DNA of 64,000 nt, taken from positions 32,001 to 96,000 of IMG/VR virus record IMGVR_UViG_3300046004_000518. One strand, given 5' to 3'. A program made the position numbers and the translations under genes. The notes below the pieces were generated by a model, which worked only from the letters and a program-made list of their open reading frames with translations, had not been told where the DNA came from and made no database searches. This document shows positions 1-64,000 of this stretch, in pieces. How positions within the stretch are numbered: the first letter of the stretch is position 1; each line of letters opens with the position of its first letter. This DNA is from a virus.

Positions 1-1179
1 ACTACTAGCACCAGCCAGGCCGCCAAAATATCCACCACCGCCACCACCACCAGTAGATGGACCTTCTGCTGAATCAGCACCTTGGCTTGTTCCGCCACTG
101 CCTCCGACTATCTGAGCATTGCCGCCAACTTTACCTTGAGTCCCAATTATACCACCACCTCCGCCACCGCCACCACCTGCAGCAACAGCAACTACCACAC
201 CGTTAACTGTGATAACAGTGGCTCCACCGCCACCACCACCGCGTCCTTCCCTAGATGCAGCACCGGCAGTGCCGCCGCTGAAATTAGTTGGACTAGTTAA
301 TCCTTTACCACCAGCATATCTTACTCCGGCGCCACCGACTGACACTACAACAATATCGCCCTGCGTTACTCTTATTTTTCTATTTGCATATCCGCCTGTT
401 CCGCCTGTTCCGCCTTGGCCGCCACCATACGAAGTGTATACCGGTTCGTACACTGGAGCATATACTGGTTCATATACTGCTTGTACTCCCTCGGGTACTG
501 CGGCCCACGACACAATAACTGTACCAGAACTACCTGCTGCACCCGATGATCCATATCCGCGCGGTGATCCTGACCCACCGGAACCAGCACCGATAGCAGA
601 AGATGCGCCTGGAGATACAGCTTTAACTGCTCTGTTTGCACCTCCGCCGCCACCTGCAGCCTTTACGATAGTTGCTCCGTTTACTGCAACAACAGTTGCT
701 GATCCTGCTCGTCCTGCCCTATCTGTGCCGCCGCCTTTTCCACCAGCACCTACAGTGGCAGTAATTATTTGGCCCGGTGTCACGGCTACAGTTGTTGTAG
801 CCAATTCCCCAGCTTGTCCGCCTAGTCCATATATATTATGATTCTTATCGCCACCATCAGAGCCGCCGCCTCCACCACCGCCACCAACGGCAGTTATGTT
901 AACGGATGTAACTCCTTTTGGAACAACTAACTCTTTACTTACAATTGCTTGCCCGGCAGCAACGCCCGCTCTTACTACAACCGTTCCAACTACTTGAGTT
1001 CCAGTTTGTACACTACCGACTTGGCGTGTCCCAGTCTGACGAGCAACCGTTTCACCAGCGGTGCCGCTTCCACCGCCACCGCCCCATAAGAAAAACTCAA
1101 GTGCGCTGACTCCTTGCGGAATAACGTAGATGTATGTACCAGGTATAGTATATTCTGTAGTTTGACTTATAAGACTCAT
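1..1179 (-). CDS. Glycine-rich virion/tail-associated protein (runs off the window edge; not in ORF track)
   Basis: ATG at 1179 overlaps the upstream TAA. Reads MSLISQTTEYTIPGTYIYVIPQGVSALEFFLWGGGGGSG..., with many GGGGG/GAGG runs typical of phage Gly-rich domains. The + strand Pro-rich ORFs are its antisense shadow. Confidence 0.8.
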   Translation of the reverse strand, partial: MSLISQTTEYTIPGTYIYVIPQGVSALEFFLWGGGGGSGTAGETVARQTGTRQVGSVQTGTQVVGTVVVRAGVAAGQAIVSKELVVPKGVTSVNITAVGGGGGGGGSDGGDKNHNIYGLGGQAGELATTTVAVTPGQIITATVGAGGKGGGTDRAGRAGSATVVAVNGATIVKAAGGGGGANRAVKAVSPGASSAIGAGSGGSGSPRGYGSSGAAGSSGTVIVSWAAVPEGVQAVYEPVYAPVYEPVYTSYGGGQGGTGGTGGYANRKIRVTQGDIVVVSVGGAGVRYAGGKGLTSPTNFSGGTAGAASREGRGGGGGGATVITVNGVVVAVAAGGGGGGGGGIIGTQGKVGGNAQIVGGSGGTSQGADSAEGPSTGGGGGGGYFGGLAGASS

Positions 1180-1868
1180 TAATCAGTTTCCTTGGTGTTG
1201 CAAATTGTGTCGTAATCTTGCATTGTTAGTGTATTACCTTCATGACTTAGAGCAATTAAACGTTCTGCTAAATCGTGTAAATCCGCATCTGTTTCGGCAT
1301 CTTCGCGAGCAAATTCAAATAAGCGTATTAATAGTGGAATATCGACACTAATAACATCTTGTGGATTAAATTCTTCCTTAACTGGTATCTCGCCGGTTAA
1401 CGGACCTGCCGCTGGAGTTGCTGCACCGCCACTTGCACCATCATCTGCGCTGTGCCATTGATCTGTGCCGTCATTCCATTGATCATTACCGTTGTGCCAT
1501 GCTGGATTATCACCGGCCCACGCATCTTCTTTAACGTGTTTAAAATAGTTAACCTGACGTTCACGTTTTTCAGCACCAGCTCGAGTTGGATATTTACCTA
1601 AGTTCTTACCAGTATGTGATTTAAGTTCATACTGGCTGCCCACTTTTACAATTGTTTCGTCTACAGGTTTAGCCAGTGCTGTTGCTTTTTGGTGAATACG
1701 TGTGCTGTATTCTTTACCATATTTGTTACGCAAATGCGTCATGTAATCAAAATATTCCTGACGTGCCTTAGTATCAGATAGTGCTCTATTCACTAGACCG
1801 TGTGCAGTAACAACATCTGCTACTTCATTATCTTCGTTAACTGCTGGATTAAAATCTTGTATACGCAT
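1179..1868 (-). CDS. Hypothetical, probable head-associated protein
   Basis: 229 aa ORF; modules separated by V-x-E motifs (VNED, VDET, VKED, VKEE); TAAATA upstream at 1897-1902. Confidence 0.7.
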   Translation of the reverse strand: MRIQDFNPAVNEDNEVADVVTAHGLVNRALSDTKARQEYFDYMTHLRNKYGKEYSTRIHQKATALAKPVDETIVKVGSQYELKSHTGKNLGKYPTRAGAEKRERQVNYFKHVKEDAWAGDNPAWHNGNDQWNDGTDQWHSADDGASGGAATPAAGPLTGEIPVKEEFNPQDVISVDIPLLIRLFEFAREDAETDADLHDLAERLIALSHEGNTLTMQDYDTICNTKETD

Positions 1869-1938
1869 AATTGCTCTCAGATTGACTCATATAAGATATT
1901 TATGCTAATTTAATTCTAAGTAAAACTTATAAAAAGAC

Positions 1939-1967
1939 TTGACTTTAACGGTAAAAGATAGTATAAT
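1939..1967 (+). promoter_or_regulatory. sigma70-type promoter
   Basis: TTGACT-17 bp-TATAAT upstream of ORF 2002. Confidence 0.8.
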
Positions 1968-2001
1968 AGCTATGTCTTTAATCAACCTATGAGTAAACTC
2001 A

Positions 2002-2448
2002 ATGACACAAATAGCAGAATTATTAAATGAAATTATCGGTGACCCAATTAACGGACCATATGAAGGTGAGGATTATTGGATTGACACTGATGGCACAATA
2101 CAAGTAGCTGAGAACAATGTTAAGTTGGCGGCCATAATTATGCGTCGAGCAAATAGTAGTGGATACTTTGATACTAAGTTAGTTAAAGTAGGCAACAAGG
2201 GTGATAGTATATTACTTGGCTTTGATACTATGGCTGACATTGAGCCGGTGTACACATCAAAAATTGGATTCAAACGTGATACCTTAGCCGAAGTAAAGCG
2301 AGATTTGGCTGGCAAGTTCTGTGTGTATCTTAATAAGAAACGTGCTAGTCGTATGTTTAGTAAACTATCAGCGGTTAAAGCGTATCTAAAGAAATTAGAC
2401 TTGGATTTACAAACAGACGGGCAAGAGCCAGAAGCACTAGACGATTAA
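2002..2448 (+). CDS. Hypothetical protein
   Basis: 148 aa ORF with its own promoter and a downstream hairpin. Confidence 0.7.
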   Translation: MTQIAELLNEIIGDPINGPYEGEDYWIDTDGTIQVAENNVKLAAIIMRRANSSGYFDTKLVKVGNKGDSILLGFDTMADIEPVYTSKIGFKRDTLAEVKRDLAGKFCVYLNKKRASRMFSKLSAVKAYLKKLDLDLQTDGQEPEALDD

Positions 2449-2463
2449 AGGGTTGCCCCTTTA
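2447..2463. terminator. Short hairpin between convergent genes
   Basis: aaaggg-ttgc-cccttt inverted repeat. Confidence 0.4.
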
Positions 2464-2466
2464 ATC

Positions 2467-5352
2467 TTATGGTGTTAGTTTAGCTTGATTTGCTATAGTT
2501 TTAAACTGTGATGCAAGTTTAGGATCTGCAGCGGCTTTGTTAAGCACACCCATTATTGGAGCAAGTGCTTTTACATCAGTTGATGTTGCTGTGCCTAACG
2601 TAGCTGAATCAAGTGCTTTATCCAATGTGGCCGGAGCAACCGTAGTGCCTGTTGCGGTTTTTAGTGTATTAGTTGCCGCAGCCGCTTTTGCTACAGCCGC
2701 TGGATCAGCTGGTTTAGCACCCGGTGTTGCGGTAGCTACTGTGGCTGCACCAGGAACTGCAAACTCTTTAACGGGCTTTTTTACAGCGGCTTTTTCCTTA
2801 CGTAAGCGTATTTGTTCTTGGCGTTCTGCTGGTGTAGGAACCTGAACATTCTGCATACGATCCATATTACCTAACTTAGTAGCAATAACTTTATGTCCAC
2901 GTGATTCTTTAAATTCACGCAACTTGCTTTGTAAGTCTGAATACTGTTGATTTAAACTGCCTAATCTACGTGCTAATTCATCTTTAAGTTGTGGATCTTG
3001 TGATGTAGTCGGATCCATTTGAATTTGTTGTAATGCACTACGTTTAGCCTGATAATCTTCTCGATCAAGTAATGGGGTTTCACTGCCTTCACCTAGACGA
3101 TTGCGACTAGCCGCACGTGCTGCCATACTGCTTACACCTGCTTGTGCTTGCTTTTTATCCTTCATAGGATCTTCATTCTTAACAGTTAAAATTTCATTAG
3201 AGAATTTAACTTTAGTAGGATTAATACTGTCAACATAGTGTTGAATAGCTGGACTATTGTTGTTAGCATCTACTAGATCTTTAAGTAAGAATGGTTGACT
3301 TGTAGCGGCTACTACCATATTAGTAATAACTTCTGGTGCAACTTCTGTATGTCCCTGTTGAATAAGTTCTTGTACTGCGGCCAACACAGCGCCTTCAACT
3401 GGATCGTTAGATTCAATACCTTCATTAATAGCACGGTAAGCTAAGTTCTTACCATAGTTAGATTGGATGTAGGCCATAGCGTGCCCTTTAGTTGGGAACA
3501 CTTTATCGGTGACTGGCTGACGTGTATCAAGGCTAACTACGTGATACCCTTTAGCTTCTGGTTCTTTTTGAGCATAAGGCGCATCTAATTTCTCTTGACG
3601 ATGTGCATCATATTCAGCATCTGGATCACGTTCAACTCTGGTACGCTCTTCAGGACCACTTTCCCAACCTTCTTCTACGTCTTTACTAACAGTATCATGA
3701 TAGTATTCGGCGCTTGCTACTTTTAAACCATTGGCTTCTGCGTACTGTTTAGCACCTTTATGTGTGCGGAATTTTTTCTTAACTGTTTTAGTTTTTGGAT
3801 CGTATACATAGAAATCGTTGTTCCAAGTAGTACGTGCTTCCACCACACCTTGATTTTGCTTTTTAATCCATGCATTGGCTTCTTCAGCTGATTTAAATGG
3901 ACCAGCAACACTTCCGCCTTGACCATCTTTAAATACACGCCAAACACCGTCTTTAGTTTCACGACCAGTGTAGTTTTCTGCTAGGTCTTTTACTAAACGT
4001 ACATCTTGTTTAAGCACTACTGCTTGCCCACCATCTTCTAAGTCTAGGTCAAGATATACACGATTTCTTAACTTGTCAGTTTTGATCTGACGAACATATC
4101 CAGTTTTACCAGCATCACGACCTTTAACGATAGTAACTTTTTTGTGTAGACCTTTGCTAGGACCACGACCTTCTGCCATGTTACCATGATCTACGTAAAA
4201 GCGTTCGTTGCTACTACCATTAGCCGCTGCATTGTCTTTAGCATTGTTTAAATTTTGTACCAATGATTCAATACTCTTTGGGTTAAGATTGATTTTTCTG
4301 TTACCACGTTCATGTTCGTATGATTTACCAGTTTCTAATGTGTAGCCATAGTATTCAATAAGTTCAGCTAACGTACCTGACTTACTACGCTCTCTACCAT
4401 TTCTTTCTGATGTTATTGAGTAAACATCAGCCGCACCTTCACCAACTTGTGTATAAGGATGTGGATCGTTTTCTTCTTCATCACGATTGCGATTACGCTC
4501 TTGTTCGGCATCAGTTGGAACTTCTTTAGGCCAAGGAATTGATTTTCTTTTTGCTGCACGTTGTTTAGCTTGAGATTTGGCAAATTCTTCCATACCTTCT
4601 CCTAATAAATCTTCGTCGTCATCATGATCCCAGCTATCGTCATCTTCTTCGTCATCATAGTCATCATCTTCTTCCGCAGGACCGTAGTCCATAACGTCTA
4701 AACTGTCCCAACCTTGGTTAGGGTGATAGTTACCATTGGCTTTAAGAGCAAACTCTGTAGCTTTGTGTGCTAGATCGTCGTAGCTGGTAACCGGACCAAT
4801 ATACTGTTCTAGTTGTCTATAACTTGCTTGGTTAAATTCATCACCATCATTGAAGTGACGATAGACAATTTTACTAGCCGCACGCAACACTTCACCTTCA
4901 ATAGTTTCTGCCGCACCCTGTGCCGGTACTAATTTTTCATATAGTGCTTCGTATTCTTTTTGTAATGCTCCGGTACCATTCCAGTAGGTACGTGGCTCAT
5001 CAGGTAAACTAACACGATCACTACCTGTGTTCCAACCTTCTTCAACAGTGGTATAACGTTTACTTGGCTTACCATGTTTAGTATATTCACGACCTGGTCT
5101 GCTACCTTTACGACTTGGACGTTTTTCTTCTACACCAATGTCATCTTCCATAAAATTAGCGTATGCTTCTGCTAATTCTTCTTCTTTAGTTTTAGGAGTA
5201 GGACCTTTAGCTAGATCTTTGATGATGCTATCTCCTACTAATTTTTTACCCGGGGTACCTTTGTCTGTACCCTTCCATTGCTCACCTGGTTTTTGTTCAG
5301 GCTCACCGGCAAATTTAGACATAGCTTCTAATAGTTTTCGCATCATACTCAT
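2467..5352 (-). CDS. Large modular putative internal head (poly)protein
   Basis: 961 aa; about 12 (V/L/I/M)-x-E-(G/A/S/N) motifs separate unrelated short domains; includes a KOW-like segment and an acidic tract. Confidence 0.65.
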   Translation of the reverse strand: MSMMRKLLEAMSKFAGEPEQKPGEQWKGTDKGTPGKKLVGDSIIKDLAKGPTPKTKEEELAEAYANFMEDDIGVEEKRPSRKGSRPGREYTKHGKPSKRYTTVEEGWNTGSDRVSLPDEPRTYWNGTGALQKEYEALYEKLVPAQGAAETIEGEVLRAASKIVYRHFNDGDEFNQASYRQLEQYIGPVTSYDDLAHKATEFALKANGNYHPNQGWDSLDVMDYGPAEEDDDYDDEEDDDSWDHDDDEDLLGEGMEEFAKSQAKQRAAKRKSIPWPKEVPTDAEQERNRNRDEEENDPHPYTQVGEGAADVYSITSERNGRERSKSGTLAELIEYYGYTLETGKSYEHERGNRKINLNPKSIESLVQNLNNAKDNAAANGSSNERFYVDHGNMAEGRGPSKGLHKKVTIVKGRDAGKTGYVRQIKTDKLRNRVYLDLDLEDGGQAVVLKQDVRLVKDLAENYTGRETKDGVWRVFKDGQGGSVAGPFKSAEEANAWIKKQNQGVVEARTTWNNDFYVYDPKTKTVKKKFRTHKGAKQYAEANGLKVASAEYYHDTVSKDVEEGWESGPEERTRVERDPDAEYDAHRQEKLDAPYAQKEPEAKGYHVVSLDTRQPVTDKVFPTKGHAMAYIQSNYGKNLAYRAINEGIESNDPVEGAVLAAVQELIQQGHTEVAPEVITNMVVAATSQPFLLKDLVDANNNSPAIQHYVDSINPTKVKFSNEILTVKNEDPMKDKKQAQAGVSSMAARAASRNRLGEGSETPLLDREDYQAKRSALQQIQMDPTTSQDPQLKDELARRLGSLNQQYSDLQSKLREFKESRGHKVIATKLGNMDRMQNVQVPTPAERQEQIRLRKEKAAVKKPVKEFAVPGAATVATATPGAKPADPAAVAKAAAATNTLKTATGTTVAPATLDKALDSATLGTATSTDVKALAPIMGVLNKAAADPKLASQFKTIANQAKLTP

Positions 5353-5516
5353 TTTGTTTTTCTCTTTTTAGGTTGTTTATACGTGCCACCAAACAATGTG
5401 CCCACTTTAGGACCTGTGCCTACACCTGGTACAGTAGCAATAGCGCCAGAGCTAGTTGCTCCGCTGGTTGCATCTTCGGTTAAGTCTGGTCGTTTGATAA
5501 TATCGGTTATTTTCAT
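5349..5516 (-). CDS. Small hypothetical virion protein (55 aa; not in ORF track)
   Basis: MKITDIIKRPDLTEDATSGATSSGAIATV...KKRKTK*; TAAATA 5 nt upstream of ATG. Confidence 0.65.
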   Translation of the reverse strand: MKITDIIKRPDLTEDATSGATSSGAIATVPGVGTGPKVGTLFGGTYKQPKKRKTK

Positions 5517-5524
5517 ATATGTAT

Positions 5525-5827
5525 TTATTGTAATGTAAAACTTATGGTATGTTCATTGATCTGTTCAACATTAAATGTTTGATTGACAATTTGTAAATTA
5601 CGCAGGGAGAATTGTGCTATGGAGTTGCTCTGAGAGATTATTTCAATTCTAGCAATATTGTTATTATTGTTAGGCATCACTATCCAGATATTTTCGTTAA
5701 TTAACGTTTTAGAATCCCAAATCCAAGTGCGTTCTGTTAATAAATCATCATTTATATACAATCGATAATTATTTTGTTCAACAGGATCTATACAATGTAC
5801 TTCTACTGTAAGATTTATTGCGTTCAT
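5525..5827 (-). CDS. Hypothetical protein
   Basis: 100 aa ORF in tight operon spacing. Confidence 0.65.
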   Translation of the reverse strand: MNAINLTVEVHCIDPVEQNNYRLYINDDLLTERTWIWDSKTLINENIWIVMPNNNNNIARIEIISQSNSIAQFSLRNLQIVNQTFNVEQINEHTISFTLQ

Positions 5828-5828
5828 A

Positions 5829-6563
5829 TTAGATTAAGCGTAATGCTTTGAGATTTTTATTAATAGCACCGGGTTTGATATCTACAGTAAGCGCACTGGC
5901 CCATCGTGGATCATTGGCTTCTTTCTTATTCTTTGGAATATAACCACTACATTCTGCTAATTCTGGATCTGCTAACATCATACCTTTACGCACTGCTTGG
6001 TATAAAGGTTCAGCTAGTTTACCTGCACCTGTTGCCTGCGCAAATGCTTGTAAGTCATTATTAGCCGCTGCCTCACGTGCTGAACTAGCACTAACACCTG
6101 CTATACCATCTGCATCAGGATCACGTTCACCACTAGAAACAAATTTAATATCATCAAACTTGTAGTAAGCACCATTAACACCTTCTACGCCATTGTACTT
6201 AGGTATCAATTCTTGGAAACTATCAATACGATCACTACCTGCAACCATTGTTATATTTCTATAACCCTTGGCATATAACCAATGAATAACGTCCATGATA
6301 GTTTTTATGTTAGTATCGTATACAACATGGCCTGCTTGATCTGGAAATAATGCTCGAACAAACTTAACTTTGGTAGCGTAATCTAACGGATTCTTTTTCT
6401 TATCTTGTGATTGGCTAACAAACACAAAGTAATCACCACCTTGACTAGCTTTGGCTACAGTGTTGATTAATTGTCCGTGCCCTACAGTAGGAGGATTCAT
6501 GCGGCCAAAACAAAATGCTGCATGTTTAGTAGTTGTTGATTCAAAAATTTCAGTGAGAAACAT
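5829..6563 (-). CDS. Cytidyltransferase-like (HIGH-class nucleotidyltransferase) protein
   Basis: FGRMNPPTVGH motif, KKNPL, VAGSDR, VSASSAR, as in the T4-like phage cytidyltransferase family. Confidence 0.8.
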   Translation of the reverse strand: MFLTEIFESTTTKHAAFCFGRMNPPTVGHGQLINTVAKASQGGDYFVFVSQSQDKKKNPLDYATKVKFVRALFPDQAGHVVYDTNIKTIMDVIHWLYAKGYRNITMVAGSDRIDSFQELIPKYNGVEGVNGAYYKFDDIKFVSSGERDPDADGIAGVSASSAREAAANNDLQAFAQATGAGKLAEPLYQAVRKGMMLADPELAECSGYIPKNKKEANDPRWASALTVDIKPGAINKNLKALRLI

Positions 6564-6593
6564 AGTAATCCTGTAGCTATTACTATATTTAGT

Positions 6594-7043
6594 TTATAAT
6601 TTTTCTAATAGCCAAATATAAAATGGACTAGAAAATTTAAGGGTATATGAACCATTCCAACCAAGGTTAACACATTCAGCTAACTCGGTTATTTCTTTGC
6701 CCTGATATTGTTGTGGTGTATCTAGTATAAATTTTGATTCGGACCATAATAATTCGCCGATTGATATATCATCAATAGTAATATCATTGATATTAAGCAA
6801 CATATCTTTAGTTACTTCGTTATTGGTAACTAAAGTGTCGCTATCAGTTTTATTTTCTAGTTTAATTCTGAGAGTATGTTCGCCCTCGTCAATCGTATGG
6901 GTAAATTTGTGAGTTTGCGGAGATTCACTAGAAATTTCAGTTTGTATAATAACCTTGTTATCAAGCCAGATAGAGAACTGTGGTTTTTTATTCCAATATG
7001 TTCCGCTAACTGTAACTGCAACTTCTAGTGATTCTTGTTCCAT
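6594..7043 (-). CDS. Hypothetical protein
   Basis: 149 aa ORF, beta-rich. Confidence 0.65.
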   Translation of the reverse strand: MEQESLEVAVTVSGTYWNKKPQFSIWLDNKVIIQTEISSESPQTHKFTHTIDEGEHTLRIKLENKTDSDTLVTNNEVTKDMLLNINDITIDDISIGELLWSESKFILDTPQQYQGKEITELAECVNLGWNGSYTLKFSSPFYIWLLEKL

Positions 7044-7045
7044 TT

Positions 7046-7873
7046 TTATACTGGGTGATGTTGTGCAGTTTGTGCGGCTTTAGCTGCAATTTGATCCGGT
7101 GTAATATCTGGCATAGTTGGTTTACCACCAGTTAATACACTTAAATCACCTGCAAACTCATAATGACCACAGTGGTTCAATAATACTTTAGCATGAGCAT
7201 AAATCTCACCTCCTAGAGCAGACCAACGACGACAGAATGTCCAGTCTTCACTTAGATAGTGACCTTTCTCATCAATTTCTGTGTCAAACAATGAGTACAT
7301 AAATGGCTCGTATTGTTTACCAAGACCAACATCATCTACATATTTTGTATCAGTACCGTATGCTTCGATCATTTTTTCAACAACTGTTTTCTTAAACATC
7401 ATAAAACCAGTGCCCATAGTATCAACTGGGAAAATATCGTTAACAATCTGTGTACCTGGCTTAACGTTAATTACATAAGAAATTGGCAATGCTTTCTTAG
7501 GATATAGTCCACCAATGATGTCTTTTTCACATAACAACATTTGGAAAATACTTTCTGGTTGGAATCTAATATCAGCATCAATAAACATAAAATGTGTGGC
7601 TTTTTCGTTAGTCATCATTTTAGCAACTAAGTTGTTACGAGCACGGGTTACCAATGACTCGTTAACCATAGTATCTAATGACCATTGTAAACCAACACGT
7701 TGCGCCATAAGAATGAAACGTAGGAAACTTGTAAATGTTGGTTCGTTAATCATACCACCGTAACATGGGATAGCAAAGTGAATATGATATTTGCTAAAAT
7801 CTGGTTGTGCTTGTTGTGCTTGTGGTAGCGTGGCATTCATCGCCGGCTGATTAGGTTTAATACGTTTTGCCAT
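7046..7873 (-). CDS. Glycosyltransferase (GT-A fold, GT2-like)
   Basis: AIPCYGG, ESLVTRARN, FIDADI (DxD), GTGFM, LSEDWTFC. Confidence 0.8.
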   Translation of the reverse strand: MAKRIKPNQPAMNATLPQAQQAQPDFSKYHIHFAIPCYGGMINEPTFTSFLRFILMAQRVGLQWSLDTMVNESLVTRARNNLVAKMMTNEKATHFMFIDADIRFQPESIFQMLLCEKDIIGGLYPKKALPISYVINVKPGTQIVNDIFPVDTMGTGFMMFKKTVVEKMIEAYGTDTKYVDDVGLGKQYEPFMYSLFDTEIDEKGHYLSEDWTFCRRWSALGGEIYAHAKVLLNHCGHYEFAGDLSVLTGGKPTMPDITPDQIAAKAAQTAQHHPV

Positions 7874-7899
7874 TGAAAATCTCTCTTTATTGAATTAAA

Positions 7900-8064
7900 T
7901 TATGCTCTTTCGATTTCTACTAATGTGCCTGCGCCCGCAAGCTCTTCTACTACTGCTTCGAGACTATGCAATATATCATTGCTGATAATCTCTGTTGAGT
8001 TTTCGCTGTCTTTCAACAGTTTACTTACTTTGATTACTAATACTTCTTCTTGTAATTTTGCCAT
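7900..8064 (-). CDS. Small hypothetical protein (54 aa; not in ORF track)
   Basis: MAKLQEEVLVIKVSKLLKD...LVEIERA*, AAGGA RBS. Confidence 0.7.
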   Translation of the reverse strand: MAKLQEEVLVIKVSKLLKDSENSTEIISNDILHSLEAVVEELAGAGTLVEIERA

Positions 8065-8121
8065 GATATATCCTTATAATAGCTGTATATAATTATTTAT
8101 CATGGCAAATACTAATACAAA

Positions 8122-10431
8122 TTATTCTACTATAATAAAACCTTCATCGTCAACTGTTTTGTTTTCTAATAAAATCAGTTCATCTGTTGGTTCAACTACA
8201 ATAAACTCTATTGCATCATTGACATAGTCTGCTGTAACTGCACTACCAATGGCAATATTTTCAAACAGTATTTTCTTACTTAATGGCACTTTAATTAGCT
8301 CACTAATCTTACGTGCTAGTGGACGTGCGCCCATTGCACGATCAAATCCAACTTCAACTAAGTGATCAACTAATGCTTCTGTTGAACGTAGTTTAATTTG
8401 TTTCTCTGCTAGTAATTCGTTAAGCTCGTTTAAGAATTTAACAACAATCTTCTTCATGCTAATCTTATCAAGTCCATTGAACTTAACTACAGCATCTAAA
8501 CGATTGCGGAACTCTGGTTTAAAGAACTTTTTAACAGCACTATCATCTTCGCCTGTTTTTTGTAAGTCGCGCCCAAAGCCAATGTTGTTTTGCTCATTGT
8601 CTGCTGAACCTAAGTTACTGGTTAATACTAACATAGCATTACGACAATCCGCTTTCTTACCATTGGATCCAGTAATAGTACCTTCATCCATGATCTGTAA
8701 CAATAAGTTACTAATGTCGGGGTGAGCCTTTTCAATTTCATCTAACAAGATAATTGAATGTGGATTACGCTCTACTTCACTGATTAACAAGCCGCCACCT
8801 AAGTTACCATCTTCGTAACCAACATAGCCCGGAGGAGCACCAATAAGTTTAGCCATAGCATGTTTCTCTTGATATTCACTCATATCAAAACGTATTAACT
8901 TCATGCCTAAGTTTTCACTAAGCAATTTAGCTAACTCTGTTTTACCTGTACCAGTTGGGCCTAAGAATAAGAAATTACCAATTGGTTTGTTATGTGCTTT
9001 TAATCCAGCTTTAGCAACATAAATCTTCTCAAGTACTGCATCAACTGCGGTATCTTGTCCGTATAGTTTATCTTTAATGTTACTTTCTAAACTTGGTAAT
9101 GAAGTTGATGCATGTTTGCTATCAAAGTTTTCTTTTGGAATCTTAGTTGCTTTGGCCAAAGTATCGACAATCGCATCACCATTAACTACCCAAGTTGGAT
9201 TATTAATTTTAAGACGTGCGCAACTCATATCAATTAGGTCAATGGCCTTATCTGGTAAGCGTTTGTCTGTTTGATAGCGTACACTTAAATCAACTGCTAG
9301 TTCAATTGCTTCATCTAAAATCACACCATTGTGGAAACGTTCAAAGTGACCTTTAAGTCCGAGTAAGATGTCTTTGGCTACTTCTGGACTTGGTTCATCA
9401 ATGTTTAGTTTGTAGAATCTGCGCATTAACGCACGATCTTTTTCAAATGATTGTGTATATTCTTCATAGGTAGTCGAAGCAATAACTTTAATGCCGCCTT
9501 TGGCCAATGCTGGTTTGAGCATATTAGCAAAGTCTACACTACTTGAGCTACCTGCACCTGCGCCCTGCATTTGATGTGCTTCATCAATGAACAATATAGA
9601 ATTACCTTTGGTGTTCAGTGATTCAAGTACGTCTTTAAGTTTTTCTTCAAACTCGCCACGGTATTTGCTACCGGCTAATAAGCTACCGATCTCTAAATTA
9701 TAAACAGTATAGGGTTTTAAGTATTCTGGTACATCACCGTTGACAATTTTGTATGCCAAGCCCTCTGCAATAGCAGTTTTACCCACACCCGGATCACCAA
9801 TCATTAACACGTTGGATTTATGACGACGAGCCAGCACTTGTGCAATCTCTTCCAACTCATATTCACGACCAATAACTGGATCTATCTTACCATCAGTGGC
9901 AACTGCATTTAGATTTGTGCAATACTCTTCTAATATTGCATCAGAAAAATCTTGTTTAGCTTTTGAATCTTTGGTCTTAACTGCTTTACCATCGACAAAT
10001 TTATCGGCATAATATTTTACTAGATCTTTGCGGTTAATACCCCATTTAAGCATAAAGTAAGCGGCATGACTGTTGGTCTCTTGACTGATACTTAAGAATA
10101 AATCAACTGGTTCCATTTGCTCACGTGCTGTAAACAACACCTGCGTAAACGCACGATTGAACACACGCTCTAAACTATGGGTACGCTGCGGTACAATTTC
10201 TTTATCCGATAGGTCAACCAGATGATCTTGTTGAGCAGTATATTCGTACAAGTCTGCCAATAATGGATTAGTATCAACACCATATTCGGTTAGTAACTTT
10301 TTAAATGCTCTAAATTCGATAAGTGCAATTAACAAATGTTCAAGTGTTACGTATTCATGCCTATAATCACGTGCAAGTTCAGTTGCCGCTGCAATGATTT
10401 CTTCAATTTCGGGATTAGAATTTATTGCCAT
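8122..10431 (-). CDS. clpA: ATP-dependent Clp protease ATP-binding subunit ClpA-like
   Basis: N-domain HEYVTLEHLL; two AAA+ modules (GDPGVGKT, FIDEAH; GPTGTGKT, RFDMSEY, LLDEIEKAHP); IGF ClpP-docking loop; no ClpB middle domain. Confidence 0.93.
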   Translation of the reverse strand: MAINSNPEIEEIIAAATELARDYRHEYVTLEHLLIALIEFRAFKKLLTEYGVDTNPLLADLYEYTAQQDHLVDLSDKEIVPQRTHSLERVFNRAFTQVLFTAREQMEPVDLFLSISQETNSHAAYFMLKWGINRKDLVKYYADKFVDGKAVKTKDSKAKQDFSDAILEEYCTNLNAVATDGKIDPVIGREYELEEIAQVLARRHKSNVLMIGDPGVGKTAIAEGLAYKIVNGDVPEYLKPYTVYNLEIGSLLAGSKYRGEFEEKLKDVLESLNTKGNSILFIDEAHQMQGAGAGSSSSVDFANMLKPALAKGGIKVIASTTYEEYTQSFEKDRALMRRFYKLNIDEPSPEVAKDILLGLKGHFERFHNGVILDEAIELAVDLSVRYQTDKRLPDKAIDLIDMSCARLKINNPTWVVNGDAIVDTLAKATKIPKENFDSKHASTSLPSLESNIKDKLYGQDTAVDAVLEKIYVAKAGLKAHNKPIGNFLFLGPTGTGKTELAKLLSENLGMKLIRFDMSEYQEKHAMAKLIGAPPGYVGYEDGNLGGGLLISEVERNPHSIILLDEIEKAHPDISNLLLQIMDEGTITGSNGKKADCRNAMLVLTSNLGSADNEQNNIGFGRDLQKTGEDDSAVKKFFKPEFRNRLDAVVKFNGLDKISMKKIVVKFLNELNELLAEKQIKLRSTEALVDHLVEVGFDRAMGARPLARKISELIKVPLSKKILFENIAIGSAVTADYVNDAIEFIVVEPTDELILLENKTVDDEGFIIVE

Positions 10432-10443
10432 TTTTAGTCCTTG

Positions 10444-11277
10444 CTAATTAATTGTTTTAAGTATTTGTATCTGTGCCGCGGTTAATGTTGGTGTTTTAAT
10501 TATTGTATTAACAATTAAATCACCTCTATATTGAGTATTCATTTGATATAAGCCTTTACCTTGTAGACCAAACTTAGTACCAAATTGACATCCTACTGGA
10601 ATCTTAATTAAGTACGTACTACCATCAATTCCTTCTACTTCTTTTTCTGTGCCTGTCATTGCTTCAATTGAGGAAATTTCTAAATTACTAACTAAATTAA
10701 CACCGTGTATCTCAAAACGTGGATCATCGATTACATTAATAATAACATACAGATCACCCCTTGTCAATGATTCAAAGAAGTTGTCACCCATTTGTGTATA
10801 TTTAATCGTTGTACCATTACTTACACCGCGCGGCATTTTTACATCTACATTAAATTTATCATTCTTGGTAGTCTGTACACTTACTGTTTTTTGCTGTTCG
10901 ATTAATGTACTGGCAAGGGTAACAGTTATATTAATACGTAGGTCTTTATTACGTCTTGGTTGTTGCTGTTGGAAAGGGCTACCACCACGTTGACTAAAGA
11001 ACTGACTGAATATATCCTGTGGGCCACCACCACCAAAATGAAATTCAAATCCACCAGGCCCACTGCCGCCTGCACCGAATGGATTGGGATTATCATGTTC
11101 TTGTCTTTTTTGTGGATCAGTTAAGGTGTCGTAAGCACCCTGTATCTCTTGAAACTTAGCAGTATCGCCGCCTTCTTTATCAGGATGATGTTTAGCAGCG
11201 AGCTTACGATAAGCCCGTTTAATTTCTTCGTCTGTGGCGCCGCGATGTACGCCTAGTGTTGAGTATGCATCTGTCAT
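10444..11277 (-). CDS. dnaJ: DnaJ/CbpA-type J-domain co-chaperone (no Zn finger); likely start MTDAY at 11277
   Basis: J domain with HPD, G/F-rich linker, C-terminal GDLYV/GDLIV domains. Confidence 0.88.
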
Positions 11278-11284
11278 AATAGTT

Positions 11285-11313
11285 ATTATATGTGAAAAAA
11301 GGAGAATTGTCAA
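11285..11313 (-). promoter_or_regulatory. sigma70 promoter for dnaJ (probably leaderless mRNA)
   Basis: TTGACA-17-TATAAT, with ATG 7 nt after the -10; the -35 sits in the loop of the upstream terminator. Confidence 0.75.
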
Positions 11314-11329
11314 GCTCTCCTTTTTATTT
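11295..11329. terminator. Intrinsic terminator ending the lysis operon
   Basis: aaaaaaggaga...tctccttttt inverted repeat with U-tracts on both strands. Confidence 0.7.
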
Positions 11330-11349
11330 ACTATCAAAATTACATATGG

Positions 11350-11592
11350 TTAAGTTTTCTTTCTACGTAACGGTCTATTTGGATCTACAGCCACTGGTTC
11401 AGGTGCAACTTCAGTTTCCTCAGCAATTTCAACCATTTCCTGTCCCACTGCTATTTCTGCAATCTCAAAAGTTTCAACAACCGATTCGACTGTCTCGGCT
11501 ATTGGCTGCGCATCTGTCGGACTACTTTGGCTTAACCAGACTGGTTCTGAAGGACTTGTTACAGGGGTGTCCTCAAACCCTGTTACTTTCCC
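11350..11592 (-). CDS. -1 frameshift extension of the holin (acidic C-terminal tail)
   Basis: 81-codon open -1 frame beginning at the slippery GGGAAAG, no usable 5' start, ends just before the terminator. Confidence 0.7.
   Translation of the reverse strand, partial: GKVTGFEDTPVTSPSEPVWLSQSSPTDAQPIAETVESVVETFEIAEIAVGQEMVEIAEETEVAPEPVAVDPNRPLRRKKT
11551..11592 (-). promoter_or_regulatory. Programmed -1 frameshift signal: G GGA AAG plus H-type pseudoknot
   Basis: GGGAAAG-UAACA-GGGU-UUG-AGGAC-ACCC-CUGUAACAA-GUCCU. Confidence 0.7.
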
Positions 11593-11873
11593 GCATCACC
11601 GTTTTCAATTGATGCTACTTTTTCTTTACCACGTGTCCAAGCTGCAATACCTAAGATAGCACCCATGGAGATATGGTACAAACCACCACCTTGAAGTGTT
11701 AGCGGTACCCACATACCTACTGCCTGTCCAGGATTCCAATATTGAAGTAAGTTGAATAAGATTGGACCTAAGATAAAGTCAAACCAAATTGTAGCCATGT
11801 ATGTAATAGCCATTAATGGGCGCCATTTGCTGGTCATCCAATCTTCTGATTTTTTTTCTGCTGCTGTTACCAT
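11583..11873 (-). CDS. Holin, GTA_holin_3TM-like
   Basis: W-x-x-x-WRP motif, hydrophobic segments, GAILG...RGKEK C-terminus; located at the end of the lysis cassette. Confidence 0.7.
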   Translation of the reverse strand: MVTAAEKKSEDWMTSKWRPLMAITYMATIWFDFILGPILFNLLQYWNPGQAVGMWVPLTLQGGGLYHISMGAILGIAAWTRGKEKVASIENGDAGK

Positions 11874-11919
11874 TTTTTGCTCCTAATTATTATTGTTATT
11901 ATTATTTATTAGTTTGTGA

Positions 11920-12129
11920 TTAACTTACTGCGCTGGCTAGATCAATTAAATCATTAATTATTTCGTTTAATTGACTTAATTTTGCTAGATCACCGGCCGC
12001 TGCTTCAATAACTTTAGTGCTTTGTAAATCTTTAAGTAATTCTTTATATTCACTCGGCGATAGCTTACCAGCTGTAAATTCTGCTTCTAATGCATGTACT
12101 TCTATTAATACATTGTCTACACTGCTCAT
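11920..12129 (-). CDS. Hypothetical protein in lysis cassette
   Basis: 69 aa, overlapping start/stop with upstream lipoprotein. Confidence 0.65.
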   Translation of the reverse strand: MSSVDNVLIEVHALEAEFTAGKLSPSEYKELLKDLQSTKVIEAAAGDLAKLSQLNEIINDLIDLASAVS

Positions 12130-12539
12130 CTTGGTTTGGCTCCTATTACTGTTTTCATTGTACCTGAACTATTTTCTATATTATTAAATTTAAGTTCGCA
12201 GTATTTTTGACTCACAACTTCGCCGCTATCGTAACGCTCTTTGAGACCTTTGGTAATAGCTGCAAGTTCTGTAGTCATTGTTATTGTATCTTTATTTTGT
12301 GGAATACTTGCTGAATAGTTACGTAGTTCAATACTCTTAACATAAACGGTGTCTACATACACTAGCACTTCTTTAGTACCACATTTAGTTACACCTACTT
12401 GTGCTTGTGTATGGATTTGATTAACTAAACTATATTCGTTGCTGTCAAACCTAGCCATACGATACGCATCAATTATTGTACTAATACTAGCACACCCCGA
12501 CAATAGAACTACTAGACTAACTAAGGCTAGTTTTTTCAT
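12126..12539 (-). CDS. Lipoprotein
   Basis: Signal peptide II with lipobox LSGC. Confidence 0.75.
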   Translation of the reverse strand: MKKLALVSLVVLLSGCASISTIIDAYRMARFDSNEYSLVNQIHTQAQVGVTKCGTKEVLVYVDTVYVKSIELRNYSASIPQNKDTITMTTELAAITKGLKERYDSGEVVSQKYCELKFNNIENSSGTMKTVIGAKPR

Positions 12540-12796
12540 TTAATTTCCTCGTAGATACGACGTTGTTCTTTATACCAAATACCCCAGGCTTCGTGTTTGG
12601 CCTGGCACTCATAGTAGGTGCTGTAATTTTCTGTAACATTACCTACAACATCACTTAATTTGTTAGTGTCTGTTGGTAGTTGTTTAAGAATCGGACAATC
12701 TATAGCAAGTTCACTAGGAACATCCGGAAATGGTGCTTTAACTGGCACTAGAGTTGAGCAACCTGAGAGTAATAATACTGCTAATAGATATCTCAT
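12536..12796 (-). CDS. o-spanin (Rz1-like) lipoprotein
   Basis: Lipobox LSGC, Pro-rich N-part, Cys residues; directly after the i-spanin. Confidence 0.7.
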   Translation of the reverse strand: MRYLLAVLLLSGCSTLVPVKAPFPDVPSELAIDCPILKQLPTDTNKLSDVVGNVTENYSTYYECQAKHEAWGIWYKEQRRIYEEIK

Positions 12797-13242
12797 TTAG
12801 TTTCTCCCACTGGTTTCTCTGCGGCCTTGTTTAGTAGTTCGATAGCTTCTTTAGGCACCACACATTCACCGTTGATAATCTTTTCTTTCTCTACAATTTC
12901 TTTCTGTAGTTGGACCTGTACTTCTTTAATTTTTTTGATCTTAGTAACTACTTTAGTTTTGATCACTGTGTTTGTTTCTTGGCTTTTAACCACAGCCGCA
13001 TCTATTTTTGCCTGTAATTCTGCGGCACGTTCTCTCCATTGTGTTTCAACTTCGTAGCCGCCTTTAAAATACACACCTGCTACCAACAGCATGATACCTA
13101 CAACCTGTACTATTAGTCGATAGGGTCTAAGATAACTAAAATTGAATACAAAACCTAATAATGAAGTAATGATACCAGCATAGAATACTAAATTAACAAA
13201 CGCATGCAAGATGCTATCTGGAATAAATGTCAACATCCACAT
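12793..13242 (-). CDS. i-spanin (Rz-like)
   Basis: N-terminal TM helices, coiled coil, C-terminal C-x-x-P; follows the endolysin. Confidence 0.7.
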   Translation of the reverse strand: MWMLTFIPDSILHAFVNLVFYAGIITSLLGFVFNFSYLRPYRLIVQVVGIMLLVAGVYFKGGYEVETQWRERAAELQAKIDAAVVKSQETNTVIKTKVVTKIKKIKEVQVQLQKEIVEKEKIINGECVVPKEAIELLNKAAEKPVGETK

Positions 13243-13243
13243 A

Positions 13244-14089
13244 TTATTCTCCTAACATTTTTTTGATAGTTGCTGGACCAACAATACCATCTGCTGTCAA
13301 ACCATGTGCTGTTTGCCACGCTTTAACTGCTTTCTCTGTACCTGGACCAAACTTACCATCTGCTGTTTGTCCTAATGCTTTTTGTACCGCTTTGACTGTG
13401 TCGTTATTGCTGCCTACACGCACTGTTACGTACTCTGTAGCAGACGCAGGCGCCGCATGTGACTCTGCTACATGCCCACCACCTAACAAGTGTTTAGCTT
13501 CTTTGTAGTGCTTTGTACGATCTTCTAGGCCAATTGTACCACCGTTAATACGTTTGGTCATTTTAACTATATCATCTGCATCACATATAGCATTTAAGCC
13601 ATTTGTTTTCCAGAACCAACAAGCTGATTCAATGGCACCATCTAAGGTTTCTAAGTCAGCCACTGCTTCTTCTACTGTCATGCCTACTGATTTAGCAAAC
13701 TTAGTATAGTTATCACGACCAGTTAGTTGGATAGCACCGCGACCACAGAACTTAAATCCATCACCACTGGACTCTGGGCCATTGCCCATACGTCCACCGT
13801 AGACTTTGTTAGCAATCTTTTCTGGTTGACGATTGTATGGTTGCGCACTTGCTAGTGTAGGGAAGTATTTTTTAAAGATCTTACTTAAACCCTCTGCTGA
13901 GTAGTTTAAGTTTTCTTTAAGAATTGTAAAGCCTGCTGACTCATGCCCGCATTGTGCTAGGAAACCTGCAGCACGATTAACTGTGTTAATCTCGTACTTT
14001 TCAAATTGCTCTGTAAGTACTTCTGCCAGGTCTTCTGGATGCTTGTACTTGGGAAATAGTGCTTTGATTAAACCTGCTGTAATTTGCAT
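13244..14089 (-). CDS. Endolysin: glycoside hydrolase family 19 plus C-terminal peptidoglycan-binding domain
   Basis: FLAQCGHES, ENLNYS, GRGAIQLTGRDNY, TKRINGG; PG_binding_1 repeats DGKFGPGT/DGIVGPAT. Confidence 0.92.
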   Translation of the reverse strand: MQITAGLIKALFPKYKHPEDLAEVLTEQFEKYEINTVNRAAGFLAQCGHESAGFTILKENLNYSAEGLSKIFKKYFPTLASAQPYNRQPEKIANKVYGGRMGNGPESSGDGFKFCGRGAIQLTGRDNYTKFAKSVGMTVEEAVADLETLDGAIESACWFWKTNGLNAICDADDIVKMTKRINGGTIGLEDRTKHYKEAKHLLGGGHVAESHAAPASATEYVTVRVGSNNDTVKAVQKALGQTADGKFGPGTEKAVKAWQTAHGLTADGIVGPATIKKMLGE

Positions 14090-14108
14090 AATTGAAAAAT
14101 CCTTGTTG

Positions 14109-14675
14109 TTATTTTATTCCTGCCGCCCGTCTTAAACTTTCTGTAAATTCATTTATTGGTGCAGTTGTAGTTACATCAACTCCTGCGGCTGTTTTAAGTT
14201 GATCTAATTCTCTATCTAATTCTTCATCTTTTTCATACTTAGCGCGATATTTTTCTGGAGTTAATGCCATAATTTGACCTAATACCTCAACTGTTAGTTC
14301 GTGCTCACTGTTAGATTTAAAATAACGTACACGCCAATCGGTAATATCTTGTTCTGTTAAGTTTACAATGTCTGAGATCAATTTATAAACTTGTTCTGGT
14401 ACTTCTGGTGTACGATCGAGTTCAACAAACACTAGATAATCGCCACCTTCTTTTTCACCTGAGCTAACATCAGCATCAAGAACCCAATCGTAGCCTTTTT
14501 CAATGAAACTAACTAGATCAATTGCTGGCTCTTTGCCGGCAACTTTAAAGCTAATCACGCAAATATCGGCATCGTCGCCCATTTTACTTTTATATTCGTC
14601 GATGTGTAGTTCATTGTGAACTAAACGTTTTAAGTCGCCACTTTCTAAGTTTTCGTTAAGCTGGTTGTTGTGCAT
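14109..14675 (-). CDS. Hypothetical (probable head assembly/structural) protein; likely start MHNNQ at 14675
   Basis: ORF; LNE near the N-terminus, C-terminal ESLRRAAGIK. Confidence 0.65.
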   Translation of the reverse strand: MHNNQLNENLESGDLKRLVHNELHIDEYKSKMGDDADICVISFKVAGKEPAIDLVSFIEKGYDWVLDADVSSGEKEGGDYLVFVELDRTPEVPEQVYKLISDIVNLTEQDITDWRVRYFKSNSEHELTVEVLGQIMALTPEKYRAKYEKDEELDRELDQLKTAAGVDVTTTAPINEFTESLRRAAGIK

Positions 14676-14676
14676 T

Positions 14677-15213
14677 TTATGCGATACCTTGTTCATTGCC
14701 TTGTTGATCTTCACTTGATATGTTTTCTGCTGCGTCATCACCTTCTTCGTATGCTTGATTTATATCTTCAAGATCTAGGGTTTCGCTTTCTAACTCTAAA
14801 CTACCTTGCTGTATTTCTTGCATTAGCTTTTTAGGCATAACAATTTTAACCAGCCACACTGGAACTTTTTTCATTTTTGGCATTTTACCGCCCGGTTCAA
14901 AGTCATCTGGTTCTTTAACTTTAACTGGATATTCAAGCATGTCTTTACTATAATAAACTTCACAGTCGTAACTTAGTAAACGCTCGCCACCACGTGGGTC
15001 TGGCATACGCTTGTGCGGCCACATGAATGTACAGGTTACAAAATATTTTTCGTATGCTGGCCCTTGTACTAACTCACCTTCTTTCCAGTGTTTAAACACA
15101 TAAAGATCAAGTTCGTCTAATACTCGTTCAAAGTCCAATAGAGTATTCAGACTGCTGTCAGTCATAAATATTTCTTTTGTATTTTGTATAACGTCTGTAA
15201 TTGCTTGTGTCAT
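14677..15213 (-). CDS. Conserved-looking hypothetical phage protein
   Basis: 178 aa ORF, TAAATA upstream at 15233-15238. Confidence 0.7.
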   Translation of the reverse strand: MTQAITDVIQNTKEIFMTDSSLNTLLDFERVLDELDLYVFKHWKEGELVQGPAYEKYFVTCTFMWPHKRMPDPRGGERLLSYDCEVYYSKDMLEYPVKVKEPDDFEPGGKMPKMKKVPVWLVKIVMPKKLMQEIQQGSLELESETLDLEDINQAYEEGDDAAENISSEDQQGNEQGIA

Positions 15214-15235
15214 AGTTTTAGGTTCTTTATGTTAT

Positions 15236-15886
15236 TTATTCAATTCCGCGAGCTTGCTTGGATTGTACACCGTGCCATACTTCCTGATCTAACCAGTATT
15301 CATCTACGTGTTTAACATACTTGGCATTAGGATCACTGGATATAAATTTAAATATATCCGGATTAGCGTAGTCTATAGGAAAACTTAATAGTTTACTAAT
15401 ATATTTAAGGTAATGCTCGCGATGTAAAAATAATGCTTCGTTTGATAGGAAATGTATAGGAAAATCGCTGGTTAACAGCTGATTATAGTAGTATTCTTGC
15501 GCAATTGGTGTGGTTATTTCCTTACGCACTCGTAACTGTTGTTCTGCATTAATATTCATATCACGAGTGATAATAGCAATCTTAACATCTATCCCAAACC
15601 CACGTGCTTGTTGTGCTACTTCAAGTATTTTAGGAATATAACGTTGCCCATCGTAAAAGAAAGGACAGCTAACATTAGCTAGCCAATAATCCTTACCTTC
15701 AAATTGACCGGCAGTGAGACGCTCGGGGCGAACCCAATATTCAGCGAACGGTTCTAGGTCACTAGGTACCCAATATTTGTCTAGTAGACTCTTCCAACCA
15801 CCTACATTTGGATGTGTACTAAGAATACGGCTGAATAAATGATTGCCACTGCCTTGTGGCCCGGTGATGATTATTAATCGTTTCAT
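15236..15886 (-). CDS. P-loop / sulfotransferase-like protein
   Basis: N-terminal IIITGPQGSGNHLFSRIL; paralog of 15883-16521. Confidence 0.55.
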   Translation of the reverse strand: MKRLIIITGPQGSGNHLFSRILSTHPNVGGWKSLLDKYWVPSDLEPFAEYWVRPERLTAGQFEGKDYWLANVSCPFFYDGQRYIPKILEVAQQARGFGIDVKIAIITRDMNINAEQQLRVRKEITTPIAQEYYYNQLLTSDFPIHFLSNEALFLHREHYLKYISKLLSFPIDYANPDIFKFISSDPNAKYVKHVDEYWLDQEVWHGVQSKQARGIE

Positions 15887-16521
15887 GGTTTAGTTTTAAA
15901 TGTTGTTCCAAATTTATTGCCGTTGTCTAATTCATTATAGTCGATGCTGTGTATGTATTTTGCATTAGCATCATCTGTTAATATTTCATCTATTCTAGGA
16001 TTATCATGTGCCACTGGTATATTAAGTTTTAAACTTTTTAAATAATCCTGTTTATATAGATACAATAGTTCATAACTTAAAAATGTTGGATTTGATAATT
16101 TAGGCAACTGCTCCAAGAACAATGGCAAGGTACTTTGTGTTCTAATGCGAGTTTGTTGAGTTGCGAGTATAGTTTGATCACGGCCAACTATAGCTAGCTC
16201 AACTTCAACTCCTTGTGCTAATACTGCGTCTTTGAAGCCTTGTACATCAGCAGTCCATATAGGATTAATGTCACTACCGATGATACCCAACGGTAAACTA
16301 ATACTAGTAAAATAATAGTCACTTTGATTCCAATCAAATTCAGCCAATAAACTATGATCCTTCCAATGCTTGGCGAATGGCTCTGCGAAACGATGTGCCT
16401 CCCAGTAGTTGTCTAATAGCGTTTTCCACCCATATACTTCTGGATGCAGGCTAAAGATCTTACTCCACAAATGGTTGCCAGCACCTTGCGGACCAGTCAA
16501 TATTAACATCTTCTTAGCCAT
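15883..16521 (-). CDS. P-loop / sulfotransferase-like protein
   Basis: LILTGPQGAGNHLWSKIF; shares GWK-x-LLD-x-YW, EPFA, LS-x-E-x-L, D-x-NAKY with its neighbour. Confidence 0.55.
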   Translation of the reverse strand: MAKKMLILTGPQGAGNHLWSKIFSLHPEVYGWKTLLDNYWEAHRFAEPFAKHWKDHSLLAEFDWNQSDYYFTSISLPLGIIGSDINPIWTADVQGFKDAVLAQGVEVELAIVGRDQTILATQQTRIRTQSTLPLFLEQLPKLSNPTFLSYELLYLYKQDYLKSLKLNIPVAHDNPRIDEILTDDANAKYIHSIDYNELDNGNKFGTTFKTKP

Positions 16522-17053
16522 ATAATACCTTTGCTAGATCGTCTAACAATATTCCCTCGGTCCTCTCTGGATGCCACACCAAGCCCCATATAGGTAAGTG
16601 ACTATGTTTAAATGCTTCAACAGTGCCATCATGGGGGCAAGTTGCTATGGATACTAAGTCAATCCCCAATCTGCCAATACTATTAGTATGATGACTATTT
16701 ACATAGTTTATATTACCATCGATTTCAATTTCGTGCGCAGTATTGTTGTGTCCATCGACAGGCAGGTTGACGCCACTGTGAAATTCATTAATGAAAAACG
16801 CACCGTGGCATACTCCTAATATAGGTATTCCTTTTAATAAGGCAATATTGTAGTACATTGTTTCTGTGTGGGTACGGTTTGGTGTTGCATCACCACCTGA
16901 CAGAATTAACATATCGAAATCAAGAGGAATATTCGATACATTGGGTATAGGCTCTATATCGCAGTGATTTAATAACCCATACCAACCATGTTCTAAACAG
17001 TCATATGTAATGTTATTGTGTACTATTTCACGTTGTGAGATTGCTATTTTCAT
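16514..17053 (-). CDS. Class I glutamine amidotransferase / peptidase C26 family
   Basis: LILSGG, PILGVCHG (catalytic Cys), VNSHH, WHPE. Confidence 0.85.
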   Translation of the reverse strand: MKIAISQREIVHNNITYDCLEHGWYGLLNHCDIEPIPNVSNIPLDFDMLILSGGDATPNRTHTETMYYNIALLKGIPILGVCHGAFFINEFHSGVNLPVDGHNNTAHEIEIDGNINYVNSHHTNSIGRLGIDLVSIATCPHDGTVEAFKHSHLPIWGLVWHPERTEGILLDDLAKVLYG

Positions 17054-17280
17054 TTGTAGTATGCAAAGTAGATTAACCCAGCAATAATCATAAAGATCTG
17101 TGGTAAGAAGTTAGTGATTAAACTTTTCTCATTCCACTTAAATCCCACATACACCCATCCACTGGCACCGATAATTTGCAAGATGCTATTCCATGGAGTA
17201 ATGCCTAAAATATGCAAAGGCATAGCACATAGAATCATTGTTGCCGAGAACCACTTGACTATTTGTGTATAATCTTTCAT
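17050..17280 (-). CDS. Small membrane protein
   Basis: 76 aa with three hydrophobic segments. Confidence 0.7.
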   Translation of the reverse strand: MKDYTQIVKWFSATMILCAMPLHILGITPWNSILQIIGASGWVYVGFKWNEKSLITNFLPQIFMIIAGLIYFAYYK

Positions 17281-17295
17281 TGAAATCCTAGAGGT

Positions 17296-17324
17296 AAAAA
17301 AAGGGACCTAAGTCCCTTTTATTT
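17296..17324. terminator. Intrinsic terminator
   Basis: aaaaaaagggac-ctaa-gtcccttttatt. Confidence 0.8.
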
Positions 17325-17341
17325 GAAACTTATACTATTAA

Positions 17342-18037
17342 TTATGCGCCGTAAGCGTCAGCAATTAATTTTGCAGCTTCGGGCAATGCTGTTGTGTTCA
17401 TGCATGATACAGCAAACAAGTCCATGCGCATTGTACGTGCAATTTCTTCAACACGTGCTTGTGCATCAGCATCTGTTGCTAACAATTCTAATGAACGTGC
17501 ACCAATGTTACTGTGGAAGCCTTCATCTTTAGCAATTTTAGCATAGGTTGTTGAGATGAATTCGTCTTGAATACAGTCAGCCATTTTGTTCCATACACGT
17601 TCTGCACGACCTTCAGCAATGAACTGATATGCAGCAAGTGCTAGTGGATCTTGTTGTGCTTCGTACTTAGCTAACAATGCAGCACCTTTAGCAGTTGGGT
17701 TAGCTTCTTCGTTAGCAATTGCAGCCGCAACGTCTAATTTCTCACCAGTCATGTGTTCGATAACATCACGCACCATACGGAAGTGATTGGCTTCATCTAA
17801 TGCTTGTTTGCTAATTAACGCACAATATTCTGCTGTTGCATCTGCAGGCATATTAGCAACTTTATTAGCAATCTCTACCATGTTCATACGTTCGTTAACC
17901 ATACGACCAACAAAGTGTGTTACTAATTGCTCTTGTGTTGGGTTACTGTTGAAATATGCTTCAACTTGCATTTCACTTGCTTGAAATAGTGCTTCGTTGT
18001 CTTGTGCCATTTTAGCAACAAATTGTTTTGAGTTCAT
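17342..18037 (-). CDS. Ferritin-like di-iron carboxylate protein
   Basis: All-helical, with E...DEANH...E...DEGFH ligand pattern. Confidence 0.75.
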   Translation of the reverse strand: MNSKQFVAKMAQDNEALFQASEMQVEAYFNSNPTQEQLVTHFVGRMVNERMNMVEIANKVANMPADATAEYCALISKQALDEANHFRMVRDVIEHMTGEKLDVAAAIANEEANPTAKGAALLAKYEAQQDPLALAAYQFIAEGRAERVWNKMADCIQDEFISTTYAKIAKDEGFHSNIGARSLELLATDADAQARVEEIARTMRMDLFAVSCMNTTALPEAAKLIADAYGA

Positions 18038-18058
18038 TTTATTATCCTTTTAATAACG

Positions 18059-18643
18059 TTATTTTTTAATTAATGTAACTAATATATCTGGCCAGACGTT
18101 AGTTACATTAATGTCTGCGTCGAAATTATCTTTAATCCACCCGGATGTAAAGTACTCCCACTTACAGTTATTTATCATTCCGAATTCCAAAATAGCTTTG
18201 TTTTGTGCTGAAATTTCTGCCAACATGCCTACACTATCCTTGTAAGCATTGTAGCACGGGTATTTAATTTGAAATCCACCAGCTTCGTGCCACCATGCAT
18301 AGCTTGTCATATCTGGACGGTACACTAACATAATCCACGCATCTGAGAATGTATCTTTAATTTCGTGTAACTTGTATGCCCAATCGTGACTCTTAACTAA
18401 CTTAGTACCGCCATCTGCGGTCCATGCACTGTTTATGTGCGCTGCATCTAACGTAGTTTCAAACTCCATACTGCGACCAAAGTATGCACCAACATGTCCT
18501 GTGTAACTGTGATGACTGTATGTACGTGCAGGAGTACGGTCACTGGTATTCATGTTAGGCATTGACTCTAACACCTGTGCTATGCCACTCCATCGTGATC
18601 CGGGTACGCCTGTAAAAAATATGTGATTAGGTAATTTGCTCAT
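18059..18643 (-). CDS. Hypothetical, P-loop/sulfotransferase-like; likely start MSKLP at 18643
   Basis: IFFTGVPGSRWS N-terminal loop, LVKSH, MLVYR. Confidence 0.5.
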   Translation of the reverse strand: MSKLPNHIFFTGVPGSRWSGIAQVLESMPNMNTSDRTPARTYSHHSYTGHVGAYFGRSMEFETTLDAAHINSAWTADGGTKLVKSHDWAYKLHEIKDTFSDAWIMLVYRPDMTSYAWWHEAGGFQIKYPCYNAYKDSVGMLAEISAQNKAILEFGMINNCKWEYFTSGWIKDNFDADINVTNVWPDILVTLIKK

Positions 18644-18655
18644 ATAAGTAATTAT

Positions 18656-19171
18656 ATGAATCAAACAGCACTTAATAATTATTTTGGTACCACGTGGCAA
18701 TCAAATTTAAAACAATACACATACTCCGGGTGGGCATTAGTTGATAAAATTAACCCCAACGAATTAGTATTAGATGTGGGCTGTGGATTCAATGAGTTTA
18801 AATCTCGTATACCCAATCTTGTAGGTATCGATCCTGCAAACGACAAAGCCGATTTTAAACTACCTATAGAATATTTTAGAAATGATATAAAGTTTGATGT
18901 AGCATTTTGTCTAGGTAGCATTAACTTTGGTAAAGAAATTAATATAGTCAATCAGATTAGACATGTAGTTGCATGTCTCAAGCCTAAAAGTAGAATCTAC
19001 TGGCGTTGCAATCCTGGCCTAGCTGATCATAACAATGAAGAATGTAAAGAGATAGACTTTTATCCATGGACTATAGAAAAACATGTAGAGTTTGCTGAAT
19101 TATTTGGTTATAAGCTAACAGTTGCTAGATGGGACACTGGTAATAGAATTTATGCAGAGTGGATCTCTTAG
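18656..19171 (+). CDS. Class I SAM-dependent methyltransferase
   Basis: VLDVGCG motif I, GIDP, FDVAFCLGSINF, LKP. Confidence 0.85.
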   Translation: MNQTALNNYFGTTWQSNLKQYTYSGWALVDKINPNELVLDVGCGFNEFKSRIPNLVGIDPANDKADFKLPIEYFRNDIKFDVAFCLGSINFGKEINIVNQIRHVVACLKPKSRIYWRCNPGLADHNNEECKEIDFYPWTIEKHVEFAELFGYKLTVARWDTGNRIYAEWIS

Positions 19172-19478
19172 CTCAGTATTTAGTAATTAAATCTCAAACA
19201 TAACTGTGTACTTTCAACCATTTTCTTATAGTTAAATAAATTTAACATAGGAGGACAAGCGATACATAAATCAGCATAAGTTTAATAAATTGTATACTCA
19301 GACGACAATGGTTTTAATACACTGACACTACAAGAAGGCATATTCAGACAGTCTCAATTAAACTCTGCACTACTGTATTCACAACTACAATAATAAATTC
19401 GACCAACCTTTAATTAACAGTGGCGCAACATTTACCACACCGCATGATTAATAACTAATTAACTAACAATGGTGGACT

Positions 19479-20258
19479 ATGACAAAACGCAGAAGCAATA
19501 CAACTACAAAAGCACGTGAATTCGTAAGATTTATAGATAGTAACCCGATACCAATACCAACAGCATATAACCAAAAGAAATTTTCAAGTTTTGATTTAGT
19601 AAATGTAAGCCCAAAAACAACAAACCAACAAAAAGTTTTTGATATGTGGAATGAAGATTATTCCATGATATTAGCTGGGTCCGCCGGATCAGGTAAGAGT
19701 TTTATTGCATTATATCTTTCATTGTCTGATGTACTTGATAAGGTTAATGGATATGAAAAAATAATTATTGTACGTAGTGCAGTTCAGGCTCGAGAGCAGG
19801 GGTATGTACCTGGTACACAAGAAGAAAAGAATGCAATTTACGAATTGCCCTATACACAACTGTTTAATGATTTATTTAGAAAAACAAACCAGTATAGATT
19901 CTTAAAAGAAGCAGGCATTGTAGAATTTCACACTACTGGTAACATTCGTGGTGTAACATGGGATAATAGTATTGTTATCTTTGATGAATTTCAAAATGCT
20001 AACTACGAAGAACTTTCAACAGTGGCAACCCGTGTTGGTCAACACTCTAAACTTATTTACTGTGGCGATATTGCACAAAACGACCTACATCGTAAAAAGA
20101 ATGACATCAGTGGCTTTGCTAAATTTGTGAAGATTGCCGAAATGATACCATCATTTCGTAGTGTCTACTTCAATCATGACGATATTGTACGTAGTGGATT
20201 TGTTCGTGAATTTATCATTGCTGAGGAAATGTGGAACGAAGCTAATCCGAATGGGTAA
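19479..20258 (+). CDS. phoH: PhoH-like ATPase
   Basis: GSAGSGKS, VRSAV, GYVPG, RGVTW, DEFQN, GDIAQND, DIVRSG. Confidence 0.92.
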   Translation: MTKRRSNTTTKAREFVRFIDSNPIPIPTAYNQKKFSSFDLVNVSPKTTNQQKVFDMWNEDYSMILAGSAGSGKSFIALYLSLSDVLDKVNGYEKIIIVRSAVQAREQGYVPGTQEEKNAIYELPYTQLFNDLFRKTNQYRFLKEAGIVEFHTTGNIRGVTWDNSIVIFDEFQNANYEELSTVATRVGQHSKLIYCGDIAQNDLHRKKNDISGFAKFVKIAEMIPSFRSVYFNHDDIVRSGFVREFIIAEEMWNEANPNG

Positions 20259-20841
20259 TTAACTCAAAGATTTCTTTCCAGTTTTTAACTACAGGATATG
20301 GGCACTCATGATGCATGTTGTGCCCATGTTCGAACAATATTGATTTTAACCCAATTGCATGCCCTAAGTCTGCATTTTCGGGCTTGTCTTCAACCCACCA
20401 GAGACCACTATCTCTGTACTTCTCAAGTGCTTCGTGTTTATCTGCACCAGTATCTAAGCACACAATCTCATCAAATGTATTAGCACCAAATAACTTATTA
20501 AGATTCATTGCACGTAACTTTTGCGCATTAACATCTTTGCTTATGCTAGTGATACAGTTAAACACATAGCCATATTCTTCATGTAAGCGTTTAACATAGT
20601 ACACAGCGTCACGCAATGCGGGTACAAAGCCCATAGCCGCACTTTCATTAAACAAGCGTACTAACTTCTTACTTTCATCATGCTCGAGATCATTGTACAT
20701 TAAGTGAATGTAGTATGTTAGCTTTGCATCTTCTTTAAGCACATATCCACGTTCTTGCATCCACACACGAAACGCCCATTCCCAATCGAGCAAACAACCG
20801 TCGACATCAGTTAATATTATTTTTTTACCTTTATAATCCAT
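20242..20841 (-). CDS. HAD-family 5'(3')-deoxyribonucleotidase-like; likely start MDYKG at 20841
   Basis: LTDVDGCLLD motif I, WVEDKPEN motif. Confidence 0.8.
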   Translation of the reverse strand: MDYKGKKIILTDVDGCLLDWEWAFRVWMQERGYVLKEDAKLTYYIHLMYNDLEHDESKKLVRLFNESAAMGFVPALRDAVYYVKRLHEEYGYVFNCITSISKDVNAQKLRAMNLNKLFGANTFDEIVCLDTGADKHEALEKYRDSGLWWVEDKPENADLGHAIGLKSILFEHGHNMHHECPYPVVKNWKEIFELITHSD

Positions 20842-20878
20842 AATTACCCAATCTAGTAGTACATTGATAAATAAGTAT

Positions 20879-21550
20879 ATGTTCATACAAAACAAATACA
20901 CTAAAACTTATTATAACATAATTAATCGAGCTAAGTCAAGAGCAATTGACGGTTATACTGAAACACACCATATCATTCCCAGATCACTTGGTGGCGACAA
21001 TAATATCGACAACTTAGTAAAATTAACTGCACGTGAACATTTTATTTGTCATCTATTATTACCTAAGATGACAACTGGTGCAAACTATCAAAAAATGTTG
21101 TATGCGTACACTATAATGTCCGGGCGCACTCTATACAATGCTAAGAAGTATGAATTCTATAGAAAAGAATATACTGTAATTAATAGCATACTTAGAACAG
21201 GATCAGGTAATGGTATGTTTGGCGCTGATAGAAGTGGTATGAAAAATACATTTTTTGGCAAGACTCATAGTGAAGAAACTAAACGAAAAATATCAATTGC
21301 AAAAACAGGTGTCAGTACGATCATGCCACCATTCTCGCTCGAACATAAAAGAAATTTAAGTCGTGCAATGCAGGGACGTAATGCTGTAACATATAATTTT
21401 GTGCATGACGAGCACGGTAACTTTACAGGTACTATTCAGGCATTGATAAAACATTATCCCGACACATTTACTAAAAAATATCACAATGCAGAGATATGGA
21501 AACTTACGGCTGGACTTTACAAATCATGTAAGGGCTGGAAGTTGCTATAA
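20879..21550 (+). mobile_element. Freestanding HNH homing endonuclease with NUMOD3 motif
   Basis: ETHHIIPRSLGG-D-N-LVKLTAREHFICHLLL; FFGKTHSEETKRKIS; opposite strand to both neighbours, own TAAATA 5 nt before ATG. Confidence 0.85.
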
Positions 21551-21865
21551 AAGATACTTGTCGCTAGGAATACTAGGAGTTTTGACGCTTATTATAGTGG
21601 TTTCTTCGAGATATTCAGATTGACTAATATCATTAGGGTATAATATATAACCCTCACCTGGACCAAATAATTTTCCATTGGTTAATACTTTACCAGATAC
21701 TATTAAAGTAATTTCTGTTATCTCGGTGTGATAATGGCTAGCACATTGACCACGAGGATTAGTCTGTACGCCAACTTCAAACTCTTTGGTACGGAATACA
21801 GCTTCAGCAAAATCTCCAATAAACCAGCCACGGGCGCCGGATTCAGATAATTTAAATTCCTTCAT
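21545..21865 (-). CDS. Cupin-fold protein
   Basis: GWFIGDF, HYH-x4-E-x-T-x-IVSG. Confidence 0.7.
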   Translation of the reverse strand: MKEFKLSESGARGWFIGDFAEAVFRTKEFEVGVQTNPRGQCASHYHTEITEITLIVSGKVLTNGKLFGPGEGYILYPNDISQSEYLEETTIISVKTPSIPSDKYLL

Positions 21866-22157
21866 TTAAATTATTCACTGCATCATCAATATATTCAGCG
21901 TAGCCATCATAATAGTGTGTGAATAGCTCTTCGAAATTATTGGCATTTTTGAAGGTGTTTTTAATGATTTTAGCTTCGGTTAGGTTCAAAATCACTTGGT
22001 TTACAAGCTGTTTGTTATGTAATCCGCGGGTGATGTACACTTGCTCTTCATATTCAATATTAGCAGGATCTTTCATATAACCTGCTTTATGAGTCTGTTT
22101 AGGATCTTTAGGTTGCCCTGTGTACTTGGCAATTAGGTAAATGCTTAGGTCTGCCAT
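21852..22157 (-). CDS. Hypothetical protein
   Basis: 101 aa ORF, coupled to clamp loader. Confidence 0.7.
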   Translation of the reverse strand: MADLSIYLIAKYTGQPKDPKQTHKAGYMKDPANIEYEEQVYITRGLHNKQLVNQVILNLTEAKIIKNTFKNANNFEELFTHYYDGYAEYIDDAVNNLNEGI

Positions 22158-23080
22158 TATTGTGATACCTGACTTAGTTCAATCATCATTGCCGATAGGT
22201 TAATTTCGTGATCTGCAACAAGTGGTGCGTTAACTGCGGCCTTACGAATAATTAGTATTGCTTCGTCTTGCCCTTCGTCTGTCTTAGACCATAAACTTAA
22301 ATTGTTATATGCCCAAGAAATAATTTCTTCCATTTCTTCTGGACGAGCTTGTTCACATAACAGTTTACGTGCTTCACGAATTTTACCATGTTTAAACAAA
22401 TCAATCATAGCAAGTTTGTAATCACTTGTACCCGTGCCTGTTTCGTTTGGTGCTTTGAGTACATTATCTGTACTGTTCATTTGTAACAAGTTTAGGCACT
22501 TACGTAAATCTGGATAGGTTGCTTTAACATAGCTGTCCAATGTATCTAAGTCAAACTCTACACCTTCTGTTACTAACACAGTGGCCGCACGTGCTGTAAA
22601 CTCTGTGTGATCAACTTTCTCGATATGAAAACCTTGACAACGACTGTGTAGCGCAGGAATAATCTTGTGCGGATAGTTACAGGTCATAATAAAACGTGCT
22701 GTATCACTATATGTTTCCATTAGCCCACGCAACACTGCCTGCGCACCTGGTGATAAGTAATCAGCTTCATCTAACAGGACAATTTTAAACTTGCCAAACG
22801 GCATTGTACTAACAAAGCCTTCGATGCGTGTTCTAATAAAGTCTACACCATTATCACGTGACGCATTGATTTGTAAAATATCATACTCGTCAATGTTTAA
22901 CGCTGTAATAAGAATCTTTGCTAGTGTTGTTTTACCGATACCAGCCGAACCACTGAATAGTAAGTGAGGTATTGCACCTTCCTTAATCCATTGTTTAACT
23001 TGTTCACGTTGTGCTTCGTCGCGAAACACATAACCGTCTACGTCTTTAGGACGGTATGCTTCTACCCATAATTGTTTCAT
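22157..23080 (-). CDS. Clamp loader subunit (RFC small / T4 gp44-like AAA+)
   Basis: LWVEAYRP, GSAGIGKTT, INAS, LLDEAD, SRC, DLRK. Confidence 0.92.
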   Translation of the reverse strand: MKQLWVEAYRPKDVDGYVFRDEAQREQVKQWIKEGAIPHLLFSGSAGIGKTTLAKILITALNIDEYDILQINASRDNGVDFIRTRIEGFVSTMPFGKFKIVLLDEADYLSPGAQAVLRGLMETYSDTARFIMTCNYPHKIIPALHSRCQGFHIEKVDHTEFTARAATVLVTEGVEFDLDTLDSYVKATYPDLRKCLNLLQMNSTDNVLKAPNETGTGTSDYKLAMIDLFKHGKIREARKLLCEQARPEEMEEIISWAYNNLSLWSKTDEGQDEAILIIRKAAVNAPLVADHEINLSAMMIELSQVSQ

Positions 23081-23241
23081 TGATCGCCTTTGGCTGTTGA
23101 TGGTTTAAATGGACTGTTGAGAGTGGACAATTCGTCGGCTATTCTGCGCATATCTATGCTTAATTTGCATTGCCCAAATGCTTCTTCAACTTTTCTTGCT
23201 AGATTATGTTGGTCAATTATTACTTGATCTAAATCGTTCAC
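23077..23241 (-). CDS. Small hypothetical (GTG start, 54 aa; not in ORF track)
   Basis: Open frame overlapping both neighbours by 4 nt. Confidence 0.5.
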   Translation of the reverse strand: MNDLDQVIIDQHNLARKVEEAFGQCKLSIDMRRIADELSTLNSPFKPSTAKGDQ

Positions 23242-23396
23242 ACTAATTCCTCTACGATTCCTAATATTTCTGCCAGGATAAACAAAACCCCAGCACTTAC
23301 TAACATATTAGCACATAAAAAGCCGCCTGCCAATATGCGCAGGCCACTTTTGGCAAAACTAACTACTTGATGTTTCCACGGATCTGGATGTTGCAT
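23238..23396 (-). CDS. Small membrane protein (52 aa; not in ORF track)
   Basis: MQHPDPWKHQVVSFAKSGLRILAGG...LAEILGIVEELV*. Confidence 0.65.
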   Translation of the reverse strand: MQHPDPWKHQVVSFAKSGLRILAGGFLCANMLVSAGVLFILAEILGIVEELV

Positions 23397-23752
23397 TATG
23401 TTAACCCTCTTCCAATAATTTCGTCTACAGTTGGTGTATCTCTAACTAATAAAATATCATTATGATCGATTCTGCGTAAGGTATGTTCACCGTCTGCATC
23501 TTCGATTTCGATTCCACGTGTCCAACGTCCATGTTTAACTAAAACATATTGTCCGACTTGTACATCTTTTTGGCGATTACCGATAGCATATACTCGACCC
23601 CATCGTGCATGTATACCTTCTAACTTGCCGTCTGTGTTTTGTATAATAATACCACTAGTAGTAACACGTTGATCAAAATTCATATCAGTTACCAGCACGT
23701 GATCTTGCAGTGCTCTAATCTTGTTTATTTTGTGTGCTTCAAATGCGGCCAT
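23396..23752 (-). CDS. Divergent GroES-like co-chaperonin
   Basis: ALQDHVLV, TTSGIII, VYAIG, VQVGQYVL, DILLV. Confidence 0.8.
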   Translation of the reverse strand: MAAFEAHKINKIRALQDHVLVTDMNFDQRVTTSGIIIQNTDGKLEGIHARWGRVYAIGNRQKDVQVGQYVLVKHGRWTRGIEIEDADGEHTLRRIDHNDILLVRDTPTVDEIIGRGLT

Positions 23753-23761
23753 AATATTCCT

Positions 23762-24184
23762 TTAAATTCTTCTAATACCCGGAGTAGGATCCGATAATGG
23801 AGTTAATAATTCTTGTTTAACTTCGGTGTCGCTAGCAATTGCGCCAGCAAAACTACCACGTGGTTTACTAGTCGATGCAGCGACAGGTGCACTGCTTGTA
23901 ATTGGCACGTCTTTTGCTGTTGGCTGTACAAGTTTAGTGGGTGCCGGAGCTGTATTTGACGAGCTATCGGATATAATATCATTATCCTGTGATGCTACTG
24001 GTGTATTTAATTTATGATATTCCTGCATTATTTGACTGCGAGTTTTTACAATTTGACCTCCTGCACCTAACTCATCGCCACGTGCATTAGTTTTCATATT
24101 GCCTACTGCAATTACATTTTCATTTGCCACACGAAGAGAGTCGATGTCGATCGCTTTCCCCATTGCTGTTTTATATGTTGCCAT
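23762..24184 (-). CDS. Hypothetical protein
   Basis: 140 aa; IAVGNMKTNARGDELG motif; TAAATA upstream. Confidence 0.7.
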   Translation of the reverse strand: MATYKTAMGKAIDIDSLRVANENVIAVGNMKTNARGDELGAGGQIVKTRSQIMQEYHKLNTPVASQDNDIISDSSSNTAPAPTKLVQPTAKDVPITSSAPVAASTSKPRGSFAGAIASDTEVKQELLTPLSDPTPGIRRI

Positions 24185-24212
24185 ATCTTTCTCCTATTAT
24201 ACGTGTACTTAT

Positions 24213-24725
24213 TTACTTTAAGAATTCTGTGATGTCAAGTTGATAGTGCAAGGAGTCAATTTTATGCACGCCTAACAAGAACAATACATAACTTGCCACA
24301 CTCGATCCACGTCCAACACCCCAAACTAATTTATTCTTACGTAATGTATCCACAAGATATTTTAAATAACGTAATAGGTTAAACAAATCACGTTCTTGAT
24401 ATAATAATAACTCTTGTGCTACACGCTGTAATTCGTAGTCTTCTCGACATAAACTTAGAATGTATTCTGCGATATCTAATTCTTTATAATCATCGGGCAT
24501 GTGCCACTGTGACTGCATAGCATCATCATACTTGTCTACGGGCATACGTTTACTAGTATACAATCCTAGTTTGTTTATTTCGGCATGCAGTGCATCAACA
24601 CTACTATTGAACTCATCAGGATCTTCAACTTGAAATAAATTAATATTTAAATCAGGTTTGGTATATAATAGGTCACACAATTCTTTTGTGTCTGTGTAAC
24701 CTTGACCGTATTCATCGTACTTCAT
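24213..24725 (-). CDS. DNA polymerase III alpha (DnaE)-like fragment
   Basis: RV-x-x-EL...L-x-YL...WGVGRGSSVASYVLFLLG-x-x-x-ID...EFLK; ends before the catalytic PDxD. Confidence 0.8.
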   Translation of the reverse strand: MKYDEYGQGYTDTKELCDLLYTKPDLNINLFQVEDPDEFNSSVDALHAEINKLGLYTSKRMPVDKYDDAMQSQWHMPDDYKELDIAEYILSLCREDYELQRVAQELLLYQERDLFNLLRYLKYLVDTLRKNKLVWGVGRGSSVASYVLFLLGVHKIDSLHYQLDITEFLK

Positions 24726-24961
24726 TATTTGATATCAATTTTGTCTTTGAATGTTTTGCTATTCTTTTCTAAATCATCTAGCATTTTTTGATTACGACGT
24801 TGAACTTCCATATCATAATCGCCCATGACTAACTGTATCTGACCAATCATATCGCCATGCCCCATACGATATGCAAACATCATACGATTACTTAACTCAG
24901 CACGCTTTTTATGTAATTCATCATCTGATAAACCTGATAGGTCTGGTGTAAGTGGATGCAT
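24725..24961 (-). CDS. Hypothetical protein
   Basis: 78 aa helical ORF. Confidence 0.7.
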   Translation of the reverse strand: MHPLTPDLSGLSDDELHKKRAELSNRMMFAYRMGHGDMIGQIQLVMGDYDMEVQRRNQKMLDDLEKNSKTFKDKIDIK

Positions 24962-25395
24962 TATAAATCTCCGTCTTGTCTATTCTCACTATAGTAGGCA
25001 TCAAAACTTCCGCCTGGATAGCGTGATTGTAGTTTATTTACATTTTCTTGTATTACATCATTTGGATCTAAGTTTAAGGCACGACATGCATTAACCCAAT
25101 ACCACATGATATCACCAAGTTCACGCTTCATGTGGAATACATTCTCATCGTTAAGTGGTTTACCTTGGAATAACATTTTCTTTGGAATTTCACAAAACTC
25201 GCCAGACTCTGCCGCTAGCCCTAAGCATGCTGTAATTAGTAGCGGAACATTAACATCTGGACCATGCAAATTGGTTGCAGAATCATAATTACCATCCAAA
25301 TCATCTAAACGATTCATAAAAGTAGTTAAGTCGTTGCTGGGTTGGCTAGTTACTTCTTTTACAAAGTCTGAATATTTGTTTAAATCGATATGCAT
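24961..25395 (-). CDS. mazG: MazG-like nucleotide pyrophosphohydrolase
   Basis: GLAAESGEFCE, RELGDIMWY, NVNKLQSRYP. Confidence 0.85.
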   Translation of the reverse strand: MHIDLNKYSDFVKEVTSQPSNDLTTFMNRLDDLDGNYDSATNLHGPDVNVPLLITACLGLAAESGEFCEIPKKMLFQGKPLNDENVFHMKRELGDIMWYWVNACRALNLDPNDVIQENVNKLQSRYPGGSFDAYYSENRQDGDL

Positions 25396-25422
25396 AAATG
25401 AGAACTCCTTAGTAATACTACT

Positions 25423-25451
25423 AGTTTATAGTAATATCGCTAAGGAGTCAA
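25423..25451 (-). promoter_or_regulatory. sigma70-type promoter
   Basis: TTGACT-17-TAAACT. Confidence 0.6.
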
Positions 25452-25466
25452 TGGGTTTGGTAAAAA

Positions 25467-26408
25467 TTAACCTATTTTATACCATTTAGTTTCTGATGCA
25501 TGGTAGAAATATGATACACTTGTGCCAGCAGACAACGTTACGTTGGCACTTGGTACTAATGTTGTACCCACGCTTGGATTAACTTTAAATGCTGTGATAG
25601 TTTGTGTTGAACTAACTGTAACAACTTTAGCTTCAACGTTGCCTGCAGGAAGTGTTAATGTACCTTTGGCTAATGTACTAGCTGGGTTATAAATCACACG
25701 TGAAACACTAGCACCAACAGTTTGATCAAAGTCTGACGTAGCAGCACTATACTGATAACCAGTAGCAATGGTAGCACCACCTAGTGTTAAATTGCCTGTG
25801 ATTGTAAAATCACCAGTGATATTATCACAATTACGTGTTAAATCTTCAATGGTAATTGTAGTACCTGCATTATATGTTGTAAATTCAAATACATATGATC
25901 CAGCGGCTGGGAATTTAATATATGATCCGTTCCAACCTTGAATATTTGTAAGTCCTACTGATACCGCCGCTGGCAATGTTATTGTATCTGTCGATGCTTG
26001 ACTAATAACAATTTCAAGTCTTAATTTAGCATACAATCCGCTAGTTGGCCAATTAGTAAATGCACTAATAGTTAATGCAGTGCCTGCTGTTGTGGTTACC
26101 TTTTGATAGTGGCCATCTGCAAAACTAATTATAGTCGATGATGTTTGTGGTCCGATATCTTTAATTGTTTCAACAGTTCTAATTAATTGCGCACCTTTTA
26201 TCTGTGCGTAGTTCAGTTCATTAGAAAAGCTACCGTCAGATAATGGTTCTGTTAATATTGATTTGAGTTGCAAATCTGCAATCTCATTTTTAGCAAACGT
26301 TAAATTGTTTTTAATGTTGGTAAAGTTATCACGAAAGCCTTGACTATCATTGTCCTGGCCTGCAATTGGATAACTTCCGTTTATATTATTTGGGTTAATT
26401 GATGACAT
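25467..26408 (-). CDS. Virion structural protein (baseplate/tail)
   Basis: N-terminal YPIAGQDNDSQGFRDNF, beta-rich body; in the tail operon. Confidence 0.65.
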   Translation of the reverse strand: MSSINPNNINGSYPIAGQDNDSQGFRDNFTNIKNNLTFAKNEIADLQLKSILTEPLSDGSFSNELNYAQIKGAQLIRTVETIKDIGPQTSSTIISFADGHYQKVTTTAGTALTISAFTNWPTSGLYAKLRLEIVISQASTDTITLPAAVSVGLTNIQGWNGSYIKFPAAGSYVFEFTTYNAGTTITIEDLTRNCDNITGDFTITGNLTLGGATIATGYQYSAATSDFDQTVGASVSRVIYNPASTLAKGTLTLPAGNVEAKVVTVSSTQTITAFKVNPSVGTTLVPSANVTLSAGTSVSYFYHASETKWYKIG

Positions 26409-29400
26409 TTAATTAAATACTCCGAGTTTAGCAAATTTAATGTATTTATCTCCGGCTTCAGGTATAGTATAACTATCTCGATAACTATAGAAACGTGTAC
26501 CATTTCCGTCGAACTGGGTGGATATTATTTGTATTTCTTCTGGTATAGCAGTGTAATTTGGTATTAAATTACCAGATTTAACAACTGGATCATAATAGAT
26601 GTTAGATGTACCGTAGGTAAATCCATTTCTTACGTACAATTTATTATAGAATGTTACTTCTTGTATATATGTTAGGGTGACTATATTATCGGCGTTGATA
26701 TTAATACGCCATATACCAATACGTTCATTGGCTATCAACGGATCAAAGTTATGTTCGTTGTAGCCCGGCACTGCACCAGCGGCATCCCAACCTAGATCAT
26801 CTAAGGTAACTGATCCTACATTACCTGGAGTTCCTGCGTCATAATCCCAGGAATCTCCGCCCCATACTGTGGTAACATCGCGCCATCCTTGATTATAATC
26901 GCCAATGTCGTTTTGTCCTTGTTTGAATTCTTGTTGAGCAAACACCAGAGTTTCACCATCTTTGAAGTGAGTCATACCGTCTAATCCACCGATACTAATA
27001 ATTGCTGATTTAGCACGATTATTAATATCCTCATAAGGTGTAGTTATAGCATAATCAACAGTGCCGGCATCAGCGAATACACTAGATAATCCAGGATAAC
27101 GGTCAAAGGTTGTTTCACTACTAGTAATAAATGCACCAGCAGTAATATCATAATTGGCAGAATATATATTATCAACTTGATAACGATCAACAGTAAAGTC
27201 AATTTCATTCATATTATAATTTTGTTGCGCAAATCTATAGGCAATTAAACTGCTAGCACCCGGCACTGTATATGCAAGTACCACAGCACGAGTGAATCCA
27301 AGTACGAAGCCATTTTCTTGTCTACTGGTCATCCAATCAGGCAATGCACCTTTGTTGGCATAGCCAAGCGCAGCAACAGTAACATCCTTCATATTACTAA
27401 AAGCATTTGGATATGCAGTGGTATAGGCATTTCCATCGTAATCGTAATACGGAGTAGCAATAGCTGGATATACAATATCCGCAGGACCCTGTCCACTTGC
27501 ATTGGTGTTATCATCAGTTACTTCTAAATATACAACTTCATATTTAATATTAAAATTACTATCACGTGCCACTGCTGTTTTTACACCACCAAGTGCAATT
27601 CGTTTTTCGTAATGATTAGTTGATACCACTGCAGCATATTCTGATAATAAACTTGGATTTAATCCTGGTAAAAATAATGTTTTAATATCATTAGCCAAAC
27701 CAAAGAATGGATCTTCGTTACGATATATTAGTTCTGGCGGAAATATAGATGTGTTGTGCATAATTGATGTAAATTGCGCACGCTGTTCTTTTGATGGTAG
27801 AGCTTTGCAATATAAATCTTCATATGGTGTATTATTTCTATTCAGCACTCGAATAGTAAATGTACGATCTGATGTAACACTAAGGGCAGAATCTTGAGCA
27901 GTAACAGTAAATGTATATGTACTATCAAATGTTGTTGTTGCTTCGCCTAATATATTACCATCTAAGAATGTAGTACCTTGATCCAAACTAAACAACTCGA
28001 AACTAACTCTGCCAGATAGTAATCCCCCAAGGGTAAGTATTAACCCCTGTGGTAATCGATGCGCACTATTAGCGGACAAATTATAATACAAAAGTTTACC
28101 TTTTGTTGATATAGCACTAATAGATAAATCACTGATTCGGCCGTTTTCAATTGTACCTAAGTCACTTGGGGTGATCCAATTAATTTTATTATTTAAATCA
28201 CCCAATACAGTTAATGTAAACAGGCCAGTGGCTTGATACGCTGGGTAATCTCTTTTATACACCACAACTTCAAATGGATATTGAATTTCATTAGCCGATA
28301 TAGTGGGTAATCTTCCAGTAAGCCAGCCTGAATTTATATCTATGGTTATCTCATCGGAAATATATAAAGGACTTTGATCAAATTTTGATTCATCAAACCC
28401 AATTGTACCTTCAGTAGATAATAGTCCCAATGTAACTCCAACACTGATTACAGAAGTGGGAGTAGCTCCAGTACTAACGGCATTTATATATGTTATTGCA
28501 CTAGTAGCAGATGAGTTAAGTGTAAAGGACTCTGCACTATTGTACACCATTCCGATATCGGCCTGGGCTATAACATCGATTGGATATACAGGTATATCAG
28601 TTGTATTAATAGTTAAGTTGCCGGATCCTGTAGTAAATGTACCAGAAGTAAATGCAACAGGAACATTGGTGGTAGATACAACATTCGCTGTTACTGTTGC
28701 AGTTGCACCCGAAGATGTCTGAGTAATCACATCACCGATATTAGCGGTTATTCCTACTGGAGTTTCGGCTCCGGCAAATGTGTATGGATATGCATCTATA
28801 TTGGTGCTGTTAATTGCTATATTACCCGATTCGAGTATAAATGCATTACCTGAATAGGTTACGGATAATTCATCTGAAATGACTACATTGGCAGTCACTG
28901 TGGCAATTGCTCCACTACTGGATTGTGTAATAATATCACCGATGTTGGCTGAAACTAATACATCATTGAATACTGTAGATATAGGATAAGCATTGATATA
29001 AGTGCCATTAATTTGTACATTACTATGTACACTTATATTACCAGCAATAAATGAACCAGCAGTTAGTTCAATTGCCACTGTGGGAGAATTTACCACGTTT
29101 GCTCGAACTGTTGCATTTGCTGTGCCGCTGGGTTGTGTAATAAAATCACCAACATTAGCAGTAATCAATTGGTCAGATACTGCTAAAACACCAATATTTG
29201 TATTTCCTCGGATAGTCAATGTGCCAACAATAACTTCACCTAAAACTTCTATACTACCCACAGTAGAACTTATAGTAGCGATAGTGGCATTGGCAGAACT
29301 TATTGTTTGGGTAATAAAATCACCCGGAGCTCCAGCAATTATAGTATCGCCTGTTAATCTTAATTTAATATAATTATTTACAGTAGCGTCATACCAATTT

Positions 29401-30530
29401 AATTCATCGAGAGTAGTTAAACTTAATATTTTAATATCATCACCGGATAACAGTGCCGGTTTGGTAATATTTTCTACTGAATTAACTCCTACGAATAAAT
29501 TGCCTCCGATTAATGTAGATGCAATATATGGACTACCATTACCTATAATAATCTGTTCGTCGAATGTAACTGAGGTTGTACTAGGTAAAGCATATTGTAA
29601 TACATCGCCATCTAAATCTAGCCCAACAATCTGAAACGAAAAATAACTACCTTGTCGTTGATCTTCTAATTCAACCTGTGTAGTTACTATAATCGGTTCG
29701 TGTCGTGCACCGACATCAATAGTAAGTTCGCCAGCACCTGTTACTGTTCTATCTGTGGTAATTAATGTAGAATCCGCTTCAAGTGTTTCTTGCGGAGTTA
29801 CTACTATGTTATACGGAGTTGCATCATAATTTACGCCATCGAATACTTCTACAGTAAAATTAAATGTTTTAGAAATCGCAATAGGCGAAAAATCCCAGCC
29901 AAGTTGACCCCAGGGTGTTACAATTGAATCGTATACTTGCCAGCTTGGATTTGTTACCGGATGAGCTGAATCAACATATCCAGGATCTCCGTTGTCTAAA
30001 TGGCCGCCCCACCCTGACTCGCTGCTCGGACCGGGTCCGATGATTGGTTGAATGTATCCGTAGAGTAGTCCACCGGCTGATAATGATATTCCTGGTGGGA
30101 GCTCACCGTCCTTTAGACGCCAACTTAATGTGGCACCGGGCGTAGCTTCAATTGCTTCTAATTGTATATTAAGTATAGTACCATCAAATCGTAGGCCAAG
30201 ATCAACATCGCGCGGTATGATGATTGGAGGAGCAACATTGGACACTGTGATATTAAATGTTCTATCAGCAAGTCCGTTTGTTACAGAATTTTTTACTCTA
30301 ATAGTAAATGTATATGTAACGTTTTGATCACCACCCAATTCACTTACTGGGATACCTTGCAATTTACCTGTAGGTATTAATTGTATACCTAAAGGTAATT
30401 TTCCTGAGATATGACTATAAACTAATGTACCGCCGGATGCATCATATGCATCTAAATCATAGTCGTAATACTCGAGCTCGGGTATTATACCTAGTTGTCC
30501 TGCAGAAGTAATCCACTTTGGTAATGCCAT
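26409..30530 (-). CDS. Large baseplate/tail protein with putative Ig domains
   Basis: 1373 aa; G-x-LP-x-G-x-x-L-x-x-x-G Ig-like repeats, YTFT-x-x-V; four GD-x-ITQ repeats. Confidence 0.7.
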   Translation of the reverse strand: MALPKWITSAGQLGIIPELEYYDYDLDAYDASGGTLVYSHISGKLPLGIQLIPTGKLQGIPVSELGGDQNVTYTFTIRVKNSVTNGLADRTFNITVSNVAPPIIIPRDVDLGLRFDGTILNIQLEAIEATPGATLSWRLKDGELPPGISLSAGGLLYGYIQPIIGPGPSSESGWGGHLDNGDPGYVDSAHPVTNPSWQVYDSIVTPWGQLGWDFSPIAISKTFNFTVEVFDGVNYDATPYNIVVTPQETLEADSTLITTDRTVTGAGELTIDVGARHEPIIVTTQVELEDQRQGSYFSFQIVGLDLDGDVLQYALPSTTSVTFDEQIIIGNGSPYIASTLIGGNLFVGVNSVENITKPALLSGDDIKILSLTTLDELNWYDATVNNYIKLRLTGDTIIAGAPGDFITQTISSANATIATISSTVGSIEVLGEVIVGTLTIRGNTNIGVLAVSDQLITANVGDFITQPSGTANATVRANVVNSPTVAIELTAGSFIAGNISVHSNVQINGTYINAYPISTVFNDVLVSANIGDIITQSSSGAIATVTANVVISDELSVTYSGNAFILESGNIAINSTNIDAYPYTFAGAETPVGITANIGDVITQTSSGATATVTANVVSTTNVPVAFTSGTFTTGSGNLTINTTDIPVYPIDVIAQADIGMVYNSAESFTLNSSATSAITYINAVSTGATPTSVISVGVTLGLLSTEGTIGFDESKFDQSPLYISDEITIDINSGWLTGRLPTISANEIQYPFEVVVYKRDYPAYQATGLFTLTVLGDLNNKINWITPSDLGTIENGRISDLSISAISTKGKLLYYNLSANSAHRLPQGLILTLGGLLSGRVSFELFSLDQGTTFLDGNILGEATTTFDSTYTFTVTAQDSALSVTSDRTFTIRVLNRNNTPYEDLYCKALPSKEQRAQFTSIMHNTSIFPPELIYRNEDPFFGLANDIKTLFLPGLNPSLLSEYAAVVSTNHYEKRIALGGVKTAVARDSNFNIKYEVVYLEVTDDNTNASGQGPADIVYPAIATPYYDYDGNAYTTAYPNAFSNMKDVTVAALGYANKGALPDWMTSRQENGFVLGFTRAVVLAYTVPGASSLIAYRFAQQNYNMNEIDFTVDRYQVDNIYSANYDITAGAFITSSETTFDRYPGLSSVFADAGTVDYAITTPYEDINNRAKSAIISIGGLDGMTHFKDGETLVFAQQEFKQGQNDIGDYNQGWRDVTTVWGGDSWDYDAGTPGNVGSVTLDDLGWDAAGAVPGYNEHNFDPLIANERIGIWRININADNIVTLTYIQEVTFYNKLYVRNGFTYGTSNIYYDPVVKSGNLIPNYTAIPEEIQIISTQFDGNGTRFYSYRDSYTIPEAGDKYIKFAKLGVFN

Positions 30531-30538
30531 AATGTACC

Positions 30539-32227
30539 TTAAATAATCACTGCTTCAATAATACCGACATCTCTAGTGGTCTTATTTTCTAATGCTTTGC
30601 CAAATACTGCCGCGCCATAGTTTGTACTACGACTAACACTTATTGCTACTCCAGGAGTGTTACCTGTTACTAATAGATCACCTTTTTTAACAAATCCTTC
30701 TACTTTAACTGGAACACGACCACGTAATGCCACAGGTTGTCCGTCTAATTCGTTATTCATTAGGTACGCAGGATTGGTTGATATAACCCCTGCAACTGCT
30801 GTATCAGCAAATAATTGTGTAGTAGTAATTTCTTTATCACCACCAAATACTACCACAGTACCAGCTTCGTAGTTGGCATCACTTAGATAGTTTTCTGCCA
30901 AGTCGGCATATTTTGCTGTAGTTGATACACCACTGAATGTAGTAGCATATACTGTGGCAAATGTTGCGCCGACTGCACCGATATTAATTGTATTGTGTGT
31001 TGCTGCAGTAATCGTACTACCTACTGTTAGTCCGTTAGTAGCAATTAAATTACTGCTTGTTATGATATTACCAGTTACAGCCAATGAGCCAAGTGTACCC
31101 ACAGATTGTAAGTTTGAATTTACGATTGCTGTTGGTAATGTAGTGCCCGTAATTGCGCTTGCAGCAACTGATCCAGCAGTTCCATCGATGCTAACACCAC
31201 TTAATGATTGTATAGCACCGGTACGATTTAATGCAATAGCAGTTGTACCGATATACACAGTTGAATTACCCATTACTGTACTTGATATAGTGCCTATTAA
31301 ATTACCTGCTGTTAATACAGTTAAATTTGCACCACTAACATTACCAAATGTACCACTCCATGTACCAGCGGTGATTGTACCAACTGTGGCCAATGCACTT
31401 GCTGACGTAATATTATTCTGTGCCGCGGTTTGCAATGTTCCTGTTAAGTTTGTGAAATAACCGTAGTTAAATGTTGCACCACTAGCACCAATATTACCAG
31501 TAGCAGTTGTACCGCCATTTGAAATTGCAGTTGGAGTTGGAGCATTTAATACAATATTACCTAATACCAATGTGTCATATTTGGCATTGGTCAATGGCAT
31601 CTGTGTTGTAATTGTATCTGGAGTTACATTACTAAATAGATTCCATCTACCGTCGGAGTCATCACGTACAAAACCAGTAAGTTGCTCTACGTTGCCCACC
31701 GCGCCAGTAAATCTTCCATAAAAGCCAATATCAAAATTGTATGGATAGGAAGGAATAGTATCAAAATATACAAGTGGACTAGTTGATACTAATGTTGTTG
31801 TACTGGTTGCGACCGCATTGGCAACATATAAATTACCTTGAATATATACATCCTTAGCAATACCGACACCACCGTCGACTATCAATGCACCACTGTTGAA
31901 TTGTAATGCATTTGTAGCATCTGTTATATGTGTAACACCATTAACTGTTGCACCGGTAAGTATGCCAAGTGATGTAATTTGTGACTGAGTCGGTGTACGA
32001 ATTAGACCGTACAAGTTTGTAGCGATTGCACTAGCAGAGGTTGTTATATTCCCAGTGGCTTCAATAGCACCCGATACTTTAATATTACCGATGTTACATC
32101 CGATATCTTCAGTATCTAATAAAAATTCATTTACTTTAGCAAAGGCTGTACGTAGATCATCCCCTGTTCCGTCGTTTGCTACGGTTCCGATATTGACTGG
32201 ATTAAATTGTACTGTGGTTATAGTCAT
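30539..32227 (-). CDS. Tail fibre/baseplate protein: T4 gp9/gp10-like N-terminus, C-terminal autocleaved chaperone-like domain
   Basis: NIGTVANDGTGDDLRTAFAKVN; C-terminal KYADLAENY...GVISTNPA...ALRGRVPVKV. Confidence 0.78.
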   Translation of the reverse strand: MTITTVQFNPVNIGTVANDGTGDDLRTAFAKVNEFLLDTEDIGCNIGNIKVSGAIEATGNITTSASAIATNLYGLIRTPTQSQITSLGILTGATVNGVTHITDATNALQFNSGALIVDGGVGIAKDVYIQGNLYVANAVATSTTTLVSTSPLVYFDTIPSYPYNFDIGFYGRFTGAVGNVEQLTGFVRDDSDGRWNLFSNVTPDTITTQMPLTNAKYDTLVLGNIVLNAPTPTAISNGGTTATGNIGASGATFNYGYFTNLTGTLQTAAQNNITSASALATVGTITAGTWSGTFGNVSGANLTVLTAGNLIGTISSTVMGNSTVYIGTTAIALNRTGAIQSLSGVSIDGTAGSVAASAITGTTLPTAIVNSNLQSVGTLGSLAVTGNIITSSNLIATNGLTVGSTITAATHNTINIGAVGATFATVYATTFSGVSTTAKYADLAENYLSDANYEAGTVVVFGGDKEITTTQLFADTAVAGVISTNPAYLMNNELDGQPVALRGRVPVKVEGFVKKGDLLVTGNTPGVAISVSRSTNYGAAVFGKALENKTTRDVGIIEAVII

Positions 32228-32295
32228 AGTTTCACTCTAATATACTTGTTTAAGTATTTATGTTAAAACTATTATTGTTTAATTTGCTTAGTCAA

Positions 32296-32321
32296 TAAAA
32301 AACCCGCACCAGGCGGGTTTA
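32296..32321 (-). terminator. Intrinsic terminator after erpA
   Basis: aaaaacccgc-acca-ggcgggttt. Confidence 0.7.
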
Positions 32322-32336
32322 CTGAGTAAAAGTTAA

Positions 32337-32657
32337 TTATACTGCAAAACTACTTCCGCAACCACACGTAGTTGTGGCCTGTGGATTTTTGATACTAAAG
32401 TTACTACCTGCTAGAGTTTCGACGTAGTCAACTTCCGCACCTTGTAGATATTGGCTACTCATACTGTCGATTAGTAACTGCACACCATCTAAGTCGATCG
32501 CAAAATCATCTTCGTTCTGAGATTCATCAAACGTGAATCCATAACTAAATCCACTACATCCGCCACCTTGTACAAAGATTCGTAGTTTAGTACCTTCAGT
32601 TTCTTCTGCTAGTAATTCTTTAACTTTTTTAATTGCGTTGGGCTGTACAGTAATCAT
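32337..32657 (-). CDS. erpA: Fe-S cluster A-type carrier ErpA/IscA
   Basis: GGGCSGFSY and TCGCGSSF. Confidence 0.9.
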
Positions 32658-32658
32658 G

Positions 32659-32874
32659 TTATTTCCTATATACGATTCTTGCTTTGGTTAAGTCATATGG
32701 TGACATCTCAATGTCCACCTTATCACCGAGAATAATTTTAATAGTAAACTTGCGCAATTTTCCACCGATGTATGCTATCACGGTATGATTGTTTTCTAAT
32801 TTAACTCTGAACATGGAATTGCCTAGTACTTCTTCGACTACTCCACTGAATTTTAAGACTTCTTCTTTTGCCAA
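32659..32874 (-). CDS. infA: Translation initiation factor IF-1
   Basis: MAKEE...FRVKLEN...GDKV[17 protein letters not shown]. Confidence 0.95.
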
Positions 32875-32907
32875 TGTGGCTGTTTCCTTATTATAATACT
32901 ATTTAAC

Positions 32908-33135
32908 CTAATTGACTGTTAATTGATACCAAGTATACTCTTCCGGTGTCATATACTGATGTAAGATAACTGGGGTACTCGGGCCATGGATTACCCTAAC
33001 CCCGTGATAATATTTCCTTAACCAAATCCATTGGCCGCTGTCTACGCTACGTGGAAGCCAAGCAAATTTTAAACTCCATTCCCAACTGCTGTCCCACATA
33101 CTACCCCAATAATTTGTATATCCTGCTCCCATCAC
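32908..33135 (-). CDS. Hypothetical Trp-rich protein
   Basis: KFAWLP...WIWLRKYY pattern. Confidence 0.6.
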   Translation of the reverse strand: MMGAGYTNYWGSMWDSSWEWSLKFAWLPRSVDSGQWIWLRKYYHGVRVIHGPSTPVILHQYMTPEEYTWYQLTVN

Positions 33136-33459
33136 TTATTTTTTACACCACGGTGAGGTATTCTTTGTCCAATCTTGTACTAGTAAACTACTAATCATTA
33201 ACCGATTGTATAGAGGGTATAACCACGCCCAATCAAGCCTATCCATTGGTTTACTTACTAAATCACCTAACCAGTACAATACTCGGCTTACTATGCACCC
33301 AATAAACTTTTTCATTATGCTTTATCTTTTAACAAAATTTAACGATTTTAACTGTGTAAAACAATTCATTGAGGGCTTGCTCGATTCGATAATATTCAGT
33401 GTCACCAATTCTTGTTGCATTTCCTTGACAGACAAGTTTTAATTCTTTATTTTCTGTCA

Positions 33460-33849
33460 TTACCCACGTCTCATTTTACTAATATCAATAGCATCTTCTT
33501 TGCTGAATACAGGCACAGCATTTGACTTGTGTAATTGACCAATGCCAACCATAGCGGTACCAGTATATACTTTATCCTCCGGACGTACTGCTATACTGAT
33601 AGTATCGGGCTTACTAGCATGTCTAGGACCAGTATCTCTACGATAAGGCTCTGTAGGCTTATATGCAGGTGCCTTAAGCGCACGATTACGCTTACGTTCT
33701 TCTTGCTCAATGCCCCATTTCTTTTGTAGTTCTTTCCAGGATTCTTCGTTCATACGTGCCTTTTGTGCATGTGCTGCAGTGCGGAATTTTTCCTTGCCCT
33801 TACGTTTACCTGTAGTAGTAAGATACGGACCGACCATGTGCATTGTCAT
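33460..33849 (-). CDS. Hypothetical phage protein
   Basis: 129 aa basic; C-terminal VYTG...HKSNAVPVF...MRR. Confidence 0.7.
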   Translation of the reverse strand: MTMHMVGPYLTTTGKRKGKEKFRTAAHAQKARMNEESWKELQKKWGIEQEERKRNRALKAPAYKPTEPYRRDTGPRHASKPDTISIAVRPEDKVYTGTAMVGIGQLHKSNAVPVFSKEDAIDISKMRRG

Positions 33850-33873
33850 ATATTCTTTCCTTGCTATCTAATG

Positions 33874-34062
33874 TTATTCATCAATGTCGTCGTCAATGGT
33901 TAATTGCTCAACCATATCACACATTGAACTAAAACACCACGGGCAAAACGCAACAGGCAACATACCAAAGTGACCTAATATGCCGCCTTCATCTTCGGTA
34001 AATTCGCTTGAACAAACATTACACTTATGTTCTTCACCAACATGATCAAATCCAACTATCAT
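33874..34062 (-). CDS. Small Cys-rich (Zn-binding?) protein
   Basis: CNVC...CPWC. Confidence 0.6.
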   Translation of the reverse strand: MIVGFDHVGEEHKCNVCSSEFTEDEGGILGHFGMLPVAFCPWCFSSMCDMVEQLTIDDDIDE

Positions 34063-34256
34063 ACATTAGTACCTGCGGTTGCAATTAAGTCTCGCTTAAT
34101 CATGTTGTATGCAGTGCGCTCTTGTTTGTCTAAATCGTCCCAATTCTTTTCCATGCTGTCTAAAGCACCCCAAAGATTGCGCTGTCCGTACGCCTCGCCT
34201 GCCCACTGTACAATGCTATACGCTTGTTCAATATCCATATACACAGGTGTGCTCAT
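34059..34256 (-). CDS. Hypothetical protein
   Basis: 65 aa, first gene after the promoter at 34289. Confidence 0.65.
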   Translation of the reverse strand: MSTPVYMDIEQAYSIVQWAGEAYGQRNLWGALDSMEKNWDDLDKQERTAYNMIKRDLIATAGTNV

Positions 34257-34288
34257 GATTAGTACCTTTCTTAATTATCAATACAAGT

Positions 34289-34317
34289 ATTATACACTAA
34301 AATCAGTTAGATGTCAA
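34289..34317 (-). promoter_or_regulatory. sigma70 promoter
   Basis: TTGACA-17-TATAAT. Confidence 0.85.
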
Positions 34318-34625
34318 GTGTTAATATAGCGCAGTAATGACTTGCCCGGAAACATTGCTTCAGCTGTGGCCCATAGTGCTTCTTCTGTATCGGCCTGACA
34401 GATAAATGCGTTGGTTACCGCGTCATACATCATCACTCGATCCGCTACAACCTCAACACTGACTAATTTAACTGTTGAAATATCAAGTTGAGTTTTTGTA
34501 TTAATTTTAGCAATTTCTTTTCGATAGTTAGAATAAAATTTAACAATAAAAAATGTTGTAAATAGTACACAAAAAGTAATATATCCTGTTATTATTACAT
34601 TAAATATTAAAATTATCAAGTCCAT
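34314..34625 (-). CDS. Hypothetical membrane-anchored protein
   Basis: N-terminal TM helix. Confidence 0.6.
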   Translation of the reverse strand: MDLIILIFNVIITGYITFCVLFTTFFIVKFYSNYRKEIAKINTKTQLDISTVKLVSVEVVADRVMMYDAVTNAFICQADTEEALWATAEAMFPGKSLLRYINT

Positions 34626-35443
34626 AGCGATTTCCTTAATTTAACTAAACGAATTAACATTTCTTCATCTTCTGCGTCATACTGCTTTTCAAGACGATCC
34701 ATTGCTGCTAAGATAGCTCTGCTACGTTTTTTATCTTTTTTACTTCCCTCGGCAAAGAGCCAATCTTCTCCATCTTTGACGCTAGTATCTTCGCAGTACT
34801 TTGTCCAACCACAGTAATCATAGGCATCAGCACGTTGTGGACGAACATGTTTCCACCAGTAGTATAATTCCCATTTTTCTTTAGCGGCTTCTGCTTGCGG
34901 TGTGGGTTTACCGTATAATGGATCTTTCTTCTTTGTCCATTCGTCGTTGTACTTAAGAGTCATTTCCCACTCTAAGTGCGCAATAGATGCTTCTGGACAG
35001 CGCCACTCTGCAAACCAACGAGTGTACCACTGTGCTCTCCACCACGGCATACGATATTTTGCACGTTCTTCTTTACTGCCCCAACACACATGACTCCATG
35101 CTGTTTCAATTTCGATAAAGTCAACAAAACTGTCAAAAGATGAATGTAGTAAGCGTTCTTCAAACTCGTGCCATTGCCCACGTTTAAGTCTGCTGGTAAG
35201 TGCGTGTGTTCGAGTAGTGTAGCGATTGTTTAGGTAGTAGCGTACATCGTTAATACGTTCTGGAATATAGCACCAAACATCTTGCGCCCGGCTCAATGCT
35301 GTTTCTACTAACCAATAGCGAAATGGATGGGTAGTTTTGGCTAACTTTGTCCAAGCATTCCATTCTTCGCTGGTACCACTGTCGATACTTTTTGTGCCGC
35401 GAAGCCAATCCGCAAACTTCCCAATTGTCCAATAATTTCTCAT
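34616..35443 (-). CDS. Hypothetical Trp-rich phage protein
   Basis: 275 aa ORF. Confidence 0.75.
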   Translation of the reverse strand: MRNYWTIGKFADWLRGTKSIDSGTSEEWNAWTKLAKTTHPFRYWLVETALSRAQDVWCYIPERINDVRYYLNNRYTTRTHALTSRLKRGQWHEFEERLLHSSFDSFVDFIEIETAWSHVCWGSKEERAKYRMPWWRAQWYTRWFAEWRCPEASIAHLEWEMTLKYNDEWTKKKDPLYGKPTPQAEAAKEKWELYYWWKHVRPQRADAYDYCGWTKYCEDTSVKDGEDWLFAEGSKKDKKRSRAILAAMDRLEKQYDAEDEEMLIRLVKLRKSLWT

Positions 35444-35450
35444 ATTATTC

Positions 35451-35630
35451 CTAGTGTGCTAACACTGCCATTAAATGTATCTGTGGGTCATTAAATTCAA
35501 ACTTGTAATGTAATGGGCTCATTGATAACAATTGTAAATCCCACTCATTGTTATTTAAGTTCGCACGACACCAGTCAATACATTTTGCGGTACGGGCAAC
35601 ATCACTGTAGATATCAATCTTGTGAGTCAT
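35451..35630 (-). CDS. Hypothetical; likely start MTHK at 35630
   Basis: ORF, operon spacing. Confidence 0.55.
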   Translation of the reverse strand: MTHKIDIYSDVARTAKCIDWCRANLNNNEWDLQLLSMSPLHYKFEFNDPQIHLMAVLAH

Positions 35631-36012
35631 TTTCGGTACCGTGTAGTAATGCTTCGAGTGTTTTGTAGTGGTCGAATGCCTGCTGTAATGCTTCATACTT
35701 GGCTAACAATTCGGGTTTAGGTTCAAGTATGCTAAGACGTTGCTCTACTTTCTGCATCCATATTACCATACTTTTATCGCCAATTATAATGTCTGGATTA
35801 GCACCTTCTAAAGTTAGTTGCCCCTGCATTGATGTTTTAGCACTAGTGCTAGCCCAATTAGTACCTGCGCCGCCAGACATTAATACACTACCAGTTCCGC
35901 CGCTACCTCCTGCTCCTAACATAGTAACAGTACCGGTTCCAGCGCCACCACTACCTAAGGTGATATTACTTGTATTAGGTGTTGAATGATACCCTGGGTA
36001 TACTATTGCCAC
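35614..36012 (-). CDS. Hypothetical protein
   Basis: Gly-rich N-part, C-terminal EQRLSIL-x-P...YEALQQA helix. Confidence 0.7.
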   Translation of the reverse strand: MAIVYPGYHSTPNTSNITLGSGGAGTGTVTMLGAGGSGGTGSVLMSGGAGTNWASTSAKTSMQGQLTLEGANPDIIIGDKSMVIWMQKVEQRLSILEPKPELLAKYEALQQAFDHYKTLEALLHGTENDSQD

Positions 36013-36167
36013 TAGTTTTTACTCTTGCAATCACAGTTACGACCTTGATTACAGTTGCCCGTACAATTAGTGTCAACGTCGCTGCCGTGTGGTCCAAACA
36101 CCATATAAACTAAGCCTAAACCAATTGCCGCAAGTACAGCCATTGCTAATATTACGTATTCTAACAT
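36012..36167 (-). CDS. Small membrane protein with Cys motif; likely start MLEY at 36167
   Basis: TM helix followed by CTGNCNQGRNCDC. Confidence 0.65.
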   Translation of the reverse strand: MLEYVILAMAVLAAIGLGLVYMVFGPHGSDVDTNCTGNCNQGRNCDCKSKN

Positions 36168-36168
36168 A

Positions 36169-36870
36169 TTAATCTTCCTCCTCGTCGTCGGTGTAGTCAT
36201 CTTCGTCACGTTCTTCACCTTGGTACACTGGTTCTCCACCTACAATGATCCACTTATTCTCACCCCATTTACCATTGGTGTCGTAGTCATTGCCGTCGAT
36301 GTCTTCACCATCATATTGCACGCCAGTGGTAATTTCCCAACCATCCATGTCTTCATAGAATACACGTAGTTTGCTAGGATCAAACGGGGCTTTAATTTCA
36401 AAATCATTGCCGAAGAACGTACCCTTTTCACCTTGCGCACCGTAGAATACTACAGTGCCCGCAGGATAGTCACTGATATACTTTTCATCAATACAATCAT
36501 ATTCTGCACCATTATCACTTAATGCACCACCTAATGGACTAGTCCAAATTTCTGCACCAGTTTCATCATAGACTGTGATATTGCTACTGTCATCAAATGT
36601 AGCACCACTGGTATGTACATCATCACATTCATACGGACTTCCTGGTGTAAATGGCTGTAGGTCAAATGGAACGTCATCCCACATACGTTCTTCCCAACTA
36701 CCGGCATACTGTTCGATATCAATCTCTTTATCTTTAAAGAAATCGTAGATCTTACGGTCAACCTTGCCCCAATAAATTTCACCCCCACGACCCCAAATCT
36801 CAACACGATAAGTCTGCGGAGTAAATTTAAGTGTTTGTAATAACTCTTCTTTTTCCTGATCAGTTGCCAT
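36169..36870 (-). CDS. Hypothetical acidic protein
   Basis: 233 aa, GGAGAA RBS, promoter upstream. Confidence 0.75.
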   Translation of the reverse strand: MATDQEKEELLQTLKFTPQTYRVEIWGRGGEIYWGKVDRKIYDFFKDKEIDIEQYAGSWEERMWDDVPFDLQPFTPGSPYECDDVHTSGATFDDSSNITVYDETGAEIWTSPLGGALSDNGAEYDCIDEKYISDYPAGTVVFYGAQGEKGTFFGNDFEIKAPFDPSKLRVFYEDMDGWEITTGVQYDGEDIDGNDYDTNGKWGENKWIIVGGEPVYQGEERDEDDYTDDEEED

Positions 36871-36895
36871 AGTGTTCTCCCTTTACATTAATTAC

Positions 36896-36924
36896 ATTAT
36901 ACATTAAACAGCCTCTGCTGTCAA
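36896..36924 (-). promoter_or_regulatory. sigma70 promoter
   Basis: TTGACA-17-TATAAT. Confidence 0.8.
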
Positions 36925-37341
36925 GTATTGATTTTGCACACGATCGATAGCATCGTTCAATTGGTCCAAACTAATGCCATGGTCCTCGTAACCATCTGCT
37001 ACCATGTTATAATAACTGTTACTTGGTAGGCTAAGTTGCTCATCTGGATACATTAAGTAGGTCATTGCAGTGTGCAGGGTACCATCAATCAACACTGTGA
37101 CCGTTTGTTTGGTATAGTATACCGGATAGCCTTCTAGTATATCTAAGGCATCTTCGCAGTCATCTGATATTTCCCAAACTACACCAACTGTATTACTAGC
37201 GTAATCAGCTACCACAGTAGCAAAGGATTTAAATTCAAAGCGGAATCCTGGCAATACTGCGGCTCCTAAACTTACTGCCTGTGGACAACGTCGAGCCATT
37301 TGTGCTAGATTAGTATTCATTCCGTAACTGAAGTATTTCAT
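36904..37341 (-). CDS. Gamma-glutamylcyclotransferase family protein
   Basis: YFSYGMN-x-N-x-x-QM-x-x-RCP, LD-x-LEGYP-x-x-Y. Confidence 0.85.
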   Translation of the reverse strand: MKYFSYGMNTNLAQMARRCPQAVSLGAAVLPGFRFEFKSFATVVADYASNTVGVVWEISDDCEDALDILEGYPVYYTKQTVTVLIDGTLHTAMTYLMYPDEQLSLPSNSYYNMVADGYEDHGISLDQLNDAIDRVQNQYLTAEAV

Positions 37342-37907
37342 AGTTTAATTGAATTTCCTTTTGCTTGTGTATAAAAAATGTGTTGTCCTATCTTTGCTAC
37401 TCGTTTACCTTTGTCACGCCAGTCTGGACGAACATAGTCTGCGTGATAAAATAACGCTTTCTTCAATGGCTTAACTCTAACTCCATTATTTAATACTTGG
37501 TCAGCAATTTCTCTACTGCGATACCAAGTTGCATCTTTGGGTCTAGACCAAGCACGTTCTTTAACTTTGGTCCACGAAAACTGTGCTTTTGAATATACAA
37601 CATTGCATATATTCTTACCCCAGTAACCCGACTTCTTACGATTAAGTGTTACCTGCGCAACTGCGTATTTGCCTAAGTCGCTTTCAACGCCTGCTTCATA
37701 GTATATATTACGTACCAAACATTCAAACTCTCGCGGAGTGTATTTGGCTCGTGTGCCACTACGTTCTAATACTGCTTCTTTAATTATTTCAACATCGTCG
37801 TGTATTTCAAATACATGTTCTTCCATTTCATCCATGCGTTGATCCTGCACAAATAATATGTATAGCACACCTGCAATAATAAAATAAATTAAGCCACGTT
37901 TAATCAT
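37338..37907 (-). CDS. Cell wall hydrolase (SleB/Hydrolase_2)
   Basis: CL-x-x-NIYYEA, AVAQVTLNR, QFSW, FYHADYV-x-P-x-W, IGQHIFY; N-terminal TM. Confidence 0.9.
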   Translation of the reverse strand: MIKRGLIYFIIAGVLYILFVQDQRMDEMEEHVFEIHDDVEIIKEAVLERSGTRAKYTPREFECLVRNIYYEAGVESDLGKYAVAQVTLNRKKSGYWGKNICNVVYSKAQFSWTKVKERAWSRPKDATWYRSREIADQVLNNGVRVKPLKKALFYHADYVRPDWRDKGKRVAKIGQHIFYTQAKGNSIKL

Positions 37908-37939
37908 AATGTGCTTTCTCTAATGTTTAAAACACATGT

Positions 37940-37968
37940 ATTATACTATAGATTAGCCCGAAAGTCAA
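37940..37968 (-). promoter_or_regulatory. sigma70 promoter
   Basis: TTGACT-17-TATAAT. Confidence 0.8.
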
Positions 37969-37981
37969 GCAAAATATCAAC

Positions 37982-38010
37982 AAAAAAGCCCGCATTACAC
38001 GGGCTTTTTT
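37982..38010. terminator. Intrinsic terminator
   Basis: aaaaaagcccg-cattaca-cgggctttttt. Confidence 0.85.
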
Positions 38011-38027
38011 ATAACTACAGTTGCTAA

Positions 38028-38276
38028 TTAAGCAATGAATGCACGAGCACGTGAACCATTAACGTCGCGAGCAGTAACAGCGTAAGCAGTTTTGCCTGTG
38101 GTGTTTACTTCTGTTTTAACTACTAGACCGCATTTACGGAACTCTGACATACGAGCTGGTAAGTTTTTGATACCGTAGTTAGCTGAGGCTTGGGCCGCAG
38201 TTAAAGTTTTACCTGTACCACGTAGGTATTTTTCTAAGAATGCTACTTGATTTGTTACTTTAGCTAAATTTGCCAT
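38028..38276 (-). CDS. Small winged-HTH-like DNA-binding protein
   Basis: LT-x-x-QA-x-x-x-YGIKNL-x-ARMSE-x-R-x-x-G; monocistronic with promoter and terminator. Confidence 0.65.
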   Translation of the reverse strand: MANLAKVTNQVAFLEKYLRGTGKTLTAAQASANYGIKNLPARMSEFRKCGLVVKTEVNTTGKTAYAVTARDVNGSRARAFIA

Positions 38277-38333
38277 TGTTTACTTCTCCATAAAGATTAA
38301 TAAAAGTTTTGCTTAATTCCTAAGCATGTGTAT

Positions 38334-38362
38334 ATTATATACTCAGTTAATGATGTTGTCAA
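38334..38362 (-). promoter_or_regulatory. sigma70 promoter
   Basis: TTGACA-17-TATAAT. Confidence 0.8.
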
Positions 38363-38526
38363 CCTTTTTTGGTTAACCTAATTTCTTTAGTTTCTTCATT
38401 GATTGACCATACTAAAGTGTCATTTTCTTTCCAACCTAACTGTTCTAATAAGTCAGTTGGTAGAGGAAGAATTAGTTCACCAGTTGTTAAATCTTCTTCC
38501 AATATCGCAGTCCATTGAGTAGTCAT
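38359..38526 (-). CDS. AbrB/MazE-like small protein (55 aa; not in ORF track)
   Basis: MTTQWTAILEEDLTTGELILPLPTDLLEQLGWKENDTLVW... Confidence 0.65.
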   Translation of the reverse strand: MTTQWTAILEEDLTTGELILPLPTDLLEQLGWKENDTLVWSINEETKEIRLTKKG

Positions 38527-38853
38527 TTAAAATCCATGTAATTCAAGGTGAATTTTAATGTCAGTTACTGAATCTACACGGAAACTGCGCCATGCCTGTT
38601 TGTCTATACACCAAACGCTAATTGTAGCAGATTCCTTTTCAGTAGCCTCTTTAACCGGTGTTTTACGCTCATACGCAGGCACAATATCTGCTCTAAGGGT
38701 ACAGGGCATAGTACGCACTTCACCGTTTACTTTGGTAAATGTTATTTCACATATACGGTATTTTAATTCTTCTAACAGTTCTTCTTTAGTTAATATCATA
38801 CGATTCCTTTCTATTGATTCAGTAAATGCGTCCATACCCCAGGCTAATAACAT
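38527..38853 (-). CDS. WYL/SH3-like phage protein (start may be 38799)
   Basis: FTKVNGEVR-x-M-x-CTL...VW...AWRSFR. Confidence 0.7.
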   Translation of the reverse strand: MLLAWGMDAFTESIERNRMILTKEELLEELKYRICEITFTKVNGEVRTMPCTLRADIVPAYERKTPVKEATEKESATISVWCIDKQAWRSFRVDSVTDIKIHLELHGF

Positions 38854-39299
38854 TATTCTTTACCTTTCAAAATGTCAAATGTAATTTCTTTGGCACGCTC
38901 GTCTAATGCTTTGCGTTCTAGTACATCTATAGTGCGCAATAAATCCTGAACCAAATCAACGATGACCTCGCGGCCATCTGCTGTTAAATGACAATATTCA
39001 CGCCCGACTGGACTACTGTGCCATAGTTTGGAGTTGGTAATTAATCCCTGTAATGCACCGTACACAACATCTTTATTAGCCTGCTGGGCTAGTTTGTAAT
39101 TCTTTGTCATAATTGCGTCCTTAAACTTTAAATTATACAAATCAAGTGACTTAGTTGGTTTTCTCAGTCGCTGGAGTCGTTGCCATAGTCGCACATATCG
39201 CCATAGTTTATCTAATAGTATCATGCTTACCCACATAACACTTAATCCAACTGCTGTTACTAGAATTAGCCCCAATGTCGACCATAATCCACTGTACAT
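38853..39299 (-). CDS. Hypothetical protein (possible internal start at MTKNY)
   Basis: ORF, AGGAGAA RBS. Confidence 0.6.
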   Translation of the reverse strand: MYSGLWSTLGLILVTAVGLSVMWVSMILLDKLWRYVRLWQRLQRLRKPTKSLDLYNLKFKDAIMTKNYKLAQQANKDVVYGALQGLITNSKLWHSSPVGREYCHLTADGREVIVDLVQDLLRTIDVLERKALDERAKEITFDILKGKE

Positions 39300-39329
39300 A
39301 ATGTTCTCCTACATTACATTAATATACTA

Positions 39330-40664
39330 TCATTTAATGGCATTGTCAAATTGTTCGATAACTTTTGCTAAATCATCTGCTACTTTCTTGTCTGTTCTAA
39401 ATTCAGCAAAGCGTGGAAGGAATAATGAATATTTTGTGTTGTTACCCGTTGGCGGCATAATGCTGTTGCCTTTAACTGTGACAATCGTACCTATTAATTT
39501 ATCACGATTGTTATGTACTTCTAAACGTACTTCATCTGTAAAGCCACTGATGTTTACTTCAAGTAATCCATCGCTTGATTGGCAAACAATAGAACCAAAC
39601 GTTGCTTCGTTTTTACCGTTGCCAGCATTAAATCCCATTATAACCAAATCAACGTCGATATCAAGTTTCATTTTAACTTGGTCTTTGCTGGTGGTATCTT
39701 TCCAAATACCTGTAGCATTTTTAATAATTGTACCTTCCATGCCAAGGTCTAACATTTCACGATAGTGAGCTAGTGCTTCTTCCATGTTGTGTACAATACG
39801 TGTATCAATAAGTTCAATACATTCTGCTTTTAGTGTTTGTGTTGCTAATTCAGCAAAGCGAAGTTGATACGGTACTGCATACGTACCTTTAGAAACTACC
39901 GAAGTTAAGGCAATTTGGTCCCATACTAGGTATACAATCTCATCATTTGCGCCAATATCGCCGCCTTTTTGCACCTTGTTCAAGATACCATTACCAATTT
40001 GACGTGGTAGCACGACACCATCGCGTTTAACTAATAATTCACCGTGTGATTGTGTACCAATTGGAAATGTTTTTTGTACATCAGCAATTAAGTGTGCAAA
40101 GTATTGCGATGGAAATAATGAACCTGCACGACTTAGAATTTGTACGTCACCGTCTGCTGTATGATTTACGTTGGCAAACATACCATCTGCTTTGAGCTGA
40201 CTATACACGCCATCTGTCCAACTGAACTCATCTAACTTAGCGGCTTTTGGCAGTGCGCAACGCATATACGGAAACTCCGGAATTAAATTCTTCCATACTT
40301 TGTTTGCTGTTGATTCGCCAAAGCCAGCACGTAGGTCACGGTCTACTACTTTGGCAATTACTTTTGCATTGTCTGCTGATACACATTCGAGTATAAGTTT
40401 AAGCTGATTAATACCAGCGGTGCCAGTAACTTGGCGTGTGCTTAACATTTCTAATAACGAAAATGCTTCTGACATAGTCATGAAGTCAATGCGCATTTTA
40501 GTTTCGTACGGGGGAATTTTTTTAATGAAGAAGTTTACAGTTGGGTCATATGCAAGACGAACAACTTCCTGTAATTCTTTATTGTCTTTGTGCTTGGTAA
40601 GGATGGCAATTTTTGCATTCTTACTGGGTTCGTTTGCGACTTCTTCTAAAATAGCGTTTATCAT
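39330..40664 (-). CDS. ATP-dependent DNA ligase (T4 gp30-like)
   Basis: QLKADG (KxDG), GELL, EGTIIK, KMK, SLFLPRF. Confidence 0.92.
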   Translation of the reverse strand: MINAILEEVANEPSKNAKIAILTKHKDNKELQEVVRLAYDPTVNFFIKKIPPYETKMRIDFMTMSEAFSLLEMLSTRQVTGTAGINQLKLILECVSADNAKVIAKVVDRDLRAGFGESTANKVWKNLIPEFPYMRCALPKAAKLDEFSWTDGVYSQLKADGMFANVNHTADGDVQILSRAGSLFPSQYFAHLIADVQKTFPIGTQSHGELLVKRDGVVLPRQIGNGILNKVQKGGDIGANDEIVYLVWDQIALTSVVSKGTYAVPYQLRFAELATQTLKAECIELIDTRIVHNMEEALAHYREMLDLGMEGTIIKNATGIWKDTTSKDQVKMKLDIDVDLVIMGFNAGNGKNEATFGSIVCQSSDGLLEVNISGFTDEVRLEVHNNRDKLIGTIVTVKGNSIMPPTGNNTKYSLFLPRFAEFRTDKKVADDLAKVIEQFDNAIK

Positions 40665-40694
40665 TTATACACTCATTTATTAATTTATAAGTGT

Positions 40695-40723
40695 ATTATA
40701 CAGCCATTTAACCAAAAAGTCAA
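40695..40723 (-). promoter_or_regulatory. sigma70 promoter
   Basis: TTGACT-17-TATAAT. Confidence 0.85.
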
Positions 40724-40730
40724 GTGATAT

Positions 40731-42836
40731 TTAGACCCTACCAACAACTACTTCGATTGTGACTATTTCGCCATCGGGTACTGAGCCCAATGCCTTGCCG
40801 ATGATACAACCTGGTTGATATTTGGTCATATCTAAACGTTCTGCTACACCGCGCACATCGCTGGTAACTACACGATCGCCTTTGTTAATTGGACCTTGCA
40901 CACGACATGGTACACGACCTTGCAATGCAACAGGCAGTCCATCGAGTTCAGAATTCATTAGATGTGCTGGATTAGTAGATATAACACCTGCAACCGCAGT
41001 ATCATGACTGAATGTACTAATAGTAATTTCTTCATTACCACCAAATACTACCACAGTACCCGGAACGTATTTCTTATCGCTAGAATAGTTTTCAGCCAAG
41101 TCAGCGTAACGTGCGTTAGTGGCTGTGCCGGTCATAACACCGCAGGCAAATGCCTCGTATGATGTACCTGGGTTATTTACAATAGCTATTCTACCACTGG
41201 CTTCCATTACAATACTCGAAGCAACCACGCCGCTCCAGTGGAATGCTAGTCTAGGTGCCGCAGCAATAGCACTAGCTTGGGCGCCAGCTAACCCAGCTTC
41301 ACGGATTTGAATAGCAGAACCGTAGCCAGTACCACTAGAGCTTGATGCAATATAACTGGCGCCTGCGCCATACAAATTAGTTGCTGTGCCGCTAGAAGTG
41401 ATAAATCCTGCACCATTGGTAAGTTGATTAGTGTTTGTCACATTAGTGGCACCTGCCGCAATACCATCTAATTTACTAGCGTAGGTGCTGGTCATGTAGC
41501 CATTAACTGATGCAGTTGCGGCTGCCATGCTAATTGCCGGTGTGGTTCCGCCGCTTGATGTAACTGGAGCCGTACCAGTAACACTTGTAACCATAGTAGC
41601 GTTTGCACCAGCAAGTGAATTGTTAATTGCAGTAATATTTGCATCAACATAGCCTTTCATTGCTGTGTTAGCTGTAGTAATAGCAGTTGTTGTGGTACTT
41701 ATTTGCCCATCAACATAGCCTTTCATGTTGGTATTGGCTGTGGTAATACTCGAGCCAGTAGTTGATATCTGCCCATCAACATAGCCTTTCATGTTGGTAT
41801 TGGCTGTGGTAATACTCGAGTCAGTAGTTGATATCTGCCCATCAACATAGCCTTTCATGTTGGTATTAGCAGTTGTGATAGCACTTTCAACGTTAGTCAA
41901 AATACTCTGCCCATTAGCATAGGTAACACCGGTTGTGATTAAATTACCAACTCTTAAATTACTGTAAGTGGCATTAGTAAAGTCAACAGTTGTAGTGGGT
42001 TCAGCTACTACGTTAGCAAATAATTTCCATACATCGTCACTGGCATCACGAACTAACCCAGTATGTTGATAGCCCGGGTTAGTAAAAGACGCAACAAATC
42101 CAATATCTAATACATCACCCGAATTATCGTGCGCCAAATATAATAATGTATCACTGAGTTGTATATTGTTACTACTAAATGTAGTCTGTGTACCTAATAC
42201 ATTTAAGTCGCCGCTAACATTTAAATTTGCACCAACACTAACACCGCCGGTAACAATTAATGCACCGGTACCCACCCCAGTTGATTGCGTTGCATTAGTA
42301 ATTGATACCGCACCAGTAAATGTTGCGCCGCTTAAATCGGCTTTAGTGACATCAACACTGTCAACATACCCTTTCATATTGGTGTTGGCTGTTGTGGCTG
42401 CACTTGAAGTAGTTGATATCTGACCGTCAACATAACCTTTCATGTTGGTATTAGCAGTTACAATAGCGGCATTTGCAGCAGTTATTTGACTTAATTGAGT
42501 AGATGCATTACTTGTCCATGCAGTAGTAACTGCATCAACATAACCTTTCATGTTAGTGTTAGCTGTAACTATTTGTCCGCTTAAAGCACCAGCATTGGCA
42601 ATAATTGCTGTTAGAATACTAACTCCGTTAGCATAATTATAATTTGCTGCCGATATATTACCAGTTACAGCCAGCGAGCTTAATGTACCTACAGAAGTAA
42701 TATTACCCTGCGTATTTGCTGACAAATCACCAGATACTGTAGGGGTACTAGTTGATCCATCGGATACTACCTGCCCTGCAATAGATATTTTCTTTGATAC
42801 ATTGTCAAATTTAAATGAACGTTTACGTGACGACAT
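40731..42836 (-). CDS. Tail fibre with coiled-coil repeats and C-terminal chaperone-like domain
   Basis: Seven TANT(N/A)MKGYVD motifs; RYADLAENY...ALQGRVPCRV...IEVVVGRV. Confidence 0.8.
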   Translation of the reverse strand: MSSRKRSFKFDNVSKKISIAGQVVSDGSTSTPTVSGDLSANTQGNITSVGTLSSLAVTGNISAANYNYANGVSILTAIIANAGALSGQIVTANTNMKGYVDAVTTAWTSNASTQLSQITAANAAIVTANTNMKGYVDGQISTTSSAATTANTNMKGYVDSVDVTKADLSGATFTGAVSITNATQSTGVGTGALIVTGGVSVGANLNVSGDLNVLGTQTTFSSNNIQLSDTLLYLAHDNSGDVLDIGFVASFTNPGYQHTGLVRDASDDVWKLFANVVAEPTTTVDFTNATYSNLRVGNLITTGVTYANGQSILTNVESAITTANTNMKGYVDGQISTTDSSITTANTNMKGYVDGQISTTGSSITTANTNMKGYVDGQISTTTTAITTANTAMKGYVDANITAINNSLAGANATMVTSVTGTAPVTSSGGTTPAISMAAATASVNGYMTSTYASKLDGIAAGATNVTNTNQLTNGAGFITSSGTATNLYGAGASYIASSSSGTGYGSAIQIREAGLAGAQASAIAAAPRLAFHWSGVVASSIVMEASGRIAIVNNPGTSYEAFACGVMTGTATNARYADLAENYSSDKKYVPGTVVVFGGNEEITISTFSHDTAVAGVISTNPAHLMNSELDGLPVALQGRVPCRVQGPINKGDRVVTSDVRGVAERLDMTKYQPGCIIGKALGSVPDGEIVTIEVVVGRV
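41641..41880 (-). repeat. 66-bp (22 aa) tandem repeat, about 4 units
   Basis: Units start at 41641, 41707, 41773, 41839; the two central units differ by 1 nt. Confidence 0.9.
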
Positions 42837-44050
42837 TATTCTGCTACCTCAATTGTTTTAACCACTGCGGTCCAGCGGATTGTTTTATTTGCTGCACCTG
42901 TAACATACAAGTTTATACTATTATTTGTGTCGTCTGCTCTAGCGTCAACTGCCCATGTTACATCATCATGTGCTACAACAATTTCGTACACATCGCCAAC
43001 GTCAGCTACTGTACCTGAAAAATTATCCGCACAGCCTTCTAATTCCCATGCGGCAGATTCACCGGTGGCATCAGTTCTTCTTGCTACGATATGTATATCA
43101 TACAGTACCGTGGTATTTGTATTTACAGGCATTCTTGTACCTGCACCTACTGTTAGTATCTCTGTTTCTGTGGCATTAGTTGTTGTGCCGTGTAGGACAT
43201 ATTGACGTGTTACATACGTTCCTGTTCCCTGTGACACAAACCCAGTGACATTAATACTACCTGCGGTAACTGCACCAGAAACGTTTGCATTGGGCGGATT
43301 GAAATCATTATTTTTACCCAACTCTACAGTGGTTCCATCACTGGTAAACATCCATTTACCATTGGTGTCCACACTGATAGATTCACTACCAATATGAATT
43401 GTGCTACCAGCAAACCAACCTTCGCGCCAACGTTGTGTTGGGCTACCTAGATCGTATGTAATGTTAGCACTTGGCAACATACTACCAGTAACTGTAACGT
43501 TAGCATTACCAACTAATTGTGTTAAAACAACACTATTGCCAACTGTTAATACATTTCCGGTTTTATTAAAAGTTAAGCCAGCACTTGCCCCAGTATCTCC
43601 ACTGTCATTGAATTGAACTTGCGTATTTGCGCCTGCGGCTGCAGCTGAGCCAGCAACAAATGGATTAATAAATGTTAATCCCGTAACTCCTAGTGTTATA
43701 GGATCTGGTGTGGCCAAATTAAATGTTTTACTGCTGTGAGTATCACCTTCAGCAACGGTAGTAGTCATACCGCTTGTAACTTTATCATTGGCATCGGCAT
43801 CTGCAGCACGTATCCAAGTGCCATCACTACCTGTGCCCACAGTGGCTACACGATATATACCATTTTGTTTAGTATCACTTTGATCTTTAACTAAAATACG
43901 ATCTGCGACTGCCAATGATTTGCCGTCAACAGTGTTGGTCATATTACCAGTTGCTAGTAAATTACCCACATCCCCGGTGGTGGCAACCCGCACACTTTGT
44001 TTGTAATCGGAATCGTATATCTGACTGTATCTTGGTCTAGTTAATGCCAT
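42836..44050 (-). CDS. Tail fibre/virion structural protein
   Basis: DYKQSVRVATT...ILVKDQ...QNGIY; QVQFND; YDLGS-x-x-x-RW. Confidence 0.75.
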   Translation of the reverse strand: MALTRPRYSQIYDSDYKQSVRVATTGDVGNLLATGNMTNTVDGKSLAVADRILVKDQSDTKQNGIYRVATVGTGSDGTWIRAADADANDKVTSGMTTTVAEGDTHSSKTFNLATPDPITLGVTGLTFINPFVAGSAAAAGANTQVQFNDSGDTGASAGLTFNKTGNVLTVGNSVVLTQLVGNANVTVTGSMLPSANITYDLGSPTQRWREGWFAGSTIHIGSESISVDTNGKWMFTSDGTTVELGKNNDFNPPNANVSGAVTAGSINVTGFVSQGTGTYVTRQYVLHGTTTNATETEILTVGAGTRMPVNTNTTVLYDIHIVARRTDATGESAAWELEGCADNFSGTVADVGDVYEIVVAHDDVTWAVDARADDTNNSINLYVTGAANKTIRWTAVVKTIEVAE

Positions 44051-44086
44051 TGTATATGCTCTTTATCTTATTGTAGTATTTATACG

Positions 44087-44110
44087 AAAATAGGACCCGA
44101 AGGTCCTATT
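44087..44110 (-). terminator. Intrinsic terminator (UUCG loop on minus strand)
   Basis: aaaataggacc-cgaa-ggtcctatt. Confidence 0.8.
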
Positions 44111-44129
44111 GTCTATAACAATATTACTA

Positions 44130-47100
44130 TTACGCTTGTGATTCTGTAAACGAAATTTGAATTTCTCCACTGGCTGATGCAGTAGTAATTGATGTAATGT
44201 TAATAGCCAATACCTCTGGACCATCTGGATAAACACCATTACCTGGAATTGCCGAAGTAACTAATTGTTTAACACGACTTAAATCCAGCACCCCAGAGTT
44301 CGTTTGGTTAACCGGAATAGCAAACAACCGTTCACCACCCGTAGCAGCCGTGCCGCTGGTGTATGTAGGACTAGTTGCAAATTGAGTGAAACTTGGTTGA
44401 AATCCACTTGCCGCAGTATTTAAGTTAATCCATGTTGTTGCAGTAGCATTAACATTAGTTGGATTTAAAATACCCTCAATTAAGAAACGTGCGTTAGTAC
44501 CAGTGTAGTTAACAACCATATCATTTAACTCTAATTGCGCACGATTAATTAAGTCACGTGTACCTAAATCACCAATAATAGTGTTTGACACACTAGGAGT
44601 TAACCGCATCAAGAATGCTGTTTTAACTGCGTTAGCTGTTGCCGGGAATGTAAAGTTCTGCGCACTGTAAGTAAATGAATAGCCTCGATCTTCATCAAAT
44701 CCACCATCCATAATTACTGCAGAACCCCAGTGGTTTAACGTTGGTGCTGAGGTACAACTTAATACAGTTACCCCAGTACCCTCAGTATGACCCGCAGCAG
44801 TACCCATAGTAAATGATTTACTACTACCATCTTGCCATAGTGTAAATGCCGATGCACGTGTCAAATTGCCTAATCGATTTAAACTATAATCAATTGATGA
44901 ATATTTAATAACTTCATTATCAACTACTACGTATACTGGATATGCCACTGATGCTGGCGGAAATTGTGTTGCATCAACTAAATCCATTGATGTATCACCT
45001 GCGGAAATTGTAGCAATTAATTTATCTGTTGCGCTTTCATTATTTGCTGCATAACGTACCGGTAAATTACCGGAACGCATATATGCTTCGTCATTCACGT
45101 TATTGTTTTTAATACGATGAACCATGATAAATGCACCATTCGGTCCACGTAAACCATACTCAACAAAACCAGCACCGTACCACGCATATTGAATCATTAA
45201 CATCTGCATCTTTGTTATATCGACTTGGAAACCACTCGGACCAGTACCATCAATTTTATCTAAATTAAACTGAGATTGTGGAATACGGAATTCATTTACT
45301 AATGCCATTTTAACACGAATTTGATTAGATGCGCCACGCCACGGTGGACTAACTGTCATAGTATTGTTATCTGTGATGCTTGTAACAATATGACTCATGC
45401 CACGAATAACTACGCGACTATATTTGGTTAATTGTTCTGCAAAACGACATGTGCCATCACCAGAAATTAAATTACTGCCAACTTCTGTAGTAACAAATCC
45501 GCAAAGTTGTAATGTGGCTGAACGTAATACTACATTTAAATTAGTACCAGTGTATTCCCAATATGCACCATTTTGATCATCATATATACCAGCACGTACA
45601 GTAGACCCGTGCCAGTTAGCTAAATTAATTTTTGGTTGTATATCCATTTTTGGAGTTGCTGATCCTAACGTTTCTTGAGCAGTAACAGTAAATGAAGAAT
45701 CACTTGTGATACTAGTTACACGATAATAATTATCATATCCACTTGTTGCAATATTGTTTAATTTAATATTAGCACCGATTTGTAAATAATGTTCATTTTC
45801 TGTAGTAATAGTAATAGTACTACTTAATGCAGTTGTACCATCGGCTGATATGTTGGCTACATCAAAGTTAGTTGATAATAGTGTACCTGAGCTCCAAAAT
45901 AATCCCTTGCCAGATTGATAACGGAAGTATTTTTTACTTTGTCTTGCAGCCATTGCGCCATGATGTGGAGTACCTGAACCAATATTTACACCGCCATCAA
46001 ACGGTCTATGAATAAAGAAAGCACTTGCTTTAATATAGATTTTAGCAGTTAAACTACCAGACACAGCAGCTCCGGGTTTTCCTTGATATGTAAATGTAGT
46101 TGGAGTAGGGATACTTAAGATTGTAAATGAGCCATCACCCCATGCTACGTTAGTACCAGATAATAAATCAACGTTGATTGGTGTACCTGGACTCATACCG
46201 TGCGCATATGGTGTTGTGACTGTAATTGTACTCGGTGTTGCTTCATCACTAACAATAGTTGATAATGGAATTGCAGCACCAGTAAATAATGCCGCCTTAC
46301 GAATTTGTGTATCGTAACGATTTAATGGGTAACCAATATTTAAATTAGTTGTTCTACGTGGATAATAGAACATATGATTAGTCTCAGCTGTCTGAAGTTG
46401 ATATATCCCTTCCGTGTTAGCATTACTATGATTTGTTGTACTTATAAATGAATGACTAACACCACCGTGTGCAATAACATTAATTCCAATTTGTGGAACG
46501 TATGTGCTACCAGCTTGATATAAACCAGTCATTCGTATAGCAATACTTCCTACTGGAGCTGCCGAAATAGCAGTAGTTCCTACAGTACCACGACTAATTG
46601 TGGCGGCATTGGCTACTGCTGTTCCGATTGTAGTAGCTTTAACAATTTCAACGTTTGATCCAGATCCTGTTAATGCATCAAAGTTAAGTTTTTGGATTAC
46701 TGATCCTGATAATAAATTATCAGCACCTACAGTATTCATCCAACTACGATTTATTGACATGTTAACATTACTTTCGATACTTGTAATAATACCAATTTCA
46801 ACATTGCTTATTAAACGTACACTTTGACCACTTGTAATGTTAACATTACCGGAGTTTGTATTTAAACGTCGACGGGTAACTGTTAATGAGCTACCGCCAT
46901 TGGCGGTCACCGTCATTAATTCCCACAGGTCAGTAGTATCGGTTTGAACCATAATAGTCGCACCTGTGGCAATAGCTGCACCGGATCCAACTACCAATGT
47001 AGTTGTAGCACCAGACGAAATTGTAGTTGTTACTGTTGTTGTATCAGCGAGACCCAGATATGCTAATAATAGTTGATCGTTTACAGCAAATCCAGCAGTA

Positions 47101-47795
47101 TTAGCTACTGTTAGACTACGTTGATTACTATTAATTACGTTAGCTGTAGTATATGTTTGAACGTTTGCGCCTGCTACATATGGATTAACAATTAACATGT
47201 AATCATTTTGTGTCCAGTTTGGTGACGCAACACCGGTTTGATTCATTAACGTAATACTTGTTGTACCAGTACTTGTAATTGGAGTTTGACCAATAAATGT
47301 TACATACCCTGCGGTATTAGAAGTAAGTTCACTACCCGGTAATTCATATAAACTTGGAATATCGTTATTTAAAAATATCGATTGCCATTTAGTATTTTGT
47401 AACCCATACTCAAAGTCAGCATCGATTAATGATTTTGGGTTTGATACCCGCATACGTTCAATAGCATCAGTACCAAATGGCCATGGTCGTATTGTTTGAC
47501 TTTCTGCTTCGACGTATACACCTAGACTATCAGCTGCACTCATCGTGGCGGTACTGGTTGTAAATATTAGGGTAGTGACACCATCTTGCCCTTGCGGGAA
47601 ATCTGCATCATATGCCGATGACCATGTTACTACGCCGCCTAATAATGGATCAGCAAAGTTATATATAAAAGTTTGATCTGTAGCATTTAATATTGTTAAA
47701 ATATCTGAAATATCATAATTGCCTGATATTTTAACTTTTCCAACTCCTGCGCCACCTGGTGTAAATACGTAATTTTTAATTTGTTGTCTTGCCAT
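44130..47795 (-). CDS. Large virion structural protein
   Basis: 1221 aa, Thr/Ser/Gly-rich beta protein; LIDADFEYGLQ, KKYFRYQSGKG, WYGAG motifs. Confidence 0.75.
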   Translation of the reverse strand: MARQQIKNYVFTPGGAGVGKVKISGNYDISDILTILNATDQTFIYNFADPLLGGVVTWSSAYDADFPQGQDGVTTLIFTTSTATMSAADSLGVYVEAESQTIRPWPFGTDAIERMRVSNPKSLIDADFEYGLQNTKWQSIFLNNDIPSLYELPGSELTSNTAGYVTFIGQTPITSTGTTSITLMNQTGVASPNWTQNDYMLIVNPYVAGANVQTYTTANVINSNQRSLTVANTAGFAVNDQLLLAYLGLADTTTVTTTISSGATTTLVVGSGAAIATGATIMVQTDTTDLWELMTVTANGGSSLTVTRRRLNTNSGNVNITSGQSVRLISNVEIGIITSIESNVNMSINRSWMNTVGADNLLSGSVIQKLNFDALTGSGSNVEIVKATTIGTAVANAATISRGTVGTTAISAAPVGSIAIRMTGLYQAGSTYVPQIGINVIAHGGVSHSFISTTNHSNANTEGIYQLQTAETNHMFYYPRRTTNLNIGYPLNRYDTQIRKAALFTGAAIPLSTIVSDEATPSTITVTTPYAHGMSPGTPINVDLLSGTNVAWGDGSFTILSIPTPTTFTYQGKPGAAVSGSLTAKIYIKASAFFIHRPFDGGVNIGSGTPHHGAMAARQSKKYFRYQSGKGLFWSSGTLLSTNFDVANISADGTTALSSTITITTENEHYLQIGANIKLNNIATSGYDNYYRVTSITSDSSFTVTAQETLGSATPKMDIQPKINLANWHGSTVRAGIYDDQNGAYWEYTGTNLNVVLRSATLQLCGFVTTEVGSNLISGDGTCRFAEQLTKYSRVVIRGMSHIVTSITDNNTMTVSPPWRGASNQIRVKMALVNEFRIPQSQFNLDKIDGTGPSGFQVDITKMQMLMIQYAWYGAGFVEYGLRGPNGAFIMVHRIKNNNVNDEAYMRSGNLPVRYAANNESATDKLIATISAGDTSMDLVDATQFPPASVAYPVYVVVDNEVIKYSSIDYSLNRLGNLTRASAFTLWQDGSSKSFTMGTAAGHTEGTGVTVLSCTSAPTLNHWGSAVIMDGGFDEDRGYSFTYSAQNFTFPATANAVKTAFLMRLTPSVSNTIIGDLGTRDLINRAQLELNDMVVNYTGTNARFLIEGILNPTNVNATATTWINLNTAASGFQPSFTQFATSPTYTSGTAATGGERLFAIPVNQTNSGVLDLSRVKQLVTSAIPGNGVYPDGPEVLAINITSITTASASGEIQISFTESQA

Positions 47796-47797
47796 TT

Positions 47798-48202
47798 TTA
47801 TGTCCCGAAAATAATAGAATTTGCTAACAATCTAGCTTTTAATGTTGCTGATAACTTATCGTACTGTAATGTTGAATCTGCAAGTGCAGCATTTGTAATA
47901 GTATTATTACTTGGAATACCTGTATCTAATACATCACCGTATACTATCACGTGCCATGTATTTAACCACGCACTCGTTGGGGCCGTATTAAATACGATTG
48001 TAGCATTATTGAAATAATAATCTGCGCCAGGAATTAATACATTACCTGCGCCAACAGCAATAGTAGCATACGGATTGCTAACTGTGTATGCTTGCCCGGA
48101 TACGGTGGTGTTAAATGTTGATAACACTCCGTTGAATTGAGTAGAAATATTATCTAACTTAACAAAATTTCCAACTTGTGGTGTTTGACCTATGTAAGCC
48201 AT
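47798..48202 (-). CDS. Virion structural protein
   Basis: MAYIG start, LD-x-IS-x-x-FNG, F-x-x-AP domain. Confidence 0.7.
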   Translation of the reverse strand: MAYIGQTPQVGNFVKLDNISTQFNGVLSTFNTTVSGQAYTVSNPYATIAVGAGNVLIPGADYYFNNATIVFNTAPTSAWLNTWHVIVYGDVLDTGIPSNNTITNAALADSTLQYDKLSATLKARLLANSIIFGT

Positions 48203-48210
48203 ATATTCTC

Positions 48211-50235
48211 CTAAACTCTACCAACAACTACTTCAATAACACCCTCAGCGCCATCAAAGTCTTCTAATGCTTTACCAATTACTGATCCAACACGTGGGTT
48301 AGCTTCCGCTCTTGCTTGGCCATTGCCTGCACTTACCATCATATCACCTTTACGTACAGTGCCTTGTACTTTACATGGAACACGACCTTGTAGTGCTAAT
48401 GCCACTACATTGTCGCCAGTTAAACTAGTGTTCATCAAATGTGCCGGAGCAGTGGATACAACACCTGCAACACGTGAGCACATGTCTGCGTCACATTGTG
48501 AAACTTCAAACTCGCCACCAAAGTGTAAGACTGTGCCCGGCTCATAGGCCGCATCAGCTGAATAATTTTCTGCCAAGTCAGCATATTTTGCTGTAGTTGA
48601 AACACCACTAAATGTTGTAGCATATACTGTGGCAAATGTTGAACCAACTCCGCCGATATCGCCAACGCCATTTGTACCGCTTTTTGCAATTGCCGGAGTT
48701 GTGATCTGTGTAGTAAATGTTGGACTTGTACCAAATACTAGTGCACCTGTGCCAGTTTCATCTGTTACAGCTGCTAATAAGTTAGCACTCGATGGAGTTC
48801 CTAAGAATGTTGCTACACCTGTACCAAAGCTGGTAATACCGGTACCACCATTTGCAACAGGTAATGTACCGGTTACATTAGTAGTTAAGCTACAATAAGT
48901 AGTCGAAGTAGATCCAGTACCACCTGATGCTATTGGTAATGTGCCTGTGGTTAATGCACTTGTACTTGATGCATAAACCGCACCATTTAATGTAAATGAT
49001 GTTAATCCAGTGCCGCCAACTGTGGTAGCAACTGTTGTGAATCCCGAACCTAGTGTACCATTGGTCAACGTACCTACCGCTGTAATACTAGGTTGACTTG
49101 CTGTTAATAATGTACCTGTTAAGGTAGTACCTTGAACATTACCTGCATACAAATTGCCAACAACACCTGCTCCACCCTTAACCTGTAGTGCACCTGTTGT
49201 AGTCGATGACGCAGCCTGTGTACTATATAGATAATTAATACCATAGCTAGTTATTGTTGTTTGTACACTTAGGTTAGCTAAGTTACCAACTGTAGTAATA
49301 CTAGTACCACCAGCAATTGTACCAAAAATATTATCAGCAGTAATATTACCAACTATTAGATTGGCATAGTTAAAACTAACATTTGCAGTATCAACCACTG
49401 TAGTTGGTTGCACAGTTAAATTATCAAATAATTTATAGTCACCATCTGTAATATCACGGAACAAACCTGTATATCGTTGTGTACCATCATTATATGTACT
49501 TGTGAAACCAGTATCTAAGCTATCGCCTAGGTTGTTATTGGCCAAGAACACAAACGGAGTATCAATAATTAAACTATCAGATGATGTAGTATTAAATGCA
49601 CCAGCAACTGTAAACGCACCAGATACATCTAAACTACCACCAACAAATATATCTTTTGCAATGCCTACACCGCCACTAACTATTAATGCTCCGGTGGTAG
49701 TATTAGTTGATTGAGTTGTACTTTGTATGTGAGTATCACCGGCAACATGCAGAGCTTGAGCTATGCCAACTCCACCGTTGACTATTAATGCACCAGTTGT
49801 TGGTGATGTAGTAGTCGGGTTGTCAGTTACTGTTACTCTAGTATTACCTGATACAGTAAATCCTAACGTAGTTGTACTAGGCCAATATATACCAGTTGAT
49901 GCAGCATCAGCAGAACGAACTGATGGCTCAACTGAGGTTCCGATTGGAAATGCATTAGCATTAACATTAAGTGTAGCCAGCGCACCAGCTACGTAGGTGA
50001 TATTAATATTAGGTGTACCAGAAGAAGCTGGTTCAGTAACAAATAATATAGTTTTGTTCTGTGCTGTGTAATCAACTTCTGGAATCTGTACGGAGCTACC
50101 AACAAATACTATTAAGTCGGCGGCTTTACTAACAGCACGATCTAGCGCAAATTCGTGATCAACACCATTACCGGTGAGTTGCTGAGTACTGGTAGCAACC
50201 GTTTTCTGTTGAGGTTGTAAACCAATATAAGCCAT
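48211..50235 (-). CDS. Tail fibre with C-terminal chaperone-like domain
   Basis: MAYIG start; TTGAL-x-V-x-GGVG repeats; GTLP-x-x-x-GGTG repeats; KYADLAENY...IEVVVGRV. Confidence 0.8.
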   Translation of the reverse strand: MAYIGLQPQQKTVATSTQQLTGNGVDHEFALDRAVSKAADLIVFVGSSVQIPEVDYTAQNKTILFVTEPASSGTPNINITYVAGALATLNVNANAFPIGTSVEPSVRSADAASTGIYWPSTTTLGFTVSGNTRVTVTDNPTTTSPTTGALIVNGGVGIAQALHVAGDTHIQSTTQSTNTTTGALIVSGGVGIAKDIFVGGSLDVSGAFTVAGAFNTTSSDSLIIDTPFVFLANNNLGDSLDTGFTSTYNDGTQRYTGLFRDITDGDYKLFDNLTVQPTTVVDTANVSFNYANLIVGNITADNIFGTIAGGTSITTVGNLANLSVQTTITSYGINYLYSTQAASSTTTGALQVKGGAGVVGNLYAGNVQGTTLTGTLLTASQPSITAVGTLTNGTLGSGFTTVATTVGGTGLTSFTLNGAVYASSTSALTTGTLPIASGGTGSTSTTYCSLTTNVTGTLPVANGGTGITSFGTGVATFLGTPSSANLLAAVTDETGTGALVFGTSPTFTTQITTPAIAKSGTNGVGDIGGVGSTFATVYATTFSGVSTTAKYADLAENYSADAAYEPGTVLHFGGEFEVSQCDADMCSRVAGVVSTAPAHLMNTSLTGDNVVALALQGRVPCKVQGTVRKGDMMVSAGNGQARAEANPRVGSVIGKALEDFDGAEGVIEVVVGRV

Positions 50236-50236
50236 A

Positions 50237-50569
50237 TTATGTTATCTCCATGATGCTTAAAACTGCGTCAAGTGATGTTGCAGAATCACTTTTAATTTTA
50301 ACTGAATCGCCTTCAGCTAAAATAATTTTTTGTTCGCCACCAATTGGCACTAACGCACCACCTGCGGATATCGGAGCAGCCTTAACAACGTAATAGTCGT
50401 TCGTTCCGTCATTTACTGTAATATCAACTGCTACTGTAGAACCTGATGTATTACAAACAGTTAAACCAACTATTACCGCAGTAGTATCTGCTCCAACAGT
50501 GTAGCTGCCAATTGCCGTTGATGTTACTCCTACGTTTCTACTTAATTTTCTATAAAATGTATTTGCCAT
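50237..50569 (-). CDS. Small virion structural protein
   Basis: MANTF...C-terminal SIMEIT; follows a gene ending in AIALG. Confidence 0.7.
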   Translation of the reverse strand: MANTFYRKLSRNVGVTSTAIGSYTVGADTTAVIVGLTVCNTSGSTVAVDITVNDGTNDYYVVKAAPISAGGALVPIGGEQKIILAEGDSVKIKSDSATSLDAVLSIMEIT

Positions 50570-50573
50570 ATAA

Positions 50574-51761
50574 TTATCCTAATGCGATCGCTAAAGCGGT
50601 TGCGTCATCCGTTGTTGCTACTATTGCTCCACCTACTGTAATTTTGTTTGTAACATCGTTAAAGGTAAGATTTGCACTACCACCTAAATCTCCACTACTA
50701 TTATATTGTATATATGTATCACTACCACCTATTATAACAGCTTTCGATTGTGTGCCACCGCCACCAAATGTAATCTCTGGTGCATTTATAGTACCGGTGC
50801 CATTTAAATTAAAATCTATATTACCGTCTGTGCTTGCTGACAATGTAATAGTTGCACGACCTAAATCTCTATTAGTAGATAATACTAAATTGTATGCACC
50901 AAAACTTGAAATATTAGCTGCTGTACTACCATCACCTACATAAAGATGTGATAGTGCAGTAACAACGCCTGTTCCGCTTGGGTTAAGTTCAATGTTACCA
51001 TCATCACTTTGCACTAATGTAATTTTCGGAGCACCTGCACCTGTGTCATTAGTAGTTAATGTTAAATCATAACTACCTTTAGATGTAACTACGCCAGCGG
51101 CACTACCACTACCAACAGTAACATTTCCTGTAACTGCAAGTGCTGTTAATGTGCCCACGGCGGTAATATTTGGTTGGCTAGCTGTTTGTATATTACCAGT
51201 TAAATTAGTTGCATAGACTTCGGCCCATTTCTGATCGGCGCTACCTAACTGATAAGTTGAATCTGTATTTGGAATAACATTGCTGTTTACATCTGCACCA
51301 AATACAACATTATCTGTATTACTATCACCAAGTGTTAGTGTGCCACCGTTGAGTGTGCTTAAACCATGTACAGTTAAATTACCTTGTACTGTTGCATCAC
51401 CATCTACGTTTAATATGGTTAAATTTCCAACTGAAGTTAAACTAGAATTTACTACGTTTGCGCCTAGTGTTGTTGCATTTAGTACTGACTCGCCAGCGAT
51501 TGCAAATCTATCGCCAGATGCTAAATTAACACCATCTGCATCTACTGTGTGTTCGGTTGTACCGTCAATATTAATAGTTACTGAAGATCCAGAACCTGTA
51601 TCAGTAATACTAACGCTGCTGTCGTTTTTTGAAATTTGACTTACACCAAGATTACCTGTGATGACAACGTTGCCTGAGGTATTGATGTCGCCTGTTGCGG
51701 CATCGATTGTTAGTGGGCCCACCGTAAGTCCGTGATGGACTACGAAATTTTTGTTAGCCAT
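50574..51761 (-). CDS. Tail fibre/virion structural protein
   Basis: MANKNFVVHHGL start, QPNITAVGTL, ends ALAIALG. Confidence 0.75.
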   Translation of the reverse strand: MANKNFVVHHGLTVGPLTIDAATGDINTSGNVVITGNLGVSQISKNDSSVSITDTGSGSSVTINIDGTTEHTVDADGVNLASGDRFAIAGESVLNATTLGANVVNSSLTSVGNLTILNVDGDATVQGNLTVHGLSTLNGGTLTLGDSNTDNVVFGADVNSNVIPNTDSTYQLGSADQKWAEVYATNLTGNIQTASQPNITAVGTLTALAVTGNVTVGSGSAAGVVTSKGSYDLTLTTNDTGAGAPKITLVQSDDGNIELNPSGTGVVTALSHLYVGDGSTAANISSFGAYNLVLSTNRDLGRATITLSASTDGNIDFNLNGTGTINAPEITFGGGGTQSKAVIIGGSDTYIQYNSSGDLGGSANLTFNDVTNKITVGGAIVATTDDATALAIALG

Positions 51762-51809
51762 TGTTCCATATCTCCCGAATGTGCTAGTATACAGTTATTT
51801 ATGCTAGCC

Positions 51810-51841
51810 AAAAAAATAGCACCCTTGGGGGTGCTATTTTT
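51810..51841. terminator. Intrinsic terminator after groEL
   Basis: aaaaaaatagcaccc-ttgg-gggtgctattttt. Confidence 0.85.
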
Positions 51842-51863
51842 AGAACAATTAACTAACAGTTAA

Positions 51864-53775
<1,912 letters not shown>

Positions 53776-53838
53776 TTGTTACTCCTTTATTAAGCAAATA
53801 AAAATATGTACACGCCCTAAGTTAGGCACGAAATACAT

Positions 53839-53867
53839 AGTGTATTACAGATAATTACTTATGTCAA
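53839..53867 (-). promoter_or_regulatory. sigma70-type promoter for groES-groEL
   Basis: TTGACA-17-TACACT. Confidence 0.6.
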
Positions 53868-54289
53868 CTGTTTTCTCTACTTGTTTGTTCTTGATACCAA
53901 TCTGCCAAGTCCTCACATAATGGCATTGTTAATGGTAAAAATTCAGCAGGCGCATCGATAAATTTAATGAAGTGCTCTTCTCGAAGCTCAGTGATAAATT
54001 CTAGCAAATCTTCGAGATCAATATCGCAAATCCATTCACTAAGACCTGCTTCTGCGCTTGATATTTTATCTTTAAAATAACGTTTGAATTGTCGCTCTGC
54101 TATACGAATTTGATTTTCATCTCCAAGCCATACTCGCATGAAACTTTCTTCCCAAACCGGACCTACAGCATTCTGGTATGTAGCAAGTCGTGATCGAGCA
54201 GTGGTTAGTTGAGCAATGCCCACTTTGAAGTGACGAGGGTCAACAACCCCTGGGCACTTCTTAAAGTATAGAATGTAGTCTTTAATCAT
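53864..54289 (-). CDS. Hypothetical, T5orf172/GIY-YIG-like
   Basis: LYF...FKVGI...RL-x-x-YQ...E...SEW pattern. Confidence 0.5.
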   Translation of the reverse strand: MIKDYILYFKKCPGVVDPRHFKVGIAQLTTARSRLATYQNAVGPVWEESFMRVWLGDENQIRIAERQFKRYFKDKISSAEAGLSEWICDIDLEDLLEFITELREEHFIKFIDAPAEFLPLTMPLCEDLADWYQEQTSRENS

Positions 54290-55392
54290 TTTACAGGGTA
54301 CGTAGCTTCAGGTTGTGCTAACTTGAAACCGCCTTTGCCATGTTTGTTATAGGTAAGGATTAACCCGCTTGTAACAACTTCAGGGTGCCCTGCTAGTGAA
54401 CCAAAGTGATTAATATACTGTGCCTTAAAACCAGTAGTTTCGTCGTGTACTACATCAGCCGGACCATAGTTACTTTTAAGAATGTTACCTAATTCAACAT
54501 CAAACGCTGGCGGTAACAATACGCCTGTGTCTAATTCTGTTCGCTGATACAACCGTGCCATACTAAGCATAACAATTGGTTGAATTTCTTCTTTAGGCCA
54601 AGTGGTGCGAAAAAAGTTTAGTGCTTTTGCCAAGTAAAGTCCTTTAAGGCTTGAACTAGCTTGTAAGAGATTATATGCTCCGTATAAGTGATTAATATGG
54701 CTAATGTCACCTGCTTTGGAACTAGTACGACGAATTCGTACATTGTTAGTATCACAAATCGATTGGATTCTTGTGGGTTCTTCGTGGCCACAATCAACAC
54801 CAATCATGTGTGCGTCATATAAACTCAGTTCACGCTTGCCGCTCTTGTTAATAGTAATCATACTGTTACCAGCATGGCTAATTAGAATCTTTGTTGCTTC
54901 CTCTAAAGAATGTGTGTCATCAATTTGAGCTTCGGTGTACCATACAGGCATATGAGTCCAACCCTGACGTTCACATACTCGAGTAGTGTGATGGCCATCC
55001 CAAAACAAAAACTTGCCTGAAATTGGATCTTTAATGGCGCATGGCACAATAATCGTTTCTGTTTTGAATAATGATTCAATTTTAGCAATATGGTTTGGCA
55101 TAACGTCACGTTGGAAACGTGGATTAATAGCAATATCGTCCATGGCTACCCAAGCAAATTTAGGAACATTAAGTTGTCTTGGGTCAACAGACAAGCGTAG
55201 AGCAGGCGCTGGGCCAACTACAGCGGCTACTGCTTCACCGATATCCTTGTTAGGGATAATACCGTTAGGATAGTTTTCAGACATGACCCGAAGATCAATC
55301 GCTGTATCATCGATTTCAAATTTAGTAGCAAAAGGTGCTAAAAATTTAGCAATACGTTGTTCTTTAAGTTTTGTTTTACTAATCTTAGCCAT
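54286..55392 (-). CDS. ParB/Srx-like (DGQHR-like) domain protein
   Basis: INPRFQRDV...FWDGHHT motif pair. Confidence 0.6.
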   Translation of the reverse strand: MAKISKTKLKEQRIAKFLAPFATKFEIDDTAIDLRVMSENYPNGIIPNKDIGEAVAAVVGPAPALRLSVDPRQLNVPKFAWVAMDDIAINPRFQRDVMPNHIAKIESLFKTETIIVPCAIKDPISGKFLFWDGHHTTRVCERQGWTHMPVWYTEAQIDDTHSLEEATKILISHAGNSMITINKSGKRELSLYDAHMIGVDCGHEEPTRIQSICDTNNVRIRRTSSKAGDISHINHLYGAYNLLQASSSLKGLYLAKALNFFRTTWPKEEIQPIVMLSMARLYQRTELDTGVLLPPAFDVELGNILKSNYGPADVVHDETTGFKAQYINHFGSLAGHPEVVTSGLILTYNKHGKGGFKLAQPEATYPVK

Positions 55393-55427
55393 ATGTATTC
55401 TCTCTTAGTTGTTAACTTACAAATGCT

Positions 55428-55455
55428 ATTATACACTCTTTTATAGAATTGTCAA
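55428..55455 (-). promoter_or_regulatory. sigma70 promoter
   Basis: TTGACA-16-TATAAT. Confidence 0.7.
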
Positions 55456-55457
55456 GC

Positions 55458-55487
55458 AAAAAGAAAGCCCACCGAAGTGAGCTTCCT
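55458..55487 (-). terminator. Intrinsic terminator of tmRNA
   Basis: AGGAAGCTCAC-TTCG-GTGGGCTTTC-TTTTT on minus strand. Confidence 0.85.
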
Positions 55488-55850
55488 ACTAGTTTTGATT
55501 ACAAGGTATAGTTACCCCGTGGTGTTTGTTTCTTAGGCAAACGTTGCTGTTTTAGTAGCAGAACCGAAGCGGAAGCCACGACCCATAGATACTTTTACAG
55601 CACCAGTTGTAGATGTTTTTGCATTTACAAGATTTTGTATTTTACGTGACCCCACGTGTTGAGTTGTTATCCTATCTCACGCTGTCGAAACCTGGTCAGG
55701 CCCATCAGAAGCATACTATCTCGCTAAAGACATAATCCTTACGGGACCTTAGTGACAATATACTTTTGGTGGACCTGGGCGGAATCGAACCGCCGTCCAA
55801 CATGTATTACTTTACAACTTTGCCTTACGGCTACAACAATTTCTTTAGTA
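55488..55850 (-). ncRNA. ssrA: Circularly permuted (two-piece) tmRNA; outer ends approximate
   Basis: Acceptor piece ends ...GACGGCGGTTCGATTCCGCCCAGGTCCACCA (CCA at 55767). It lies upstream of the coding piece, which starts GGGCCTGACCAGGTTTCGAC at 55703. 7-bp acceptor stem with G3:U; tag frame 55622-55533. Confidence 0.9.
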
Positions 55851-55858
55851 CTAGTGTA

Positions 55859-56062
55859 TTACACTGGTACAATATTCGAAGCTTGCTTGCCCTTAGGACC
55901 TTGTGTTACTTCAAACTTTACTGCTTGGTTTTCTGCTAGTGTTTTGAAACCTGTGCTCTCAATTGCTGAGAAGTGAGCAAATAAATCCTCACCTCCTGCG
56001 TCTGGAGTGATAAATCCAAAACCTTTTGAATCCGAAAACCATTTTACTTTACCTGTTGCCAT
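55859..56062 (-). CDS. cspA: Cold shock protein
   Basis: GKVKWF, KGFGFI (RNP1), LFAHFSAI (RNP2), GPKGKQA. Confidence 0.95.
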
Positions 56063-56133
56063 TACTGTTACTTCCTTTATATTTAATTTACTACATAACT
56101 ATAATAACATACTATAATCACGTAGTCAACTAT

Positions 56134-56265
56134 TTATTGCATAGTTTCAGTATGTTTGTGTTTTAAAGACTTTTTGAGTATTTTTAGCCACAATTTCTTT
56201 TGTTTTGTTACATTGTGTCGTACACAGGCTCTATACATTTTTCTTACTAGTTTACGTGTTTTCAT
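56134..56265 (-). CDS. Small basic hypothetical protein (43 aa; not in ORF track)
   Basis: MKTRKLVRKMYRACVRHN...; AGGA RBS. Confidence 0.5.
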   Translation of the reverse strand: MKTRKLVRKMYRACVRHNVTKQKKLWLKILKKSLKHKHTETMQ

Positions 56266-56273
56266 TTTACTTC

Positions 56274-56702
56274 CTACGGTTTTACTACAATTGGCGGTAA
56301 TGTCATTTCAATTGTACCATTACTAAGATATCTCTTCTTTTCTGTACTAAAATTTCGTTGCATAAATGTTGCTCTGCCGCCTTCTACCCACCAAGTATTA
56401 ACCAACGGTATAACACGTATAGTAGGTGCTGGACCTGCTCCTTCTGACTTTGACATCAGCTGGGTTGGAATTTCAGAAGTGTCTGGACTATTCCAACATC
56501 CTTCATGATTGACCAAATCAGAACTTTCCGTAGCATAAGCACGATACGGATATTCTTCTGCCATCTTCTCAACAGTACATGGTCGTGTAGTTAACACAAC
56601 AACCCCACCGGCATCATCGGGCATGTACATTTCCTTAGGCAATTCAGCTGCCGCCACAGACTGAAATAACGATGCTGTTAACAATAATAGTATTTTACGC
56701 AT
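56274..56702 (-). CDS. Secreted hypothetical protein
   Basis: Signal peptide, Cys pair (RPC...EGCW), AGGAGG RBS. Confidence 0.7.
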   Translation of the reverse strand: MRKILLLLTASLFQSVAAAELPKEMYMPDDAGGVVVLTTRPCTVEKMAEEYPYRAYATESSDLVNHEGCWNSPDTSEIPTQLMSKSEGAGPAPTIRVIPLVNTWWVEGGRATFMQRNFSTEKKRYLSNGTIEMTLPPIVVKP

Positions 56703-56798
56703 TCTGTATTCCTCCTATCGAGCGTCGGAAAAATAACAGGGCGCCGTTATCAGTATTTAACCTTTAAGGTGTAAATATTTTGTAACAGAATTATACTA

Positions 56799-57107
56799 TT
56801 ATGCAACTATACCCACCCGTGCTCGAATTGCTTCTAAACTGATTGCCGGCTTAGTAACCCTAACAGTATTATATTTCTCATCCGATAGGTTAATTGCTTC
56901 TGCATATCGAGCTGTCTGCATTAAGTCAGTGGTTTTAAGATACGCAACCACTCCTGCTTTAGTCAACGGAGCCGCTAGTTCAATTAATTCGATATCAGTA
57001 TGACCTGATTTAATTAACATCTTAACTCGACTAACAAAATCATTAGCAAAGCGTACTTTGGTAACGCCATTTAATGTTGAAACCCCTGCTACTTTAAATA
57101 AAGACAT
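56799..57107 (-). CDS. Hypothetical protein
   Basis: FKVAGVS...KVRFAND...GHTDIELIEL. Confidence 0.7.
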   Translation of the reverse strand: MSLFKVAGVSTLNGVTKVRFANDFVSRVKMLIKSGHTDIELIELAAPLTKAGVVAYLKTTDLMQTARYAEAINLSDEKYNTVRVTKPAISLEAIRARVGIVA

Positions 57108-57115
57108 ACTATCTC

Positions 57116-57310
57116 CTAAAGACGACGTGGAAGTGCCGATAGCCCGCGGATTATCTCACACAATTTATCAATGTCGGATACAATTAATCTTGTATCTACC
57201 CAATTATCATCATCTGTGTGACCAGAATATTGTAAAGTAAATCCATTGTCATATAAACTGACATTAAACTCATTTACATTTTTTGTTATTCCATTATTTG
57301 TTATTGCCAT
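57116..57310 (-). CDS. Hypothetical; likely start MAITN at 57310
   Basis: AGGAGAA RBS. Confidence 0.6.
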   Translation of the reverse strand: MAITNNGITKNVNEFNVSLYDNGFTLQYSGHTDDDNWVDTRLIVSDIDKLCEIIRGLSALPRRL

Positions 57311-57321
57311 TTTATTTCTCC

Positions 57322-57516
57322 TTAACCAATGTGACGTGCGTATTGAATAATACAACGATTAGCACCACCATTCATATTACGTACTTGATGTTCTGCATAA
57401 TCTTGGTTTGGTGCTTCTACTACAACAACATAATTACTTGGACCATCAGTGCCTTGAATACTACCACCTTCATTAAGTCCACGTGCTAAAGTTTTGTAAC
57501 TAACTTCGAATCGCAT
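57322..57516 (-). CDS. Hypothetical early protein
   Basis: AGGAGAA RBS, promoter upstream. Confidence 0.65.
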   Translation of the reverse strand: MRFEVSYKTLARGLNEGGSIQGTDGPSNYVVVVEAPNQDYAEHQVRNMNGGANRCIIQYARHIG

Positions 57517-57552
57517 TTTAATTCTCCTGTTGTTTAATTAACTTACAAACAT

Positions 57553-57581
57553 ATTATACTACCACTTAACCAAAAAGTCAA
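57553..57581 (-). promoter_or_regulatory. sigma70 promoter
   Basis: TTGACT-17-TATAAT. Confidence 0.85.
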
Positions 57582-57588
57582 CCAAAAT

Positions 57589-57978
57589 TTATGCGACCCA
57601 CCCTTGACCAGTAATTTCATGTAGCCACGGATAAAAACTAGGAATCCGCATAGTCCACTCACCGTTAAAATTTAAGTAACTGGTAGTAGGTTTTGCTACA
57701 GTATCCTGATATAAAGGAATAATTTCGTGGCCGTCAATAATAACTTTAACTTCTACTGCTTCTGGATGCTGGCGTGTTACAATAACCTTAATTTCAATAG
57801 GACCATCAATTGGATAACCTTTAACTAGGATTGATTTATTACTATCTAATAGCCCATCGTGTACTACCTGCCCATTAATCAAGGCCACACAAACACACTT
57901 ATCAACAGGTGTTAGTATTAACTCTATAATAGAAGTTAATTGAGGTTTAATAGCCGTAGCTTCTGAGAAATTCTTCAT
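57589..57978 (-). CDS. Hypothetical; likely start MKNF at 57978
   Basis: ORF overlapping the end of the radical SAM gene. Confidence 0.6.
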   Translation of the reverse strand: MKNFSEATAIKPQLTSIIELILTPVDKCVCVALINGQVVHDGLLDSNKSILVKGYPIDGPIEIKVIVTRQHPEAVEVKVIIDGHEIIPLYQDTVAKPTTSYLNFNGEWTMRIPSFYPWLHEITGQGWVA

Positions 57979-59272
57979 ATTCCGGTAAATGATCCAATAT
58001 ATTATTGTTGTGTACTTGTTCAAATGCCTTGGTAAACTTAACTAGATTCGCACGTTCTTGTTCGCAGTCTAAGGGCACCTGTATAGCTTCTAAGAGCTGT
58101 TTATACTCAAAGATTAAGTTGCTGATCACAGGTCTTACAAGGTCTTCTCTACGGCGATTAATTATGGTTTCATTCGGAACCAAACTATGCCGTTGGATTA
58201 CTTGATCTAATTTTGCTACGGCAGTCTTACGTAGATCATTGGGCAACAGTTCAATGCGCAGGCAAGTGGGATCGCTAAGAATATTGCAACTTTCAGCAAT
58301 AACGCCATTGACCAACATGTACTCAAACACTTGATCTAAATGATATATGGTATAGATGCTAGGTGTAATACGTAAGGTAATTTGTATGCCTGTAGAATCA
58401 CGTAGTGCTAGAAAACGATCTAGATTATGTTTAACTTCATCAATCTTACTTGGATAGCGTATATAATCGTTTAGTGAGTCGAATGTTTCTATACTAACGC
58501 CTAGATGAAACTGTTTAAACTCACTTATAATATCAGCAAGTTCATCACTGTAGATAGTACCATTGGTAGTAATGCCCACAATGATATCACGGCTAATACC
58601 TGCGGCAATTAATGCTGAACATATACGATAAAAGCTCTTTAGATAAAGTGTTTCTCCACCTAAAAAGTGTAGATACTTAAGACCTTTTATTTCTATTAAC
58701 TCAGTAACAAACTTATCTACTAACTCATCATTGTCTGACCAATTCTTAAAACGATCATAGGTTTTAAAAATTGTAGGCTCAATAGCTGTTAACTGTTCAT
58801 ACTCTTTAGTTAGACGACTGCTGTAGGTAGGATTACACATGATACAGCTACTATTACAAGTATTACCTAGATCAATTTGAATATCAACTGGCGTGCGATT
58901 GATTTGCCCATCATTCTTATACGAGTAATTAAAATTTGACCAATGCGGACTGCTGACAAATGTCTTATTAAAGTTATCTACAGTAACAGCACTTTTCAGT
59001 AGTTGCCGTTGACGACCACTAACTTTATTATGCTGATCTTCGTAATAACAGCCCTGGCATTCTGTACTAGGAATACCGGATAGTTGCTGTGTACGAAACG
59101 CACACATTGTAGGACTGTTCATAAACTCTGCAATTGATGTGTCGCAGATATTGTAATCACTTTGCCCGTCACCTGGTCGCCATTCACTCATCCAACGACA
59201 GGGAATGTAATAGCCTGCTGGCGTTATTCTAAAGTGGAACCAAGGACTGGAGCAAAATGTATCTTTAAGCAT
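57947..59272 (-). CDS. Radical SAM protein with N-terminal SPASM/twitch-like Cys cluster
   Basis: CNSSCIMC (CxxxCxxC), GGET, TTNGT, YIRYPS; N-terminal FCSSPW...PC...CQGCY. Confidence 0.88.
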   Translation of the reverse strand: MLKDTFCSSPWFHFRITPAGYYIPCRWMSEWRPGDGQSDYNICDTSIAEFMNSPTMCAFRTQQLSGIPSTECQGCYYEDQHNKVSGRQRQLLKSAVTVDNFNKTFVSSPHWSNFNYSYKNDGQINRTPVDIQIDLGNTCNSSCIMCNPTYSSRLTKEYEQLTAIEPTIFKTYDRFKNWSDNDELVDKFVTELIEIKGLKYLHFLGGETLYLKSFYRICSALIAAGISRDIIVGITTNGTIYSDELADIISEFKQFHLGVSIETFDSLNDYIRYPSKIDEVKHNLDRFLALRDSTGIQITLRITPSIYTIYHLDQVFEYMLVNGVIAESCNILSDPTCLRIELLPNDLRKTAVAKLDQVIQRHSLVPNETIINRRREDLVRPVISNLIFEYKQLLEAIQVPLDCEQERANLVKFTKAFEQVHNNNILDHLPEYEEFLRSYGY

Positions 59273-59892
59273 TAACGTTTCGTAATAACTTCGTCGGCTA
59301 AACCGTAGGCCACTGCTTCATCTGCTGACAAGAATGTATCAAACTTCATTGCTTCATATAGTTCGTCGTACGTTTTACCAGCAGTATTGTGACGTGCATA
59401 TAACTCTGTTAGACGTTTGTTAATGCGCACACTTTCTTCAAAGCTACGTTTAGCATCTTCAAATTGTAGGTCTTGTACGTGTACACTACCACGGGTGCCC
59501 GGAGTACCTGAACTAACACGGTGAATCATTGTACGTGCTTCTGGTAGGACAATACGCTTGCCTGGCGCACCTGCTTGCGCTAGGAAGCTACCCATTGAGC
59601 AGGCTTGACCAAGTACAATAGTTGATACATCACATTTGATAAACTGCATTGTATCATAAATTGCTAGGCCAGCAGTAACACTGCCACCTGGACTATTGAT
59701 GTAGAACAAGATATCTTTCTCTGGGCTTTCGCTTTCTAAGAACAGCATCTGTGCCACGATTAAACTAGCAGTATGCTCGTTAACATCAGTGTCCAACATG
59801 ATGATACGATCTTTAAGTAAACGACTATAAATGTCATAGCTACGTTCGCCTTGACTTGTACGTTCTACTACCATTGGGACTAAAGTTGACAT
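59272..59892 (-). CDS. clpP: ATP-dependent Clp protease proteolytic subunit
   Basis: [38 protein letters not shown] (Ser), MIH (His). Confidence 0.95.
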
Positions 59893-59900
59893 GTGATTCC

Positions 59901-60770
59901 TTATATTAAAGTTACTGATTTGACATATTGTCTAGTGGTTAATTGTTCCATTACATCTGTTGCGTTAACTAAATCTGCCAAGGGTATTGCACCGATATTT
60001 AAATACGGATGGCCCCAAGGCAAGTTACGCTGTTCAAAAAACTTATTATGTGTATCATAGTATTGTTTTATTATAACAGATTGTTCTGTTACTTGTCTAT
60101 GATCTGTTGAATAAAATTTAACATTGAAATCTGCACTATAATGTCTAAATGGTTGGAATGCCTCATCTGCAATATATGTATCATTGTCTACTGCTAGATT
60201 ATCTAGAGTCTTGCCAATTTCCGCATAGTTCAAATACACTGTACCAAACTTTATAGCAGGTTCGAACAATGCGTAATCTTCTACAGCCAGTGTTTCTGTT
60301 TTAGGCAAACCGTAATAGGTCACTACGTGCCTAGGTTGTGCACCTCGATTAACACTTTCGCACCGATGAACAAGTAAGTTTAAATCTGCTAATGCTAGCC
60401 TAACTTCTGGCGATGCTGTCTGCCATACTGGATGTGTCTGCTGATCTAGTAACCCGTGATATACTTCAAAAATATGATGTAGATAATTTAATGTATCTTG
60501 ATCAGCAACGTCAGTTAGTTGTCGATTAATGATTTGTTCATGAGAATTGATAAGCGCAATACATTGTTGCATACGGTGCAATGCATCTGCTGTTTGTTCT
60601 TCTATAGAGCCAAATCCATAAAATCTATCAGGAGCATCAATTGGATATTGCGTCTGAGCTAGCAGTAGTCTTTCAATCCATTTTTTAGTTACTGCATGGT
60701 TTCTTAATTTAAAATGTAAAGTTACCGAATCGGAAAGATCTGCCGGATTAGCATATTCAATCGCTAACAT
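59901..60770 (-). CDS. Hypothetical protein
   Basis: 289 aa; [11 protein letters not shown]-x-x-VHRCE, YLNYAEIGK (possible metal ligands). Confidence 0.7.
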
Positions 60771-61030
60771 TAATGTCGTTCTGCACGTTCTTTACAAAAA
60801 ATGCAGAGTCTAACACCGGGTATGGCAAGCTGTCTTGCTCGTGGTATTTCATCGCCACATTCTTCGCAATGTTCAAGACTTGGTTGAGCGGCCTGTTTGG
60901 CTAGCTCACGTTGTACTGCGGCAATATGATTCATGTTATTATGAATAGCATGAAGCTGACCCATTTCTGCTTCTTCTTCGTTATTATATTGAAATTCATC
61001 AGTAACCATTTGTTGTTTCCTTATTCTCAA
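60770..61030 (-). CDS. TraR/DksA C4 zinc-finger protein (start may be MVTDE)
   Basis: CEECGDEIP-x-AR-x-LAIPGVRLCIFCKE. Confidence 0.88.
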   Translation of the reverse strand: MRIRKQQMVTDEFQYNNEEEAEMGQLHAIHNNMNHIAAVQRELAKQAAQPSLEHCEECGDEIPRARQLAIPGVRLCIFCKERAERH

Positions 61031-61037
61031 GTAACAT

Positions 61038-61066
61038 ATTATAGACTATTTAACCACTTTTGTCAA
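61038..61066 (-). promoter_or_regulatory. sigma70 promoter
   Basis: TTGACA-17-TATAAT. Confidence 0.85.
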
Positions 61067-61290
61067 GCAAAATATAATTTAAGTAAACCAGCAAGGCAAA
61101 CTAGTATACCTGCGGCGTTGACTATCATCTGTGGTTTGTTAGCCACACGAAAACTCCAGGCAAAATAAAACAATCCACCAAAGCAACCCAGGATAATATT
61201 AACAGGGTATAGCTCAGGATAAAAGCTCATGATCACATACATAGTGATCAGGCAACTTGTTCCTAACCATTGTAGCGTGTGATTAATCAA
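61063..61290 (-). CDS. Small membrane protein (similar layout to 17050-17280)
   Basis: Three hydrophobic segments, W...YP-x-N...N motif. Confidence 0.65.
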   Translation of the reverse strand: MINHTLQWLGTSCLITMYVIMSFYPELYPVNIILGCFGGLFYFAWSFRVANKPQMIVNAAGILVCLAGLLKLYFA

Positions 61291-61469
61291 GCCAATGCCC
61301 CATCTTCAACAAATTCTAATTCCATCAATGCTTCTTCAACGGAGTCAAAGCCACAGACATCGTAGCCTGTGCGATAGTGCTTAACATAGTAAGGACCATT
61401 GCCTGGACTTGCGTTTGTATCAATACCAACTTCACCAATACCTTTAATTTGTTTAATTATTTTATCCAT
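61287..61469 (-). CDS. Hypothetical; likely start MDKII
   Basis: AGGAGAA RBS. Confidence 0.6.
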   Translation of the reverse strand: MDKIIKQIKGIGEVGIDTNASPGNGPYYVKHYRTGYDVCGFDSVEEALMELEFVEDGALA

Positions 61470-61479
61470 GCTATTCTCC

Positions 61480-61908
61480 TTACCAACTTGAATTATAAAA
61501 TACACGTAAGCCTAAGAACAGTTGACTACGTGCTTCTTGAATAAACTTTAAGTCATCCCCACGATAGTAATCATCTGCCGGATCACCAAAGAAGAAACCA
61601 CTTGTACCAGGTAGTGCGCCTTGATTGATATCTTCCTCTAACATATCGATATCTTCCCAGGTCAGTTCAAGTTCAATACCGTTGAATGTTTCTTCGTCAT
61701 CGCTGTCACGTGGACTGCCTTTACTCCGCCAAAGTTCTTCCATCCAACCATGCAAGTTGGGGTGCTTGCGCCAATAGGCAATTTCAATTGGTTTGGTTAC
61801 TTTAGCATTAACGTAGTCACCAGTTTCTGGATCAAACTCACCATCATGCCAAAACTCTTTTTGTTGCCCTTCTCTGGCGGCGGCATACGCATACATGTCT
61901 AAGCCCAT
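61480..61908 (-). CDS. Conserved phage hypothetical protein
   Basis: MGLDMY...EIAYWRKHPNLHGWM...GFFFG...YNSSW. Confidence 0.8.
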   Translation of the reverse strand: MGLDMYAYAAAREGQQKEFWHDGEFDPETGDYVNAKVTKPIEIAYWRKHPNLHGWMEELWRSKGSPRDSDDEETFNGIELELTWEDIDMLEEDINQGALPGTSGFFFGDPADDYYRGDDLKFIQEARSQLFLGLRVFYNSSW

Positions 61909-62189
61909 TAAGCAGCCTTCCTTTCGTCTTTCATCATGTTAAACATAATATATTTGGCAACATTCATATATTGACGAGCACGGTTAGCAGTTTCTGGACT
62001 TACCCACCCATCTTTATTAAACTCTGGATCCATAATCTGTTGCGCATCACTTAACATACCAGCGGCAAACATCAATTCTGTACCTGGAAAAGCCTGTGTT
62101 TCTACTAGGTGCTTAACAGAAGCTTCTGACATACCGTAGCATTGAATTTCCCAATCTAAATCAGCTTGTGTTTTAATTGAAGTTGTCAT
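61908..62189 (-). CDS. Hypothetical early protein
   Basis: 93 aa, promoter upstream. Confidence 0.7.
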   Translation of the reverse strand: MTTSIKTQADLDWEIQCYGMSEASVKHLVETQAFPGTELMFAAGMLSDAQQIMDPEFNKDGWVSPETANRARQYMNVAKYIMFNMMKDERKAA

Positions 62190-62221
62190 ATTTTGCTCCG
62201 TTTTGTTATTGTATGTGTAAC

Positions 62222-62250
62222 ATTATACAGTCATTTTACCAAAATGTCAA
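62222..62250 (-). promoter_or_regulatory. sigma70 promoter
   Basis: TTGACA-17-TATAAT. Confidence 0.88.
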
Positions 62251-62258
62251 CCAAAATC

Positions 62259-62543
62259 TTAAAGACTCCAATATGTTTCTGAGCTAACATCACAACTTAG
62301 CGGAGTGTTAACACTTTGACGAACAGGTTTACCTGACATTAAGTTGGTAACCGTTTCATATTTTTCAATGTTAGTTCGGAAGTCGCCAAGTTCTGCCACA
62401 GCAAAATCTTCTTTACGATAGCCCATTTTAACCATACGGGTTAAGAACGCTTTAGCGGCAGCTTCTGTAGCATAGTATTCTTTGCCATATGCTTTAGCTC
62501 GTATTGTTTTAGTAGTTTCTTTGTTGTAGACTATGTATGTCAT
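62259..62543 (-). CDS. Hypothetical early protein
   Basis: C-terminal NLMSGK...NTP-x-x-CDVSSETYWS motif. Confidence 0.75.
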   Translation of the reverse strand: MTYIVYNKETTKTIRAKAYGKEYYATEAAAKAFLTRMVKMGYRKEDFAVAELGDFRTNIEKYETVTNLMSGKPVRQSVNTPLSCDVSSETYWSL

Positions 62544-62575
62544 TTGTTCTTCCTTGTTAACAGTTTATGTATAGC

Positions 62576-62604
62576 ATTATACAGTCAATTTACCAAAATG
62601 TCAA
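62576..62604 (-). promoter_or_regulatory. sigma70 promoter (28/29 identical to 62222-62250)
   Basis: TTGACA-17-TATAAT. Confidence 0.88.
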
Positions 62605-62626
62605 TCGAAATAAATGTAAATACAAT

Positions 62627-63700
62627 ATGACTAATTCAATACACGTATACGTTGACTCCGACGTTAGCGAATATAATCTAAGAATGCTCAATGAATCACA
62701 AATTATAATCTATAGAAATGTAGAAGAATTTAAATCATTGCCTGCTGGTACTAATAGACATGCATTGTTTCATGCTTGTTTTCCGTATTATTCGGATGCA
62801 GAAAATGCATTCGACGGAGTTATATTACAACTGCTGGATTTCTGTCAGACAATATCAGTTCTTGTATCTGAAGTGCATATACCGATTGTTGATTTTATGA
62901 ATCGCTTTCAACAACCACAGATGCGATATCTTATATGTGGATTTGTTGAAGGAATTACCACATATCCTTGGATGGATTGGTTTCAAACTACTAGTGCGTT
63001 TTATAAAAATAATACAAACATATTAGATCAATTACACCCGTATGATGTTAAACCTAAACACTTTGATATATTATTAGGACAGCCCAAACCTCACAGAGAT
63101 CGAATTTATCATTATATAAAAAATAACAATCTTAAAGACAAAGTAACAATGACCTATCTAGTAGATCATTGGAGTAAATCAATTCGAGCTCATGGCACTG
63201 ATGGTTTTATATTAGACGAGCCCGGATTAATAATTCCGAACGAAGAATTCAATTGGACTGTTACCCGAGTAAGCTACTATGGTCGGCCAATGAGTTTAAG
63301 TCAGGTTGTACCAATTTCTATATACAATCAAACTGCATACACTGTGATTGCTGAAACTAATCTTGAAAATCATTATACGTTTTTTACTGAAAAAACATGT
63401 AAACCAATTCTGGCAGAACGATTGTTTATAATGTTAGGCGGGCAATATTATCTACGCAATCTACGAGAACTCGGATTTAAAACATTTGATGGTATCATAG
63501 ATGAAAGTTATGATTTGGAGCCAGATAATAATCAACGATGGGCCATGGCAATAGAACAAATGAAATATCTCTTTAACCAACCACAAGCCGAAGTATTGGC
63601 CAAGGTTAAGCCTGTTGCCCAACACAATAAACAGGTTATGTTAACAACTGAGTGGGTAGATATTATGCGTGGCAATCTAAGAAAAATTATCACCAAGTAA
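62627..63700 (+). CDS. Hypothetical, possibly glycosyltransferase-related; likely start MTNSI at 62627
   Basis: IAET, FFTEKTCKP, LRELGFKTF-x-x-x-IDESYD motifs; TAAATA 4 nt before ATG. Confidence 0.6.
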   Translation: MTNSIHVYVDSDVSEYNLRMLNESQIIIYRNVEEFKSLPAGTNRHALFHACFPYYSDAENAFDGVILQLLDFCQTISVLVSEVHIPIVDFMNRFQQPQMRYLICGFVEGITTYPWMDWFQTTSAFYKNNTNILDQLHPYDVKPKHFDILLGQPKPHRDRIYHYIKNNNLKDKVTMTYLVDHWSKSIRAHGTDGFILDEPGLIIPNEEFNWTVTRVSYYGRPMSLSQVVPISIYNQTAYTVIAETNLENHYTFFTEKTCKPILAERLFIMLGGQYYLRNLRELGFKTFDGIIDESYDLEPDNNQRWAMAIEQMKYLFNQPQAEVLAKVKPVAQHNKQVMLTTEWVDIMRGNLRKIITK

Positions 63701-63733
63701 ATTAAGTGTAAATAATATTACAAGGAGAACTAC

Positions 63734-64000
63734 ATGATTAATTTTATCAAACAACTTTTTGGCTTTGGCGCACCGCAAGAAACTGTTAAAGAAATTTTAA
63801 CACCACCAGCTAAAGCTGAAGTACCAGCTGCTGTTTACATTCCACCAGCTAAACCAACAAGACAACGTGCAGGCACAGTAGCAGACATTAAATTAGCACC
63901 ATTACCAGCTAAAACAACTGCACCAGCTAAGAAACGTAAACCATATTATGGTAAAAAGAAATCTGCTGCAAAGACAAAAACGCCAGTGGCAGTTAAGTAA
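63734..64000 (+). CDS. Small Lys/Pro/Ala-rich basic protein
   Basis: AGGAGAA RBS, MINFIKQLFG then PAK repeats; stop at window end. Confidence 0.7.
   Translation: MINFIKQLFGFGAPQETVKEILTPPAKAEVPAAVYIPPAKPTRQRAGTVADIKLAPLPAKTTAPAKKRKPYYGKKKSAAKTKTPVAVK

Follow-up and report, generated by a model that had tools for sequence, protein, structure and literature searches.

Does the holin gene of this uncultured freshwater phage encode one protein or two? The window analyzed here, a stretch of 64,000 nucleotides corresponding to positions 32,001 to 96,000 of IMG/VR record IMGVR_UViG_3300046004_000518, contains a predicted 96-aa holin whose reading frame closes directly after a slippery heptamer and is overlapped by a -1 frame that runs on without a start codon of its own. 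Judging from the sequences of this locus and its relatives, and in the absence of protein, reporter, or read-level evidence, we consider it very probable that the mRNA for the holin contains a signal for programmed -1 ribosomal frameshifting, which would yield both a 96-aa core and a 174-aa tailed form. Since the source record is 110,477 bp long at a CheckV completeness of 28%, the phage is inferred to be a jumbo phage.

The holin gene and the frame that overlaps its end

The holin gene closes a lysis cassette, in which endolysin, i-spanin, and o-spanin genes lie upstream on the same strand.

14089 to 13244, minus strand: GH19 endolysin with a PG_binding_1 domain, upstream of the holin
11583 to 11873, minus strand: frame-0 holin ORF, 96 aa plus TAA, the putative short isoform (10.7 kDa, pI 8.0)

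Between the endolysin and the holin, the minus strand carries an i-spanin-like gene, an Rz1/LysC-like o-spanin, a lipoprotein gene, and a 69-aa ORF. The 96-aa product scored 28.2 bits against PF11351 (GTA_holin_3TM; curated cutoff, 24.8), with a partial match covering profile positions 55 to 117 of 123, and it matched the phrog_3427 holin family with an E value of 4.5e-8. Hydropathy placed its hydrophobic segments at about residues 20 to 43 and 65 to 79, consistent with two main hydrophobic helices and a short helix between them; in an AlphaFold2 model of the in-frame homologue L011, helices span residues 12 to 46, 48 to 58, and 64 to 90 and the tail is disordered (mean pLDDT, 60; tail, about 50). 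The protein thus has the attributes expected of a small membrane protein of this kind, namely, at least one transmembrane helix, a charged C terminus, and a location in the lysis cassette. On the strength of the profile matches and the cassette position, the 96-aa protein is a holin of the PF11351 family. TeaA, the holin of vibriophage ICP1, belongs to the same family, and its holin activity has been demonstrated experimentally (PMC7182436); hole formation, collapse of the proton motive force, and triggering by energy poisons have been shown for TeaA only. In a tblastn search of GenBank phages, the holin matched 14 phage records, all at <60% identity (best, 36 to 37%), and its nearest cultured relatives are jumbo phages at 29 to 37% identity (Sinorhizobium phage Phosso, Agrobacterium phage Atu_ph07, and Pseudomonas phage PA5oct-like).

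The 69-aa ORF just 5' of the holin (11920 to 12129, minus strand) appears to be the N-terminal part of a PF11351 domain. Protein P0033 joins a homologue of this ORF in frame to the holin, with a Pfam match (profile positions 29 to 97) that extends across the point of fusion. This fusion implies either that the PF11351 gene is split in the window or that two starts are possible in those relatives. An N-terminal extension of >30 residues before the KWRP motif was seen in 7 of 192 protein clusters; these may be fusions of the P0033 type, of which P0033 alone was examined.

Three further features describe the 3' end of the gene.

11586 to 11592, minus strand: slippery heptamer G_GGA_AAG in the X_XXY_YYZ phase, adjoined by the frame-0 TAA stop (11585-11583)
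11350 to 11586, minus strand: -1 frame extension of 78 codons plus TAA, predicted to encode an acidic, proline-containing, probably disordered tail ending DPNRPLRRKKT
11295 to 11320, minus strand: terminator-like hairpin, read from the sequence (GGAGA, 10 nt, UCUCC, then U6), 29 nt past the tail stop and not past the frame-0 stop

The initial annotation had described a 96-aa holin ending GCG GGA AAG TAA and containing GGGAAAG at 11592-11586, and a -1 frame that is closed by a TGA two codons upstream, stays open to 11350, and adds 78 aa for a total of 174 aa. Both descriptions agree with the sequence, in which the ORF ends ...GGT GAT GCG GGA AAG TAA and the -1 frame reads to a TAA at 11352-11350. 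The tail frame indeed lacks a 5' start codon: its earliest ATG, GTG, or TTG is a GTG at 11448, which leaves only 32 codons, and none occurs before tail codon 47. The tail also has the 16 acidic residues (D plus E) and the basic tip ascribed to it (it ends RPLRRKKT and contains 5 K plus R), and the predicted fused product of 174 aa would have a mass of 19.1 kDa and a pI of 4.55. The -1 frame was said to end just before a terminator, and the hairpin with its T run lies where this would place it; a pattern scan missed it because its loop exceeds the 8-nt limit of the scan. The two stems of the proposed pseudoknot are present as well (ACAGGG/CCCUGU or GGG/CCC for stem 1 and GAGGAC/GUCCUU for stem 2), so that every factual statement of that annotation holds.

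Taken alone, the window provides little statistical support for a signal. The sequence GGGAAAR occurs 4 times on the two strands of the whole window, versus 10.2 times expected from shuffles, and 99 of 100 shuffles contain at least 4 copies. A single-sequence fold of the signal was no better than folds of shuffles (z = -0.16), using a program that cannot model pseudoknots. Since the heptamer is not beyond chance on its own and the fold is unremarkable, its significance rests on conservation in relatives. The mild depletion of GGGAAAR is consistent with avoidance of slippery heptamers in this DNA.

Databases were likewise uninformative about the extension. The tail alone matched no Pfam or PHROG family, neither the tail (tblastn) nor the nucleotide region of the holin and tail had a match in 50,697 GenBank phage records, and Rfam returned no family within positions 11250 to 11950. 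A six-frame search found the C-terminal motif [DNST]RPx[RK][RK] nowhere else in the window, which rules out that it is a tag common to proteins of the window.

Related loci and the coding status of the tail

A protein search yielded 441 homologues in two length classes, of about 91 to 98 aa and about 116 to 166 aa, and a search for longer proteins added 72 of 169 to 195 aa. DNA was obtained for 33 IMG/VR loci and 80 metagenome loci, the latter mostly JGI-type records with some from ENA or NCBI (two titled "marine metagenome"); 111 loci were classified, two of them being cut inside the gene by a contig end. An in-phase G_GGA_AAR was located at the junction of core and tail in 67 of the 111 loci, all short-form relatives, which together represent 47 distinct junction sequences; most of these relatives use G_GGA_AAA. 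In all 67, the position of the heptamer is fixed and the frame-0 stop lies 0, 1, or 3 codons beyond it. A -1 tail of at least 40 aa follows in 63 of them, while three are cut by a contig end and one (L062) is interrupted; complete -1 tails are 62 to 93 aa long and end DPNRPLRRKK. G_GGA_AAR is absent from the junction of all remaining loci, which comprise in-frame long forms and truly short forms. Conservation of GGGAAAG together with an open -1 frame in homologous holins, which the initial annotation had named as a check on its proposal, was thus found: all short-form relatives have the heptamer as G_GGA_AAR, and except in L062 the -1 tail is open to the limit of the contig sequence.

Ten in-frame loci (L011, L019 to L021, L057, L070, L083, L091, L093, and L100) end in DPxRPxRR(K/V)K. 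When members of the frameshift class were fused virtually, the fusions were collinear with the in-frame long homologues (L011, L019, L057, and others) from the junction to the C terminus, with the motifs APEV..QPQW.. and DPxRPxRRKK common to both. This collinear alignment indicates that the tail is a real part of the protein family that is encoded in the -1 frame in this clade.

The same in-frame homologues are what one might invoke to argue that the window contains an assembly or sequencing indel and that the gene is truly one continuous 174-codon ORF. However, the out-of-frame layout and the heptamer recur in 67 loci from many samples with 47 distinct junctions, such that the same arrangement would have to be wrong in >60 metagenome assemblies. 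In addition, in-frame relatives differ from the frameshift class by replaced junction segments and not by a single base, and runs of G3 and A3 to A4 are not prone to homopolymer error. On this comparison, an assembly indel is excluded, with essentially nothing left of its probability.

In a tree of the 231-nt core region, frameshift and in-frame forms are interleaved. Since this region is too short to resolve the number of transitions between them, we give no count. In protein P0034 (150 aa), known from one contig, the tail region is read in the +1 frame, and that contig must therefore carry an indel near the heptamer.

Could the tail instead be the drifting remnant of a dispensable domain that a frameshift mutation removed? 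Tail-less homologues do exist (L096, L101, L113, and L114), and the tail of L062 has a premature stop, yet the -1 frame shows the marks of purifying selection. Among the 51 unique tails, 22 different lengths occur, and each indel leaves the -1 frame open to a common, conserved C-terminal motif. These tails contain 0 stops in the -1 frame, versus 322 in frame 0 and 255 in frame +1. Among eight disjoint pairs from the frameshift class, 30, 29, and 92 differences fell at codon positions 1, 2, and 3, respectively (P = 6e-12), and the changed codons comprised 82 synonymous and 50 nonsynonymous cases. Decay also fails to account for the synonymous sites of the heptamer, which are invariant. Within the frameshift class, the tail is, by these comparative measures, evolving as coding sequence under purifying selection, and gene decay is excluded save for a very slight residual chance.

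The distribution of stops also bears on whether frame 0 itself is extended, through an alternative genetic code or stop codon readthrough. Some huge phages do reassign stop codons, but frame 0 of the tail region repeatedly contains both TAA and TAG (among the 322 stops in 51 tails), the homology lies in the -1 frame, and the tail itself ends at a TAA before the terminator-like hairpin. Reassignment is accordingly a negligible possibility that the aligned tails exclude.

A separate tail gene, with its own initiation or with termination-reinitiation at the holin stop, is another possibility, given that stop-start coupling is common in phage operons. It remains unlikely, however. There is no candidate start codon before tail codon 47, conservation of the tail sets in at the junction, and the in-frame homologues carry the tail directly joined to the membrane core. 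Moreover, neither the codon read after the slip (GUA, AUA, ACA, ACC, or AUC) nor the frame-0 stop (displaced by 0, 1, or 3 codons) is constant, whereas the heptamer, which would be useless for reinitiation, stays fixed. We consider comparison with relatives to have established that this family carries a frameshift signal, that the tail is coding, and that it is homologous to the in-frame tails.

A few relatives depart from the common layout. L062 (967 to 1027) has kept the heptamer, has a TAA four codons into the tail, and has a weakened stem 1. In the tail-less L096, L103, and L113, the stop codon of the holin gene overlaps or directly adjoins the start of a gene encoding a coiled-coil protein. 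The coiled-coil proteins 3' of tail-less holins are 75 to 145 aa long with a C-terminal hydrophobic segment, and they could be partners that replace the tail.

Predicted pseudoknot and synonymous-site constraint

The RNA downstream of the heptamer was compared over the 47 distinct junctions, which aligned without gaps. The predicted pseudoknot arms in the window are as follows.

11578 to 11583, minus strand: stem 1 5' arm ACAGGG, with the family core GGG at 11580-11578 invariant in 47 of 47 junctions
11569 to 11575, minus strand: stem 2 5' arm UGAGGAC, inside the stem 1 loop, alignment columns 24 to 30 pairing with 45 to 51
11561 to 11566, minus strand: stem 1 3' arm CCCUGU, with the family core CCC invariant, including a 4-fold synonymous C
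11548 to 11555, minus strand: stem 2 3' arm GUCCUUCA, identified by alignment pairing, covariation, and RNAalifold

Stem 1, GGG(G)/CCC(C), begins 4 to 5 nt after the heptamer, and the 3' arm of stem 2 lies 9 nt past stem 1. Since stem 1 is invariant, it can show no covariation, and its support comes from synonymous-site invariance only. Fourfold sites in the gene body have a mean entropy of about 1.1 bits, and Gly there is mostly GGT. In contrast, all 53 unique sequences use GGA for the heptamer Gly, and in all 53 the Gly codon of the stem 1 5' arm is GGG, synonymous third base included. The codon before the heptamer Gly is GCG, TCG, CCG, or ACG, its third base always being G, and the Ala or Thr codon in the stem 1 3' arm always has C as its third base, while the third base of the Pro codon adjoining that arm is free (1.49 bits). 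Position A42 of the junction alignment is invariant even though it falls at the wobble position of codons for seven amino acids.

Stem 2, on the other hand, covaries. Its six core pairs are 94% paired across the 47 junctions, and three of them are changed on both sides (GC in 35 and AU in 12 junctions; AU in 34 and GC in 13; CG in 34, AU in 8, and GC in 2). None of 500 shuffles reached its covariation score, and slid registers were only 31 to 66% paired. The flanking pair of columns 24 and 51 switched from U-A to C-G between close relatives twice (L001 versus L004 and L075 versus L071). The stem recurs in several versions, namely, GGAACA/UGUUCC, GAAACA/UGUUUC, GGAGA/UCUCC, (U/C)GAAGA/UCUUC(A/G), and GAGGGC/(G)CCUUC, with GAGGAC/GUCCUU in the window, and RNAalifold, given no structure, predicted exactly stem 2. 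The resulting geometry (loop 1 of 1 to 2 nt, stem 2 of 5 to 7 bp, no loop 2, and an A-rich loop 3 of 9 nt) fits that of a classical H-type frameshift pseudoknot. An H-type pseudoknot downstream of the heptamer is therefore a prediction supported by covariation for stem 2 and by synonymous invariance for stem 1.

Two qualifications apply. The 4- to 5-nt spacer is at the short end of the range for known signals, and in-frame relatives with a DPxRPxRR tail still carry pseudoknot-like sequence, which means that part of the conservation could reflect peptide constraint or recent ancestry. Upstream of the heptamer, a conserved Shine-Dalgarno-like stimulator was considered and rejected, as the GGTGAT of the window is not conserved (ATTGAA in L013).

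These constraints also weigh on transcriptional slippage, whereby RNA polymerase would insert one A and place the tail in frame in the mRNA. An extra A in GGGAAAG would give the same protein as a -1 ribosomal slip. Productive transcriptional slippage, however, requires about 7 or more consecutive A or T residues, whereas the A run here is only A3 or A4, and slippage would leave both the invariant G_GGA and the covarying pseudoknot unexplained. Like a separately started tail gene, it is unlikely and retains only a small probability.

Programmed frameshifting remains the favored reading. The locus combines what is looked for in such a signal: an in-phase heptamer, a downstream structure, and a start-less overlapping -1 ORF under coding selection, together with conservation in homologues and the existence elsewhere of the fused arrangement as a single ORF.

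Proposed function and relation to known systems

In the programmed frameshifting model, the majority of ribosomes would decode GGA-AAG and terminate at the adjoining TAA, producing the 96-aa membrane core. A fixed fraction would slip back one base on G_GGA_AAG (tRNA-Gly from GGA to GGG and tRNA-Lys from AAG to AAA), stimulated by the H-type pseudoknot 4 to 5 nt downstream, and would read 78 more codons, yielding a 174-aa isoform in which this membrane core is followed by a tail that is acidic, predicted to be disordered from the homologue model, and capped by a conserved basic tip. The ribosomal nature of the slip, its efficiency, and the function of the isoforms are inferences at this stage.

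Both hydrophobic helices are bordered by basic residues (KWRP ahead of the first and TRGKEK behind the second), with no charges in the segment that connects them. From the positive-inside rule, we infer that the C terminus and the tail should be cytoplasmic. Relatives with only the long form and relatives with only the short form both occur naturally; either form can thus probably function as a holin by itself, and a requirement for two isoforms is not universal. We therefore read the frameshift as fixing the stoichiometry of tailed to untailed subunits. A fixed short-to-long ratio in mixed holin oligomers might allow the tail to tune the timing of membrane-hole formation, with the acidic disordered segment and its basic tip modulating oligomerization or triggering. 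This role in lysis timing, which the initial annotation had likewise offered only as an inference, in terms of a holin:antiholin or regulator ratio, is inferred by analogy with lambda S105/S107 and with the regulatory charged C termini of holins, and which isoform would delay lysis cannot be read from sequence. Charged cytoplasmic ends of holins regulate lysis timing.

The closest mechanistic parallel is the G/GT pair of tail assembly chaperones of phage lambda, in which a -1 slip on G_GGA_AAG, close to the end of a short ORF, extends it into a start-less overlapping ORF. As is proposed for the holin gene, lambda G/GT uses this same heptamer to set a fixed ratio of two proteins with a common N terminus, but G/GT serves virion assembly and the holin serves lysis. 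To our knowledge, lambda G/GT does not depend on a downstream pseudoknot, whereas the holin family mostly uses G_GGA_AAA followed by a covarying pseudoknot. In Escherichia coli dnaX, a -1 slip on a heptamer of the X_XXA_AAG type with a downstream structure yields tau and gamma. The dnaX isoforms, like those proposed here, have a common N-terminal core and differ in their C-terminal domain; the dnaX slip leads to the short form via an immediate stop, whereas the slip in the window would lead to the long form. Dual-start pairs such as lambda S105/S107 and phage 21 S68/S71 (also cited in PMC7182436) derive two isoforms from one holin gene, in a ratio set by mRNA structure, and the proposed frameshift would be their counterpart by recoding. 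The dual-start isoforms arise by alternative initiation and differ by 2 to 3 N-terminal residues, whereas the ones predicted here would arise by recoding during elongation and differ by 62 to 93 C-terminal residues. The window holin does not meet the dual-start pattern itself, as it has one ATG, preceded by AGGAG 8 nt upstream, and its next Met is residue 13, an invariant core residue.

TeaA and other PF11351 proteins are in the same Pfam family as the window holin, and no frameshift has been described for them; the relatives in Phosso (174 aa, with a low-complexity C-terminal part) and Atu_ph07 (127 aa) are in frame. We know of holin isoforms only from alternative starts or separate antiholin genes. 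ICP1, for example, regulates lysis with a separate antiholin, ArrA (PMC7182436). Frameshifting within the coat gene is needed for expression of the MS2 lysis gene L (Kastelein 1982, cited in PMC10885494), and a lactococcal phage lysin is made from two overlapping genes (Shearman 1994, cited in PMC10885494). These two cases are the known precedents that connect frameshifting with phage lysis genes. The MS2 case involves rare spontaneous shifts followed by reinitiation, with no trans-frame fusion and no holin, and the lactococcal case concerns an endolysin and not a holin. Our search of the full-text literature found no described frameshift in a holin gene; the nearest mention concerned Streptomyces BI2 phages, with putative but unspecified frameshifts "near predicted holins." The frameshift mechanism itself is well known; what appears new is its use to generate C-terminal holin isoforms, with conservation throughout a large clade of uncultured phages.

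Holins set the moment of lysis, and isoform ratios are a classic means of fine timing control; the comparative evidence points to elongation recoding as a third route to holin isoforms, conserved over a sizable group of uncultured freshwater jumbo phages. Gene callers truncate such holins: 70 of the 192 retrieved protein clusters are 91- to 98-aa stubs, and about 230 bp is left unannotated. The long isoform would also escape trypsin-based proteomics, because the tail in the window contains a stretch of 70 residues that lacks K and R. The locus further offers a compact, covariation-supported bacterial frameshift pseudoknot for mechanistic study, with natural in-frame and tail-less variants that can be used as controls.

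Three distinct in-frame loci suggest that the reverse, dnaX-like layout may exist in the same family. In L011, L015, and L017/L084 (long forms at L011:3001-3561, L015:3001-3540, and L017:2992-3531), an in-phase G_GGU_UUU AAU occupies the same junction position. A -1 slip there reads UAA at once, and a GGGG...CCCC stem with possible stem 2 pairing begins 5 nt 3' of the heptamer. A second scan of IMG/VR for loci of this type (in-frame long, with a Gly-Phe-Asn junction) found no new ones, so the lead rests on these three, although nine protein clusters are of the Gly-Phe-Asn type. It is conceivable, as a tentative idea that we do not favor at present, that the short-to-long ratio is a selected trait kept by two opposite layouts, a common slip-to-long one and a slip-to-short one in L011, L015, and L017, with the efficiency of the slip acting as a lysis clock that might be sensitive to the host's translational or physical state.

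The DNA just past the holin tail has features of its own. A perfect sigma-70 consensus promoter (TTGACA, 17 nt, TATAAT; 12 of 12 matches) lies at 11285 to 11320 on the minus strand, and its -35 box falls within the terminator-like hairpin, in the loop. The promoter is positioned to transcribe the following gene, which probably starts at the ATG at 11277 and not at the TTG at 11337 chosen by the ORF finder. Directly past the lysis cassette, positions 8122 to 11277 (minus strand) encode a DnaJ-like protein, in which the HPD motif of the J domain is visible, and a 769-aa ClpA/ClpB-like AAA+ protein.

Follow-up and report, generated by a model that had tools for sequence, protein, structure and literature searches.

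A two-piece tmRNA with a long, peptide-conserved tag near clpP and groESL in a jumbo-phage clade

The tmRNA gene and its neighbours

The 64-kb stretch of DNA analysed here (the window) is part of an IMG/VR viral contig of 110 kb with an estimated completeness of 28%, and ARAGORN reports a single RNA gene in it, a permuted tmRNA (tmRNA*) at 55442-55859 on the minus strand. Two Rfam models align to the same gene, RF04321 (tmRNA_permuted) with 84.4 bits against a cut-off of 47, and RF01850 (beta_tmRNA) with 84.6 bits against a cut-off of 84; together with ARAGORN they place the whole permuted tmRNA at 55819-55462 (minus strand). The alignments and mapped motifs confirm the permuted order, in which an acceptor piece (55819-55767) comes first and a coding piece (55703-55462) follows. 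The acceptor piece carries the P2 3′ strand (55819-55798), the T arm (55794-55778), and the acceptor 3′ strand with an encoded ACCA (CAGGUCC-ACCA, 55777-55767); the coding piece begins with the acceptor 5′ strand GGGCCUG (55703-55697) with the P2 5′ strand next to it, and contains the PK1 region (55657-55644) ahead of the tag ORF, a hairpin after it (55518-55503), and an intrinsic terminator hairpin at its end (55487-55462). The tRNA-Ala-like domain is complete, with G3:U70 (GGGCCUG with CAGGUCC), T arm, discriminator A, and CCA, and the two pieces are joined by P2 pairing of CAUGUUG with CAGCGUG. The window RNA is a genuine, structurally intact two-piece (permuted) tmRNA, and because G3:U70 is present, charging by the host AlaRS is to be expected. 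The 63-nt segment between the CCA and GGGCCUG (55704-55766, minus strand) differs in length and sequence among relatives and is presumably excised during processing, by analogy with known two-piece tmRNAs.

The RNA shares its permuted order, G3:U70, P2 pairing, PK1, and UAAAU|GCA resume context with the betaproteobacterial two-piece tmRNAs (RF01850/RF04321). It differs from them in its tag, since those tmRNAs, and many phage ones, have short tags of the ANDE(K/R)FALAA type, whereas the window tag has 29 residues with an internal module. Permuted tmRNAs with a T arm and acceptor 3′ end identical to those of the window phage are found on Cupriavidus contigs, and the exact T-arm/acceptor sequence matches only these and a few MAGs; such a match fits a betaproteobacterial origin, but does not pinpoint the host. 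The Cupriavidus tmRNAs (L297-L301 and L304) encode the tag ANDEKFALAA, and in one strain four contigs have the 25-nt match, a pattern suggestive of copies in prophages or mobile elements.

A cspA-like gene (67 aa, 55859-56062, minus strand) ends exactly at the start of the tmRNA gene. Upstream of it, at 56129-56101, there is a promoter-like site, TTGACT-17-TATTAT with a preceding TG; from this arrangement it is likely that cspA and the tmRNA are co-transcribed, and the tmRNA may be processed out of the cspA transcript. Other members of the tag family described below have, at the cspA position, a small protein with a signal-peptide-like N-terminus. On the other side, a perfect sigma-70 consensus promoter (TTGACA-16-TATAAT) lies directly after the terminator hairpin (55428-55487, minus strand) and serves a conserved 368-aa gene; similarity to related phages starts right there. 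Tracking synteny through this gene proved unhelpful, as the seven relatives that have it together with its neighbour have no adjoining tmRNA and similarity to them ends at 55392; the tmRNA block is better followed from clpP. Megablast and blastn searches of the region against isolated phages gave no useful match.

The first-pass annotation had listed ClpA with an IGF loop, ClpP, GroEL/GroES, DnaJ, IF-1, and CspA in the window, and all of these are present. The ClpP gene (59272-59892, minus strand; PF00574, E 5.4e-65) shares its strand with the tmRNA, which it precedes by 3.4 kb, and the Ser-His-Asp triad of its product is intact (sequence contexts GQACSMG, MIHR, and FDTFLSA). Compared with bacterial ClpP structures, the protein carries 12 additional residues following the catalytic His. 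The ClpA-like protein (769 aa, 8122-10431, minus strand) can be aligned over its full length to E. coli ClpA (1ksf, E 1.6e-189); it has two AAA+ rings with both Walker sets, KYR and GYVG pore loops, IGF at the position of the E. coli IGL, the loop for docking on ClpP, and no ClpB middle domain, the features that define the ClpA class. GroEL (51864-53504, minus strand) is about 2 kb downstream of the tmRNA, next to GroES (53482-53775, minus strand), and DnaJ and IF-1 are at 10444-11337 and 32659-32874; GroES, DnaJ, IF-1, and CspA are named from characteristic motifs in their translations. The window contig has no second AAA_2 protein, no ClpS, and no SmpB.

Several genes near clpP were considered as candidates for a ClpX or for an adaptor. 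The 441-aa gene after clpP is not a ClpX and instead encodes a radical SAM/SPASM protein (57947-59272, minus strand); its start overlaps the clpP stop, it follows clpP in most family contigs, and its domains are in an inverted arrangement, with SPASM (residues 7-76) ahead of the radical SAM core (135-290), which usually comes first. The f1 gene (102 aa, 56799-57107, minus strand) is conserved in the interval from clpP to the tmRNA in all 13 of 13 family loci and has 468 metagenomic homologues, with no Pfam or PHROG family; its confident AlphaFold model (pLDDT 88) gave no usable match with Foldseek against the PDB or in a wide VIA search (best Z 3.5). A role for f1 as a tag-specific adaptor was dropped, as f1 is also present in phages with other tags (G043, G028, G042, and G003), and it is spread over the whole jumbo-phage clade irrespective of tag type. 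Two further genes between clpP and the tmRNA, f3 and f8, have signal-peptide-like N-termini as judged by eye, which makes a cytoplasmic adaptor role unlikely.

The tag and its conservation as a peptide

The tag ORF occupies 55533-55622 on the minus strand. ARAGORN, the Rfam alignments, and the translation agree with the earlier reading of TAAAT GCA followed by 29 codons: UAAAU|GCA aligns at the resume site of both RF04321 and RF01850, the resume codon GCA is at 55622-55620, and the stop codon TAA is at 55535-55533. The peptide also has the composition first described for it, with no Asp or Glu, five Lys or Arg residues, and the C-terminal residues TFA (ATFA). This end departs from the C-terminal L/V-A-A with free carboxylate of ssrA C-motif-1, which is recognized by ClpX, and the N-terminal part, AKTSTTG, does not resemble the AANDENY-like (ANDE-type) SspB site. 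The E. coli ssrA tag is bipartite, with an N-terminal part that contacts the SspB adaptor or ClpA and a C-terminal LAA; the window tag has neither the AANDENY-type site nor the LAA. No SspB was found in the large related genomes searched, and ClpS is present in the clade. The tag peptide has no match among PDB sequences. A likeness to the lambda O degron for ClpX, TNTAKILNFGR (NT.K ... GRG), is marginal against shuffled sequences (p 0.02-0.06) and is retained as a lead only.

A scan of viral contigs for the acceptor 3′ end returned 72 loci, and at 58 of these there is a permuted tmRNA; the tags are mostly ANDERFALAA-like, and six are long and basic with the sequence KVSMGRGFRF, which in the window lies at 55566-55595 (minus strand). 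Eighteen viral contigs contain the DNA of this core, and a search of 185,579 bacterial and archaeal genomes found none with it; a back-translated pattern of the core has matches in 23 viral and 30 metagenome contigs. The family totals 27 distinct tag ORFs encoding 24 distinct peptides of 28-30 residues, and KV(S/T)MGRGFRF is common to all 27. In the collections scanned it is found only on viral and metagenome contigs, with phage origin checked for part of the metagenome fragments. Two scans with half of the core found no tmRNA that has just one half, in the second scan among the matches listed.

Comparison of the 27 ORFs shows that the tag is kept as a peptide with its frame intact. All indels in the alignment are of 3 nt or multiples of 3, and the same frame is found in so many distinct ORFs from other contigs that chance is not a plausible explanation. 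Within the core the only variation is at six third-position synonymous sites and at one codon that is Ser TCT, Thr ACT, or Ser AGT, the two serine forms being a switch of codon family; in the tail, the window and L060 differ at one position where Lys AAA stands against Arg CGT. By the Nei-Gojobori method the core has a pN/pS of 0.13, a value biased downward because the sample was drawn partly with the back-translated pattern. The ratio is 0.62 both in the N-terminal part and in the four codons at the tag end, and 1.74 in the linker that follows the core. We conclude from these alignments that selection acts on the tag peptide.

Conservation of the core could alternatively reflect the RNA, with the core kept for translational or structural reasons (a helix-5-like structure, efficient resumption, or an anchor for recombination) and the peptide functionless. 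The tag region does form a long, helix-5-like hairpin in all members, with a few compensatory outer pairs; synonymous sites are slower in the core than in the flanks (pS of 0.15 as against 0.22-0.47), and N-terminal parts and tails are shuffled around an identical core. However, every change in the core preserves the peptide, including the serine codon-family switch, and the tag region has a weak consensus structure (-5.8 kcal/mol, with a covariation term of only -1.1 kcal/mol). The inner hairpin is likewise weak and rich in G-U, and the pairing partners of the core vary between members, so RNA structure does not account for the invariance of the core, and we regard an explanation from the RNA by itself as very unlikely. 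The slower synonymous sites nevertheless indicate that some nucleotide-level constraint, codon preference, or recombinational homogenization acts as well.

The C-terminal ends fall into five classes, AVAA (10 ORFs), ALAA (5), AVLA (5), ATFA (5), and ALAV (2), all of them closing with nonpolar residues and Ala or Val. The ATFA tail in a tag with no acidic residue is found in the window and in four other distinct tags from several metagenomes, and its presence in five distinct tags shows a sublineage that has been maintained, as opposed to the decay of one copy. The ATFA end is confined to 5 of 27 ORFs, and escape from host ClpXP, which the first-pass annotation had proposed for the window tag, does not hold for the family, in which 15 of 27 end in ALAA or AVAA; because most relatives keep A(L/V)AA, it is a sublineage trait at most. 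The non-canonical, strongly basic window tag also invites the view that tagging frees ribosomes without degradation, the truncated proteins being sequestered or harmlessly released. The tags of close relatives that share the core finish with the classical degron, ALAA or AVAA, and all tails still combine nonpolar residues with Ala or Val, and this view seems to us highly improbable.

The extended tag is not the only one in this tmRNA lineage. A tag-blind scan with the shared PK1 sequence as query yielded 51 viral contigs. Their tags contain the basic module KV(S/T)MGRGFRF, a second module, A(N/T)ADT(F/Y)DFSAMSFTGN(T/S)V, that precedes ANDSRFALAA or similar ends, or a third, ANANTFEYFQVPV-type module, or else they are short and canonical. 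The phage tmRNA lineage has therefore repeatedly lengthened its tag, each time with a module placed before the usual degron. The second-module and ANANTFEYFQVPV-type families (L019, L074, and L107-L140) are each peptide-conserved across many contigs.

Linkage to clp genes and who might read the tag

The tmRNA lies in a block of similar gene order in the family. In the window and in all 20 other family contigs tested (21 of 21), ClpP precedes the tmRNA on the same strand at a distance of 1.3-4.9 kb, and GroEL is 0.5-5 kb downstream in 18 of 18, whereas ClpP was found in 3 of 17 contigs with other tags. The usual order is a DksA/TraR-like zinc finger (named from its Cys-pair motif), ClpP, the radical SAM protein, small ORFs, and f1, then a protein with a signal-peptide-like N-terminus, the tmRNA, and GroES/GroEL. 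Seven family contigs with a length of 90 kb or more have ClpA-like genes, the complete 329-kb genome G014 among them, and no such gene was found in the family contigs G008, G012, and G022 (94-104 kb). ClpS is encoded in five of five large genomes, three with family tags (G014, G010, and G021) and two with other tags (G043 and G028), and neither SspB nor Lon was found in five large related genomes. None of 37 related contigs searched, complete genomes included, has SmpB; the rescue step therefore depends on the host, and the earlier idea of a rescue private to the phage does not hold for this step.

The boldest part of that idea was a closed circuit, in which the tag evades host ClpXP and SspB and is read specifically by phage ClpA and ClpP. 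Several observations are in its favour: the phage ClpA has its IGF loop and intact pore loops, ClpP is intact and always within 5 kb of the tmRNA, the window tail has neither LAA nor acidic residues and belongs to the ATFA class maintained in five distinct ORFs, and no ClpX was found in the window contig or in the complete genome G014. However, A(L/V)AA is kept by most of the family, and the linkage of clpP to the tmRNA, firm as it is, does not extend to co-variation of the tag with clpA and clpP, which had been put forward as a check. The complete 323-kb genome G028 encodes ClpP, ClpA, a ClpX-like protein, and ClpS, yet has a canonical 12-residue, LAA-ending tag, ANDSVFDIKLAA; G043, with the second tag module, has ClpP, ClpA, and ClpS, not adjacent to its tmRNA; and the Pseudomonas jumbo phage PA5oct has the same Clp genes with no tmRNA at all. 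PA5oct is the closest cultured relative (ClpP 64.5% and ClpA 43.5% identity); it resembles the window clade in having DnaJ beside ClpA, ClpS, and a chaperonin, and differs from the window phage in having ClpX and FtsH and in lacking a tmRNA. The Clp set is thus a trait of the clade, its co-occurrence with the tag is confounded by common descent, and we see no co-variation beyond that descent. ClpS in E. coli blocks ClpA from ssrA substrates, and because the phages encode ClpS, ClpAP is not favoured as the reader of the tag. Given also that SmpB is supplied by the host, we consider a circuit closed within the phage to be unlikely.

A simpler account leaves the reading entirely to host proteases (ClpXP, ClpAP, Lon, or FtsH), with the phage Clp proteins and chaperones forming a syntenic general proteostasis island and the core serving as a spacer or as an enhancer for a host adaptor. 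The dominance of canonical ends in the family agrees with it, as do the clade-wide distribution of the Clp genes independent of tag type and the absence of Lon and SspB from the phages. There is also a precedent in the long Mycoplasma ssrA tag, which according to Gur and Sauer (2008), as cited in PMC8403727, is read by Lon; the Mycoplasma/Mesoplasma tag is described there as 27 residues long, with internal residues that matter and a specificity switched away from ClpXP. Lon-directed tags of this type are recognized through aromatic residues, internal as well as C-terminal. That tag and the phage tag are both unusually long, but the likeness is one of length and of the FA end only, the sequences being unrelated, and there is no Lon in the phage clade; for the phage tag, retargeting is a candidate only. 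Against reading by the host alone, an invariant 10-residue module absent from 185,579 prokaryote genomes is hard to explain as a spacer, and host tags of the same tmRNA lineage are short, ANDE(K/R)FALAA-type peptides. We think this account possible, although on balance doubtful.

A two-part degradation signal as the favoured reading

We lean towards the reading that this is a working two-piece tmRNA whose peptide-selected tag acts as a two-part degradation signal, and we infer the role of the tag as a degron, that of its module as a binding site, and the identity of its reader. The phage would be a jumbo phage of roughly 330 kb and freshwater type, with a tmRNA derived from the betaproteobacterial two-piece lineage. 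Once charged by the host AlaRS, the tmRNA would be delivered by host SmpB and EF-Tu, as the phages encode no SmpB, and would rescue ribosomes that stall during infection, adding a tag of 28-30 residues. The layout of the tag may be read as an N-terminal A(N/K)xxT, the invariant KV(S/T)MGRGFRF, a variable linker, and a nonpolar end with Ala; a Clp-type unfoldase would act on the C-terminal end, while a second contact, for an unfoldase or for an adaptor, could be provided by the internal module, by analogy with the residues of the E. coli tag that contact SspB and ClpA. In the sublineage of the window, A(L/V)AA would have changed to ATFA with loss of the sole acidic residue, a change that probably weakens ClpX-type recognition and shifts the tag to another reader.

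A more far-reaching form of the two-part signal has KV(S/T)MGRGFRF as a virus-evolved second degron or adaptor site that directs the tag to phage ClpAP(S), or away from host ClpXP/SspB, with LAA given up in the ATFA sublineage and an orthogonal tag-and-degrade pathway built on host rescue; we judge this form improbable. A module that serves as a recognition site would make this a natural case of a virus re-addressing the quality-control tag of the cell, and would supply a compact new degron-reader pair for protein-degradation tools; if the module is a mere spacer, this would be an ordinary phage tmRNA.

Phage tmRNAs, two-piece ones included, have been published previously (PMC4131195, PMC7162821, PMC9004378), and 53 two-piece tmRNAs have been counted among 18,146 phage genomes. 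The tmRNAs of Melnitz (a phage of OM43) and of pelagimyophages (PMC9004378) and of huge phages (PMC7162821) are similar to the one described here in being phage-borne with SmpB mostly supplied by the host, and differ in that neither extended, peptide-conserved tag modules nor a fixed clpP-tmRNA-groESL arrangement is described for them; our literature search found no paper on this tag family or on the fixed clpP/groESL arrangement. The usual view of phage tmRNAs is that they are host genes, borrowed together with host-like tags. In this jumbo-phage clade the tag has instead been rebuilt, with lineage-specific, peptide-conserved modules before the usual degron, and the gene is part of a fixed ClpP-GroES/GroEL block.

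We note finally that in L088 and L090 (for example at L090:3854-3900) the resume context UAAAUGCA is duplicated in frame, 15 nt apart, so that the tag could begin at either site and have 30 or 35 residues.
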